Source of the DNA: Gemmatimonadota bacterium
Lineage (GTDB): Bacteria; Gemmatimonadota; Gemmatimonadetes; Gemmatimonadales; GWC2-71-9
Assembly: GCA_016199245.1 (NCBI GenBank)
Contig: JACQHC010000054.1
Coordinates: 1-53,907, forward strand
DNA length: 53,907 bases
Direction: 5' to 3'
Of the stretch, positions 1-53,907 are shown one piece after another. Below the pieces are notes generated by a model that saw only the letters and a list, made by a program, of their open reading frames with translations, was not told the DNA's origin and did no database searches. Position 1 is the first letter of the stretch; each line of letters starts with the position of its first letter. A program made the position numbers and the translations under genes.

Positions 1-1953
1 CTTCCCTTCCGCGTCGTCGGTGGCGATGCCACGCTCGCGGATCTCAGGGAAGGCATGGTGGACATGGTCGCGACGTACCTGACCGGAGAAGCCGGGACGG
101 TGCGCGCCGCCGATCCCGGGACCGTAATCAGCGCCTGGCGGGCACGCGGCGCCTCAGAGACCACCGATCTCTCGGAGGCGGAGGCGGTCGCGCTGGCGCG
201 TGCGCTCGGCGCCGGGCGCGTGGTCACGGGATCGGTCGTGGGAACAGAGTCGCGCCTCGTGTTCCGTGCCGCTCTGGCCGGTGTACGTGATCGCGGTCCG
301 CCGATTCAGGCCACGATCGAAGGGCCAGCCGAGAGTCTGCTCGTGCTCGTGCCGCGCCTCGTCGGTCAACTCCTCGCGCAGAGCGAAGGCATGGCGGCCG
401 ACCAGAGCGCCAGCCTGACCACGAATTCGCTCGCCGCACTGCGGGCCTATTTGCGCGGACAGGCGCACTACCGGCGCGGGGAATTCGGCGAGGCGGTGAA
501 CCGATACACGGAAGCCCTTCAGACCGACTCAAACTTCGCTCTGGCAGGGGTCGGCCTGGTGTCGGCGAATGGTTGGATCGGGAGCGCCGGAGCCGCCGCG
601 GTGGGCGTGGCCCGGCGGGCCGCATGGCGGAATCGCGAGCTCTTGAGCGCGCGGGACCGAGCCCTGGTGGCCGCGGCCATCGGCCCTAACGGTCCGGATC
701 CGTCCGATTTCGCCGCGCGCCTGCGGGCCAGGGAGCAGGCGACTATCGTGGCCGGGGACCGCGCGGAGGCCTGGTACTACTATGGCGACGCGCTGTTTCA
801 CGACGGCGCCATGCTCGGCCTGGATGATCCGATGGGACGGGCGGAACAGGCGTTACGGCGCGCCCTGACACTCGATTCGTCGCAGGCGGGCATTCTGCAG
901 CACCTGATGCTGCTCGCGGCGAATCGCAAGGACACGGCCGAGATCAGGCGACTGCTACCGCTCCAAGTGGCGGCAACGGGGGACCCGCGACGAGCCCTGG
1001 CAGAGCGCTGGTTCGCCGGTGTGGTAGCCCGGGACACGATGTTGCGGAATGAAGCGCTGGCGGGGTTCGATTCATTGGGGGGCGGCGTGGGCGGTACCTC
1101 GGCCATCGCCTTCAGCGTTCCGTTCATCCCAGAGCATATCGGGGAGATCAGGGATGCGATGGCGCGCCTGCGGCGCAAGGCCGTCAGGCAGGACGACCGC
1201 GATTTTGCGGCGATGCTGGAAGCCTGGCTCGCGCTCGACGCGGGCCGCCCCGAGGACGCGAACCGGATGTTCCAGCAAGTGTCGGTCCGGCCGGACGACC
1301 AGATCGTGTTGGCCACGATCTTCTGGGGGGGTGATGCCGCAGCCGCCCGCCTCGCGGCTGAGCGATTGGCAGCGGCCGCACGGCGGGGGGGGGCAGACTG
1401 GGATTCTGGTGGCTCGGGCGCGTGCGCCCTTGCCCTCTGGCGGCTGGAACAAGGAGAGTTGAGTGCGGTCGAGGCCGACGCGCGGCGGCTCAGGCAATCC
1501 GCGGCGAGTCGTGACCCGAACTGGCCCCCCACGCCGGCACAAGTGTGCGCCGCTGTGCTGGAAGCTGCGCTTGCGCAGCGTGCCAGGCGGGCGGACGCGG
1601 CGCGCCTGATCGACGAGCTGGATCGTAGGCTGCTCACAGTCCCCTACCGAGGCTTGGACTGGGAGAATCTGGCGGTCGCACGCCTGCTCGAGGCGGCGGG
1701 GGAATACGGACGGGCCGCAGCCGCGACGCGCCGTTTTCGGTACTTCTTCGTGTATACCCAGAACCTCTCGACCCACTACCGCGAAGCGGGACGACTGTCC
1801 GAGCTTGCCGGTGACCGCGACCGCGCGATCGACGCCTACACCCGGTACCTGGCGCTGCGGAGCGACCCCGAGCCGTCGGTGCGACCCGAGGTGGAAGAAG
1901 TCCGGCAAGCGCTGAGCAGGCTCACGGGGGAAGCGCCCGTTAATCGGGACTAG
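1..1953 (+). CDS. 5'-truncated CDS: sensor/helical-repeat (TPR-like) region of a Ser/Thr-kinase-family paralogue; any kinase domain lies upstream of the window
   Basis: Frame 1 is open from base 1 (LPFRVVGGDATLADLREGMVDMV...), so the listed 55..1953 ORF is only the part after the first Met. The first ~130 aa align by eye with residues ~330-450 of the kinase at 37238..40159 (FPF, YLREG, LTGE.G, ISAW.RAG, L.EAE..VAR.LGAG, LA.QLL). The rest has the same Ala/Arg/Leu-rich repeat style. Confidence 0.6.
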   Translation, partial: LPFRVVGGDATLADLREGMVDMVATYLTGEAGTVRAADPGTVISAWRARGASETTDLSEAEAVALARALGAGRVVTGSVVGTESRLVFRAALAGVRDRGPPIQATIEGPAESLLVLVPRLVGQLLAQSEGMAADQSASLTTNSLAALRAYLRGQAHYRRGEFGEAVNRYTEALQTDSNFALAGVGLVSANGWIGSAGAAAVGVARRAAWRNRELLSARDRALVAAAIGPNGPDPSDFAARLRAREQATIVAGDRAEAWYYYGDALFHDGAMLGLDDPMGRAEQALRRALTLDSSQAGILQHLMLLAANRKDTAEIRRLLPLQVAATGDPRRALAERWFAGVVARDTMLRNEALAGFDSLGGGVGGTSAIAFSVPFIPEHIGEIRDAMARLRRKAVRQDDRDFAAMLEAWLALDAGRPEDANRMFQQVSVRPDDQIVLATIFWGGDAAAARLAAERLAAAARRGGADWDSGGSGACALALWRLEQGELSAVEADARRLRQSAASRDPNWPPTPAQVCAAVLEAALAQRARRADAARLIDELDRRLLTVPYRGLDWENLAVARLLEAAGEYGRAAAATRRFRYFFVYTQNLSTHYREAGRLSELAGDRDRAIDAYTRYLALRSDPEPSVRPEVEEVRQALSRLTGEAPVNRD

Positions 1954-2296
1954 TCGGGACTAAGGATCATCGACGGGGGCCCCGCCGTGTCGACCCGGCG
2001 CGGACCTTGATTCGCGCTTGACCATACCTCCCGATCTTGGCCCCAGCATGAACGGGAGTCCGCCGTGAGCCGCTCGCTCTTCACCCCTGCTTCGAAACCG
2101 TCACGCTTTCGGTCCTCGCGGCGATGCTGCCGCATCCCTGTCGCGTCCTCGCGACGAGTGGGACGGGGGCCGCCCGAACTTCCGACGACGATCCGGCTAA
2201 GTCGTTGCAGGACAGACAGAAAGAGCCACGCGCCAGCGGGGCATATCGCTTGCCCCGATTGGCCATGACCCTCCATCGAGACTGGCGGCGCCGAGC

Positions 2297-3964
2297 GTGA
2301 CCCCCGTCACTCAACCACGCGCAGCGACAGGACCCGGCGCTGCAACCGGCGCCCCTGGCGACCACGGGCGACGCGCGGATCACGCCGTTCCCGGCGTCAC
2401 GCTCACTCGCACTCCGCCAGCGGGAACCGAACACGTCCTCACGCCGGCCGCGCTCGGATTCGTTGCCCGACTGCACCGTGAGTTCGGCGCGCGGCGGCAG
2501 CGGCTGCTCGACGACCGTACCGCGCGCCAGGACCGAATCGCCAAGGGCGAGCTGCCCGATTTCCTCGCCACCACGAAAGACATCCGCCAATCGGATTGGA
2601 CGGTCGCCCCCGTCCCGGACGAGATCGCCGATCGGCGCGTCGAGATCACGGGTCCGGTGGAGCGCAAGATGATCATCAACGCCCTGAATTCCGGGGCGCG
2701 CGTGTACATGGCGGATTTCGAGGATTCGAACAGCCCCACGTGGACCAATTGTGTCGAAGGCCAGGCCAATCTCAGGGACGCGGTGAACCGGACGATCACT
2801 TTCACCTCGCCCGATGGCAAACTGTATCGCCTTCAAGACCGGACCGCGGTGCTGTTCGTTCGACCCCGAGGCTGGCATCTCGTTGAGAAGCACATGCGGG
2901 TGGACGGGGTGCCAGTCTCGGCGTCGTTGTTCGACTTCGGGCTGTTCTTCTTCCACAACGCCCGGGCGCTGCTCGCGCGGGGCACGCGGCCGTACTTCTA
3001 TCTCCCCAAACTCGAGAGCCATCTCGAGGCACGGTTGTGGAACGACGTGTTCAACCTCGCGCAGGATGAGCTGGGCATCCCGCGCGGGACCATTCGCGCG
3101 ACGGTGTTGATCGAGAACATCCTCGCCGCGTTCGAGATGGACGAGATCCTGTGGGAGCTGCGCGAGCACTCCGCGGGTCTCAATTGCGGCCGGTGGGATT
3201 ACATCTTCAGCTTCATCAAGAAGTTCAGACAGCGGCCGGATTTCGTCGTGCCGGACCGCGGGCAGGTCACGATGGACCGCCATTTCCTCAAGTCCTACGT
3301 GGACTTGCTCATCCGGACGTGCCACCGGCGCGGGGCCCATGCGATGGGCGGCATGGCGGCCCAGATCCCCATCAAAAGCGATCCGACCGCGAACGAGCGC
3401 GCACTGGACAAAGTGCGACAGGACAAGTTGCGCGAGGTCACCGCCGGACATGACGGGACGTGGGTGGCCCATCCGGGCCTGGTGCCCGTCGCGCTGGAAG
3501 CGTTCGACGTCCACATGCCGCGACCGAACCAGATCGATCGGCAGCGCGACGACGTGGCAGTCGGTGCCGCTGATCTTCTGCGCGTGCCCGAAGGCCCGAT
3601 CACGTTCGCCGGCTTGCGACATAACATCGACGTGGGAATCCAGTACCTCGAAGCCTGGCTCTCGGGCAACGGTTGTGTACCGATCTACCACCTCATGGAG
3701 GACGCGGCCACTGCTGAGATCTCACGCTCGCAGGTGTGGCAGTGGGTGCGGCACGGCGCCGCGCTGGATGACGGGCGGCCGGTGACGAAGGACCTCGTGC
3801 GGGCTGTTACGCACGACGAGCTCCAGGCGCTCCGGGACCGGTTCGGACCTGAGCGCATCGCGCGGGGCCGCTTTGGCCTGGCGGCGGAACTGTTACTCGA
3901 GATGATGACCGGTGACCAGTACGCGGAGTGGCTGACCACTGTGGCGTACCGGTATGTCGATTAA
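2297..3964 (+). CDS. aceB: malate synthase A
   Basis: 555-aa ORF with family-typical blocks ([70 protein letters not shown]). It sits directly upstream of isocitrate lyase. GTG start; the N-terminal ~30 aa extension is uncertain. Confidence 0.92.
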
Positions 3965-4006
3965 GCAAGCGCGCAGCGTTCTGACTCCTCGACCCCCGAG
4001 GCCGTG

Positions 4007-5314
4007 ATGGACAAAGCGACATTCGTTTCGCAACTCGAGCGGCGGTGGCGGACCGACCCGCGCTGGCAGGGCTGCTCTCGCCCGTACTCGGCGGAGGACG
4101 TGTGGCGCATCCGGGGCACGGTGGGAGTCGAGCATACGTTGGCGCGGCGCGGCGCCGAGCGTCTGTGGCGCCTCCTGCATGAGGAACCGTACGTGCCGGC
4201 GCTCAGCGCCCTCACCGGCAACCAGGCGGTGCAGGAGGTCAAGGCGGGGCTCAAGGCCATCTACGTGAGCGGCTGGCAGGTGGCCGGCGACATGAACGAT
4301 GCTGGCGAGATCTACCCGGACCAGAGCCTCTACCCCGCGGACAGCGTCCCCAATCTCGTCACGCGGATCAACAACGCGTTGCTGCGGGCGGATGAGATTC
4401 ACCACCAGAACGGCGAGGACGGGATTGACTGGCTCGTCCCCATCGTGGCCGATGCGGAGGCGGGCTTCGGTGGCCTGCTCAACGCCTACGAGCTCATGAA
4501 GCACATGATCCGCGCCGGGGCGGCGGCAGTCCATTTCGAGGATCAGCTGGCATCACTCAAGAAGTGCGGTCACCTGGGCGGCAAAGTGCTGGTGCCCACC
4601 AGCGAGTTCATCAACAAGCTCGTGGCGGCGCGTCTGGCCGCCGACGCCCTCGACGTGCCCACGATGCTGATCGCGCGCACCGATGCCCTCTCTGCCACGA
4701 TCCTGGCCAACGACATTGACCTGCACGACCGCGCCTTCACCACCGGCGAGCGGACGCCGGAAGGATTCCTCAAGGTGCGGGGCGGCATCGACGTCGCGAT
4801 CGCGCGCGCTCTGTCGTACGCTCCGTACGCCGATATGCTGTGGTTCGAAACCTCGAAGCCGGACATGAGCGAGGCCCGGCGTTTCGCCGACGCAGTTCAT
4901 GCCCGGTTCCCGGGCAAGCCCCTGGCGTATAACTGCTCGCCGTCGTTCAACTGGACGTTGCATTTGTCCGATGATCAGATCGCGAGCTTTCAGCAGGACC
5001 TGGGGCGGCTGGGGTACACGTTCCAGTTCGTCACGCTGTCCGGGTTCCACGCGCTGAATCACGCGACGTTCACGCTGGCGCTGGGGTACCGCGCGCGAGG
5101 CATGGCGGCCTACGCGGAGCTCCAACAGCACGAGCTGGCATCTGAGAAGCTGGGGTACGAGGCGGTGAAGCATCAGCAGTTCGTCGGGACCGGCTATTAC
5201 GACGAGATCACGCAGATCGTGACCGGCGGGCGATCCTCGTCGCTCGCCATGCGGGAGTCAACCGAAGCCGAGCAATTCCATCACGGAACGCCGAAGGTGG
5301 CGAAGTCGGCGTAA
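4007..5314 (+). CDS. aceA: isocitrate lyase
   Basis: Carries the catalytic KKCGHLGGK motif and the conserved SGWQVAGD and ARTDA blocks. I prefer ATG 4007 over the adjacent GTG 4004 listed in the track. Confidence 0.95.
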
Positions 5315-5442
5315 CGACATAGGGGGATGGTCGGGGCGGCCGGCAGCTGAGCGAAGACCTGAAGGAGGCATGAGCCCCGGCGCGGCCGCACCCGTCCATC
5401 ACCTCAATCTCTGCTCTACATCCAGCGCACGCAAACTCGTGG

Positions 5443-6054
5443 TCACGCGGTGTCCGTCAGCACGCGGACCAGCCCCGTGGTCAAGTCGTACACCCATCCG
5501 TGGAGCCGGGGCAGCCCGGGAGTGCGCTCCCACTGTCGCCGGATCACCGTGAGATGAGAAAGGTGGGTGAGCTGTAACCGCACGTTCTCCTCGACGACGA
5601 GCCGGAGATAGGCCTCCCCATCGAGGGAACGTCCGCTGGCGGCCAGGCGCTGGTCCACGGCGCGTTTGGCCCACGCAGCGATCATCAGCCAATCTCCCAG
5701 GTAGGACGCGTGGAGCTGCGGCGTGCACGCTTCCCGCACGCCGCCGCAGCCATAGTGGCCGCACACGATCACGTCGGGAACGTGGAGCACCGACGTGGCG
5801 AACTCGATCACCGAGGCGATGTTGATGTCGTTGTAAGCGACGATATTGGCGACGTTGCGGTGCACGAACAGCTCCCCCGGACCGCAACCGAGGACCTCGT
5901 CGATCGGGACGCGGGAGTCCGAACATCCGATCACCAGCGCGCGAGGGACCTGACCACGCGCCAATCGGTCGAAGAACCCGGGATCTGTCGCGAGTTTGGC
6001 GGCCGCCCAGTCCCGGTTCCGGCGGAGGAGATCATCGAGGGGCACGGAAGTCAT
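5443..6054 (-). CDS. can: beta-class carbonic anhydrase
   Basis: Zinc-ligand motifs CSDSRVP and VCGHYGCGG; 203 aa, typical for the family. Confidence 0.9.
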   Translation of the reverse strand: MTSVPLDDLLRRNRDWAAAKLATDPGFFDRLARGQVPRALVIGCSDSRVPIDEVLGCGPGELFVHRNVANIVAYNDINIASVIEFATSVLHVPDVIVCGHYGCGGVREACTPQLHASYLGDWLMIAAWAKRAVDQRLAASGRSLDGEAYLRLVVEENVRLQLTHLSHLTVIRRQWERTPGLPRLHGWVYDLTTGLVRVLTDTA

Positions 6055-6107
6055 CGGCGCGACGGTTGAGTAGTCCTCAATAACTGGGCCCTATGACTCA
6101 ACGGCGG

Positions 6108-6788
6108 TCACGCGGGGTAGAGGTCCATCGATTCCACCTGCGCCGCGGGCGCAATCAACGCAACGTTCGCCTGGATATCGGTGAGATGCTCCCGCACGAC
6201 CTTCCCGGGGATTCCGGCCGGGGCGTACACCGTGAACAGCACCCGGACTGTATCCGGCGTGATGCGCGTCCGATAGTCCGGACCGTACAGCACGCTCGAG
6301 ATGACCGCGCGGGCGTCCGAGATCATCATGTCGCCCGGCTTCAGCTGTTGCTCCTGTCCGTTCAGTCGCACGTAGCGCTCGGTGCCGGTGGCTACGTCGA
6401 GCCGCGCCGGTAGCTCCACTGCTGCGAGATCATGACCCGCCGTCAGCAGCGCGTTCTTGAGCTCGGCCGTGAACATCGCCTCGACCAGGGCCGCGACACG
6501 TGGCAGCGAGCGACCTTTCCACGCAATGGACTCCAGCTGATGCTGGACGTGGTAGCTGCTGCCGAGCCGCTTGTAATACGCGAGGTAGGCCTCGAGCGCC
6601 GGCAGGGCCGCTCGCAGGGCGGTCCGGTCCAGACCCGCAAACCGGGAACGCAGCTGGCTCTCCAGTTCCTGCTTGCGAGCCTCCAGCGCCGGGTGATGGG
6701 GCGGATTGACCACGTCGCGCATGGCCAGGACCCCCACGACGGCGCCAGGGTAGGCCGCCTTCCAGCCGGGCGAGACGATGAACGTCAT
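6108..6788 (-). CDS. B3/B4 tRNA-binding-domain protein (PheT B3/4-like)
   Basis: Family-like blocks (YKRLGSSYHVQHQLESI, LP..AALVEAMFTAELKNALLTAGHD) begin at MTFIVSPGW. The ATG at 6788 trims 72 low-quality codons from the listed 298-aa ORF. Confidence 0.7.
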   Translation of the reverse strand: MTFIVSPGWKAAYPGAVVGVLAMRDVVNPPHHPALEARKQELESQLRSRFAGLDRTALRAALPALEAYLAYYKRLGSSYHVQHQLESIAWKGRSLPRVAALVEAMFTAELKNALLTAGHDLAAVELPARLDVATGTERYVRLNGQEQQLKPGDMMISDARAVISSVLYGPDYRTRITPDTVRVLFTVYAPAGIPGKVVREHLTDIQANVALIAPAAQVESMDLYPA

Positions 6789-6978
6789 GTGCGAACGGCC
6801 CCTCCCGAGACAGATCGAGGTCACGCCGCTAACGGAAGCTCTGCGCAGGTCCGCGCCACTTGTGCAGAGCGTCCCCAAGATGCGCGTGGAGGGTGATCCA
6901 AGCCAGCGGCTCTCAGCACTGACCGCTTGACGCCCCGGCACGCAGCCGGAAGCTTTGTCGGGCACCGGAGCCCAAACC

Positions 6979-7608
6979 ATGGCCAACATCCCGTTCACCA
7001 ACAACTACGCGGATCTCTCCTCGCAGCGCGGCTACCAGTTCAAGTTTCATTGCCAGAAGTGCGGCAACGGGTACATGTCCACCTTCCAGGCCAGCAAACT
7101 GGGCACGGCGGCGGCCGCGGCGAACGCGGCCGCGTCGCTATTGGGAGGGATCTTCGGCCGGGCGGCGCAGTCGGCGCAGGCGCTCCAGTCCATGGTGGCC
7201 GGCCCGCAGCACGACGCCGCGCTGAACGCGGCAGTGCGCGAGATCAGCCCGCTGTTCAAGCAGTGCAGCCGCTGCGGCCAATGGGTGTGCGAGCCCGTGT
7301 GCTGGAACAAGAAGGCCGGCTTGTGCGAAACGTGCGCCCCGGACCTGGACGAAGAGATCGCCGCGGCGCAGGCGAGCGCGGCGAGGGAACAGGTAGCGGA
7401 GAAGGCGCGCGAGATCGACTACGTCGGGCAGCGCAACCTGGCGCAGGTGGCCGCTGTCATCTGTCCCACGTGCGGGGCCAAGGCCCAGGGCGGGAAATTC
7501 TGCCCGGAATGTGGCGCGTCACTCAGCCCAAAGCGGAAATGCGCGCATTGCGGGGCCGAGGCGGATGGCACGCCCAAGTTCTGCCCGGAGTGTGGCAAGG
7601 CGTATTGA
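6979..7608 (+). CDS. multi-zinc-ribbon protein
   Basis: Several CxxC pairs (CQKCG, CSRCGQWVC, CETC, CPTCG, CPECG, CAHCG, CPECG). ATG 6979 is preferred over TTG 6955. Only 24 nt separate it from the downstream cytochrome gene. Confidence 0.7.
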   Translation: MANIPFTNNYADLSSQRGYQFKFHCQKCGNGYMSTFQASKLGTAAAAANAAASLLGGIFGRAAQSAQALQSMVAGPQHDAALNAAVREISPLFKQCSRCGQWVCEPVCWNKKAGLCETCAPDLDEEIAAAQASAAREQVAEKAREIDYVGQRNLAQVAAVICPTCGAKAQGGKFCPECGASLSPKRKCAHCGAEADGTPKFCPECGKAY

Positions 7609-7632
7609 TCACCTCAACGCCGGAGGCAGTAA

Positions 7633-8604
7633 TTGCGCAAGATCTTGTTCGTCCTGCTCATCGTGATCGCGGTCGTCGTCGCGGGGGCCGCCGTGTTCGT
7701 GGCCCTGCGCCAGAATCTCACGTTCGACCCGCCCTACCCGGACGTCACCGCCTCGTCGGATTCGTCCGTCGTGGCCCGCGGCCGCTACATCGTGCGGGAC
7801 GTGGCGCCATGTGCGGCCTGTCACGGAGATCCCGCACAGCGCGCGGCGTTCAACGAGGGGGCCGACGTGCCGCTGAGTGGCGGCTACGCGTTTGTCATCC
7901 CGCCCGGGACGTTCTACACCCGCAACCTCACCTCCGATGGTGAGACCGGCATGGGCAGCGTCTCCGACGGGGCCATCGCGCGTGCGCTCCGGTACGGGGT
8001 CGGGTACGACGGACGTGCTCTGCTGCCCTTCATGGAGATGCAGGGGCTGTCCGACGAGGACCTGAGAGCGGTGGTGTCCTACCTGCGCACACAACCGCCG
8101 GTGCGTAATCCGGTTCCCGCCCATCGCTTCACGCTAATCGGCAGGGTCGTGAAGGCGACCGCGCTCGCGAATCCGGTGGGTCCGGCGGAGCCGCTATCCG
8201 ATCGCTCGCCGCGCGGCGCCAGCGTGGAGAACGGGCGGTATCTGGCGGAGTCTGTCGCGCTGTGCTGGGCCTGCCACACGCAGCGCAACCAGATGACCGG
8301 CGCCCTCGTCGGGCCGCGGAACGGCGGGGCGACCGGATTCCTCGAGCCGGACGATCCCGGGCACTCCTGGTCGCCTCCGAACATCACGAGCGACCCGGAA
8401 ACGGGACGCCTGGGCCGGATGAGCGAGGATGCCTTTGTGGCCCGGTTCCGGGCGGGCCGCCTGATTCCCGGCTCACCCATGCCCTGGCAGGCGTTCGCTC
8501 GGATGACCGAGGAGGATCTGCGCGCGATCTACCGCTACCTGATGACCGTACCGCCGGCGAAGAACGACGTCGGTCCACCGGTGGTGAACCTCGAGCAGTC
8601 CTGA
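7633..8604 (+). CDS. membrane-anchored dihaem c-type cytochrome
   Basis: Two CxxCH motifs (CAACH, CWACH) and an N-terminal TM helix (ILFVLLIVIAVVVAGAAVFVAL). GGAGG at 7622..7626 lies 6 nt before the TTG start. Confidence 0.8.
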   Translation: MRKILFVLLIVIAVVVAGAAVFVALRQNLTFDPPYPDVTASSDSSVVARGRYIVRDVAPCAACHGDPAQRAAFNEGADVPLSGGYAFVIPPGTFYTRNLTSDGETGMGSVSDGAIARALRYGVGYDGRALLPFMEMQGLSDEDLRAVVSYLRTQPPVRNPVPAHRFTLIGRVVKATALANPVGPAEPLSDRSPRGASVENGRYLAESVALCWACHTQRNQMTGALVGPRNGGATGFLEPDDPGHSWSPPNITSDPETGRLGRMSEDAFVARFRAGRLIPGSPMPWQAFARMTEEDLRAIYRYLMTVPPAKNDVGPPVVNLEQS

Positions 8605-9262
8605 GCCGCCGGAGCGCGCAAAGGAACTGGTGCAACGCCGCCGCCACGATGGGCTTGGCCCATTCCGGTACCAGGGCGAGGTCGCACGCTTCGACGACGC
8701 GGCCGCGCTCCCACTGCAAGATCAGCTGCGGCGTCGGGGCCTTGCCCGCATGCGGGTCTCGCTCGGTGCTGTTGTCGTACACCCGCAGCGCCGTCAACCC
8801 CGGCAGCAAGCGGACCAGGTTGAGCCGACTGCTGTCGTAGCGCTCGCGGATCTTGGACTCAGGGACCGGGTGTCCACCCCGTTCCACCCGGGCGCGCACT
8901 CGGGCGATATGAAGCTCGGGGCTGTTGAGTCCAACGAACCATACTCGAAGCTCGACGCCCGACGCGATCGCTTTCTGCAGTAATCTCGCAATCGTGGTCC
9001 CACCAAGCGTTGTCTCGAAGGCAAAGTCCAGGCGCTGCGCGATCGCTCGTTCCAGCAGACGCTTTCCCTGTTGCCAGGCTTCGGCGTTGGCCTGAGCGAG
9101 GGAGATCCCGGGGTTGGCCGCCAGCATCAGCCGGGCGGCTTCGTCCCGGTTGAAGTAGCCCGCGCTTTCCCGCTCGAACGTCGCCCCGGCGATACTGCTC
9201 TTTCCAGCTCCGTTGGCCCCGGCGAGAACGTAGAGGCGGGGGATCCGCGGTCCATCAGGCAC
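8384..9262 (-). CDS. zeta-toxin-like P-loop ATPase/kinase (COG4185-type), putative toxin
   Basis: Walker A LAGANGAGKS, plus AFETTLGG, HIARVRARVERGGHPVPESKIRERY and VYDNS blocks typical of zeta/COG4185 proteins. The GTG start overlaps the antitoxin stop by 8 nt. The recognisable domain ends near residue 210; the last ~72 aa are an R/S/P-rich tail antisense to the cytochrome gene. Confidence 0.7.
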   Translation of the reverse strand: MPDGPRIPRLYVLAGANGAGKSSIAGATFERESAGYFNRDEAARLMLAANPGISLAQANAEAWQQGKRLLERAIAQRLDFAFETTLGGTTIARLLQKAIASGVELRVWFVGLNSPELHIARVRARVERGGHPVPESKIRERYDSSRLNLVRLLPGLTALRVYDNSTERDPHAGKAPTPQLILQWERGRVVEACDLALVPEWAKPIVAAALHQFLCALRRLRTARGSPPVDRRRSSPAVRSSGSGRSRADPPRSSERTPARAWVSRESGGPPGTGPQRHPRSSGPGVPFPGRS

Positions 9263-9641
9263 GCCTGCGCGCGGCCGTCACCGCAGCCTTCCCCAGTTCC
9301 TTCGGCGCGGCGTGAAACGCGGCCTTCATGCCGGCCCGCGCTCGCGGTGTCTGCATGCGATCAAGCAACGCGTCGAACTCCGACGCAAGTGTGTCCAGAT
9401 CGCGCGTGGCTCCGGTCGAGAGCGCCTTGAAGTCGTCGAACGAGATGATCACCGCCTTTGGCGCATCATGCTTCGTGACGACGACGACCCCTCCCTGGAG
9501 AACAGTGTCCAGGACGTGCCCGAACTCGTTCTTGGCACTTGTCGCACTGAGCAACGCGGGTTCGACCAGCTCGCCGCGCTGATTGCGAAACGGGGCGAGC
9601 GCTCTCCCCCGCCGGCGTTTGGAGCCTGGCAGTGTCCTCAT
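9255..9641 (-). CDS. Phd/YefM-family antitoxin
   Basis: Phd/YefM-type core (SATSAKNEFGHVLDTVLQGGVVVVTKHDAPKAVIISFDDFKAL). ATG 9641 is preceded by GGAGGAG 5 nt upstream. Confidence 0.7.
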   Translation of the reverse strand: MRTLPGSKRRRGRALAPFRNQRGELVEPALLSATSAKNEFGHVLDTVLQGGVVVVTKHDAPKAVIISFDDFKALSTGATRDLDTLASEFDALLDRMQTPRARAGMKAAFHAAPKELGKAAVTAARRRA

Positions 9642-9658
9642 GGCGCCTCCTCCAAGCA

Positions 9659-9687
9659 AGATTAGCCTATTTAGCTAAATAGATCAA
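9659..9687 (-). promoter_or_regulatory. sigma70-like promoter with embedded palindromic operator for the Phd/zeta operon
   Basis: Minus-strand sequence is TTGATC-N17-TAATCT. The perfect 16-bp palindrome CTATTTAGCTAAATAG (9667..9682) fills the spacer. This is a locally AT-rich patch. Confidence 0.5.
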
Positions 9688-9925
9688 TACGATGAGCAGG
9701 CAGCTCTGCCCCGTTATCGCGCAGCGGAATCTGGCCGGACTCCGTTTGCTCTTCTCGGCCGGGCGTGTCTAGCCCCGCGCGCCTTGCGGGCTGTAAGTTC
9801 GCCCTGCCCGCTGCATGCGGCGGGCGGGCCCAGAGCGTCAAGTGCGTGGTCATGACGCGCTACACCGACGCCGACGTGACGTGGAACACCGGTCAGCACG
9901 CAGCGCAACCTTGATCCCGAAAGGC

Positions 9926-11146
9926 ATGACTGCCATGCGCACCGCTCTTGTCGCCTGTGCCGCCTCGCTGCTCACGGCGACCGCTCACGCCCAGACCCGC
10001 GCCCGCGACCTCGGCGTCCCCCTGGAGGGCACGCCGGGGCCGCTCAACGCCATCACCGACGTGCCCGGCGTGCGCGTGGGACACGCCACCATCGTCCGGG
10101 GCTCCGGGCGGCGCGTGATCGGCCACGGACCCGTGCGCACGGGCGTCACCGCTATCGTTCCGCGCGGCGACAACCTGGCCGATCCCGTGTTCGCGGGCTG
10201 GTTCACGCTGAACGGCAACGGCGAGATGACCGGCACCACGTGGCTCGAGGAGTCAGGCTTCCTCGAGGGCCCGGTGCTGATCACCAACACGCACAGCGTG
10301 GGCGTCGTGCGCGACGCCGTGATCGACTGGCTGGTGCGGCGCGGACGGCAGTTCTCCTGGGCGCTCCCGGTCGTGGCCGAGACGTACGACGGAAGCCTGA
10401 ACGACATCAACGGCTTCCACGTGAAGCCGGAGCACGCCTTCCTGGCACTCGACAGCGCCCGCGGCGGACCGGTGCCTGAGGGGAACGTAGGCGGCGGCAC
10501 CGGCATGGTGTGCCATCAGTTCAAGGGAGGGATTGGCACGTCGTCTCGGCGCGTGACCGTCGCGGGCGAGACGTACAACCTGGGTGTGTTGGTGCAGTGC
10601 AACTATGGCGCGCGCAACCTGCTGCGGATCGCGGGCGTTCCCGTCGGCACCGAGATCACCGACCTCATGCCGTGCTACGTGTCGCCACCAGTGGACCAGC
10701 CCACAGCACGCATCTGCGATCGCCCCGGTCCCGCCGAGGGACCCGATGAGGAGCCCGGCGGCTCGATTATCATCGTCGCGGCGACGGACGCGCCGCTGCT
10801 GCCGCACCAGCTCGAGCGCATCGCCCGCCGCACGAGCCTGGGGCTGGGCAAGATGGGGAGCATTGCGTCCAACGGCTCGGGAGACATTTTCGTCGCGTTC
10901 TCCACGGCGAATCCCGCAGCCGATCGTGGCCCGGGCCCCGCCCGGCTGATGGCGCTCCCCAATGAGCAGCTAGGCCCGCTGTTCCTCGCCACGGTGCAGG
11001 CCACCGAAGAGGCGATCATCAACGCCCTGGTCGCGGCGACCACCATGACGGGCGCGGACGACTACCGCGTGTACGCGCTGCCGCATGATCGGCTGCGCGC
11101 AAGTCTGCGAAAGTACGGGCGGTTGAATGAAGGGACACCGAGATAG
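9926..11146 (+). CDS. DmpA/BapA-type aminopeptidase (peptidase family S58/P1), secreted
   Basis: Family blocks (ITDVPGVRVGH, RTGVTAI.P, NGNGEMTG, ITNTHSVG, AETYDG.LNDI). Signal peptide MTAMRTALVACAASLLTATAHAQ starts at ATG 9926. Confidence 0.85.
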   Translation: MTAMRTALVACAASLLTATAHAQTRARDLGVPLEGTPGPLNAITDVPGVRVGHATIVRGSGRRVIGHGPVRTGVTAIVPRGDNLADPVFAGWFTLNGNGEMTGTTWLEESGFLEGPVLITNTHSVGVVRDAVIDWLVRRGRQFSWALPVVAETYDGSLNDINGFHVKPEHAFLALDSARGGPVPEGNVGGGTGMVCHQFKGGIGTSSRRVTVAGETYNLGVLVQCNYGARNLLRIAGVPVGTEITDLMPCYVSPPVDQPTARICDRPGPAEGPDEEPGGSIIIVAATDAPLLPHQLERIARRTSLGLGKMGSIASNGSGDIFVAFSTANPAADRGPGPARLMALPNEQLGPLFLATVQATEEAIINALVAATTMTGADDYRVYALPHDRLRASLRKYGRLNEGTPR

Positions 11147-11194
11147 ACGGCGCGAGCCCGAGTGCGCCGCGCGCCGTCGTGCTGCACCACCCCG

Positions 11195-11371
11195 TCACGA
11201 GGGCGTGATGACGTCCGGCCCTTTTCTCTCGTCTTCTTCCAGCTCGTGGAGCAGGCAGTTGACCGTCTGCTGAACCAGCGTCTCCACCTTCACGCCGCGC
11301 CGCACGGCCTCGCACTCGTAGGCGTGGTACTCCGCATCGCTCAGCTCAGCCCACACCCGCACTTTGTACAT
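11195..11371 (-). CDS. unlisted 58-aa ORF, possibly a ribbon-helix-helix-like small protein
   Basis: The ATG at 11371 is preceded by GGGAGG 5 nt upstream and lies 39 nt after the DUF35 stop. Third codon positions are strongly G/C-rich. Translation: MYKVRVWAELSDAEYHAYECEAVRRGVKVETLVQQTVNCLLHELEEDERKGPDVITPS. Falls below the 60-aa track cutoff. Confidence 0.45.
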   Translation of the reverse strand: MYKVRVWAELSDAEYHAYECEAVRRGVKVETLVQQTVNCLLHELEEDERKGPDVITPS

Positions 11372-11410
11372 GTCGCCTCCCTTCCCGGTGCCGGGCTAAT
11401 GGCGCTCTCG

Positions 11411-11803
11411 TCAACGCACCGGCACCGCCTTGTGACCATAACACAGAATGCCGCCCTTCCCTTCCTTCCGGATCCGGCGGAACTCCAGCGTCACCTCCGT
11501 CCCGGGTACGACCTCCTCGAGGTCGCAATCGGCAACCTGCACCATGAGGCGCGCGCCTTCCGGCGTCTCGACCACCGCCATCGCGTAGGGCGCTTCCATC
11601 TGGAATTCGGTCGGGGCGGCGTGAATCACCGTTGATGTGATCACCTTGCCGCGACGGGACAGCTTGACCGGACTAAACGTTTCACCGCGGCAGGCCGGGC
11701 AAATCCGCCTGACCGGATAGAGGATTGCCCCACACCCTCCGCATCGCGCCGCCTCCAACCGGTATCGGGCCGGGATCTCACGCCAGTATCTCGGGCTGGG
11801 CAT
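11411..11803 (-). CDS. DUF35 Zn-ribbon/OB-fold protein (scaffold subunit of the thiolase/HMGCS complex)
   Basis: Zn-ribbon CGGCG...CPAC followed by an OB-fold-like segment. Starts 4 nt after the thiolase stop. Confidence 0.85.
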   Translation of the reverse strand: MPSPRYWREIPARYRLEAARCGGCGAILYPVRRICPACRGETFSPVKLSRRGKVITSTVIHAAPTEFQMEAPYAMAVVETPEGARLMVQVADCDLEEVVPGTEVTLEFRRIRKEGKGGILCYGHKAVPVR

Positions 11804-11807
11804 GGCT

Positions 11808-12956
11808 TTAGACCCTCTCGAAGATGTGGACGACCGAGCTGGCTCCCGACCCGCCCATGTTCTGCGTCAGGCCGATCGCGGCGTCCGCCACCTGACGTTC
11901 GCCGGCCGCGCCGCGCAGTTGATCGAAGATCTCGATCACCTGGGCGATCCCGGTCGCTCCGACGGGGTGTCCCTTCGACTTGAGCCCGCCGCTCGGGTTC
12001 ACGGGCAGGCGCCCACCCAACGCGGTCTCACCGGTGCGCGCCGCCTGACCGCCACGCCCCGGCTCCACGAAGCACAGCGCTTCGATGACGCAGATCTCCG
12101 CGATCGAGAAGCAATCGTGCACCTCCGCCACGTCAATCCCTGAGGGCGAGAGCCCCGCCATCTTGTACGCCCGGCTGGCGGACAGGCGCACGGCGTCGAG
12201 GAACGCGGGGTCCCGGCGCTCCGCGAGCGCCATCGAGGAGGTCGCGAGGCCGCTGGCCCGGATCCTCACCGGCCGGTCGGTGAACTCCTTCGCACGCGAC
12301 AGCGGGCAGAGCAGCACCGCGGCAGCGCCGTCGCTCACGGGCGAGCAGTGCAGCAGGCGCAGCGGATCGGCCACCAGGGAGGAATTCATGACCTGCTCCA
12401 GCGTCACCTCCTGGCGGAACTGCGCCTTCGGATTGAGCGCTCCGTGCCGATGGTTCTTGACGGACACCGCCGCGAGATCCTCCAGCGTGGTGCCGTGCTG
12501 CTCCATGTGGGCACGGGCGATCATCGCGTACAGGCCCGGGAACGTCACGCCGTGATAGACCTCGGCCTCCTGGTCGGCCGCGCTGGCGAGCACGCCCGTC
12601 ACGTCTGCACCGTCGTTCATCTTCTCCACGCCGGCGGCGAGGACGACGTCGCTCATGCCCGAGGCGACATCGAGGAATGCCGCGCGGAGGGCCGCGCCCC
12701 CGGAGGCGCACGCCGACTCGACGCGGGTTGCCGCGACGCCCCGGAACCCCAGCTGGTCGACCAATAACGGGGCCAGGTGCTCCTGGCCCACGAACTGGCC
12801 GCCCGACATGTTCCCTACGTAGACGGCGTCCACCGAATCCGCGCGCGCGTTTCGCAGCGCCTCCAGCGAGGCCTCGACGAACAGATCGCGCAGGCTGTGC
12901 CGCCACAGCTCCCCGAACGGCGTCATTCCCGCTGAGACGACGGCGACCTCTCGCAT
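11808..12956 (-). CDS. thiolase-domain protein (archaeal-type acetyl-CoA acetyltransferase)
   Basis: [17 protein letters not shown]-terminus, active-site style ACASGG, and C-terminal [22 protein letters not shown] lies upstream of the ATG. Confidence 0.9.
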
Positions 12957-12969
12957 GACCGACCTCCGG

Positions 12970-14016
12970 TTACTCGTTCAGCAGGATCTTTTCCCGGTAC
13001 TTCGCGTACTGGCCGTACGTCAGGTAGCGGCGCTTGCCTTCGAGCATCGAGCGAACCGTGGGCGCACGGCTTCGGCGCTCCAGCAGCAGCTCCGTGGCCC
13101 GCAGCACGAACGCGTCGCTTCCCGCTCCGGAGCCGAACGACGTGATCAGCACGAGGTCCCCCGGGTCTGCGACATCGAGCGCCGCCGCGAGGCCCGTGGG
13201 TGACGAGCCGGAGTACGTGTTGCCCATGGTGGGGACCACCCAGCCGGGCTCGAGCTGCTGCCTGGTGAATCCGAGTTCCGCACCCACGGACAGAGGGAAT
13301 TTCCCGTTCGGCATGTGGAACACGGCGTAGCGGAAATCAGCGGGCCTGAGACCGGCGCGCTCGAGAATCGCGCGCGCGGCCGTTGAAACATGCCGAAAGT
13401 ACGCCGGCTCGCCCGTGAAGCGACCCGTGTGGCGCGGGTAAAATTCACCCTCGCGGCGCCAGAAGTCCGGCGTGTCGGTCGTGTAGCTGTAGGTCTCCAC
13501 CACGTCGGCGAGCAATTCCCGCGGCCCGAACAGGTACGCCGCGCCGCCGGCCGAAGCCGAGTACTCGAGCGCGTCGTTGGGCGCACCCTGGGACGTGTCG
13601 GCACCGATGGCCAGGGCGTACTCCACCCGCCCCGATTCCACCAGGGACAGCGCCACGAACATCGCCTCGGTGCCCGCCTTGCAGGCGAACTCGAAGTCGG
13701 CCACGTGCACTTCCGGCCCGACGCCCAGCGCCTCCGCCACCACGGTGCCGCTTGGCTTCACCGCGTAGGGGTGCGACTCCGAGCCGATGTAGAGCGCCCC
13801 CACGCGCTGTGGGTCTATCCCGGCGCGCTCCAGGGCCGCGCGGCCCGCCTCGACGGAGATGGTGATCGTGTCCTCATCGAGCCCGGGCACGGACTTCTCC
13901 TCGAGCAACAGCCCACGACGCACGGCCACGGGGTCCTTGCCCCACTGGCGGGCGATTTCTTCGGTCTTGATCCGATTGCGGGGGATGAACGCGCCGTATC
14001 CTACGATCCCAGCCAT
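12970..14016 (-). CDS. hydroxymethylglutaryl-CoA synthase family protein (archaeal-type)
   Basis: [14 protein letters not shown]-terminus, EFACKAGT active-site Cys region, 348 aa. GAGGTGA Shine-Dalgarno site upstream. Confidence 0.88.
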
Positions 14017-14212
14017 GGGTCACCTCGGCAGCTGGACACTCGGAGGCCTTGGCATCAAAGCAGAGCAAAGCGCGTTGAAGAGTCGGTGAAGGCTGTCTGA
14101 AGGAGAGGGTGGCCGGTGACCGGCCGCCGACCTATCGTTCCACCACTACGGCCCGTGTCTTCCGCGTGAGACCCGAGCGGCCGCTCCCGAGCCCGCTCCA
14201 CCTGGAGACCCC

Positions 14213-16315
14213 ATGAAGATCGTGCATGTCCTCAGCGGCACGGTGCTCGCGGCGCTCGCCGCAAGCTCCGCCATCGCTCAGCAGCGTCCCATCTCGTCCG
14301 TCGACTACTACCGCCTCGTCACCGTCTCGGAGCCGAGCGTGTCGCCATCAGGCGCGGCTGTGGCGTTCACCGTGACGACCGTCGTCGAGGACAAAGACCG
14401 CCGCCATCGCGAGGTGTGGCTCGCGCCTGCCGACGGCACGGCCCCTCCCTATCGCCTCACCAGCGTCAGCACTGAGGGCTCCAACGCGCGCTGGTCCCCG
14501 GATGGCTCGCTCCTCGCCTTCAGCAGCCGGCGTGACAGCGCGGGCGTTGAGGACGACGACGGCGTGTGGTTCCTCCGAACCGGCGCGCTGGCAGGGGAGG
14601 CGTTCCGGATTAGCGGCGTGCACGCCGCGCCGGTGTGGTCCCGGGACGGGGCGTGGATGGCGTACCTCTGGGCCGGCGCGGTCCCGGACACTGTACAGCG
14701 CGATCCCCGCCGCGGCTGGGTGGCGCCGGACGCCATCACCCGCGGGCCAGACCCCAAGCGGTTCGACGGACGGGTGATCACGCACGTCCCGTACAAGGCG
14801 GATGGACAGGGGTTCCTGCGCGACGTGCGGAGCGAGCCGCGTCAACACATCTACGTGGTGCCTGCCGCCGGAGGCGAGCCGCGGCAGCTCACATCCGGGC
14901 AGCTCGCGCAGCGCAGCATCGCATGGTCGCCCGACGGCCGATCCATTGCCTTCGTGCAGGACTCGACCGACGAAGACGAACGGCGGCTGGATCAGCACCC
15001 GGACATCTACCTGGTGGACGTCACGACCGGCGTCCTGCGGCGGCTCACGACCGACCCCGGCTACCACACCAATCCGGCTTTCTCGCCGGATGGCCGCACC
15101 ATCGCCTACAACTGCTCGGCGGGACGCGGGCAACCCAACGACATGTGCGTGATGCCGGTGGCCGGGGGAGAACCGCGCAACCTCACGAGGGAGTGGAACC
15201 TCGACCCCGGCGCGCCGGCGTGGTCCACCGACGGTTCCACCATTTCGTTCAACGCGGACACCGAGGGGAACGTGCACCTGTTCCGCATCCCTGCCCGCGG
15301 CGGCCAGGTCACGCAGGTCACCCGCGGCCTGCGACAGCTTGGCGGGTTCTCGGCGAGCGTCGATGGCAAGATGATGGCCTTCGCCGCGAGCGACATCACT
15401 CACCCGAGCGAGTTGTTCGTGGTGCAGGGCGACGGCAGCGGCGAACGGCGGTTGACGAGCTTCAACGATCGATACCTCGCGGAGGTCACCGCGATTCCCG
15501 CGGACACGATCTGGTACACCAGCGTGGGCGGAGCGAGAATCCACGGGTGGCTCCACAAGCCGTACGCGTACGAGCCCGGCCGGAAGTACCCGCTCGTGCT
15601 CTACATCCACGGCGGGCCACACGGCCAGTACGGCAACGTGTACTTCCATGAGTTCCAGATGCTGGCGGGCCAGGGGTACTGGGTGCTGTTCACCAACCCG
15701 AGGGGATCTACCGGTTACGGTCACGACTTCACCTACGCCACACGCCTGCGGTGGGGCATGGAGGACTACGAGGATCTCCTGAAGGGCGTGGACGAGGTGA
15801 TTCGTCGCACCGGCCAGGTGGACACCACGCGGATGGCCGTACTGGGCGGTTCCTACGGCGGCTTCATGACGAACTGGATCCTGGGCCATACCAACCGATT
15901 CGCGGTGGCGCAGACCGACCGATCCATTATGAACTGGTTCTCGTGGTACGGGTCGTCCGAGGCCCAGGGGCTCACCGAGTACGAGTTCGGCGGCTTTCCC
16001 TGGGATCAGGATTCGCTCTACTGGGCGCTGTCACCCCTCAAGTTCGTGAAGAACATGCGAACCCCGCTCCTCATCGTACACAGCGAGGAAGACCACCGCA
16101 CGCCCATCACGGACGGCGAACAGCTGTTCATGGCGCTCAAGAAGCGAGGCGTGCCCGTGGAGTTCGTGCGCTATCCGCGCAGCTCGCACGGACTCTCGCG
16201 CACGGGGCCGCCGTGGCTCCTGGTGGATCGGTTGGAACGGATTCGCACCTGGTTCGCGCACTGGATCGGGACGGGATCGGCACCGGCGCGGGCTGCGAGC
16301 GGCGGAGCGCGATAG
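14213..16315 (+). CDS. S9 family peptidase (prolyl oligopeptidase/acylaminoacyl-peptidase type), secreted
   Basis: Signal peptide, beta-propeller region with repeated SPDG motifs, and the catalytic nucleophile motif GGSYGG. Confidence 0.9.
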   Translation: MKIVHVLSGTVLAALAASSAIAQQRPISSVDYYRLVTVSEPSVSPSGAAVAFTVTTVVEDKDRRHREVWLAPADGTAPPYRLTSVSTEGSNARWSPDGSLLAFSSRRDSAGVEDDDGVWFLRTGALAGEAFRISGVHAAPVWSRDGAWMAYLWAGAVPDTVQRDPRRGWVAPDAITRGPDPKRFDGRVITHVPYKADGQGFLRDVRSEPRQHIYVVPAAGGEPRQLTSGQLAQRSIAWSPDGRSIAFVQDSTDEDERRLDQHPDIYLVDVTTGVLRRLTTDPGYHTNPAFSPDGRTIAYNCSAGRGQPNDMCVMPVAGGEPRNLTREWNLDPGAPAWSTDGSTISFNADTEGNVHLFRIPARGGQVTQVTRGLRQLGGFSASVDGKMMAFAASDITHPSELFVVQGDGSGERRLTSFNDRYLAEVTAIPADTIWYTSVGGARIHGWLHKPYAYEPGRKYPLVLYIHGGPHGQYGNVYFHEFQMLAGQGYWVLFTNPRGSTGYGHDFTYATRLRWGMEDYEDLLKGVDEVIRRTGQVDTTRMAVLGGSYGGFMTNWILGHTNRFAVAQTDRSIMNWFSWYGSSEAQGLTEYEFGGFPWDQDSLYWALSPLKFVKNMRTPLLIVHSEEDHRTPITDGEQLFMALKKRGVPVEFVRYPRSSHGLSRTGPPWLLVDRLERIRTWFAHWIGTGSAPARAASGGAR

Positions 16316-16317
16316 AC

Positions 16318-16440
16318 GGCGCCTGAGCGGACGCGCTCGCCGAAGCGATGCCGGGGCGCGAACTCCGTAACCCGTCTGGTCGCCAAGGATTGGCTCGGCC
16401 CATAGGCATCGCGGAGCGCGGGCGCGTCCACTCAGGCGCC
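16318..16440. repeat. 19-nt inverted repeat pair between convergent genes
   Basis: GGCGCCTGAGCGGACGCGC (16318..16336) versus GCGCGTCCACTCAGGCGCC (16422..16440). The arms are complementary at 18 of 19 positions, with an 85-nt spacer. Confidence 0.55.
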
Positions 16441-16472
16441 GGCCTATACCCGTTCTTCAGCAGCTGCTCGGT

Positions 16473-18029
16473 TCAGCGCCGCGCAGCCGCAGCTCGTTCG
16501 ATCCCTTCCACGGTCTTCGGCGCGGCGGCCGAGAGGTTCTCGTACCCGGCGTTCGTTACCAGGATCATGTCCTCGATCATGATCCCGAGGCCTTTCTCCG
16601 GGATGTAGAGCTTGGGCTCCACGGTGAACACCATCCCGGCGGCGAGCGGCAAGGAGTAGTCGCGGCTGTCGGTGGCGTCGAGGCCGATATGGTGACCCAG
16701 GTCGCGCACGCCCATTCCGGTCGCGCTGTAGCGAGTGAGCCCGCCGTTGCGGGCGAGATAGTGGGTGGGTGAGGGCATCAGACCCCACACGCTCTCCTCT
16801 CCCATGCGGTTCACGTCTTCGTACTGCTCGAGGCCGTGCTTCCGATACACAGCCGCGGCGGCCTTGATCACGTCGACCATCATCACCCCCGGATGAATCG
16901 CGGCGAGGGCGGCTTCCTGGGCTTCGAGCACGATCTCGTAGAACCTGCGCTGTTCGTCGCTGAACTTCCCCGAAACCGGATACGTGCGGCACACATCCGA
17001 GGCGTAGGTCATGTACTCCGCCGCGCCGTAGTCAATGAAGACCAACTCGCCATCCTGGATCACGCGGTCGGTGGAGTTGTAGTTCTCCGACCGGAGCGTG
17101 AACAGGCTCACGGCGCCCGGTCCCGACATCACGATTGGCGTGAACGCGGCGCGGGGCGATCCCTGGCGCTTCCAGGAGTACTCCATGAGCCCTGCGACCT
17201 CGAGCTCGTTGATGCCCGGGCGCAGCGCACGCAGCACATCGGTGAAGCTCTGGGCACTGATTTGAGCCGCGCGCCGGAGGGCCGCGATCTCGTGCTCGTC
17301 CTTGATCAGGCGCATGCGATGCACCAGGGGCGTCGCGTCGGCGATCGCCCGCCCCGGGAGCGCGTCCAGCAGAGATTGCTCGTACTGCTGGCGAATGGTT
17401 TTGGGGCGCGACAAACCAGCAGGTGCATACAACTCGGCACCGTCCCGAGTCAAATACACCGTTCGCGCCGTTCCGACGATCTCTAGAAGCCGCATCGCCA
17501 GTTCGTCGATGGGCAACGTCTCGCCGATGCCGGTCGCCCGTTCAGCCTCCGGGCCCGGGCTCAACCGCCGGATAGGCTGGTTCCACGCGGCGCGGCGGAA
17601 CCGCTCGTCCTGCATGGGAAACTGCCCGCCGGCGAACTGAAAGCGCTCAGGGACGAACAAGACTTCCCTTCTGCCGCCCATGCGGCCGATGCCGCTCATG
17701 CCGCCACTTCCACCTTCCGGGCCAATCACCAGCACCGCGTACGGCGACTCCACACCCGTCAAATACCAGAAATCCGAATCCTGTTTGTCCCGCCCGCCGT
17801 TGGCGATGAGATAGGCGCCCGGAACCACGACCGCCGCATTCGGCTCGAGCTGGCTCACGAGGCGTGCGCGGCGCGCGGCATAGACCTCCGAGGGGAACGC
17901 CACGTCGCTCTGAGGAGCCGCAGGCTCCACAGCCAGCGCAGACATGACGCACAGCGCCCCGCAGACACGCCGAACCACCGGCGCCCCGGAGCGCATTTCT
18001 CGAATCCTACTGAGTCTCGCCTCACGCAT
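16473..18029 (-). CDS. M24 family Xaa-Pro aminopeptidase, secreted
   Basis: Creatinase-like N-domain plus an M24 metal-ligand region (FIDYGAAEYMTYASD, GHHIGLD, FTVEP, IEDM). Signal-peptide-like N-terminus. Confidence 0.88.
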   Translation of the reverse strand: MREARLSRIREMRSGAPVVRRVCGALCVMSALAVEPAAPQSDVAFPSEVYAARRARLVSQLEPNAAVVVPGAYLIANGGRDKQDSDFWYLTGVESPYAVLVIGPEGGSGGMSGIGRMGGRREVLFVPERFQFAGGQFPMQDERFRRAAWNQPIRRLSPGPEAERATGIGETLPIDELAMRLLEIVGTARTVYLTRDGAELYAPAGLSRPKTIRQQYEQSLLDALPGRAIADATPLVHRMRLIKDEHEIAALRRAAQISAQSFTDVLRALRPGINELEVAGLMEYSWKRQGSPRAAFTPIVMSGPGAVSLFTLRSENYNSTDRVIQDGELVFIDYGAAEYMTYASDVCRTYPVSGKFSDEQRRFYEIVLEAQEAALAAIHPGVMMVDVIKAAAAVYRKHGLEQYEDVNRMGEESVWGLMPSPTHYLARNGGLTRYSATGMGVRDLGHHIGLDATDSRDYSLPLAAGMVFTVEPKLYIPEKGLGIMIEDMILVTNAGYENLSAAAPKTVEGIERAAAARR

Positions 18030-18295
18030 GGGTCGCCTCTCGGCTTATCGCCGCGAACGTGTTCGGTTCGTCCGACTCACTGCAGCGGTCTCGTCGGGCC
18101 GCAGGATCCCTAACTTGGCCGGGGCGCGGGGGACGCGTCAATCGAAATGCAGGTTGATGACCGGCCTCGACAGCCGGCAGGGGCGAGACACCGCGGGGGC
18201 GAGAATACGCTGGACGGTGCCCAACGTGCCGGCCACTCCCTCGAGCGGCCTCCCCGTGACAACCACGCGCTGCGGGGCTGGATTCTGCCCTGGCC

Positions 18296-18324
18296 TTGAC
18301 AGGCGGGACGGTAGGTTCTATGGT
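18296..18324 (+). promoter_or_regulatory. candidate sigma70-like promoter of the MarR gene
   Basis: TTGACA (18296..18301), a 17-nt spacer, then TATGGT (18319..18324). An unusually AT-rich 23-nt stretch follows (18325..18347, GGTA...TACC ends). This geometry argues against the listed TTG 18324 start. Confidence 0.4.
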
Positions 18325-18347
18325 TGGTACTAACAACTATTATACCG

Positions 18348-18863
18348 ATGCCAGCCACCACCGCCGACCGTCCAACAACCCTGCTCTCCGCCAGCCTGCG
18401 TCGGGACGGGAGGGCGCTCGCCCATGTCCTGTCCGAATTGGGCCGCCTGTACCAGTTCCACGACCGTGACTGCATTTGTTGCTACGACGTTTCGGTCACG
18501 CAATGCCGCGCCCTCGAGCTGCTGGCCGAGCGCGGGCTGATGACGCTCAACGAGCTGGCGGCGGGTCTGTATCTCGACAAGAGCACGACCAGCCGAGTGG
18601 TGGACGCGCTGGAGCGGAAGGAGTACGCGCGACGCAAGGCACATCCCGCGGACGGGCGCGCGGTGCGGGTCGAGCTGTCGCATCGAGGACGGGGCCTGGT
18701 GCAGCGCATCGAGGACGACCTCGCCATGCGTCACGCCGGCCTGCTTGCCGAGTTCAGCCCGGACGTCCGGCAGGCGGCGATTCGTCTGCTGTCCCAGCTC
18801 GCCGAAGCCGCGGCGCAGCGGGTGCAGACGGTCGGAGGGAAGTGTTGTGTGGTCGATCGATGA
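18348..18863 (+). CDS. MarR-family transcriptional regulator with vicinal-cysteine motifs
   Basis: MarR winged-helix block (LNELAAGLYLDKSTTSRVVDALERKEYARRKAHPADGRAVRVELSHRG). It also has DCICCYD near the N-terminus and ends in GGKCCVVDR. Confidence 0.85.
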   Translation: MPATTADRPTTLLSASLRRDGRALAHVLSELGRLYQFHDRDCICCYDVSVTQCRALELLAERGLMTLNELAAGLYLDKSTTSRVVDALERKEYARRKAHPADGRAVRVELSHRGRGLVQRIEDDLAMRHAGLLAEFSPDVRQAAIRLLSQLAEAAAQRVQTVGGKCCVVDR

Positions 18864-18952
18864 CGCGCGCCGAGCGGTGCACGAACGGTCCCCAGGCTGA
18901 AGGCTGGAGTGGAGAGTCCGAACCATGAACGGTCGAAAGGAGGTGAGCGTCT

Positions 18953-19000
18953 ATGGGCAACTGGGATTGCTGCCCGCCGGGCTGTTGCGGCGGTGACTGA
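18953..19000 (+). CDS. unlisted 15-codon tetracysteine micro-ORF, MGNWDCCPPGCCGGD
   Basis: ATG 18953, TGA 18998..19000. AAGGAGGTGA at 18937..18946 gives near-ideal spacing. It lies 90 nt downstream of the MarR stop and is followed directly by a long hairpin. Confidence 0.4.
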   Translation: MGNWDCCPPGCCGGD

Positions 19001-19004
19001 ACAG

Positions 19005-19101
19005 ACAGGCGATGAGAGCCGACGATAGCCGATGTCGGTCGACGATGGCGACGGAAGCTGACGTGGGCCGCCGTCGGCTTACGTCGGCTCCCGTCGCCTG
19101 T
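19005..19101. repeat. inverted pair of 3 x 10-nt unit arrays (REP-like), probable bidirectional terminator
   Basis: Left arm ACAGGCGATG AGAGCCGACG ATAGCCGATG (19005..19034). Right arm CGTCGGCTTA CGTCGGCTCC CGTCGCCTGT (19072..19101). About 25 of 30 positions are complementary. TTCGTTCTT follows the right arm. Confidence 0.6.
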
Positions 19102-19107
19102 TCGTTC

Positions 19108-21219
19108 TTACCGCCCGTTCCCCACCGCCGCCGCGATCAAGCGCCGCTCGAAGAACTCCGCCGTCGCCCGATACGCGGCAAGCCAGCTCCGGTGCAACAA
19201 GAAGCCGTGAATCTCGTCCGGGAAGATCAGCTGCTCCACTTCCACGCCGTGCTGCCGCAACGCCGCCACGAGGTCCACGGTCTCGCTGAACGGCACGTTG
19301 CGGTCGTCGTCGCCGTGGATGACCAGCACGGGCGATCGCCACGTGTCGACCGACGACATGGGCGACGACTGGAACGCCAGCCGCGCCACCTCGGCGCGGG
19401 CGGCGGGGTCGTAGTCCGGCTGAAAGTTGCGAATCACGATGTTCCAGTCGTGAACCCCATGCACGTCCACGCCCGCGGCAAACAGATCCGAGGCCCGCGC
19501 GAGCCCCAGCGCGGTCAGGTAGCCGCCGTACGATCCACCCCACAGGCCGATCTTCCCCGGGTCCACGTCCACACGGCTGCGGAGATACAGCCCGGCTCCC
19601 ATCACGTCATGGAACTCGCTGGCACCACGCGCGCCGTAGTTCAACGCCTCGCGGAATTCGAGCCCGTAGCCCGTTCCGCTCCGATAGTTCACCGACAAGA
19701 CGATGAACCCGCGGCTCGCCAGGTACTGGTTCAGCGCGTACGCATTGTGGTAGTACCCCAGATAATGGAAGCCCAGCAGCATCTGCCGGCGCGATCCGCC
19801 GTGGAAGAAGAGAATGGCCGGGCGGCGCTGGCCGGTCTGCATATCTCGCGGGCGGAACAACTGACCGTGGATCGGCAGTCCGTCGGCACCCGAGAAGATC
19901 ACCTGCTCGGGCTCGACCAGCGCGCGTGAAGGGAAGTCCGCTGGCATGGTCTCGGCAGCCAGGCTCCGGCGCGCGGCACCAACGCCGGCGGGAATGACTT
20001 CCGCCCGGGCGGGCGTTCGCGCATCCGACGCCAGGAACGCGACCGACCCGTCCTCGGCAGCGACCGGAGCCCACTCGATCCCGCGGCCGGTGGTGACCGC
20101 GACGGGCTGGCCTCCCATTACAGGGACACGCCAGAGATGCCGTCGATCGATGTCACCCTGATTCGACGAGTACACCACCTCTCGCCCGCCAGTGCCGAGT
20201 GCCACGTGCTCCACCTCAAACGCGCCGGGCGTGAGATGCGTGGGCTCACCGCCCGCGACCGGCACGGCGTAGAGTTGAATCCAGCCGTTTCGCTCCCAGG
20301 GGAACACCAGTCGATCGCCGGCAGCCCACATGATCTCGTGATCGCCCTCGACGCCCTGGAACACGCTGCCCCGCCCCGTCGCAGCGCGCCACACCTCGCG
20401 GCCCGCGCCGGTCGTGACATCGGTCACGCGAATAGACCAGGGCTCGCCCTCCCGCAGCGGCATGAACGGCAACCGATCCCGCTCGTTCGCCATCCGCGTG
20501 AACGCGATGCGCCGCCCGTCCGGCGACCACACCGGGTTGCCGTCCCGATCCACCGACGGATCGAGGTACTGCAGGCCCTGATCGGCCACTCGATACACGC
20601 CGATGAAGCTGTGATCCCCGCGATTGCTCACGAAGGCGAGAGCGCTCCCATCCGGTGACCACGTCAGCGAACCCGCCGAGCCGCGGATCTCGAACATCTG
20701 CTTGGCGGGACTAGAGTCCGTGAGTGACGCGGACCATACCGCGCCCCGGCGAAGGAAGGCCACCACGCTGCCGGCTGGTGAAACGGCGGGATTGCTCCCT
20801 TCGGCGAGCTGTCGCGGCTCGCCACCGGCAGTGGCCACCACCCAGATCGCCTGACGGGAGCCCCGGGGATCACTGGTGGGGTTCGGGATCTCACTCTGGC
20901 GATTGGGACCACCGCCGCGCACGTACACGATCCATCGGCCGTCCGGGCTGAACCGGAGTGACGTCAGGTCCTGCCCGTTGTCGTCACCGTACCGGGTCGC
21001 CTGGCGCGCGCCATACTGCGGCCCCTCGGCGACCCAGATGTTCCGCACGCCGGCCGCGTTCTGCACCCAGGCCACCGTTGACCCCCGCGACGCCGCGACC
21101 AGCCCCGTGGGGAACGGGGCGCTCATGACCTGCTCGATCCGGAAGCCCTGCTGCGCCACCGCCGGCCGGAATGCCGCGCTTATCAGGGCGCCTGCCACCC
21201 ACATGGCGTGCCGTCTCAT
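19108..21219 (-). CDS. S9 family peptidase with N-terminal beta-propeller, secreted
   Basis: Signal peptide, TolB-like propeller repeats (SPDG), and nucleophile motif GGSYGGY. The start ATG overlaps the helicase stop (ATGA). Confidence 0.9.
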   Translation of the reverse strand: MRRHAMWVAGALISAAFRPAVAQQGFRIEQVMSAPFPTGLVAASRGSTVAWVQNAAGVRNIWVAEGPQYGARQATRYGDDNGQDLTSLRFSPDGRWIVYVRGGGPNRQSEIPNPTSDPRGSRQAIWVVATAGGEPRQLAEGSNPAVSPAGSVVAFLRRGAVWSASLTDSSPAKQMFEIRGSAGSLTWSPDGSALAFVSNRGDHSFIGVYRVADQGLQYLDPSVDRDGNPVWSPDGRRIAFTRMANERDRLPFMPLREGEPWSIRVTDVTTGAGREVWRAATGRGSVFQGVEGDHEIMWAAGDRLVFPWERNGWIQLYAVPVAGGEPTHLTPGAFEVEHVALGTGGREVVYSSNQGDIDRRHLWRVPVMGGQPVAVTTGRGIEWAPVAAEDGSVAFLASDARTPARAEVIPAGVGAARRSLAAETMPADFPSRALVEPEQVIFSGADGLPIHGQLFRPRDMQTGQRRPAILFFHGGSRRQMLLGFHYLGYYHNAYALNQYLASRGFIVLSVNYRSGTGYGLEFREALNYGARGASEFHDVMGAGLYLRSRVDVDPGKIGLWGGSYGGYLTALGLARASDLFAAGVDVHGVHDWNIVIRNFQPDYDPAARAEVARLAFQSSPMSSVDTWRSPVLVIHGDDDRNVPFSETVDLVAALRQHGVEVEQLIFPDEIHGFLLHRSWLAAYRATAEFFERRLIAAAVGNGR

Positions 21220-24170
21220 GGTTCGTCTCCGTTGATTGCTTTGTCAGGACCGTCCGCAGCGTGGGCCGCGGGAAGAGCCAAGTCTACGACCTCGAGTCCC
21301 ATTTCGCCGAGAAACCGGCTTCCGCCTGTCGGCAGGCCGCCGCGGCGGTGAGCGCGCGTCAGGACCAGCCGATCCTCGGCCCTGGTCATCCCGACATAGA
21401 GCAGGCGCCGTGCCTCCTCGATCTCACCGCGCCTGAGCTCCTTCTGCGGCCCACCCAGCAGCTCGGCATCCTCGACAGCCGTGATGTACACGCGCGAGAA
21501 CTCGAGCCCCTTCGTGGCATGCAGCGTCAGCAGGTTCACGCGGTCACGGGCGGTTGCGATCCCTTCCGAACTGGACAGCGCCACGCGCTCGAGAAACCAG
21601 TCCAGGCTTTCGTTGAGCGTGGGTGCGCTACTCGCATCGATCAGCACGTCGAGCCGGGCCATGGAAACGGGATACCGCTCGGCGAAATCGGTCTCCGCGC
21701 GGAGCCGCTCCATCCGCCGGCGACCTCCCAGTCGGTCAATCACCTCCTCCGTCGCCGGCAGGTCGCCGCGACCGAGCCGAGCGCGCTCCTGCTCGTAGAA
21801 CTCCAGACAATCGCTGTAGCGGCCCAGCGTGTACGCCCCGGCGATCGTGCGCAGCAGTTCGGTTTCCTCGCCGGATGCCGCCGGCTCGAGGGCCAGGGCA
21901 AGGCCCAGGTAGTCCAGCAGGTTGGTCATGCCGGCCTTGCGGGACCGTTCCGCGCGTCGCCGCTCCAGCGCCTGCCCGACGGCCACGAGTGTCTTCGCAT
22001 CGTCCAGTGCGTGGTGCGCCCGGCCGACTGGAATCCCGAATCGTTCGGCCAGCGCGCCCAGGCCGGCGCCGCCGGGAACGATGGCGCGGGCCAGCAGCAG
22101 CGTGTCATAGAACGCCAACCGCTCAAACCCGCCGAATGGCTCGGCGGCGCGCCGCAGCACCGGGATGTCGAAGCGCTGGGCATTGTGCGCAACAAGCAGG
22201 TCATCGCCCACGAACGCCCGAAAGGCTGCCCACACCTCGCCGAAGCCCGGTGCTCCAGCCAGATCGGCTTCCCCGTACCCATGGGCCTCGCGCGCACCAG
22301 CGGTGATCGGAACGGTGGTGCGAACCAGCGATCGGAATTCGTCCACGGCCTCGCCGTTGCGCACGCGCACCGCGGCGATCTCCACGATCTCGCAGTGCGC
22401 CGGATCCCGGTCGGTGGTCTCCAGATCGAAGGCCACGTAGTTCCGGAACGCGGGAGCCTCGACCGATGTGTACAGCACCTGAAGCGCCTTGAACAGCGTG
22501 ATGCCCAGGCCAAGCGGTCCGGCCGCATCTGTTCCCAGCACCAGATCGCCCAGTTCCAGCTCCGCGCGCGCACCGACATAAGCCACGCCCGCCCAGCCGG
22601 CGGCGAGCAACATGCCGCGCAGCGCCACTTCCACACCGTCATCCGACTCGAGCCACACGCGCCCGCCGGCCGCATGCGTGCGCCGCAGACTGTCGGCCAG
22701 CCGGAGCGAGGCCCCCGTCGCGGGATCGCTCAGGTCTTCCTCGCGTTCCTCCAGGACGTTGCGATACCGCGTCACCCGCTGCTGCAACAGCACCTGGATC
22801 AGGGCGCGCAGGCTCGCGTGCTCCCGGCCGAGGCCTGAGAGGTTCTCGGCCTGGAACACGAAACGCCAGGCGCGCCTCCCGTCCGCGTCCCCTCGGCCCC
22901 GGCGGCGACCGATGCGCCGCGCGGCAGCGATCATGTCGCCGTCCGTCTCGCGAGTCTCCGCGCGGAGTTCCTCCCGCAGGGGCATCGGCAGCACGACCTC
23001 CGCCAGTGCCTCGAGGGCGGCCGGGTCGCGCGGCGACCGCATCAAGCGGACCCCCGCGACGACGGCTTTCACGATCTCGTCGTCCAGCAGGGCGCGTTTG
23101 GGCGCCAGGCGGCACGGCACGCCAGCCCGGAGCAGCTGGCGCTCCACCAGCGCGCCAACATCGTGCTTGCGATAGAGAATAGCGTAGTCGCCCCAGCGGC
23201 GGTTCGTGGCCCCCCGATCCGCCACCAAGTCGGCCGCGATCCAACGGGCCTCGTCCAGCTCATCGGGGAACGCGAACGCTCGCACCTCGTGCTCGGACTC
23301 CCCGGTCGCCCGCAGTTCCTTTTGGAACAGCGGCTGATTCGCTTCGATCAGCCGCCTCGCCGCGGTGAAGATCTGCCGGGAGCAGCGCCGGTTCTCGTCC
23401 AGGACGATGGGCCGCTCGATGGCGAAGTCCGTCGCAAACCGCCGCAGGACCTCCGGGCTGGCGCCGCGCCAGGTGAAGATGGACTGCTCGTCGTCACCGA
23501 CGGCGAACACACGACGGTGCGCGCCGGCGACCTGGCACACAATGCTGTACTGCGCCGCGTCGAGGTCCTGAAACTCGTCCACCAGCACATGGTCCCAACG
23601 GGCCGCCACGGACGCCGCCACGGTCGGATGCCGTTCCAGCAATTCCGCAGTGAGCGCGATCAGGTCGTCGAAATCGAGCAGCTCGCGCTCCCGGAGATAC
23701 GCGATGTAGCGGGGGAACAAGCGTGCGTCGGTGCCAACGAGGTCGCGCCCGGCCAGGCGGTGCCGCCCGAACGCCGTGAGCACGGCGCCACGCCGCTTCG
23801 GCGGCCATACGCCCAACCGCCCCAGCACGCCGGACTGATACGCCTCGTCCGCGATCCCGAAGCCCGGCTTGAGACCGATCGCGGGCCCGTGCCCCCGAAG
23901 CACGTCCACGCACAGTCCGTGCAGCGTCCCGCGGGTCACCTCCGCGGCGACACCCCCCAACTCCTCGCGCAGCCGCGTGGCAACTTCCTCTGCCGCCTTG
24001 TTCGTGAACGTGACGGCGCAGATCCGCTCAGGACGGACACCGTGGTGACGGATGAGATGAGCGACGCGACCGATCAGGCAGTACGTCTTGCCCGCGCCCG
24101 GCCCCGCCAGCACCAGAACAGGACCGAGTGGGGCCGTGATCGCGTCACGCTGGCGGCCGGAGGCGGGCAT
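21216..24170 (-). CDS. UvrD/Rep-family helicase with an internal DEDDh (DnaQ-like) 3'-5' exonuclease domain
   Basis: Helicase motifs GPGAGKT, VTFTNKAA, VLVDEFQD, GDDEQSIFTWRGA, then LHATKGLEF and YVGMTRAEDRL. Exonuclease motifs FDLETTD, LVAHNAQRFD and HHALDDA lie at residues ~578-735 (about 21966..22439). Confidence 0.88.
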   Translation of the reverse strand: MPASGRQRDAITAPLGPVLVLAGPGAGKTYCLIGRVAHLIRHHGVRPERICAVTFTNKAAEEVATRLREELGGVAAEVTRGTLHGLCVDVLRGHGPAIGLKPGFGIADEAYQSGVLGRLGVWPPKRRGAVLTAFGRHRLAGRDLVGTDARLFPRYIAYLRERELLDFDDLIALTAELLERHPTVAASVAARWDHVLVDEFQDLDAAQYSIVCQVAGAHRRVFAVGDDEQSIFTWRGASPEVLRRFATDFAIERPIVLDENRRCSRQIFTAARRLIEANQPLFQKELRATGESEHEVRAFAFPDELDEARWIAADLVADRGATNRRWGDYAILYRKHDVGALVERQLLRAGVPCRLAPKRALLDDEIVKAVVAGVRLMRSPRDPAALEALAEVVLPMPLREELRAETRETDGDMIAAARRIGRRRGRGDADGRRAWRFVFQAENLSGLGREHASLRALIQVLLQQRVTRYRNVLEEREEDLSDPATGASLRLADSLRRTHAAGGRVWLESDDGVEVALRGMLLAAGWAGVAYVGARAELELGDLVLGTDAAGPLGLGITLFKALQVLYTSVEAPAFRNYVAFDLETTDRDPAHCEIVEIAAVRVRNGEAVDEFRSLVRTTVPITAGAREAHGYGEADLAGAPGFGEVWAAFRAFVGDDLLVAHNAQRFDIPVLRRAAEPFGGFERLAFYDTLLLARAIVPGGAGLGALAERFGIPVGRAHHALDDAKTLVAVGQALERRRAERSRKAGMTNLLDYLGLALALEPAASGEETELLRTIAGAYTLGRYSDCLEFYEQERARLGRGDLPATEEVIDRLGGRRRMERLRAETDFAERYPVSMARLDVLIDASSAPTLNESLDWFLERVALSSSEGIATARDRVNLLTLHATKGLEFSRVYITAVEDAELLGGPQKELRRGEIEEARRLLYVGMTRAEDRLVLTRAHRRGGLPTGGSRFLGEMGLEVVDLALPAAHAADGPDKAINGDEP

Positions 24171-24184
24171 GAGAGAATGCTAGG

Positions 24185-24253
24185 AAAAAAAGCGTAAGAG
24201 GTAAGAGGGGCTGAACAGCAAGCCGCTCAATGCTCCGCTCGCTTCTTACCTCT
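24185..24253 (-). terminator. candidate intrinsic terminator after the cpgS-like gene
   Basis: On the minus-sense RNA, AGAGGUAAGA (from 24244..24253, overlapping the stop codon) pairs with UCUUACCUCU (from 24197..24206). A U7 run follows 5 nt later (A7 at 24185..24191 on the plus strand). Confidence 0.45.
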
Positions 24254-25592
24254 CACTTCTTCTTCTCACGCTCGCCGGTCGTTTCAGAAACGCACCGATG
24301 ACGGTGTCGATGGTCGGCTCACCCGTCTCTTCCAGCTCGTATCGCACCCTCAGGGAGGGCTTGTCGAGCGCCACCAGATGCCGCAGGTCGATCGGGCTCG
24401 CCACGAGCACGAGATCCGCGGGAGTGGTCTTGATGGTCGCGGCGAGCTCGGCCACCTGCTCGTCACCGTAGCCCATCGCGGGCAGCACCGGGCCCATATG
24501 GGGATAGGCGAGGAACGTTTCCCGGATCGACCCCACGGCGTAGGGGCGCGGATCCACGATCTCCCCCGCGCCGTGCCGCCGCGCGGCCACCCATCCCGCA
24601 CCGAAGGCCATCCCGCCATGCGTGAGCGTCGGGCCGTCCTCGATCACGAGGACCCGTTTGCCGGCAATCCGCTCGGGTGTTTCCACCCGCACAGCGCTCG
24701 CCGCCTCGATCACCGTCGCCCGGGGCGCGAGCTCGAGCGCGACCTGTCGCGCGGTCTTTACCTGCTCGGCGTCCGCCGTGTCCACCTTGTTGATCACCAC
24801 CACGTCCGCGAGGCGCAGCGTCGTCTCGCCCGGGTGATAGTGCATTGCGTGGGCCGCGCGATGGGGATCCGTGACGGCGATCATCAGATCCGGCGCGAAG
24901 AACGGGAAATCGTTGTTGCCGCCGTCCCAGACCACGACATCGGCGTCGCGTTCAGCGGCCCGCAGGATGCGCTCGTAGTCCACGCCGGCATACACGATGT
25001 GGCCCGCCGCGATCAGCGGCTCGTACTCCTCCCGCTCCTCGATCGTCACCTCCTGCCGATCGAGATCCTCGCGAGTCTCGAACCGCTGCACGGCCTGGCG
25101 CTCGAGATCGCCGTAGGGCATCGGGTGGCGGACCACCACGGCTCGCTTGCCCGCCTGCCGCAACGCGGCCACGACCCGGCGCGTCGTCTGGCTCTTGCCG
25201 GCGCCGGTGCGCGCGGCGCCGACGGCGATTACCGGCACGCGCGACGTGAGCATCGTGCGGTGCGGCCCCAGCAGCAGGTAATCCGCCCCGGCTGCCAGAG
25301 CCCGCGAGCCCACGTGCATCACGTGCTCGTGCGACACGTCGCTGTAGCTGAACACCACGACGTCCACGCCGCGCTCGCGCACGATACGCTCGAGATCGGC
25401 CTCGGCCAGGATGGGGATCCCGTCCGGGTATCGCTTCCCTGCCAGCGCGGCGGGATACCGGCGGCCCGCGATGTTGGGGATTTGCGCCGCCGTAAAGGCC
25501 ACCACCTCAACGTCGCCATCCTCGCGGAAGACGACGTTGAAGTTGTGGAAGTCCCGGCCGGCGGCCCCGACGATCAGGACGCGCCGTGTCAT
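24246..25592 (-). CDS. COG2403-family predicted GTPase / cyclic 2,3-diphosphoglycerate synthetase-like protein
   Basis: The N-terminus VLIVGAAGRDFHNFNVVFR...VVAFTAAQIP and P-loop-like GAARTGAGKS match my recollection of the archaeal cpgS/COG2403 family; this was not verified by search. Confidence 0.6.
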   Translation of the reverse strand: MTRRVLIVGAAGRDFHNFNVVFREDGDVEVVAFTAAQIPNIAGRRYPAALAGKRYPDGIPILAEADLERIVRERGVDVVVFSYSDVSHEHVMHVGSRALAAGADYLLLGPHRTMLTSRVPVIAVGAARTGAGKSQTTRRVVAALRQAGKRAVVVRHPMPYGDLERQAVQRFETREDLDRQEVTIEEREEYEPLIAAGHIVYAGVDYERILRAAERDADVVVWDGGNNDFPFFAPDLMIAVTDPHRAAHAMHYHPGETTLRLADVVVINKVDTADAEQVKTARQVALELAPRATVIEAASAVRVETPERIAGKRVLVIEDGPTLTHGGMAFGAGWVAARRHGAGEIVDPRPYAVGSIRETFLAYPHMGPVLPAMGYGDEQVAELAATIKTTPADLVLVASPIDLRHLVALDKPSLRVRYELEETGEPTIDTVIGAFLKRPASVRRRSER

Positions 25593-25596
25593 CCCG

Positions 25597-28782
<3,186 letters not shown>

Positions 28783-28873
28783 TGACCTCTCCTCGCTGCG
28801 ATCAGAACCGGGCAAGGCTTCAGCACCTGGCTATGGCAGAGCCCGCCCGTCAGGGCGTGGGCAAGCAAGAAAG

Positions 28874-28900
28874 AACGGGCGGCAAGTTGCACCGCCCGTT
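28874..28900 (-). terminator. candidate terminator hairpin downstream of gdhA
   Basis: Perfect 9-bp stem AACGGGCGG / CCGCCCGTT with a 9-nt loop. On the minus strand it is followed by CTTTCTTGCTT. A second dyad, GAGGGGTAAG / CTTACCCCTC, lies at 28945..28992. Confidence 0.45.
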
Positions 28901-29010
28901 GCCTTCCAAGCTACCCCCGCCCGACATCCGGCCGTTGGAGAGCCGAGGGGTAAGCGGCAACCGAAGCCTGACCTCGGTCCCCCTTACCCCTCACCCTCAC
29001 GGTCTTGTTG

Positions 29011-30387
29011 TTACGGCCAGATACCGCGCTCCGCCGTCACGTTGGCCACGCGCTGAATCGCCAGCACGTAGGCGGCCGTGCGCATATCCGCCGGCTGCAG
29101 CGGCTCACCCGGCCGCCCGCGCTTCTTCCGCTCAGCATCGAGCTTGGCCAGCGAACCATTCAGGCGCGCGTGCGTGTCGATCACGGCATCCGTCGAGCGG
29201 GTCATCTTGGTCCACAGCTTCTGGTTGACCGCTTCCTCGTCCCACTGCTCGTTCTCGATGTTCTGCACCCACTCGAAGTAGCTCACGGTCACGCCGCCCG
29301 CGTTGGCCAGAATGTCCGGGAGCACGGCAATGCCCCTCTGGTTGAGGATGCGATCCGCCGCCGGCGTCGTGGGGCCATTGGCGGCCTCGGCAATGAGCCG
29401 CGCCTTCACCGACCCCGCATTGTCGGCGCGAATGGAGTTCTCCAGCGCCGCCGGGATCAGGATGTCGCACGGCACCGACAGCACGGCCTCTCCCGCAATC
29501 GTCGCGGTACCCGGAAGGCCGACCACGGACCCGGTCTTCCTCTTGTGCTCGACCGCGGCCTTGGCCGAGAAACCCTCCCGGCTGTGAATCGCGCCGCGTG
29601 AGTCGCTCGCTGCGACGATAACGGCTCCCGCCTCCTCGTACAGCTCGGCCGCGATCGCCCCCGCGTTGCCGAAACCCTGCACCGCGACACTCGCCCCCTT
29701 CAGCGAGTCAATGCCCGGCACGACCCCGCGGGCCAGCGCGCGCTCGGTCACGAACAGGCAGCCGCGCGCCGTTGCCTCACGCCGCCCCAGCGAGCCGCCG
29801 ATGTCCACCGGCTTGCCCGTCACGACGGGCAGGCTGTTGATGCCCGGGTGCATCATGTGATACGTATCGTAAATCCAGGCCATGGTCTCGGCGTTGGTGT
29901 TGACGTCCGGAGCGGGGATATCCGTGTTGGGGCCGATGTCGTCCCCCAGCTCCGCGATGTACCGCCGCGTGATCTTCCGCAGGTCGTCCTTCGTCAACTT
30001 CTTCGGATCACACACCACACCGCCCTTCGCACCGCCGAACGGGATGTCCACCACGGCACATTTCCAGGTCATCCAGTTGGCCAGCGCCTTCACTTCGTCC
30101 GCCGTGACATCCGGGTGATACCGGATCCCGCCCTTCCCCGGGCCGCGCGACCGCGAATGCACGCAGCGGTAGCCGATGAACAGCTTCACGGTCCCGTCCT
30201 GCATCTGGACAGGAAACTCGACGGCGATGAAGCGACCGGGGCGCCGCATGTACGCGACCATGTCCGGGTCGAGCTCGGGCAGATACCGCGCTGCATGCTC
30301 GTACTGCTGCACCGCGATGGTGAACGGATTGAGATCTTCCGTCGGAGGCGCTGACGTGGATTGCGCCAGCACGGGTTGTGCACTCAT
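29011..30387 (-). CDS. gdhA: glutamate dehydrogenase
   Basis: KGGIRYHP, WMTWKCAVVDIPFGGAKGG and the Rossmann motif GFGNAG. Confidence 0.93.
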   Translation of the reverse strand: MSAQPVLAQSTSAPPTEDLNPFTIAVQQYEHAARYLPELDPDMVAYMRRPGRFIAVEFPVQMQDGTVKLFIGYRCVHSRSRGPGKGGIRYHPDVTADEVKALANWMTWKCAVVDIPFGGAKGGVVCDPKKLTKDDLRKITRRYIAELGDDIGPNTDIPAPDVNTNAETMAWIYDTYHMMHPGINSLPVVTGKPVDIGGSLGRREATARGCLFVTERALARGVVPGIDSLKGASVAVQGFGNAGAIAAELYEEAGAVIVAASDSRGAIHSREGFSAKAAVEHKRKTGSVVGLPGTATIAGEAVLSVPCDILIPAALENSIRADNAGSVKARLIAEAANGPTTPAADRILNQRGIAVLPDILANAGGVTVSYFEWVQNIENEQWDEEAVNQKLWTKMTRSTDAVIDTHARLNGSLAKLDAERKKRGRPGEPLQPADMRTAAYVLAIQRVANVTAERGIWP

Positions 30388-30578
30388 GGCTCACTCTCGG
30401 GCAAGAATGGAGTTGTAATCTGTCCCGCTTGCTCCAGGGCCGCCATTGAATTTCCTAAACCCCGTCTGAAGCCCCGTTAATCTGCTACCTTGGTGCGGCC
30501 CCTCGACTTTGATGGCCGAAATCGGATAGCCCCATTCCCGGCTGCCCATTACCGTCAGGGCAAGCGAGGAGAGCCACC

Positions 30579-31655
30579 ATGATCACGATGCTGAACGGGA
30601 GACTCCGGGACCCTGACATTCGCTGGGCCGCCGTCCTGAGGCGCGACCGGGAGGTGGATGGGCGGTTCGTCTACGCGGTGCGATCGACCGGCATCTACTG
30701 CCGCCCGTCGTGCCCGTCCCGGCGACCACGGCGCACTCATGTCCAGTTCTTTGATTCGCCGGGGGCAGCCGAGCAGGCAGGGTTTCGGGCGTGTAAACGG
30801 TGTGCGCCCGCGAGGGCCGGGCACGCGGATGGGGCCACCGGGCTCGTCGCCGACATCGCCCGCCTGTTGCAGGACCGTTCCGGTTCGGTCTCGCTGGCCG
30901 AATTGAGCCGCGCCACGGGGCGGAGCGTGCGCCACATCCGCCGAGTGTTCCAGCGCGTCACCGGCGTGAGCCCGCGCCAGTTCGCCGCCGCGCGCCGCGT
31001 GGGCGCGTTGAAGCAACGGCTCCGCCGCGGCGACACGGTCAGTCGCGCCCAGTTCGAGGCGGGATTCGGCTCGAGCAGCAGATTGTATGAGCGGGCTGGG
31101 GCCGCCCTGGGCATGACCCCCGCCACCTATCGCAAGGGCGGCGCGGGCGCGAAGATCGGGTACGTGACCGTGCCCACCGCAGTCGGGCTGTTGCTCGTCG
31201 CCGGCACGGAGCGTGGGCTGTGCGCCGTCCGCTTTGGGGAGTCGAAAGCGGTGCTGACTCGCGCGTTGCGGGAGGAATTCCCCCAGGCGACACTCGAGCC
31301 GGACAGCCCCCGGGTGAGCCTCTGGGCGGCCTCGCTCAGGGCCCAGGTCGAGGGCCTCAAGCCGTCGGCGATTCTCCCGCTGGACGTTCAGGCGACGGCA
31401 TTCCAGCTCCGCGTGTGGGAACAGCTGCGCCGGATTCCGTTCGGCGCAACCCGCACCTACGGCGAAGTGGCGCGGAGGCTCGGTCGCCCAACGGCGACCC
31501 GTGCCGTGGCGCGAGCCTGCGCCAGCAATCCCGCGGCCCTCGCGATCCCATGCCATCGGGTCGTGCGCAGTGACGGCGAGCTCGGCGGGTATCGCTGGGG
31601 CATTGAGAAGAAGCGGGAGCTGCTACAGCGGGAGTCACCGGCGGCGGTCGGGTGA
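30579..31655 (+). CDS. ada: bifunctional Ada: methylphosphotriester-DNA methyltransferase/AraC regulator plus O6-methylguanine-DNA methyltransferase
   Basis: N-Ada zinc Cys cluster (FVYAVRSTGIYCRPSCPSRRP...CKRC), an AraC-type HTH, and the C-terminal PCHRV active site. GAGGAG Shine-Dalgarno site upstream. Confidence 0.9.
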   Translation: MITMLNGRLRDPDIRWAAVLRRDREVDGRFVYAVRSTGIYCRPSCPSRRPRRTHVQFFDSPGAAEQAGFRACKRCAPARAGHADGATGLVADIARLLQDRSGSVSLAELSRATGRSVRHIRRVFQRVTGVSPRQFAAARRVGALKQRLRRGDTVSRAQFEAGFGSSSRLYERAGAALGMTPATYRKGGAGAKIGYVTVPTAVGLLLVAGTERGLCAVRFGESKAVLTRALREEFPQATLEPDSPRVSLWAASLRAQVEGLKPSAILPLDVQATAFQLRVWEQLRRIPFGATRTYGEVARRLGRPTATRAVARACASNPAALAIPCHRVVRSDGELGGYRWGIEKKRELLQRESPAAVG

Positions 31656-31662
31656 GACCCGG

Positions 31663-31701
31663 AAAGCTCTGCGCAAGTTGACGCGGTGGGCAGAGCTTTT
31701 T
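31663..31701 (+). terminator. intrinsic terminator after ada
   Basis: 10-bp stem AAAGCTCTGC / GCAGAGCTTT with a 17-nt loop; a run of five T (31697..31701) spans the end of the 3' stem arm and the 2 nt beyond it. Confidence 0.6.
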
Positions 31702-31725
31702 GCGAGCCGTCTGCAGGTCTGTTGA

Positions 31726-31786
31726 GATCGAACATCTGATATCGGACATCGGATATCGAAATACCGGACTTGGGATATCGAACCAC
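31726..31786. repeat. AT-rich block with three GATATCG(R)A direct repeats
   Basis: GATATC at 31738, 31752 and 31774, each followed by GGA or GAA. GATCGAACATC (31726) resembles TATCGAACCAC (31776). Local GC is far below the window average. Confidence 0.5.
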
Positions 31787-32736
31787 ACTCACCGACCCAC
31801 CGCCTGCGCCTGATCGCCGCACTGGCGGCCGTCTGGTTCATCTGGGGCTCCACCTATCTCGGCATCCTCTGGGCGATGGAGACGATGCCCGGCTTTCTCA
31901 TGGCGGGCCTCCGGTTCGTCATCGCCGGCGGCGTGTTGTACATCTGGGCGCGGTGGAAAGGCGTGGTCGCCCCCACGCCTGCTCAGTGGCGCGTCGCGTT
32001 CGTCATCGGATGTCTGATGCTGCTCGGCGGCAACGGCGGCGTCGTGTGGGCCGAGCAGTACGTGCCGACGGGCCTCACGGCCCTGGTGATCGCGACCGAG
32101 CCGCTGTGGGTGGTGCTGCTCGACTGGGCCCGACCTCGGGGCACGCGGCCCACGATCGGTGAGGGCATCGGGCTGGTCCTCGGGTTCGCGGGGGCCGCGT
32201 TGCTCGTCGGTCCCGGAAACGGGGGCGGCGCGCCGCGCGTGAACCCGGCGGGCGCCGCCGTGCTCGCGGTCGCCACTGTGTCCTGGGCCACGGGCTCGAT
32301 CTACTCGCGCGGGGCGCCCCTGCCGGAGTCGCCCATCATCCGGGCGGGCATGAACCTGATCGGCGGAGGTGTGGGTCTTCTGGTCGCCGCGACGATCGCG
32401 GGCGACTGGGCACGGCTCGACATCGGGGCCATCTCGGCGCGCTCGGCGCTGGCCTTCCTGTATCTGATCGTGTTCGGATCCGTCGTCGCGTTCACGGCGT
32501 ACTTGTGGACCCTCCGCACCACGACGCTGGCGATCGCCTCGACCTACGCGTACGTCAACCCCGTCGTGGCGCTCCTCCTCGGATGGGCCCTGGCGGGCGA
32601 GGAGATCACGCCGCGGATTCTGGCCGCCACGAGCGTTATTGTCGGATCCGTCGTGATCATCACCGCCGCCCGGACGCGGACGTTCCGCTCGGTGGGGACG
32701 GCCGTCCGGAGAGCGCTGGACTGGGTGGGCGGGTAG
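31777..32736 (+). CDS. EamA/DMT-family transporter; start codon unresolved
   Basis: Ten predicted TM helices only if codons upstream of the first ATG (31876) are included. Codons 31801..31875 encode [25 protein letters not shown], a canonical EamA TM1. There is no ATG, GTG or TTG between the in-frame stop (31723) and 31876. Candidate starts are ATC 31777, ATC 31741 and CTG 31804. Confidence 0.7.
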
Positions 32737-32810
32737 CCGGTCGCCGGGCGTCTCTTGCCGTAGCCTCCGGTTCCCTGCACTTTCCGGCATTCCCCGCCGT
32801 CGAGGGCTCG

Positions 32811-33278
32811 ATGCCTCCGATCACGTTGAACGTGAACGGCAAGGCGCATCAAGTGGATGTGCCGCCGGACACGCCCCTGCTGTGGGTTCTGCGCGATACA
32901 CTCGGCCTGACGGGCACGAAGTACGGCTGCGGTATCGGTCAATGCCTGGCTTGCTGCGTCCATGTGGATAGCGCCGCGACCTTCTCCTGCATGGTTCCGG
33001 TTTCCTCCGCACAGGGGAAGCGGATCACGACCATCGAGGGACTGGCGAACGGGAACGGCCTGCACGCGACTCAGCGCGCCTGGATCGAAGAGGACGTCCC
33101 GCAGTGCGGTTACTGTCAAACCGGACAAATCATGGCCGCGGCCGCGCTCCTTGCCAAGAATTCCAGGCCGTCGGATGAAGACATTGACGCGGCTATGAAG
33201 GGCAACCTGTGTCGCTGCGGCACGTACAACCGCATTCGGCGCGCGATTCACCGAGCCGCGAGGGAGATCGCCGAATGA
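32811..33278 (+). CDS. (2Fe-2S)-binding small subunit of an IorAB/aldehyde-oxidase-type molybdoenzyme
   Basis: Cys clusters [11 protein letters not shown] and CGYCQTGQ...CRCGTY. ATG 32811 replaces the long listed ORF start. Confidence 0.9.
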
Positions 33279-35395
33279 CCACCGCACGCGCGAAGCGGCC
33301 GCTCACACGCCGCGAATTCCTCGAAACGACTGCGGCGGCAGGCACCGGGCTGTTCATCGGCTTCCACCTGCCCGTCGCACGCACTCCAGCCACTGCCGCT
33401 TCTGCCGCCTCTGCCGCCGAGCTGAACGCCTGGATCCACATCAGCCCCGACGACATGATCACGATCCTCAGCAGCGAGTACGAAATGGGCCAGGGCGTCC
33501 TCACGTCCATTCCGATGATCCTCGCGGAGGAACTCGAGGCCGACTGGACGAAAGTCCGCTCAGAGCACGCCCCCACCGATTCCCGTAAGTACGGCATGCA
33601 GGGCACATTCGGCAGCACGAGCATCCGCCAGGGCTACGCCAGCCTGCGCAAGGCGGGCGCGGCGGCGCGGGAGATGCTGGTGCAGGCGGCCGCGGAGACG
33701 TGGGGAGTGGATACCGCGACTTGTCGCGCCGAGAGCGGCGCCGTGGTGCACGGTCCGTCAAGCCGGCGGTTGTCCTACGGTCAGCTAGCCGAGCGCGCGG
33801 CGCGCGTCACGCCGCCGGACAACCCGCGGCTCAAGGACCCGAAGGACTTCCGCATTATCGGGAGGTCCGTCAAGCGGCTGGACGTCGCTCCCAAAGTGAC
33901 GGGCGAGGCGACCTACGGGATCGACGTTCGTGTCCCGGGCATGTTGACGGCGCAGGTGGTTCACCCGCCGTTTTTCGGGGGCAAAGTGAAGAGCTTCGAC
34001 GCCGCCCGGGCGCTCGCGGTCCCGGGCGTGCGGCATGTCGTGGAGATCCCGACGGGCGTAGCCGTCATCGCCGACGATTTCTGGAGCGCCAAGAAGGGGC
34101 GTGACGCGCTGTCGGTCACCTGGGACGCGGGCCCGCACGCCGACTTGTCCAGCGCCAGGATCTCAACGCTGCTCCGGGAGTTGGTGGAGCGGCCCGGCCT
34201 GGTTGCCCGGAGTGACGGCGACGCGACGGCGGCGATCGCGGCGGCCGCGCGGCGGGTCGAAGCTGCCTACGAAGTTCCCTATCTCGCGCACGCGCCCATG
34301 GAGCCGCTCAACTGCACGGCGGACGTTCGGGCCGATCGGTGCGAGGTCTGGGCGGCAACGCAGTCCCCTGCCGGCACTCAACAGGCCGCGGCCAGGATCA
34401 CCGGCTTCCCTCCGGAGCGTGTCACGGTGCACGCGATGATGATGGGCGGCGGGTTTGGTCGCCGAACTCAGACTGACTTCGTGGCGGACGCGGTGCACGC
34501 TTCGAAGGCGGTTGGGAAGCCCGTGAAGGTCGTCTGGACCCGCGAGGATGACATGGCGGCGGGCTACTATCGTCCGGTCGGGTTCAACAAGCTCTCGGGC
34601 GGCTTCGACGCCGCCGGCAAACCGGTAGCGTGGAAGCACCTCATCGCGAGCGCCCCGCTCCGGGTCGGACAGAACGGCATGGACGGGACGGCCATTGAGG
34701 GCGCGGCAAACCTTCCCTATGCCATCCCCAACGTCTACGTCTCGTGGGCGAGGGCTGACCTGCCGGTGCCGACGCACTTCTGGCGCTCGGTGGGAAGCTC
34801 GCAGAACGGGTTCATCACCGAGTCGTTCGTGGACGAGCTGGCCCATGCGGCCGGCAAGGATCCCGTCGCTTTCCGCCTGGTGCTGCTCGCCGGTCACCCC
34901 CGACACCACCGCGCGCTCAAGCTCGCGGCTGAAAAAGCTGGCTGGGGCACGCCGCTGCCCGCCGGTCGTGCCCGCGGCGCGGCGGTGCACGAGGCGTTCG
35001 GCAGCATCGTGGCCGAGATCGCCGAAGTATCCGTCAACGGCAGCGGCGCCGTGCGAGTGCACAGGGTCGTGTGTGCCGTGGACTGCGGCATTGTGATCAA
35101 TCCGGACATCGTCGCGGCGCAGATCGAGAGTGCCATCGTGTTCGGCCTGTCGGCGGCGCTGTACGGGGAGATCACGCTGGAGAGCGGCCGCGTGAAGCAG
35201 CGCAACTACGACGACTACCCTATCCTGCGCATGGACGAGATGCCGGCCGTGGAGACGCACATCATTGCCGAGGGCGATCCGGTCGGTGGCATTGGCGAGG
35301 CCGGCACACCCACCATTGCCCCGGCGGTGTGCAATGCCGTGTTTGCGTTGACCGGAAAGCGGATTCGAAAGCTGCCTATTGGGAAGCTGACCTAA
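33275..35395 (+). CDS. molybdopterin-binding large subunit (IorB / xanthine dehydrogenase family), Tat-exported
   Basis: Twin-arginine signal [16 protein letters not shown]. The start overlaps the small-subunit stop (ATGA). Family-length 706 aa. Confidence 0.9.
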
Positions 35396-35409
35396 GAGAC
35401 GATTCACGA

Positions 35410-35513
35410 CGATCGAGGGCGATCAGGGACGATCAGAGACGGGGGGCGATCAGCGGCCCTATGTTGTCAGCACGCATCGCAGCTGATCGCCCTTGATCGC
35501 CCTCGATCGCCCC
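35410..35513. repeat. inverted pair of 3 x 10-nt unit arrays (REP-like)
   Basis: Left array CGATCGAGGG CGATCAGGGA CGATCAGAGA (35410..35439). Right array TGATCGCCCT TGATCGCCCT CGATCGCCCC (35484..35513). The 27-nt arms 35410..35436 and 35483..35509 are complementary at 25 of 27 positions. A fourth copy, GGGGCGATCAGC, lies in the spacer. Confidence 0.6.
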
Positions 35514-35536
35514 GAACGCCTCTGATTGGAGGTTCG

Positions 35537-37126
35537 ATGCTCCAACGGATACTGACAATCGCCCTGATCGCCGCGATGCCTGGCGCCTCGCTCGCCCAGA
35601 CCCCACAGCAGTTTGGCGATCTCGCCGAGGGCCCCTACGGCCGGCTCGTGATCCGCAACGCCATGGTCGTCCCCGGTCACGGCGGGCCACCGGTGGGACC
35701 ATACGACATCGTGATCGAAGGCAACACGATCTCGCAACTGGTCCCGTTCGATCCCGTCACGGCCGAGCGGCAGGGCAGCCGAGAGCGGCCCACAGGCGAT
35801 CGCGTGATCGAGGCCAACGGTATGTATGTGATGCCGGGCATGATCGACCTGCACATGCACCTGCGTCAGGCTCCGGAAGAGATCGAGTACGTCTACTACC
35901 TCAAGCTGGCGCACGGCGTCACGACGCTCGTTCCGGGAGCCGATCGCGGGCTCGACAGCGGCATGGCGCAGGCCAGGCTGGCCGAGGAAAACCGCGTTCT
36001 CGCCCCCCGGTTGTTCCCGATCTGGAACTGGGGTCAGAAGACGAACTTCAAGCGCGCCGAGCTCGACGACGCGGGCATGGCCCCGCGCATCGCGCGAGAG
36101 ATGATGAAACAGGGCGCCCACGTGGTGAGCGTGGGGAACCTGGGGTGGAGCCAGGAACTGTTCGGCGCGGTTTGCAAGGCGGTATGGGACGCCGGCGGGA
36201 TCACGACCGTGCACCTGCCGCCCTCGACCAACGCCGTAGTGCACGCGGTGGACGCCGCGAGGCTCGGCGTCACGATGATCGAGCACCACTATGGGTACGC
36301 CGAGGCCTCGCTCGACCGCAACGTCCAGGATTTCGGTCGCGAGTACAACTACGACAACGAGAACCATCGGTTCCGCTACGCCGGCAAGGTCTGGACCGAG
36401 GCGAACGAGCCGCGCCTGCTCTCCGAGGTGGCCGACTCGCTGGTGCGCTACGGGGTCACCATGCTCCCAACGCGCGTGGTGTACGAGGCCAATCGGGACA
36501 TCGAGCGGGCACAGAGCCTGCCGTGGCACGAGAAGTACACGCACCAGGCGCTGATCAATTGGAACCTGCCCAACCCCGCCTATCACGGCTCGTTCCACTA
36601 TGACTGGACGTCGGACGACGAATACTACTGGTCCCGTGCGTTCGACCTGTGGGGAGACTTGATCTACGAGTTCAACAAACGCGGCGGCCGCGTGGCCTAC
36701 GGCACGGACGACAACTTCATCTGGGCCACGCCCGGGTTCTCCAACATCCGCGAGCTGCAACTGCTGCGTGAGACTGGCATGCACGCGCTCGAGGTGATCA
36801 AAGCGGCGACGCACAACAGCGCCCAGACGCTCCGGCAGCCCAGACTCGGCCTGGTGCACCCGGGCTACCTCGCCGACCTGGTGATCGTGGACGGGAGCCC
36901 GCTCTACAACCTGCGCTTCCTCTATTCGTTCGGTGCCCTCACGCTCGACAAGAATGGCGAGATGATCCGCACCAAGGGCATCGTCCACACGATCAAGGAC
37001 GGGATCGTGATCAACAACGCCCGCATGATGGAGGAAGTGGCGAAGATGGTCGCGAAGTCAAAGGACGGCGTGGGGCCGAACGCGGTGACGGCGCCGTTTG
37101 TCGCCGGGACGAATGGGAGGCCGTGA
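35537..37126 (+). CDS. secreted amidohydrolase-family metallohydrolase
   Basis: Signal peptide MLQRILTIALIAAMPGASLAQ and metal-binding MPGMIDLHMHL. GGAGG lies 4 nt upstream of the ATG. Confidence 0.85.
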   Translation: MLQRILTIALIAAMPGASLAQTPQQFGDLAEGPYGRLVIRNAMVVPGHGGPPVGPYDIVIEGNTISQLVPFDPVTAERQGSRERPTGDRVIEANGMYVMPGMIDLHMHLRQAPEEIEYVYYLKLAHGVTTLVPGADRGLDSGMAQARLAEENRVLAPRLFPIWNWGQKTNFKRAELDDAGMAPRIAREMMKQGAHVVSVGNLGWSQELFGAVCKAVWDAGGITTVHLPPSTNAVVHAVDAARLGVTMIEHHYGYAEASLDRNVQDFGREYNYDNENHRFRYAGKVWTEANEPRLLSEVADSLVRYGVTMLPTRVVYEANRDIERAQSLPWHEKYTHQALINWNLPNPAYHGSFHYDWTSDDEYYWSRAFDLWGDLIYEFNKRGGRVAYGTDDNFIWATPGFSNIRELQLLRETGMHALEVIKAATHNSAQTLRQPRLGLVHPGYLADLVIVDGSPLYNLRFLYSFGALTLDKNGEMIRTKGIVHTIKDGIVINNARMMEEVAKMVAKSKDGVGPNAVTAPFVAGTNGRP

Positions 37127-37237
37127 GAGCCGCCGATTTCGAGCCGCCGGCAGCCTTCGGAGTTCGCGCCCCGGCATCGCATCGGCTCGTACCGCCCACT
37201 CACCCTTCGAAATCGTCGATCGGCGATCTGAGGTCTC

Positions 37238-40159
37238 TCAGTTCTTCTCTCCCACCAGCCTCCGTAGCTGCTCCCGAATCAGATCGTCCTTTGCCCGTTG
37301 CTCCGGCTCGGCCTTGCCCCGTGGCCGGAGGTATTGATCCCACGCCCACACCGCCTCGGCCGTGTCACCGAGCAGCGCCGAGAGCCGCCCCTGCTCAGCG
37401 AGCATTGGGGACGTGGTTACCGCGCCGAAGTGTTCCCACCGGCGCGAGGCGTCGCGGGCGCGACGGGGATCACCGAGAGACTCCCAGGCCCTGGCAAGCG
37501 CGAGGTTGACGGCGTTCCGGATGTCCGGAGGCAAAGGCGGACCGGTGCGCGCGAGCGAATCGGCGTACTGGACGGCGGGCCGCATCGCGCCGGCCTCGGT
37601 CGTGACCGCAGTCAGGAGCGTCGCGCACACCTGCGCCGTCACACCCGCCGGCGTGTTCCCTGCTGTACGCGCCTGGGTGCGGAGCTGTGCCGTCTCCCGC
37701 AGGACGTCGGACTGGGCTTGCCTGGCGAGGTGCCACAGACCCAGGACACACCGTGCTCGCGGTGGCCGCTCGGAGCCGGCAAGACGCGCAACGGCGATTC
37801 CCGCCTGGGCCGTGTCTCCGTCCCCAAACAGGGCGGCGAGAATGGTCGCGACATCGTCGTCCAGCTCGAGCTGGCGCACCTCGCGTTCCAAACGGTCCGT
37901 CACGGCAAGTGCCGCACGGGGTTGGCCGGCCCGCCAGTGGGTAAGCCGAAGAGCCCGCAGCGCCGCAGCGCGCTCAGCGGCGCTCCCAGCCCTGCGCACC
38001 CGTTCCGTGTGTGCTCGAAGGCCGTCCTCCGGAGACCCGCTGAACAGGGCGTATACTCCGGAGATGTTGAGGACCTCGGGCGTGTATTGTCCCAGCCCGG
38101 CGCGCCACCGCCCGACTGCCGCCGAGTCCCCGAGTACCAGCGCCGCGGAGAGCGAGCGCTCCACGTCCCCCGCGTAGAAATCCGGGAAGGAATCGGCAAA
38201 CGCCCGAATACGAACCGGATCTTCCGCGTCCAGTGCAAGATCCAGCAGATGGGTGAGGACCGGTGCGAAGCGAGGGTCGAGTTCGTGCGCCCGTTGGAAG
38301 CCCGCGCTCGATCGCTCGCGCACCTCGTCCTCGGTCATCCCGATGACCCGGCCGAAATGGAAGATCTCGTCGGCCAGCAGGTACCAGGCTTCCACCCGAT
38401 CGCCCAGCTCGGCCACGCCGCGCTCGCGCGCCCGGTATCGCTCTTCAACACTCAGGGGCGCGGGGTAATTCGGACGATAGGCATCGAGCAGCGTCTGGTC
38501 ACGCGGGCTCAGGCGGTCGCGGTACGCCCACGCGAGCCGCACGCCGGGGCTTGGCGGTGCGGTCAGGACCCAGCCCGCGGAGATCGAGTGGGCGAGCGCT
38601 GCGAGCGCGAAGGTCGAGTCCACGCCGATCGCACGGCCGAACGCAGCGAGGGCTTCCTCGAATCGCCCCTCCCGATACGCGCTCTGCCCCTCGAGGTACG
38701 CTCGGAGGGCCGCGAGCGGGACGTCAGCGAGCGCGGCCGCCGTGGAGGCTTCCTCTCCTGCGCCGAGGCTGAGCAACTGCGCGGCGAGTCGTCGGGCCAG
38801 GCCGGCCACACTGTCTGCGCTCCCGCTCACGGAGGCCTGGACCGGACTTCCAGACCCCGTAACCGGCGTCAGCGTAGCATTGATCACCAGATTGGCTGCG
38901 GATCCGACCATGCCGCCGCGCAGCAGCAGCCCGGCGCCGAGGGTCCGGGCAACCCGCTGCTCCTCCGCTTCCGTGAGGCCTTCCGCTGCTGATCCGCCGG
39001 CCCGCTGCCACGCGCTGATCGCCGTCTGCGACGCGACCGCACGCGGCCCGCCCTCGCCCGTGAGATTGCTCTCGAGCAGGTTGACGATCCCTTCACGCAA
39101 GTAGGCCACGTCCGACCCGGCGCTGAATTGAAACGGGAATACGGCGACGAGATTCGGATCGAGCGGCGGGCCACCGCCGCGGCTCGCCATCCAGACGGCG
39201 CCGACGCCGATGACCAGCACGACACCCGCGATCACCGCGACACGCCGATGACGCGCGAGGGGCCGCGGGACGGCGCCAACCGGGCGCGTGGACGTCGGGG
39301 TAATCCCACCACTCGGCGTCACGACCAACGCCTCGAGCTGTCGCAGCACGTCGTCGGCCGTCTGCCACCGGTCGGCGGGTTTCTTCTCCAGGCATTTCAT
39401 GATGACCTGAGCGAGCGGGGCCGGAACCGCGGGCCTATGGTCCGTCACCGGCCTCGGCACCTCGGTCACGTGGGCGGCGAGGATCATCTGCGCCGTGTTA
39501 CCGGTAAACGGCGGCCGGCCGGCGAGCAGCTCATAGCCCATGGCGCCGAGCGCGTAGATGTCGGCGCGCGCGTCAATGTGGGACTCGCCCGCCGCCTGCT
39601 CGGGGGCCATGTACAGGGGCGTGCCCAGCGCCACGCCCGCAGTGGTGAGCTTGTCGCGGCCGGTGGCGTCGCTCACCGCTTTGGCGACGCCGAAGTCGGT
39701 GACCATGGCGTGCCGCCCCGCCAGCAGCACGTTGTCCGGCTTGATGTCGCGATGCACCACGCCCATGGTGTGCGCGTGCGACAGCGCATCGCTCACCTCC
39801 CGGAGAATCCGCACCGCTTCCTCGACCGGGAGCTCGCTCTCGCGTGCGAGTCGGGCGCGCAGCGACTCGCCCTCGATGTAGGGCATCACGTAGAAGAGGA
39901 AGCCGCTCGCCTCGCCCGAATCGTGCAGCGGGAGAATGTTCGGGTGAGTCAGGTTGGCCGCGATGCGGATCTCGCGCAGGAACCGTTCGGGTCCGAGTGC
40001 GGCGGCCAGGTCCGGCCGCAGGACTTTCAGCGCGACGCGCCGGTCGTGCCGCAGGTCCTGCGCGAGATAGACGGTGGCCATCCCGCCCTGGCCGAGCTCG
40101 CGCTCGATCTGGTAGCGGCCGGAGAGGGCGGCCGAGAGGCGGTCGGGGATAGACGTCAC
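37238..40159 (-). CDS. Ser/Thr protein kinase with TM segment and long TPR-like extracytoplasmic/sensor region
   Basis: Hanks motifs GQGGMATVY, ALK, HRDIKPDN, DFG, APE. One TM helix (VAVIAGVVLVIGVGAVWMA). About 640 aa of helical-repeat tail. Confidence 0.9.
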   Translation of the reverse strand: MTSIPDRLSAALSGRYQIERELGQGGMATVYLAQDLRHDRRVALKVLRPDLAAALGPERFLREIRIAANLTHPNILPLHDSGEASGFLFYVMPYIEGESLRARLARESELPVEEAVRILREVSDALSHAHTMGVVHRDIKPDNVLLAGRHAMVTDFGVAKAVSDATGRDKLTTAGVALGTPLYMAPEQAAGESHIDARADIYALGAMGYELLAGRPPFTGNTAQMILAAHVTEVPRPVTDHRPAVPAPLAQVIMKCLEKKPADRWQTADDVLRQLEALVVTPSGGITPTSTRPVGAVPRPLARHRRVAVIAGVVLVIGVGAVWMASRGGGPPLDPNLVAVFPFQFSAGSDVAYLREGIVNLLESNLTGEGGPRAVASQTAISAWQRAGGSAAEGLTEAEEQRVARTLGAGLLLRGGMVGSAANLVINATLTPVTGSGSPVQASVSGSADSVAGLARRLAAQLLSLGAGEEASTAAALADVPLAALRAYLEGQSAYREGRFEEALAAFGRAIGVDSTFALAALAHSISAGWVLTAPPSPGVRLAWAYRDRLSPRDQTLLDAYRPNYPAPLSVEERYRARERGVAELGDRVEAWYLLADEIFHFGRVIGMTEDEVRERSSAGFQRAHELDPRFAPVLTHLLDLALDAEDPVRIRAFADSFPDFYAGDVERSLSAALVLGDSAAVGRWRAGLGQYTPEVLNISGVYALFSGSPEDGLRAHTERVRRAGSAAERAAALRALRLTHWRAGQPRAALAVTDRLEREVRQLELDDDVATILAALFGDGDTAQAGIAVARLAGSERPPRARCVLGLWHLARQAQSDVLRETAQLRTQARTAGNTPAGVTAQVCATLLTAVTTEAGAMRPAVQYADSLARTGPPLPPDIRNAVNLALARAWESLGDPRRARDASRRWEHFGAVTTSPMLAEQGRLSALLGDTAEAVWAWDQYLRPRGKAEPEQRAKDDLIREQLRRLVGEKN

Positions 40160-40205
40160 GAGCGGGTGAAAATACCGGCTGCCGGACGAGCGGGCGAGGT
40201 CGCCC

Positions 40206-40655
40206 TCACCCTTCGGCGCGCGGCGGGCGGAAAGACTTCGAGGAGCGACTGGCCCGCATGCGCCGGCGTACCGGTGCGTCAGGCTGCCAGGGCCCGGCGA
40301 GTCGCGTGCCGGTCCGGATGATCTCCGTTGCGAAGGGATCTTGATCGGCCAACCGGGCCGTCACCTCGGCTTCGGTCCACGGGAAAATCTGAACCGCGAC
40401 ACCCAGCCCCTCGAACCGTTGGGCGTAGTCGGGCACGCGGTCCAGCCCGCGGCGGGCGTCCTCCCGCAGCACCACCAACAGCTCCGCGTCGCTGGACGGC
40501 GTCGCACCGCCCGTGACCAGGGGCCCAAACAAGATCACGCCGACGACGTTCGGGTCGGAGGCACAGGTTTCCCGCGCCCTACGCTTGAGGTGCGCGACGA
40601 CGGCCCCGACGTCAAGAAACGTGACGTGTACAGAACTTGATGATCGCCTCGGCAT
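40206..40655 (-). CDS. minimal nucleotidyltransferase (MNT-like) domain protein
   Basis: NTase signature region ILFGPLVTGGATPSSDAELLVVL (G-x-spacer-D-x-E). The ORF overlaps the upstream HEPN gene by 44 nt if ATG 40655 is used. Confidence 0.7.
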   Translation of the reverse strand: MPRRSSSSVHVTFLDVGAVVAHLKRRARETCASDPNVVGVILFGPLVTGGATPSSDAELLVVLREDARRGLDRVPDYAQRFEGLGVAVQIFPWTEAEVTARLADQDPFATEIIRTGTRLAGPWQPDAPVRRRMRASRSSKSFRPPRAEG

Positions 40656-41001
40656 CCTTGATGGCTGCGCTCGAGTCCTGAGCCGTGTAGTAGTCGCGCG
40701 GGGCCCCGCGATCGAAACCGTAGGGATAGCGCGTGGGGACGTAGTGCCGGTCGAGCCGGCGGGCCGCGTCCAGTAAATCCGGGGAGAATTGCTCGGGCCT
40801 GGGGAGCCCGCTTACCACGGCAACGATCGCGTGTCCGTGCGCTTCGCCCCCGAGGCCCGCCACCAACGCCTTGACGCATTTCTCCGCCGCCTGGTGGGAG
40901 GCAAAACACGCCCACTCATGGAAGCCGCCCGCCACGGCGTGGCGCGCGAGCTCGAGATCGCGGCGTGACTGATTCAGCCAGTCCTGTGCGCGGTTTGACA
41001 T
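40612..41001 (-). CDS. HEPN-domain protein
   Basis: HEPN fold blocks (AQDWLNQSRRDLELAR, ACFASHQAAEKCVKAL) and the R-x4-H motif RRLDRHYVPTRYP. ATG 41001 has GGAG 2 nt upstream. Confidence 0.75.
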   Translation of the reverse strand: MSNRAQDWLNQSRRDLELARHAVAGGFHEWACFASHQAAEKCVKALVAGLGGEAHGHAIVAVVSGLPRPEQFSPDLLDAARRLDRHYVPTRYPYGFDRGAPRDYYTAQDSSAAIKDAEAIIKFCTRHVS

Positions 41002-41080
41002 AGCTCCAAAGGTATCCCGGGGCGCGGCGCGCGCACCGGGTAGCCATAATGGTTCACCGGTATTCCCCGATCCGCAATCG

Positions 41081-41500
41081 TCAGTCCGCTGCCCGCCCCC
41101 GCCCCCGCTCTGCCTCCGCCACGATCGCAATCCCGCCGCGCACGTTCTGATTCACCCGCACCTTCACCCACTTGGGCTGGATCGCATACACCACGTCATC
41201 TGCGATCTGGCCGGCAAGCGTCTCGCAGAACGCGCCTTGATCGCGATAGGACCAGAGGTAGTACTTGAGTGCTCTGGACTCGAGGCACTTCGCTTTGGGG
41301 ATATACTCGATGACCACACTGCCGAAGTCCGGCTGGCCGGTCTCGGGGCAGACCGAGGTGAACTCGGTCCCGATGAGCGTGACGCGCTGCACGTCGGGGG
41401 CCCGGAACGCCTCGGCGCGAAGGACCTCGCGGGCCTGTTCTGGGCTCCTGGGCCGCGGCAACGGACCCCGACGCGGAAGGGAAGCCGGTTTTCGTTTCAC
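41081..41500 (-). CDS. queF: NADPH-dependent 7-cyano-7-deazaguanine (preQ0) reductase
   Basis: Unimodular QueF motifs EFTSVCPETGQPDF and CLESRALKYYLWSYR. GTG start. Confidence 0.92.
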   Translation of the reverse strand: MKRKPASLPRRGPLPRPRSPEQAREVLRAEAFRAPDVQRVTLIGTEFTSVCPETGQPDFGSVVIEYIPKAKCLESRALKYYLWSYRDQGAFCETLAGQIADDVVYAIQPKWVKVRVNQNVRGGIAIVAEAERGRGRAAD

Positions 41501-41535
41501 GGAGATCGGCCCCCACAGTCCGCCAACATCATCCC

Positions 41536-41685
41536 GATTCGCCCTTGCGCCACCCTGCGTCGTCTCCGGTCGCCCGTGGTCGCCTTTCGTCGCCCGTTGT
41601 CTGCGCGGCTGAAGCCGCGGCTCGGCTCCGCCTGTCGCTCAAGCGACGGAGGTCACGTCGCCCGTTCATCGCCCGTCATCGCCCG
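41536..41685. repeat. two direct arrays of 3 x 10-nt units flanking small hairpins (REP-like family)
   Basis: GGTCGCCCGT GGTCGCCTTT CGTCGCCCGT (41568..41597) and CGTCGCCCGT TCATCGCCCG TCATCGCCCG (41656..41685). GATTCGCCCTT is at 41536. Hairpins GCGGCT/AGCCGC and GTCGCT/AGCGAC lie between the arrays. The last unit contains the pirin stop codon. Confidence 0.55.
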
Positions 41686-42584
41686 CCCTTGATAAACGTC
41701 CCGTCTCTCAATTCCGCGTACGCCCGCCGCAACTCCTGCTGCGTGTTCATCACGATGGGGCCGTACCAGGCCACGGGCTCCCGGAGCGGCCTGCCGGACA
41801 CAAGCAGAAACCGGAGGCCTTGGTCTCCGGCCTGGGCCGTTACTTCATCGCCGCGATCAAACAGCACCAGCGATCGATTGCCCAACTCCTCGCCGGCCTC
41901 CGCGGCGTGCGGCCCGACGTAGTCCGTTGGGGCCTTCTGTGGCGCGGAGGCGTCGCGGAACGTGCCGGACCCCTCGAAGATATAGGCGAACCCGTGCGAC
42001 TGCGTCTCGACCGGGAGCGTCTTCCGCTGGCCCGGCGGAACCCACACGTCGAGATAGCGCGGATCGGCGGCGATGCCCTCGACGGGGCCTCGCTTGCCCC
42101 AGAAGTCACCGACGATCACGCGGACGCGCGTGCCGTCGTCGTCGGTGATCTCCGGGATGTCGCGCGTCCCGATGTCCTGGTAGCGCGGCGCCGTCATCTT
42201 CAGCGAAGCCGGCAGGTTAGCCCACAGCTGGAAGCCGTGCATCCGGCCCTGGCGGTCGCCACGCGGCATCTCCTGGTGGAGAATCCCGCTGCCCGCGGTC
42301 ATCCATTGGATGTCCCCGGCGCCGAGGGTGCCGCGGTTCCCCAGGCTGTCGCCGTGATTGACCTCGCCCGCCAGCACGTACGTGATGGTCTCGATGCCGC
42401 GATGAGGGTGCCACGGGAAGCCCGCGAGGTAGTCCTCGGGGTTCTCGTTGCGGAAATCGTCGAACAGGAGAAACGGATCGAAGTCTGTCGTTTCGCCAAA
42501 TCCGAACGCGCGTCGCAGGCGCACGCCGGCGCCTTCGATGGTTGGCCTGGCTTCAATCACTCGTTTTATCGGTCTGATGGACAC
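41676..42584 (-). CDS. pirin-family protein
   Basis: Pirin N-terminal cupin motifs (GFPWHPHRGIETITYVL.G...H.DS.GN) and a C-terminal cupin. GTG start. Confidence 0.92.
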   Translation of the reverse strand: MSIRPIKRVIEARPTIEGAGVRLRRAFGFGETTDFDPFLLFDDFRNENPEDYLAGFPWHPHRGIETITYVLAGEVNHGDSLGNRGTLGAGDIQWMTAGSGILHQEMPRGDRQGRMHGFQLWANLPASLKMTAPRYQDIGTRDIPEITDDDGTRVRVIVGDFWGKRGPVEGIAADPRYLDVWVPPGQRKTLPVETQSHGFAYIFEGSGTFRDASAPQKAPTDYVGPHAAEAGEELGNRSLVLFDRGDEVTAQAGDQGLRFLLVSGRPLREPVAWYGPIVMNTQQELRRAYAELRDGTFIKGGR

Positions 42585-42667
42585 TGGCTAGCTCCAAGTT
42601 GGGGCTACGACGAATCGCTCAATGAAGAAACTCCGAAGGCCAATCCCGGGTTCCCCTCCTCGGCCAT

Positions 42668-42717
42668 CATCGGCGTGCGTCGGCCTACGTCGACCTTCCT
42701 CGCCCGTCGGCTTAGTT
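42668..42717. repeat. array of five 10-nt phased units upstream of queC
   Basis: CATCGGCGTG CGTCGGCCTA CGTCGACCTT CCTCGCCCGT CGGCTTAGTT. The units match those at 19072..19101 and 41568..41685 at 9 of 10 positions. Confidence 0.5.
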
Positions 42718-42724
42718 TTCACCC

Positions 42725-43471
42725 ATGGCCAAAGCCGTCGTCTTGCTCTCCGGCGGTCTCGACTCCGCCACAGCGCTCGCGATCGCCCGGACCGAGGGAT
42801 ACGCGACGTACGCCCTCACATTGCGGTACGGCCAGCGTCATGCGATCGAGGTCGAGGCCGCCAGGCGTGTCGCCCGCTCACTTGGCGCGGCGCGGCACGT
42901 GGTGACGGACCTTGACCTCAGGGCGTTTGGCGGCTCCGCACTGACGGCAGACATCCCCGTGCCCAAGGACCGGCCCCTTCCTGAGATCGCGGAGGGGATT
43001 CCCATCACATACGTGCCCGCGCGCAACACGATCTTTCTCTCGTTCGCGCTCGCCTGGGCCGAGGTGCTGGGAGCCCAGGACGTGTTCATTGGCGTGAACG
43101 CCCTGGACTACTCGGGCTATCCCGACTGCCGGCCGGAGTACCTCGAAGCCTATCAACGGATGGCGGACCTGGCAACGAAGGCAGGCGTGGAGGGACGCCA
43201 GCGCCTCGCGATCCATGCGCCGCTGCTGCGTCTGACCAAGAAGGAGATCATTCGGCGCGGGCTCCAGCTCGGCGTGGACTACTCGCTCACGATCAGCTGC
43301 TACGATCCTGGGCTGGACGGCGAGGCCTGCGGGCGTTGTGACGCGTGCCAGCTGCGGTTGAGGGGCTTCGTTGAGGCTGGTGTGCCGGATCCGGCGCGTT
43401 ACGCGACCGCTGCCGCCCCTGCCGCCTCTGCCGCTCCTGCCGCTCCTGCCGCTCCTGCCGCTCGCCCATGA
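42725..43471 (+). CDS. queC: 7-cyano-7-deazaguanine synthase
   Basis: PP-loop LLSGGLDS and the C-terminal zinc Cys cluster (C...CGRCDAC). Has an A/P-rich repeat tail. Confidence 0.93.
43411..43464 (+). repeat. six tandem 9-nt units (TGCCGCYCC) inside the queC 3' end
   Basis: Units start at 43411, 43420, 43429, 43438, 43447 and 43456. They are in frame and encode [17 protein letters not shown] immediately before the queC stop / queE start overlap. Confidence 0.8.
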
Positions 43472-44109
43472 CCTACACGGTCAAGGAGATCTACTACACC
43501 CTCCAGGGCGAGGGCGCCCAGACCGGCCGGCCAGCGGTGTTCCTGCGTTTCGCGGGATGCAACCTGTGGAGCGGGCTCGAGGCCGATCGCGCGGACGCCA
43601 CGTGTCAGTTCTGTGACACCGATTTCGTGGGCACAAACGGACCGGGCGGGGGCAAGTTCTCCAACGCGGCCGATCTCGCGGACAGCGTCGCGGATGCCTG
43701 GCCGCGCGAGGTGTCGGTGGTCTCGCGCCCGCTGGTGGTGTGCACGGGCGGCGAACCGTTGCTCCAGCTGGACGAGCCCCTCATTGCGGCACTGCACGAA
43801 CGCGGGTTGGAGGTCGCCATCGAAACCAACGGCACGCTGCGAGCGCCGGCCGGGATTGACTGGATCTGCGTGAGCCCCAAGGCTGGGGCGCCATTGCTCC
43901 AGCGGTCGGGTCACGAACTGAAACTGGTGTATCCACAGGACGGGCTGGATCCGGCAGTATTCGAGTCGCTCGACTTCACGCATTTTTCGGTGCAACCGAT
44001 GGATGGCCCGGAGCGGGAGCGGAAGACCGAGTTGGCGCTCCAGTATTGCCTGGCCCATCCGAAGTGGCGGTTGAGTCTCCAGACGCACAAGTTGCTGGGG
44101 ATTCCGTAG
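43468..44109 (+). CDS. queE: 7-carboxy-7-deazaguanine synthase (radical SAM)
   Basis: YYTLQGEG and the QueE-type cluster motif FAGCNLW...C.FCDT. ATGA overlap with queC. Confidence 0.92.
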
Positions 44110-44200
44110 GGTTCGAGAAACGCCTCACCCCGTCCACCGGTCCATTCCCGTATACTTCAGTTGTGCTCCACGTTCAGGTGTCTTCCACCGGGGTTGTCGC

Positions 44201-44431
44201 TTGAATCCTGTCCCCTACAAGGGCTTCGCCATTACGCCGCGCACCTTCCAAATCCGTGGCTCTGGGCGCTGGACGCTCGATGTCGTGATCAGCCGCCACA
44301 GAAGCTCGCGGGCCTTCAGCGGCCCGACGACCTACGCCACGGAGGGCGCGGCCGTCATTGGCTGCTGCCACTTTGCACGGCGGATCATCGACGGACACGT
44401 CCAGTCGTACCCCGTCGACGATTTGCCGTGA
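44201..44431 (+). CDS. hypothetical 76-aa protein
   Basis: G/C-rich third codon positions and globular-looking composition (YKGFAITPRTFQIRGSGRWTLDVVISRH...). TTG start and a weak RBS; I recognise no family. Confidence 0.45.
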   Translation: MNPVPYKGFAITPRTFQIRGSGRWTLDVVISRHRSSRAFSGPTTYATEGAAVIGCCHFARRIIDGHVQSYPVDDLP

Positions 44432-44594
44432 GCGAGGCTGAGGCGTAACCCGCAGTTGCCGCTGGCGGGCGCGTACGTCTTGAAGGAAGCTTGGTTTGCG
44501 CGCCGAGCGGCGCCCTGTACTCTGGTCCGCTGGTGGCTTGGCACCACGTTGGAAGCGAAATACCCAGACGCAGGCCGGTCGTAGCTGAGCTGAG

Positions 44595-46118
44595 GTGACC
44601 CCGGTGTCCACTCGCGCCGTCCTTGCTTGTCTTCTCACCGTTGTGGCCCAACCATCACTCGTCAGCGCCCAAGGGCCGACACGCACGCTCATTCGCGGCG
44701 CGACGATCGTGGATGGCACCGGCTCACCGCGCTTCGTCGGAGACGTTCGGATCGCCGCTGACCGCATCGCCGAGGCCGGCCAACTGACGCCGACCGCCGC
44801 AGACCGGGTCATGGACGCACGCGGCCTCGTGCTCGCACCCGGATTCATTGACACACACAGCCATCACGATCGCGGGCTGGCCGACAACCGGGACGCGCTC
44901 GCGGTCGTCAGCCAGGGAGTCACCACGATCGTCGTCGGGCAGGACGGTTCCGGGAGCAATCGCGCGGCGCTGTTTGCACGGCTCGATTCGGTACCCGTCG
45001 CCGTCAACGTCGCGTCGTACGCGGGCCACGGCAGCATTCGGCGCGCCGTACTCGGCGCCGATTTCAGGCGCCACGCCACGGTCGCCGAGATCGAACGGAT
45101 GAAGGACCTGCTGCGCGCCGAAATGCGGGCCGGTGCGCTCGGCCTGTCAACGGGCCTGGAGTATGACCCCGGTATCTACTCCACGCCTGAAGAGGTGTTG
45201 GCCCTGGCTCGAGTCGCCGCAGCCATGGGCGGCCGTTACGTCAGCCACATTCGGAGTGAGGATCGCGACGTCTGGAGCGCGCTGGACGAGATCATCAACA
45301 TCGGGCGTACGCTGCGCGTGCCGGTGCAGGTGTCGCATCTCAAGCTCGCCATGAGCGACCTGTGGGGGCGCGCGGACAGCGTCGTGCGCGTCCTCGACCG
45401 CGCCCGCTCGGAGGGCGTCGAGATCACGGCGGACATCTACCCGTACACATACTGGCAGTCCAACCTCGGCGTGTTCTACCCCAGGCGCAATTTCGCGGAC
45501 AGCGCCGAGACCGAGTTCATCCTGTCTCATCTCACCCCGGCCACGGAGATCATCTTCAACGAGTTTCCGGGCCGGCCCGAGTACACCGGCAAGACGCTCG
45601 CCGCAATCGCCGAGGGGCGCGGCACATCCAACGTGCGAACATTGCTGTCGCTACTGGCGGAGCCGGATGGCGTCAACGCAAGCATCGTCGCGAAAGGCAT
45701 GGTCGACACCGACGTCGAGGCCCTCATGCGCTGGCCATTCGCGAACGTCTGTAGTGATGGCGAGTCAGCAGGCCTTCACCCGCGAGGATTCGGCAGCTTC
45801 GCGAAGGTGCTGGGGCCCTATTCGCGAGAGAAGCGGTTGTTTTCGCTGGAGCAAGCGGTACGGAAGGCATCCAGTCTCGCGGCGCACAACGTTGGGATTG
45901 CCGGCCGCGGCCTGATCAAGTCGGGCCATTTCGCCGACCTCGTCCTCTTCGATCCCGATCGCGTCACCGACGGTGCAACGTTCGATCGGCCACACGAGCC
46001 GGCTGTGGGTATTCAGACCGTGTGGGTGAACGGCGAGGTCGTATTCGACTCCGGAACGGCCACGGGACGCCATCCCGGGCGCCCTCTGCGGCGGGGACAG
46101 AACCCGGAGCCGGATTGA
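44595..46118 (+). CDS. N-acyl-D-amino-acid deacylase (D-aminoacylase) family amidohydrolase, secreted
   Basis: Signal peptide, metal motif APGFIDTHSHHD, and family-typical length. GTG 44604 is an alternative start. Confidence 0.85.
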   Translation: MTPVSTRAVLACLLTVVAQPSLVSAQGPTRTLIRGATIVDGTGSPRFVGDVRIAADRIAEAGQLTPTAADRVMDARGLVLAPGFIDTHSHHDRGLADNRDALAVVSQGVTTIVVGQDGSGSNRAALFARLDSVPVAVNVASYAGHGSIRRAVLGADFRRHATVAEIERMKDLLRAEMRAGALGLSTGLEYDPGIYSTPEEVLALARVAAAMGGRYVSHIRSEDRDVWSALDEIINIGRTLRVPVQVSHLKLAMSDLWGRADSVVRVLDRARSEGVEITADIYPYTYWQSNLGVFYPRRNFADSAETEFILSHLTPATEIIFNEFPGRPEYTGKTLAAIAEGRGTSNVRTLLSLLAEPDGVNASIVAKGMVDTDVEALMRWPFANVCSDGESAGLHPRGFGSFAKVLGPYSREKRLFSLEQAVRKASSLAAHNVGIAGRGLIKSGHFADLVLFDPDRVTDGATFDRPHEPAVGIQTVWVNGEVVFDSGTATGRHPGRPLRRGQNPEPD

Positions 46119-46175
46119 GTTCGCGGCGGGGCTGGTCCCGCTTGACGCGCCGTTCTGTCTATCGAGATTCGCGTG

Positions 46176-46817
46176 ATGGCTCAATCACCGCTCGCTCCCG
46201 GCATCAGCACCTACCTGGAGGCCCTGGTCCCTCCACGGCCCCCTGAACTCCTGGCGATGGAAGCCGAGGCGGCGCGAACCGACTTCCCGATCATCGGCCC
46301 AGCCGCGGGACATTTCTGTTACCTCATGACGCGCCTGATCGGAGCCCGAGCGGTCTTCGAGCTCGGCTCGGGCTTCGGCTACTCGACCGCCTGGTTCGCG
46401 CGCGGCGTCCAGGAGAATGGCGGTGGGATCGTCCATCATGTCGTGTGGGACGCCGACCTTTCCGCCCGGGCCCGGAAGCACCTCGTGGCGCTCCGGCTCG
46501 ATCACCTGGTCGAGTTCCACGTCGGGGAGGCAGTGGCCGAGCTGCACGCGGCCGCCGGGCCGTTCGATTTGATCTTCAACGATATCGACAAACAGGGCTA
46601 TCCCGGCTCGCTTCCCGTGATCGCGCAGAAGCTGCGCCGCGGAGGCCTCTTGCTGGTGGATAACCTGCTCTGGCAGGGACAGGTGTTGGACAAGTCCGAT
46701 CAGACCGCCGACACGGTCGGCGTGCGCGAACTGACCCGGCTCGTCACGGTGGATCCGGCGTGGATCGCGAGTATCGTGCCCATCCGGGACGGCATTCTGG
46801 TGGCGCAACGGGCGTGA
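46176..46817 (+). CDS. class I SAM-dependent O-methyltransferase (family 3, caffeoyl-CoA OMT-like)
   Basis: SAM motif VFELGSGFGYST, then DLIFNDIDK and LLLVDNLLWQG. Confidence 0.85.
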   Translation: MAQSPLAPGISTYLEALVPPRPPELLAMEAEAARTDFPIIGPAAGHFCYLMTRLIGARAVFELGSGFGYSTAWFARGVQENGGGIVHHVVWDADLSARARKHLVALRLDHLVEFHVGEAVAELHAAAGPFDLIFNDIDKQGYPGSLPVIAQKLRRGGLLLVDNLLWQGQVLDKSDQTADTVGVRELTRLVTVDPAWIASIVPIRDGILVAQRA

Positions 46818-46825
46818 CACGGGAC

Positions 46826-46990
46826 GCGTTCGTCGTCTCCGGCCACTCTGGCCCCCACGACTCGGTGTGAACCAGGCGCTCCGGAGGCACGACCTCTTTA
46901 TACGATCCGCGCATCGCCATCTCGGTCCCGGCCGCCTGAGGGGTGACTTGCGCGAGTCGAACGCGGCCAGCGCAGACCGAATTCAGACGT
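46826..46990 (-). pseudogene. possible remnant of an SRPBCC/AHSA1-domain gene
   Basis: Minus-frame translation ...AAGTEMAMRGSYKEVVPPERLVHTESWGPEWPETT... The G.Y.EVVPPERLV.TE.W block is characteristic of AHSA1/SRPBCC proteins. No N-terminal half is present, and the 3' end runs antisense into the methyltransferase gene. Confidence 0.35.
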
Positions 46991-47005
46991 GGCGGAGTGG
47001 TCGGA

Positions 47006-47650
47006 CTACTGCGCTTCGCTCAACGCCCCGACTTCTCGCGCTACGGCTTTGAAGACCTTCCCGGCAGGCGTATTGGGAAGTACGGACGGGTCGCGCGGCA
47101 CGGGGATCTCGACGCGGAGCACGCCGCGCTCCTCGAGCGTCGCCGCGGGGGCGCCGAGGTCGTGGAACAGCTTGAGCATCGGTGTGTTGTCCGTGAGCAC
47201 GTAGGCGATCCACGTCTCGATGCCGTTCTCCACGGCCGACCGTGCCAGCACACCGAGGAGGAGCGTGCCGAGCCCCCTTCCCTGGTGCGAGTCCACCACG
47301 GTTACCGCCACTTCAGCGCACCGCGGCCGGCCGGTCAATAGCATGTAGTGCGCGATGCCGATGCCGGGTTGGTTGGGCTGGCTGAGATCCACGGCCACCC
47401 ATGCCATGTGGTCCCGATAGTCGATTTCCGTGAAGTAGACGAGCTGCTCGGCGGTCAGCTCTCCCACGCCATGCATGCAGCGCCGCTGGCGCGACACGTC
47501 GGACAGGCGCTCAAACCCTTCCTTGAGGAGCTGCTTGTCCTCCGCCGAGACGGGTCGAATGAGGACCGGTGTGCCGTCCCGCAGCACCTCGGTGAAGCCG
47601 CGGTGCGGCCGTGGTGAGGAAACTGGCGGCGCTTCGCTGAGCATCGTCAT
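47006..47650 (-). CDS. GNAT-family N-acetyltransferase
   Basis: Acetyl-CoA binding motif VDSHQGRGLGTLLL within a GNAT-length core. Confidence 0.85.
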   Translation of the reverse strand: MTMLSEAPPVSSPRPHRGFTEVLRDGTPVLIRPVSAEDKQLLKEGFERLSDVSRQRRCMHGVGELTAEQLVYFTEIDYRDHMAWVAVDLSQPNQPGIGIAHYMLLTGRPRCAEVAVTVVDSHQGRGLGTLLLGVLARSAVENGIETWIAYVLTDNTPMLKLFHDLGAPAATLEERGVLRVEIPVPRDPSVLPNTPAGKVFKAVAREVGALSEAQ

Positions 47651-47806
47651 CCGTTGGATGTTGCACGGCCCGACATGAAGACATTGTGAAATGAGCTATC
47701 GACTGCCCAGCTACCATCTCAGGCCGCCACCAGCGCTCTCCGTTGACCTACACGGAGGTCGTGGGAGGGGGTGAGCACGCATGGCTGATGTAGAAATATC
47801 GACATG

Positions 47807-48406
47807 CTATGTTGATTGCTCAAGGACGGACTCGGGCCGCTTGAGCAGCCCAATCCGCTGCCCCCGCGCATATTCCTCGATCACCGTCTTCAGCCGCTTG
47901 AGCTTGGTCTCCTCCCGCTTGGCGCTGATCACCCAGAAGATCGCCGTGCGCCGGTACGACGGCGCCTCACCCTGGAAGAACTTCCACGCCGGCCCGTTGG
48001 CCTTCAAAGCCCGCACGTAAGCCGGCGGAAGTCGCAGGGCCTTCCGCTGCTCGAAACTATAGATGCCCGAGTTCTCGTCCTGGCGTTTCTCGAATTCCCG
48101 CAGGCCGGCGGCGCGCATGCGCTTGAGCCGAATCAGCTCCTTGGCCCGCCGAACGTTCACCGCACTCCAGATGCTGCCCTCGCGCCGCGGCGTGAAGCTG
48201 ATCATGTAGCTCTCCGCATCCAGGCTGCGCCTGATCCCGTCAATCCAGCCGTAACACAGCGCCTCGTCCACTGATTCCGGCCACGTGATGCTCGGCCTGC
48301 CGGTGGACTTCTTGTAGAATCCGACCCACAGCTCGTCCACTGACCGGTGATTGGCGGCGAGCCACGCCCGCCACTTGGCCGGCGTGGCGAAGAACCTGGG
48401 TTTCAC
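47807..48406 (-). CDS. YdeI/OmpD-associated family protein
   Basis: Family blocks (WRAWLAANH, LWVGFYKK.TG.PSITW.E.VDEALCYGWIDG, FTPRR..S.WS..N). GTG 48406 trims an Arg-rich artefactual extension. Confidence 0.8.
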   Translation of the reverse strand: MKPRFFATPAKWRAWLAANHRSVDELWVGFYKKSTGRPSITWPESVDEALCYGWIDGIRRSLDAESYMISFTPRREGSIWSAVNVRRAKELIRLKRMRAAGLREFEKRQDENSGIYSFEQRKALRLPPAYVRALKANGPAWKFFQGEAPSYRRTAIFWVISAKREETKLKRLKTVIEEYARGQRIGLLKRPESVLEQST

Positions 48407-48693
48407 CGGGCGAGAATGCCCGCAGGAACGCGCATGATCGGCTCGAGGCCGGCCTGCGCCAGCACGAGGTTCAGGCGTGGCAACTGCTCCCCGCCGCCGG
48501 TGGCGCCGAAGTAATACTCGAACGGCCGGTCCTTGTGGCCCGCGACCGCGATGGACCGGCCGCCGCGATCCGGGCCGATGGAGCGCCACTGGAGGCGTGG
48601 CAGCAGAACCCCGCTCGACTGCGCGTTGGCCAGCGCCGGAATGCCGCAGAGAAGCAGCGACAGGAGCCGTTGGCAGGATGCTTCAATGCGCAT
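48403..48693 (-). pseudogene. N-terminal fragment of a BNR/sortilin-like paralogue
   Basis: The signal peptide plus LQWRSIGPDRGGRSIAVAGHKDRPFEYYFGATGGG parallels [35 protein letters not shown] of the 25597..28782 protein. Similarity then ends abruptly, with a stop 28 codons later that overlaps the YdeI start (GTGA). Confidence 0.55.
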
Positions 48694-48780
48694 GGTGACG
48701 TCTCTCTGCAAACCCAGGTGATAGTCTCCTCAATGCGGAGGATTCGCAACGTGTGGACGCCCCCCGGTACCTTCCGGTCC

Positions 48781-49752
48781 ATGAGACTGCGGGTCTCGCC
48801 TCTCTTGATTGCGGCGTTCGCGCTGTCCTGCACCCTGCCCCAACCGGCCCCACTTCCTCCGAACACCTTTGCCTTCGGGGTCTTCGGGGACGGTCCGTAC
48901 GAGCCCTGGGAATCGATGCGTTTCCGCCGCGTGATCGCCGACGCCAACCGCACGCCGCTCGAGTGGTTCCTGCACATCGGGGACATCATGTGGTACCCGT
49001 GCTCCGACGAGGAATACCGCAACCGGCTGGCGGCCCTCAACACGATCGAGCATCCGGTCATCTACACACCGGGCGACAACGAATGGGCAGACTGCTTCGA
49101 GCGCATCGCCGGCGGCTATCGCCCGCTCGACCGGCTCGACCAGCTGCGCCGCACGTTCTTTGCGCAACCGGGCACGAGCATTGGCGCGCGACGGATGACC
49201 GTGGAATCCCAGGCGGCGGACTCGACGTTCGGCACCTTCGTCGAGAACGTGCGCTGGCGGCGAGGCGGGCTCCTGTTCGCCACGGTGCACCAGGTGGGCC
49301 TGGTCAACAACACCGAACGGTTTCGCGGGCGCACGGCGGCGGATGACGCAGAACAAGCCGCGCGCATGGCCGCCGCGCTCGCCTGGCTGGAGGACGCGTT
49401 CCGCATCGCCCGGACGGACAGCATGCACGGCGTCGTGATCGCGTTCCACGCCAATCCCAATCTCGAGCGGGGCCCCGATCACATCCCGGGACACGAGCCG
49501 TTCGTGGACAAGATCGAAACGCTGGCCAAGGGCTTTGCGGGTCAGGTCCTCCTGATCCACGGCGATTCACATGAGCAACGGGTGGATCAACCGCTGCGAG
49601 ACCGCTCCACCGGCGCGCCGCTCACCACCGTGACCCGGCTCGAAACGTTCGGCTCACCCGATATCGGGTGGGTGCGCGTGGTGGTGGACTCGGTGGCCGG
49701 GCGGATCGTGGCGATGGAGCCACGCTTGATGCCGCGGTGGTTGCTCTGGTAG
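48781..49752 (+). CDS. calcineurin-like metallophosphoesterase, secreted or lipoprotein
   Basis: Metallophosphoesterase-style motifs (GDGPY, HIGD, TPGDNEW, FHANP, IHGDSH). Signal peptide MRLRVSPLLIAAFALSC. ATG 48733 is an alternative start. Confidence 0.75.
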   Translation: MRLRVSPLLIAAFALSCTLPQPAPLPPNTFAFGVFGDGPYEPWESMRFRRVIADANRTPLEWFLHIGDIMWYPCSDEEYRNRLAALNTIEHPVIYTPGDNEWADCFERIAGGYRPLDRLDQLRRTFFAQPGTSIGARRMTVESQAADSTFGTFVENVRWRRGGLLFATVHQVGLVNNTERFRGRTAADDAEQAARMAAALAWLEDAFRIARTDSMHGVVIAFHANPNLERGPDHIPGHEPFVDKIETLAKGFAGQVLLIHGDSHEQRVDQPLRDRSTGAPLTTVTRLETFGSPDIGWVRVVVDSVAGRIVAMEPRLMPRWLLW

Positions 49753-49848
49753 CCGCGCAAGATCGGAGAGGTAGAGGAGCAGGCGGTCGAGGAATAGAGG
49801 CTTGCGGTTGGGGTTAGACTAGAGTGCATCCGAGAACGGAGGCGTAGG

Positions 49849-51111
49849 ATGCGACCGGCGGTAATGACAGCGTTCGCCGTTGTGTTGGCGGTGATCGGCC
49901 CTGGACGGGGGTGGGCTCAGTCCGTCTCTCCTGGCCAAGCGGCCCTCCGACGGGCCCTCACGAGCCCGGCCGTGCTGGCAGCAATCGAAACCGTTAACAC
50001 CTCGGAAGCCCGCGCCGTCGAGACCCTGATCGCGCTCGGCTCGATCGTGTCGCCGTCAGGTCAGGAACACGACCGCGCCCGGTGGGTCGCCGAGCGCATG
50101 CGATCCATCGGCCTGCAGCAGGTGATGCTGGATTCCACGCCGAACGCCGTCGGCGTGATCCCCGGACGGTCGGGCAAGGAGATCGTGTTCGTTTCAACTC
50201 TCGATGATCTCCTCCCCGTTGCCGAGTTTCAGCGACAGGCGGGCCGACCACCACGCCGTGAGGGCGACCGAGTCCTCGGCCCCGGCACCAACACCTCCCT
50301 CACCACCGCTGCCATGCTCACCGCTGCGGAAGCCCTCGTGAAGTCCGGCGTTCAGCCGGAGCATGACCTCGTCTTCGCAGCGGTCGCACAAGAGGAGACG
50401 GGCCTCGTCGGCATGAAGGCGCTCTACCGGCAGCGGAAGGACAGGGCGATCGGCTTCGTGGATATCCTGGGCGACGGCCACGGTATCACCTATGGTGCGA
50501 TCACGATTCACTGGTGGAAGGTGGTGGCACGTGGTCCGGCGGGGCATTCGCTCGGCGGCGGACTTCCCAACGTCAACCAGGGAATTGGCCGTGCGGTGGA
50601 CCGAATCCTGGCCCTGCCGCAGCCGGAGCGATACCGGGATCGCCGCACGGTGATCAACGTGGCGCAGCTCCGGTCCGGTGAAGTCTACAACCACAAGCCC
50701 GCCGAGGGCTGGTTCTCCCTCGACATTCGCTCGCTCGACGCCGGCGTGGTCGAGGAGATCGAGCGGGACGTGCGGGCCATGCTCGACCGTGTCACCGAGG
50801 AGACGACGATCACGTTTGAGCTCGAGCCGTTCCAGCTGACGCCGGGCGGTCAGATTCCGGGGGCGCTGGACTCGCTCCTTGCGCAGGCCGCGATCGCCGT
50901 CTCACGCCACCTGGGCTACGAACCGACACTCTCCAACGCTGGCTCGGCGAACCTCAACGTGGCACTCGGCGCTGGATCGCTGGCCATCGGGCTGTCGGGC
51001 AGTCGCGGCGGGGCGCGAGGTCAGGCGGACGAGTGGGCCGACGTCCCGGGGCTCATGAACACAGCGCGCCACGTGTTGCTGCTCGCAGCGAGCGTGGCAG
51101 GAACCAGGTAG
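49849..51111 (+). CDS. M20-family metallopeptidase, secreted
   Basis: Signal peptide, M20-type catalytic and dimerisation layout (SGQEHDRA...AQEETGLVGM). GGAGG lies 6 nt upstream. Confidence 0.8.
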   Translation: MRPAVMTAFAVVLAVIGPGRGWAQSVSPGQAALRRALTSPAVLAAIETVNTSEARAVETLIALGSIVSPSGQEHDRARWVAERMRSIGLQQVMLDSTPNAVGVIPGRSGKEIVFVSTLDDLLPVAEFQRQAGRPPRREGDRVLGPGTNTSLTTAAMLTAAEALVKSGVQPEHDLVFAAVAQEETGLVGMKALYRQRKDRAIGFVDILGDGHGITYGAITIHWWKVVARGPAGHSLGGGLPNVNQGIGRAVDRILALPQPERYRDRRTVINVAQLRSGEVYNHKPAEGWFSLDIRSLDAGVVEEIERDVRAMLDRVTEETTITFELEPFQLTPGGQIPGALDSLLAQAAIAVSRHLGYEPTLSNAGSANLNVALGAGSLAIGLSGSRGGARGQADEWADVPGLMNTARHVLLLAASVAGTR

Positions 51112-51175
51112 CGAGGGCCCACGCCGCAGCGCACTCCCCGGACGCACCGGCCGCTGGCGGGACCGACGGGACGCG

Positions 51176-52732
51176 TCAGATGGGATCTGCCACACCCACC
51201 ATCTTCTTCGCTTCCCTTCCCCTGGGCAGCGCCTTGACCACTTGGGCCACCAGGTCCCAGGTCGGGAACCCTGGCGCGCCACCGTCAAGCCCTCGGCGCA
51301 CGATGACCAGGTCGTAAGACGGGACCACGATCGCGTATTGTCCCTGGGCGCCCGCCATCGTGTAGGCGTCCTGCGGCACGTCGGTCCGGGCATCCTGCAC
51401 CAGCCACCACGTCCCACCGTAGAAGTTGCCGAACCGCGCCGTCGCCGGGGCCGGTGTGCGCGAGAAGTCCACCCAGCTCTCCGGCAGAATCCGCTCGCCC
51501 TTCCACACGCCACGGTTGAGATACAGCAGGGCCAGTCGAGCCATGTCTCGCGCGTTGGTGTACACCTGGCTGCTCAACACGAAGTTGCCGAACCGGTCCA
51601 CGCCGGGCACGGTGTTGCGCATCCCGATTTTGTCGAACAGCTCGCGCCGGGGGTACTCGAGGTAATCGGCGTCGTTGCCGATCGCGCTCTTGAGCGCCAG
51701 CATGCCGAGCAGCGTGTCGTAGTTCTCGTAGTCCCACACGGTGCCGGGCTCGCGTACCAGGCCTCGGTCGCTCGCCTGATACGCTGAATTCCAGCCGCCG
51801 AAATAGGACAGCCCGGAGCCGATCGAGCCGCCGTACTCGTTGTCCACCGGATACAGGCCGCTCGACATGTTGAGCACATGGCGCAGTGTGAGTCGGTGCC
51901 GCGGATCGGGAGCTTCCGTGCGAATCGCGGGCGGCCACGGCTCCAGCGTGACCATGGGCATGCGGCTGCGGTGGCGATAGTGCAACTCGTTCACCTCGTC
52001 CGGCGGCCAGGTGATGGGAAGGGGCTCATCCAGCTTCAGCATCCCCTTCCCCACCGCGATGCCGATCAACGCGCCCGCTATTGATTTGGCGGCCGACCAC
52101 GTGCGCGTGCGCGTCCGGAAATCCACGCCGTCCGCATAGCGCTCGAACACGATGTCGCCCTTGTGGACCACGAGCAAACTCAAGGTCACCTGACCCGCGT
52201 GGCCGCCGTGCGCGACGCGGTCGAACGCCCAGCGGCCGGCAGCTTCGAGGCCCTCTCGGCTCACGCCAGAAGGGAGAGGTTCCCGCGGCACCACGTCGCC
52301 GTCGGGCCACGGGATCGTAGCCGGATCGCCTGGCAGGGGTGGTGTTCGAAGGACGGGCAAACCGTCGATGTCGTCCAGCGTCTGGTCCGGAGCCATCACC
52401 ACGCAGCCCAGTCCCTGACGCAGCGCCGCCCGCATAACCGGGATTCCGTCCCCGGCGCCGACGCCGACAGCCACCGCGCCCCGCGTTCGGTCAATCTGCA
52501 CGCGCTCGGGTGGCAGCGGCTGGCCACCCGCGGCACGCAGCTCGCCAGCGTAGATCTGTTCCAGCGTGCGGTGGGAGACGAACAGCCCGTTGCATGTGTG
52601 GAGCGCCTGGGCTCCGCGATCCACGAGGGTGTTGGTGAACGCGTGATAGTCGAAGCGGTCCTGGGCGGGCAACGGGCTGGCCATGAGGACGCCGAGCAGG
52701 CTGGCAGCGAAACCGCGGGCGAGCGTAGACAT
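51176..52732 (-). CDS. beta-lactamase-family serine hydrolase (class C / D-aminopeptidase-like), secreted
   Basis: S-x-x-K motif (WSAAKS) and a signal peptide from ATG 52732, which has GGAG 6 nt upstream. Confidence 0.85.
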   Translation of the reverse strand: MSTLARGFAASLLGVLMASPLPAQDRFDYHAFTNTLVDRGAQALHTCNGLFVSHRTLEQIYAGELRAAGGQPLPPERVQIDRTRGAVAVGVGAGDGIPVMRAALRQGLGCVVMAPDQTLDDIDGLPVLRTPPLPGDPATIPWPDGDVVPREPLPSGVSREGLEAAGRWAFDRVAHGGHAGQVTLSLLVVHKGDIVFERYADGVDFRTRTRTWSAAKSIAGALIGIAVGKGMLKLDEPLPITWPPDEVNELHYRHRSRMPMVTLEPWPPAIRTEAPDPRHRLTLRHVLNMSSGLYPVDNEYGGSIGSGLSYFGGWNSAYQASDRGLVREPGTVWDYENYDTLLGMLALKSAIGNDADYLEYPRRELFDKIGMRNTVPGVDRFGNFVLSSQVYTNARDMARLALLYLNRGVWKGERILPESWVDFSRTPAPATARFGNFYGGTWWLVQDARTDVPQDAYTMAGAQGQYAIVVPSYDLVIVRRGLDGGAPGFPTWDLVAQVVKALPRGREAKKMVGVADPI

Positions 52733-52841
52733 AAGGTTCTCCGGAGCGAGCGGGGACACAGCCTATTCTATGGCGTCGGGTCGGGTTCACGACAGGCTTG
52801 ACCGGCAGGCCCGAAGCCGACAGAATTGCCACTCCGCCGGC

Positions 52842-53036
52842 TCACCAATCGAGCGCCTCCACGCGGAGCCGGTGACCCTCGGATTGGATCGCTGCCCCGT
52901 GGAGCCTCGCCATCTTCCCCACGGTGCACTCCGCGGCGGCGCGGGTCCTGCTGGGCCGGGGACCGGTGAACGAATCGAACGCGGTGTGCTCGTCGGAATC
53001 GTGCGGACGAGCCACCGCAGAGAACGCAGAGACCAC
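52842..53036 (-). CDS. possible small hypothetical protein (64 aa)
   Basis: Only a GC3-rich open frame with a GTG start. No recognisable family and no convincing RBS. Confidence 0.2.
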
Positions 53037-53058
53037 GTGGAAAGGTCAGGGTTGGAGA

Positions 53059-53907
53059 ATGAGCGGCGTACGGGTCTTGGTTGGTACTCGCAAGGGCGCG
53101 TTTGTCCTGACGTCAGACGGGACGCGCAAGCGGTGGAAGATCAGCGGCCCCCATTTCGGCGGCTGGGAGATTTACCACGTCAAGGGATCGCCCGCTGATC
53201 CCAACCGGCTGTACGCGTCGCAAACGAGTGGCTGGTTCGGGCAGGTGATGCAGCGCTCCAATGACGGCGGCAAGACGTGGGAGACGGTGGGGAACAAGTT
53301 CGAGTACGACGGCGTCCCCGGCACGCACCAGTGGTACGACGGCACGCCGCATCCCTGGGAGTTCAAGCGGGTCTGGCACTTGGAGCCGTCGCTCGACGAT
53401 CCCGACACCGTCTACGCAGGAGTGGAAGACGCCGCCCTGTTTCGCACGACAGACGGCGGGAAGACGTGGCAGGAGCTGGCCGGACTGCGCGGGCACGGCT
53501 CAGGGGCTCGTTGGGCGCCTGGGGCCGGCGGCATGTGCCTGCACACGATCTTGCTCGACCCGCGTGACGCCGGGCGCATGTACATCGCAATTTCATCCGC
53601 GGGCGCCTTCAAGAGCGAGGACGCGGGCCAAACGTGGCGGCCGATCAACCGCGGACTGAAGTCCGAATACATCCCCGACCCGACGGCCGAGGTGGGTCAT
53701 TGCGTGCACCGCATCGCGATGCACGCGTCGCGCCCCAACGTGCTGTTCATGCAGAAGCACTGGGACGTGATGCGCAGCGACGACACGGGCGAGTCGTGGC
53801 ACGAGGTGAGCGGCAATCTGCCGACGGACTTCGGCTTTGCGATCGACGTGCACGCGCACGAGCCGGAGACCATCTACGTCTTCCCCATCAAGAGCGACTC
53901 GGAGCAC
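53059..53907 (+). CDS. 3'-truncated CDS: cytoplasmic BNR/Asp-box (exo-alpha-sialidase-like) repeat protein
   Basis: Frame open from ATG 53059 to the window end (283 codons), so it is absent from the stop-bounded ORF track. Translation starts [21 protein letters not shown]... and contains the Asp-box motifs [24 protein letters not shown] and SDDTGESW. Confidence 0.75.

Follow-up and report, generated by a model that had tools for sequence, protein, structure and literature searches.

The subject of this analysis is a 53,907-nt stretch of DNA from a Gemmatimonadota bacterium, hereafter called the window, in which a gene for a MarR-type regulator with the hallmarks of the arsenic-responsive MarR_ars subfamily is followed by a micro-ORF of 15 codons, lying far below the cut-offs of gene calling. 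The encoded peptide, MGNWDCCPPGCCGGD, has two vicinal pairs of cysteines separated by Pro-Pro-Gly, and the micro-ORF is under selection at the protein level. We consider it rather probable that the region forms a self-contained operon of two genes, autoregulated and derepressed by metalloids, the final product of which would be a ribosomal thiol peptide that sequesters trivalent arsenicals or hands them on. The features of the region are collected in table 1.

Table 1. Features of the regulator and micro-ORF region, in positions of the window
Feature	Position	Strand	Remarks
-35 box TTGACA of the marR_ars promoter	18296..18301	+	Promoter scan
-10 box TATGGT	18319..18324	+	Promoter scan; TATAGT in most orthologues
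Operator palindrome TGGTTGGTACTAACAACTA	18321..18339	+	Overlaps the -10 box and the likely transcription start
marR_ars (most likely start)	18348..18863	+	171 aa from ATG 18348; longest in-frame start, TTG 18324
Extended Shine-Dalgarno site AAGGAGGTGA of the micro-ORF	18937..18946	+	
Micro-ORF, MGNWDCCPPGCCGGD	18953..19000	+	15 aa; start ATG, stop TGA
Long imperfect hairpin	18999..19107	.	Fills the gap between the stops of the micro-ORF and of the convergent S9 peptidase gene
S9 peptidase gene, convergent	19108-21219	-	

The Regulator and Its Promoter

The initial annotation had placed the beginning of the regulator gene at 18296, but this position belongs to the -35 box and, judging from the orthologues, translation most likely begins at the ATG given in table 1. 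The cysteine motifs noted earlier, DCICCYD and KCCVVDR, are indeed present in the product, which ends in GGKCCVVDR and has cysteines at C42, C44, C45, C53, C166, and C167 (numbered from this ATG). It matches the Pfam model MarR (PF01047) with 52.6 bits against a cut-off of 24.6 (E 4.3e-14), whereas the model HTH_5 (arsR, PF01022) gives 18.2 bits, below its cut-off of 22, so that the protein is of MarR rather than ArsR type. Among 26 relatives sharing 50-83% identity, C44, C45, C53, and C166 never vary, and C167 is almost constant (at least 90%). In the AF2 model (mean pLDDT 84), which has the canonical six helices plus wing, the alpha1-alpha2 loop carries the CxCC motif, and the C-terminal tail that bears the CC pair is disordered; the matches in the PDB are generic MarR structures only.

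The MarR_ars subfamily comprises repressors that respond to As(III) and Sb(III), as characterized for AdMarR_ars of Achromobacter sp. As-55 (Yu et al. 2021, bioRxiv 10.1101/2021.08.12.456183). AdMarR_ars represses its own gene and is released from DNA by As(III) or Sb(III), mutagenesis having shown that Cys36, Cys37, and Cys157 are needed for the response to As(III), while its relatives adjoin arsV, arsN, and other ars genes (Yu et al. 2021). The cysteines of our regulator align with Cys36/37 and Cys157/158 of WP_003109836.1, a 49%-identical MarR protein of a Pseudomonas ars island in which the residue numbers agree with those of the AdMarR_ars paper. The regulator thus carries the hallmarks of the subfamily, and the presence of the equivalents of Cys36, Cys37, and Cys157 supports by homology the earlier proposal of a thiophilic, metalloid-responsive regulator, the cysteines of which would bind the metalloid. 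Both proteins have the MarR fold, a vicinal cysteine pair before helix alpha2, and C-terminal cysteines (some MarR_ars tails read GCCPPSGC), and the autoregulation of AdMarR_ars may have its counterpart in the operator predicted in the window. The window differs in that its locus lies outside any ars island, with no ars homologue found within 54 kb, in that its clade of regulators has the additional cysteine C42, and in that the only gene predicted to be co-transcribed is the cysteine-rich micro-ORF. The paper on AdMarR_ars mentions no arsM targets, operator sequence, or peptide (Yu et al. 2021).

The promoter TTGACA-17 nt-TATGGT has 10 matches out of 12, one such site being observed against 0.1 expected, and the sequence cTTGAC[ACG] recurs at constant distance from the operator in nine orthologous loci. 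The family consensus of the operator is TAGTTG-N7-CAACTA; in the 54-kb window, its 15-bp core GTTGGTACTAACAAC (18323-18337) is the sole match to GTTGTTANTAACAAC when up to three mismatches are allowed, with 0.12 expected. Across the family, the palindrome either immediately precedes marR or follows its stop by about 20 nt, before arsM, and it is found also at three promoters of the Pseudomonas ars island. A palindrome that overlaps the -10 box family-wide suggests that the gene would be repressed by its own product.

The Micro-ORF

We confirm in the sequence both the micro-ORF and the Shine-Dalgarno site that the initial annotation had reported, the distance from the MarR stop being 89 nt instead of the 90 nt given before. 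The reading frame is ATG GGC AAC TGG GAT TGC TGC CCG CCG GGC TGT TGC GGC GGT GAC TGA, with cysteine in 4 of its 15 codons (27%), and its ATG follows the end of GGAGG after 9 nt. From the predicted transcription start to this ATG there are about 600 nt, and the Shine-Dalgarno site precedes the ATG; hence the ORF is not leaderless. Among the 1264 ORFs of 8-40 codons that the two strands of the window contain, it is alone in having at least two CC pairs and is one of just 26 with GGAGG upstream; AGGAGGTGA has a single occurrence on the + strand of the window. Since 15 residues are too few to be scanned with family models, longer relatives of 25 and 32 aa were compared with Pfam and NCBIfam, which returned no Pfam family and no NCBIfam match above threshold, metallothionein models included. 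Plasmids searched by tblastn with the 25-aa relative gave no match either, possibly owing to low-complexity filtering. In the literature on MarR with arsM, on CCPPGCC, and on small cysteine-rich proteins of ars operons, no mention of the peptide was found. The micro-ORF appears to be new; the earlier statement that no such module had been described holds for the peptide partner but not for the class of its regulator, which was already known.

Nine of nine loci retrieved by MarR homology alone (61-83% identity of the regulator) carry the micro-ORF with the core CCPPGCCGG[D/E]; beside orthologous MarR genes it is thus neither absent nor frameshifted, and the CCPPGCCGG core varies only synonymously. 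All seven variable columns of the 30-nt core fall on third codon positions (Fisher p = 5.9e-5), with two of the glycine codons showing all four bases, and the residues other than cysteine, namely PPG, GG[D/E], and an acidic residue ahead of the first CC, persist through synonymous changes. The variants, of 15, 16, 19, and 25 aa, are separated by whole-codon differences and start with ATG or GTG, while their flanks, including the spacer and the hairpin, cannot be aligned between loci. Some relatives reach 40% cysteine, as in the 25 aa with 10 Cys of bacterium HR33, and another, from an Ignavibacteria locus, has 11 Cys in 31 aa. The start signals are equally constant: GGAGGTGA precedes the start in 10 of 10 loci, with 8-9 nt from GGAGG to the start codon, and AAGGAGGTGA is invariant in an alignment of four genomes despite indels of more than 40 nt in the spacer upstream. 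These features suggest that the micro-ORF is translated.

A hairpin follows directly after the micro-ORF, as previously noted, but its arms (18999-19044 and 19062-19107) are imperfect and of 46 nt each, with 78% complementarity, rather than of 30 nt, and the T-rich tail is weak. Its MFE is -77 kcal/mol, with a fold z-score of about -6.3 to -6.7, and in every orthologue a strong hairpin of unrelated sequence begins within a few nucleotides of the micro-ORF stop. A terminator scan detected no canonical hairpin with U-tract; the long hairpin probably acts as a bidirectional terminator or a 3' stabilizer. Its Rfam matches to microRNA precursor models of plants and animals are spurious (35.8 bits vs. 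a gathering score of 168), and the whole window has neither Rfam matches above threshold nor tRNA.

The Slot of arsM and the Probable Link to Arsenic

What could connect this peptide to arsenic? Searching the window by tblastn with ArsM, ArsN1, ArsV-like, ArsD, ArsA, ArsR, ArsC, ACR3, ArsB, ArsH, and ArsQ produced nothing at E <= 1e-3; for ArsM the best E was 3.3, the micro-ORF having only the cysteine motif and no SAM-dependent methyltransferase domain. Given that the 54-kb window has no other recognizable ars gene, the link to arsenic rests here on the homology of the regulator and on the equivalence of the gene slot downstream of it. In the family, this slot is occupied by arsM at about 58 loci (44 of the 73 in the scorable set), the encoded protein matching NF008823 with 366 bits against a cut-off of 263. 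Elsewhere it holds a gene for an ArsN2-ArsM fusion or for a FAD-oxidoreductase, which may resemble ArsV, its best family match being a weak ArsO. The wider neighborhoods include arsM, ArsN2-ArsM, arsN1/arsD/arsA, arsRC/ACR3, and arsQLM, and three plasmid relatives of the regulator lie in ars or arsinothricin clusters. Some members of the family are followed by a gene for a SoxC-type sulfite dehydrogenase, in view of which the signals of the subfamily may be broader than arsenic.

The peptide resembles the N-terminus of ArsM in its CC-x3-CC motif, and the two share the regulator family, the slot, and an operator-controlled promoter. ArsM proteins encoded behind sister regulators carry SCCGxxCC at their N-terminus, several have an extra N-terminal CCGPECC module, and two carry ASCCPPGCCGD, that is, literally the CCPPGCC of the micro-ORF. 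As a free-standing peptide of 15 aa without a methyltransferase domain, though, the product of the micro-ORF could bind arsenicals but not methylate them.

The identity of the downstream gene covaries with one residue of the regulator. Behind all 12 regulators that bear C42 (DC-ICC) there is a micro-ORF with cysteine pairs, and in none of them is arsM directly downstream; regulators with Arg in this position are followed by arsM (44), other genes (17), or, once, a micro-ORF. In the neighbor-joining tree, C42 together with the micro-ORF occupies essentially one clade plus one long branch, corresponding to 1-3 independent events, and we have consequently downgraded this covariation as independent evidence of a physical partnership.

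Recurrence in Other Phyla

A scan for CCPPGCCGG over 185,579 species genomes, conducted with a loose DNA pattern, gave 32 stretches, most of which were discarded as off-frame in GC-rich DNA without a start codon or as lying inside long frames. Six small ORFs were judged genuine, a count that leaves out a few Actinomycete matches with an in-frame start (L111, L128, L139), dismissed without closer study: three are from Gemmatimonadales, one from bacterium HR33, one from Zixibacteriota, and one from Saprospiraceae. All six directly follow the gene of a cysteine-bearing regulator of the MarR or ArsR/SmtB type, the regulator being of ArsR type in the Zixibacteriota and Saprospiraceae genomes. Two Zixibacteria with ArsR regulators 93% identical are especially instructive. 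They have the Shine-Dalgarno site and the terminator in common, and the slot between regulator and terminator contains a 25-codon micro-ORF in one and arsM in the other; this micro-ORF did not arise by deletion from the arsM of the other genome, which, together with the absence of arsM similarity in the window, led us to reject an origin as an arsM relic.

Downstream of the micro-ORF, a convergent S9 peptidase gene comes next both in the window and in the syntenic loci L001, L002/L024, L107, and L110 and the P0003 contigs; L108 and L109 likewise have a convergent gene there, whereas in HR33 and L025 a methyltransferase gene on the same strand follows the micro-ORF and its hairpin. Genes for proline-specific peptidases, M24 and S9, flank the micro-ORF in the window. 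A functional link to these peptidases was considered and rejected, the synteny being limited to one clade of Gemmatimonadales and absent in L105, L108, L025, and L102.

Discussion

The mechanism that we favor for the region would be the following. A repressor of the MarR_ars type would bind the palindrome over the -10 box of its own promoter, until As(III), Sb(III), or an organoarsenical (methylarsenite, for instance), bound by C42/C44/C45, possibly C53, and the C-terminal CC, releases it. A bicistronic mRNA would then be made, in which the marR leader of about 16 nt has no Shine-Dalgarno site and the micro-ORF has a nearly perfect one, so that the peptide would be translated far more strongly than the repressor. 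MGNWDCCPPGCCGGD would be the CC-x3-CC thiol motif of arsenite methyltransferase N-termini in free-standing form, chelating one As(III) via three thiolates or two R-As(III), one per vicinal pair. The peptide could either buffer the metalloid or pass it to other detoxification proteins, and the fall in free metalloid would restore repression. Because each peptide would bind one or two metalloid atoms at most, sequestration would need very high expression.

How else could a cysteine-rich micro-ORF behind such a regulator be explained? The peptide might be a partner of the sensor which delivers, removes, or bridges the metalloid for MarR_ars, as a co-sensor, anti-repressor, or metallochaperone tuning the threshold of induction. 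The association of micro-ORFs with C42 regulators (12 of 12, never with arsM directly) and the tight coupling of the two genes, the TGA stop of MarR falling inside the Shine-Dalgarno site of the micro-ORF in four relatives, speak for such a partnership. Yet the association amounts to 1-3 events in the tree, regulators of the unrelated ArsR architecture also have CCPPGCCGG micro-ORFs, and the replacement of an enzyme gene, arsM, agrees better with an effector than with a regulatory subunit, for which reasons we regard this role as unlikely. The ORF might instead act in cis. Short cysteine-rich ORFs can function as regulatory devices and PPG is a known ribosome-pausing motif, so that pausing at the Cys codons (4 of 15), sensitive to Cys-tRNA or thiol status, or at PPG could govern the hairpin and, through it, the stability or read-through of the mRNA. 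This would suit the hairpins that start at the stop codon in every orthologue and the same-strand methyltransferase genes beyond them in HR33 and L025. In the window and its syntenic loci, however, the next gene is convergent, leaving nothing downstream to attenuate; moreover, the non-cysteine residues are maintained through synonymous changes, the motif occurs also within proteins (at ArsM N-termini and in the tails of regulators), and the micro-ORF is located 3' with a Shine-Dalgarno site, being neither leaderless nor 5'. An action in cis hence seems to us quite unlikely.

Nor do we find much probability in a general micro-metallothionein for soft metals (Cu(I), Cd(II), Hg(II), or Zn(II)) or a thiol redox buffer without specificity for arsenic. 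The cysteine content of 27%, rising to 40% in relatives, the known pairing of regulators with metallothioneins, as in SmtB/SmtA, and the failure to find any ars gene in the window would all agree with it, and Cu(I), Cd(II), or Hg(II) could be the metals that the peptide prefers. It is set against the response of the MarR_ars subfamily to As(III) and Sb(III), with an arsenic-centered regulon, the specific exchange of the micro-ORF with arsM, and the vicinal CC pairs that are typical of arsenical sites. Least probable of all, in our judgment, is that the ORF exists by chance, is the decaying remnant of the 5' end of a lost arsM, or encodes the precursor of a RiPP or metallophore, even if the position is that of arsM, the motif is similar to ArsM N-termini, and the micro-ORF of the window is flanked by genes for the proline-specific peptidases M24 and S9. 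The start, stop, Shine-Dalgarno site, and amino acid core are kept in 10 loci, down to 61% identity of the regulator, with synonymous changes only, and no similarity to arsM is seen in the window. The neighborhoods vary from lineage to lineage and contain peptidase, TPR, NHL, and methyltransferase genes only, with no conserved maturase or exporter and no gene of radical-SAM, YcaO, or MNIO type, while the peptidase synteny is confined to a single Gemmatimonadales clade. To judge from the sequence comparison, conservation largely refutes this last group of explanations.

The proposed operon for a peptide that sequesters or hands on arsenicals can be compared with several known systems. In SmtB-SmtA, other pairs of repressor and metallothionein, and MymT of M. 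tuberculosis, a winged-helix repressor released by metal controls a small, cysteine-rich, sequestering polypeptide. Known bacterial metallothioneins have about 50-56 aa and bind Zn, Cd, or Cu in defined clusters; here, instead, a peptide of 15 aa with 4 Cys is encoded downstream of a MarR-type regulator with a link to metalloids, and we know of no natural metallothionein-like protein as short as this peptide would be. Vicinal cysteine pairs are ligands of As(III) or MAs(III) in arsenic-regulated operons, as in the sites of ArsD and ArsR, and are shared by the micro-ORF. The folded metallochaperone ArsD, about 120 aa long, supplies the ArsA ATPase, whereas neither ArsA nor ArsB is encoded near the micro-ORF. 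Phytochelatins, too, are short thiol-rich peptides that sequester As(III), but they are made enzymatically from glutathione, whereas our peptide would be made on ribosomes and regulated through transcription of its gene. The engineered tetracysteine tag CCPGCC, in which two vicinal cysteine pairs around a Pro-Gly turn bind the two arsenic atoms of FlAsH or ReAsH, differs from the natural CCPPGCC by one Pro, and by analogy the latter may bind arsenicals as well. The polycysteine short ORFs of mycobacteria, which have leaderless starts at the 5' end of operons, serve to attenuate the genes that follow (bioRxiv 10.1101/834739). They have in common with the micro-ORF their very short length, the consecutive Cys codons, and the GC-rich host; the micro-ORF differs from them in its Shine-Dalgarno site, its 3' location with no gene downstream, and the conservation of its non-cysteine residues.

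The comparative data widen the MarR_ars subfamily to Gemmatimonadota and Acidobacteriota, define its operator, and identify arsM as its commonest target in the sampled loci. To our knowledge, arsenic resistance is among the best-catalogued stress systems of bacteria and no list of ars genes includes a ribosomal micro-peptide. If our reading is true, the micro-ORF would represent a new type of determinant, in which a peptide under direct control of a metalloid sensor sequesters or chaperones the metalloid, and at the same time a natural counterpart of the engineered biarsenical tag. More tentatively, and with somewhat less than even confidence, we propose that CCPPGCC-type micro-ORFs of 15-32 codons encode widespread, unannotated arsenical-binding peptides, a sort of "ribosomal phytochelatin," serving as effectors of MarR_ars and ArsR/SmtB repressors in at least three phyla (Gemmatimonadota, Zixibacteriota, and Bacteroidota) and swapping with arsM. 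Such peptides would possibly protect by sequestration against methylarsenite and other organoarsenical antibiotics, with one R-As(III) bound per cysteine pair, and many more of them could emerge from a systematic search behind the genes of metalloregulators.

Organization of the Micro-ORF Operon

The reading of the micro-ORF and of its Shine-Dalgarno site in the initial annotation agrees with the sequence. Of the 1264 ORFs with 8-40 codons that the two strands of the window contain (GC content 67.6%), it is the only one having two CC pairs, and it belongs to the 26 preceded by GGAGG; such uniqueness rules out a chance feature of GC-rich DNA. The hairpin described behind it is present (fold z-score -6.3), even if its arms are longer and less perfect than the 30 nt proposed, and it takes up the whole gap to the stop of the convergent S9 peptidase gene. 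The T-rich tail is weak, and the terminator scan found no canonical U-tract terminator.

Position 18296, previously taken as the start of the regulator region, is the -35 box of a promoter. The regulator most likely begins at ATG 18348, as in its orthologues, which would leave a leader of about 16 nt without a Shine-Dalgarno site. Allowing three mismatches at most, GTTGTTANTAACAAC is matched nowhere in the 54 kb but at the palindrome core (0.12 expected), and orthologous regulators repeat the upstream arrangement cTTGACn-17/18-TATAGTTGnnAnTnnCAACTA. In the wider family, the palindrome lies just 5' of marR or about 20 nt past its stop, before the next gene.

Features of the operon and its neighborhood in the window
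Feature	Position	Strand	Description
Proline-specific peptidase gene	14213-16315	+	
Proline-specific peptidase gene	16473-18029	-	
Promoter of marR	-35 box at 18296		TTGACA-17-TATGGT; one site found in scan, 0.1 expected
Palindrome core (putative operator)	18323-18337		GTTGGTACTAACAAC, overlapping the -10 box
marR	18348 (most likely start)-18863	+	product ending ...GGKCCVVDR
Shine-Dalgarno site of micro-ORF	18937-18946		AAGGAGGTGA
Micro-ORF	18953-19000	+	ATG to TGA, product MGNWDCCPPGCCGGD
Hairpin	arms 18999-19044 and 19062-19107		46 nt each, 78% complementary
Proline-specific peptidase gene (S9)	19108-21219	-	
984-aa ORF	21216-24170	-	UvrD-type helicase look, internal DnaQ-like exonuclease segment (AFDLETTD...), from translation alone

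Conservation of the Micro-ORF

The check proposed initially, conservation of the micro-ORF beside orthologous MarR genes, found the ORF with its amino-acid core in all nine loci having downstream DNA. These were fetched via the regulator only (61-83% identity) and comprise three Gemmatimonadales genomes, metagenome contig L024 and five contigs with specific MarR homologues; in each, GGAGGTGA and then a short ORF follow less than 100 nt past the MarR stop. The peptide reads MGNWDCCPPGCCGGD/E in loci L001, L002, L003 and L024, MGTWDCCPPGCCGGD in L110, MRGPFECCPPGCCGGD (GTG start) in L107, MPGPFECCPPGCCGGD in L108, MGNWECCPPGCCGGESNCC in L109 and MPVLNCCDCCPPGCCGGETGCCDCC in L105, bacterium HR33.

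In DNA alignments the Shine-Dalgarno site and the micro-ORF form a conserved island, preceded by a spacer with indels exceeding 40 nt and followed by hairpins of unrelated sequence. The 30-nt core has six distinct DNA versions with seven variable columns, all at third codon positions, while the 20 first and second positions never vary (Fisher p = 5.9e-5); all four bases occur in two of its Gly codons, and length differences between loci are whole codons. Such a pattern is what a translated gene shows when purifying selection acts on its peptide, and not what an RNA or DNA element shows. A stop codon inside a downstream Shine-Dalgarno site is the classic coupling arrangement, and in L001, L003, L108 and L025 the MarR frame is extended to ...RR*, with its TGA inside the Shine-Dalgarno site of the micro-ORF. 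We consider it very probable that the micro-ORF encodes a genuine, translated and regulator-linked micro-protein.

The Regulator and Its Relation to Arsenic Genes

The product of the MarR gene carries the DCICCYD and KCCVVDR motifs initially noted and matches PF01047 (52.6 bits, cut-off 24.6), while scoring below threshold with the arsR-type HTH_5 model (18.2 vs cut-off 22). A protein search returned 627 homologues at E ≤ 1e-5, and a metagenome scan confirmed at least 542 among the first 600 candidate stretches. Numbering from ATG 18348, the ICC pair C44 and C45, C53 at the start of alpha2 and C166, the first of the C-terminal GGxCC, are invariant in 26 relatives of 50-83% identity, of which at least 90% keep C167 also. 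In an AF2 model (mean pLDDT 84), the loop between alpha1 and alpha2 holds the CxCC, and the terminal CC belongs to a disordered tail. Cysteines 36, 37 and 157/158 of the closest plasmid MarR align with those of the window regulator and have the same numbering as in the MarR_ars subfamily (Cys 36, 37, 157 type; Yu et al., bioRxiv 10.1101/2021.08.12.456183). By this alignment, the window regulator would be a new member of that described and experimentally characterised subfamily. The paper contains neither arsM targets nor any operator sequence, peptides or Gemmatimonadota.

Arsenite methyltransferase (ArsM) is encoded by the next same-strand gene in about 58 family loci, and in 44 of the 73 that are strictly scorable (366.6 bits vs NF008823, cut-off 263); the micro-ORF lies in the same slot as arsM behind sister regulators. 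Other downstream genes encode an ArsN2-ArsM fusion, a SoxC-type sulfite dehydrogenase and an FAD oxidoreductase, taken to resemble ArsV, whose best family match is a weak ArsO. The fusion is a single ORF (L061, 2105-3448) immediately 3' of the MarR_ars gene, combining an ArsN2 acetyltransferase domain (138.5 bits, cut-off 125) with a full ArsM (362.7 bits). Three relatives on Pseudomonas plasmids (37-49% identity) sit in annotated arsenic clusters: arsN1/FAD-oxidoreductase/arsD/arsA, arsR/arsC/ACR3, and the arsinothricin genes arsQ-arsL-arsM beside arsRBCH. On Pseudomonas amygdali plasmid pPlaYM7902A (L152), the relative (37% identity) is divergent from arsQ-arsL-arsM, for arsinothricin biosynthesis and export, and precedes arsR, an arsenic transporter, arsC and arsH. 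No other ars gene was found in the window; in its clade, the module forms part of an M24-marR-microORF-S9 gene order that is inherited vertically.

ArsM N-termini behind sister regulators read SCCGxxCC, two of them ASCCPPGCCGD; in one ArsM group the enzyme is extended at its N-terminus by a further CCGPECC module, and the C-terminus of some MarR_ars proteins is GCCPPSGC[KE]. Enzyme, sensor and free peptide thus share the motif. Loci of such ArsM or MarR_ars variants are L029, L036, L037, L041-L043; L075/L076; and L078, L096, L098.

In other family members, the position of the micro-ORF is taken by Cys-pair micro-ORFs of another sequence, each behind a strong ribosome-binding site. Their products are MLNCCECC in L025, a peptide of 32 aa with GGGCCGGGGCC at its end in L035, where an operator copy of its own lies upstream, and MGCCDLPFCPTGCC in L102. 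In L088 (1592-1768), a Cys-rich ORF of 50-58 aa (...PCCDSKTQASCCAPAAKSACCGSSAEDNCGCS...) without a clear ribosome-binding site lies downstream of a MarR_ars relative. A class-I SAM methyltransferase follows micro-ORF and hairpin on the same strand in L105 (3720-4346) and the related contig L025 (3028-3735); it is devoid of the ArsM N-terminal Cys region (64.7 bits, ArsM cut-off 263). Cys peptide and methyltransferase may here form a "split" arrangement.

In metagenome contigs L077, L079, L080, L085 and L087, MarR_ars relatives end in ...SCGGGCCSK, and a perfect GTTGTTACTAACAAC operator lies about 20 nt past their stop. L077 and L087, both inspected, have no ars gene downstream; by eye, a SoxC-like ORF follows in L077, and in L087 a gene for a SoxC-type sulfite dehydrogenase (TIGR04555, 535 bits) precedes a cytochrome-c-like ORF (by eye). 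The signals of the subfamily may go beyond arsenic.

Recurrence behind ArsR/SmtB Regulators

DNA coding for CCPPGCCGG was searched in one genome for each of 185,579 species, giving 32 matches, mostly off-frame GC-rich noise. The short ORFs with a start codon that we accepted, leaving out a few Actinomycete matches with in-frame starts, number six (three Gemmatimonadales, HR33, one Zixibacteriota and one Saprospiraceae), each directly 3' of a winged-helix regulator that contains cysteines, and in the same orientation as its gene. In the last two organisms this is an ArsR/SmtB protein (NF033788: 85 and 74 bits, cut-off 55), one of them with a classical CxC site. The scan, which is unbiased, lends independent support to the link with arsenic. 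Close to a natural experiment are two Zixibacteria genomes with regulators 93% identical and Shine-Dalgarno site, terminator and flanking genes in common: Their sole difference is the cassette in between, where one has a 78-nt micro-ORF (MKKQKKEPETGCCCCCPPGCCGGGK) and the other an arsM of about 800 nt.

In L134 (2530-2590, minus strand), a perfect palindrome ATCGTAATATTACGAT that follows a T-run separates the ArsR gene of Saprospiraceae from the CCPPGCCGG micro-ORF, and may mark a separate operator-controlled promoter of the latter. A second conserved micro-ORF family (M[KIM]RYxIPRV[AS]HCCGGS, MKKNMIPRCAHCCGGA, MRRFSIPRCARCCEGA) lies just 3' of ArsR/SmtB genes with Cys-rich C-termini in Zixibacteriota and Ignavibacteriales (L143-L148); in L145 and L146 its start apparently overlaps the regulator stop (ATGA; manual reading). 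Behind an ArsR-type regulator of Ignavibacteria (L142), short ORFs at 1864-1959 and 2010-2081 include AAAGGAGGTGA plus MSQSCCCCTCDEAASKPGAESKCNCCSCKCG (31 aa, 11 Cys) and a further one with a Shine-Dalgarno site, MNWTRRYMLRPVCNCSCGSTTEP.

Alternative Explanations

Could the micro-ORF act in cis, through ribosome pausing at its Cys or PPG codons? This reading is disfavoured because nothing follows it in the same orientation and because conservation extends to non-Cys residues. A partnership of the peptide with the sensor is suggested by the regulators having the extra cysteine C42, which are followed by a micro-ORF in 12 of 12 cases and directly by arsM in none of the 12, but on the tree this covariation comes essentially from one clade. 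It is also possible that the peptide binds soft metals generally. There is no support for reading the micro-ORF as a relic, a chance ORF or a RiPP.

The three peptidases around the operon, one of M24 aminopeptidase P type and two of the S9 prolyl-oligopeptidase family, have signal-peptide-like N-termini (by eye) and flank on both sides a peptide that includes Pro-Pro-Gly. This neighborhood is probably plain synteny, since the M24-marR-microORF-S9 order is conserved only inside the Gemmatimonadales clade.

Proposed Mechanism and Significance

Our preferred explanation, which we hold to be somewhat favored overall, is that of a metalloid-released repressor paired with a metalloid-binding peptide. 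The repressor would occupy the operator over its own -10 box until its loop and tail cysteines bind a trivalent metalloid and release it. A bicistronic mRNA would then be made, and the micro-ORF with its strong Shine-Dalgarno site translated, probably to much higher amounts than the regulator. The two vicinal Cys pairs of the peptide, set on a Pro-Pro-Gly turn, would bind As(III)/Sb(III) or, alternatively, two R-As(III) such as methylarsenite per peptide. With the metalloid buffered or handed on, its free level would fall and repression return. Sequence and genomic comparison support the anatomy of the operon, its operator, the class of the regulator, selection acting on the peptide and equivalence with the arsM slot; the start of transcription, translation, specificity for the ligand and the physiological effect are what we infer.

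Nothing in Pfam, nothing above threshold in NCBIfam and no paper in the literature searched matched the micro-protein, whose 25-aa and 32-aa relatives served for the family scans. A metal(loid)-released repressor that controls a detoxification effector is a known kind of system; its new part here is the micro-protein effector, apparently undescribed and unusually small.
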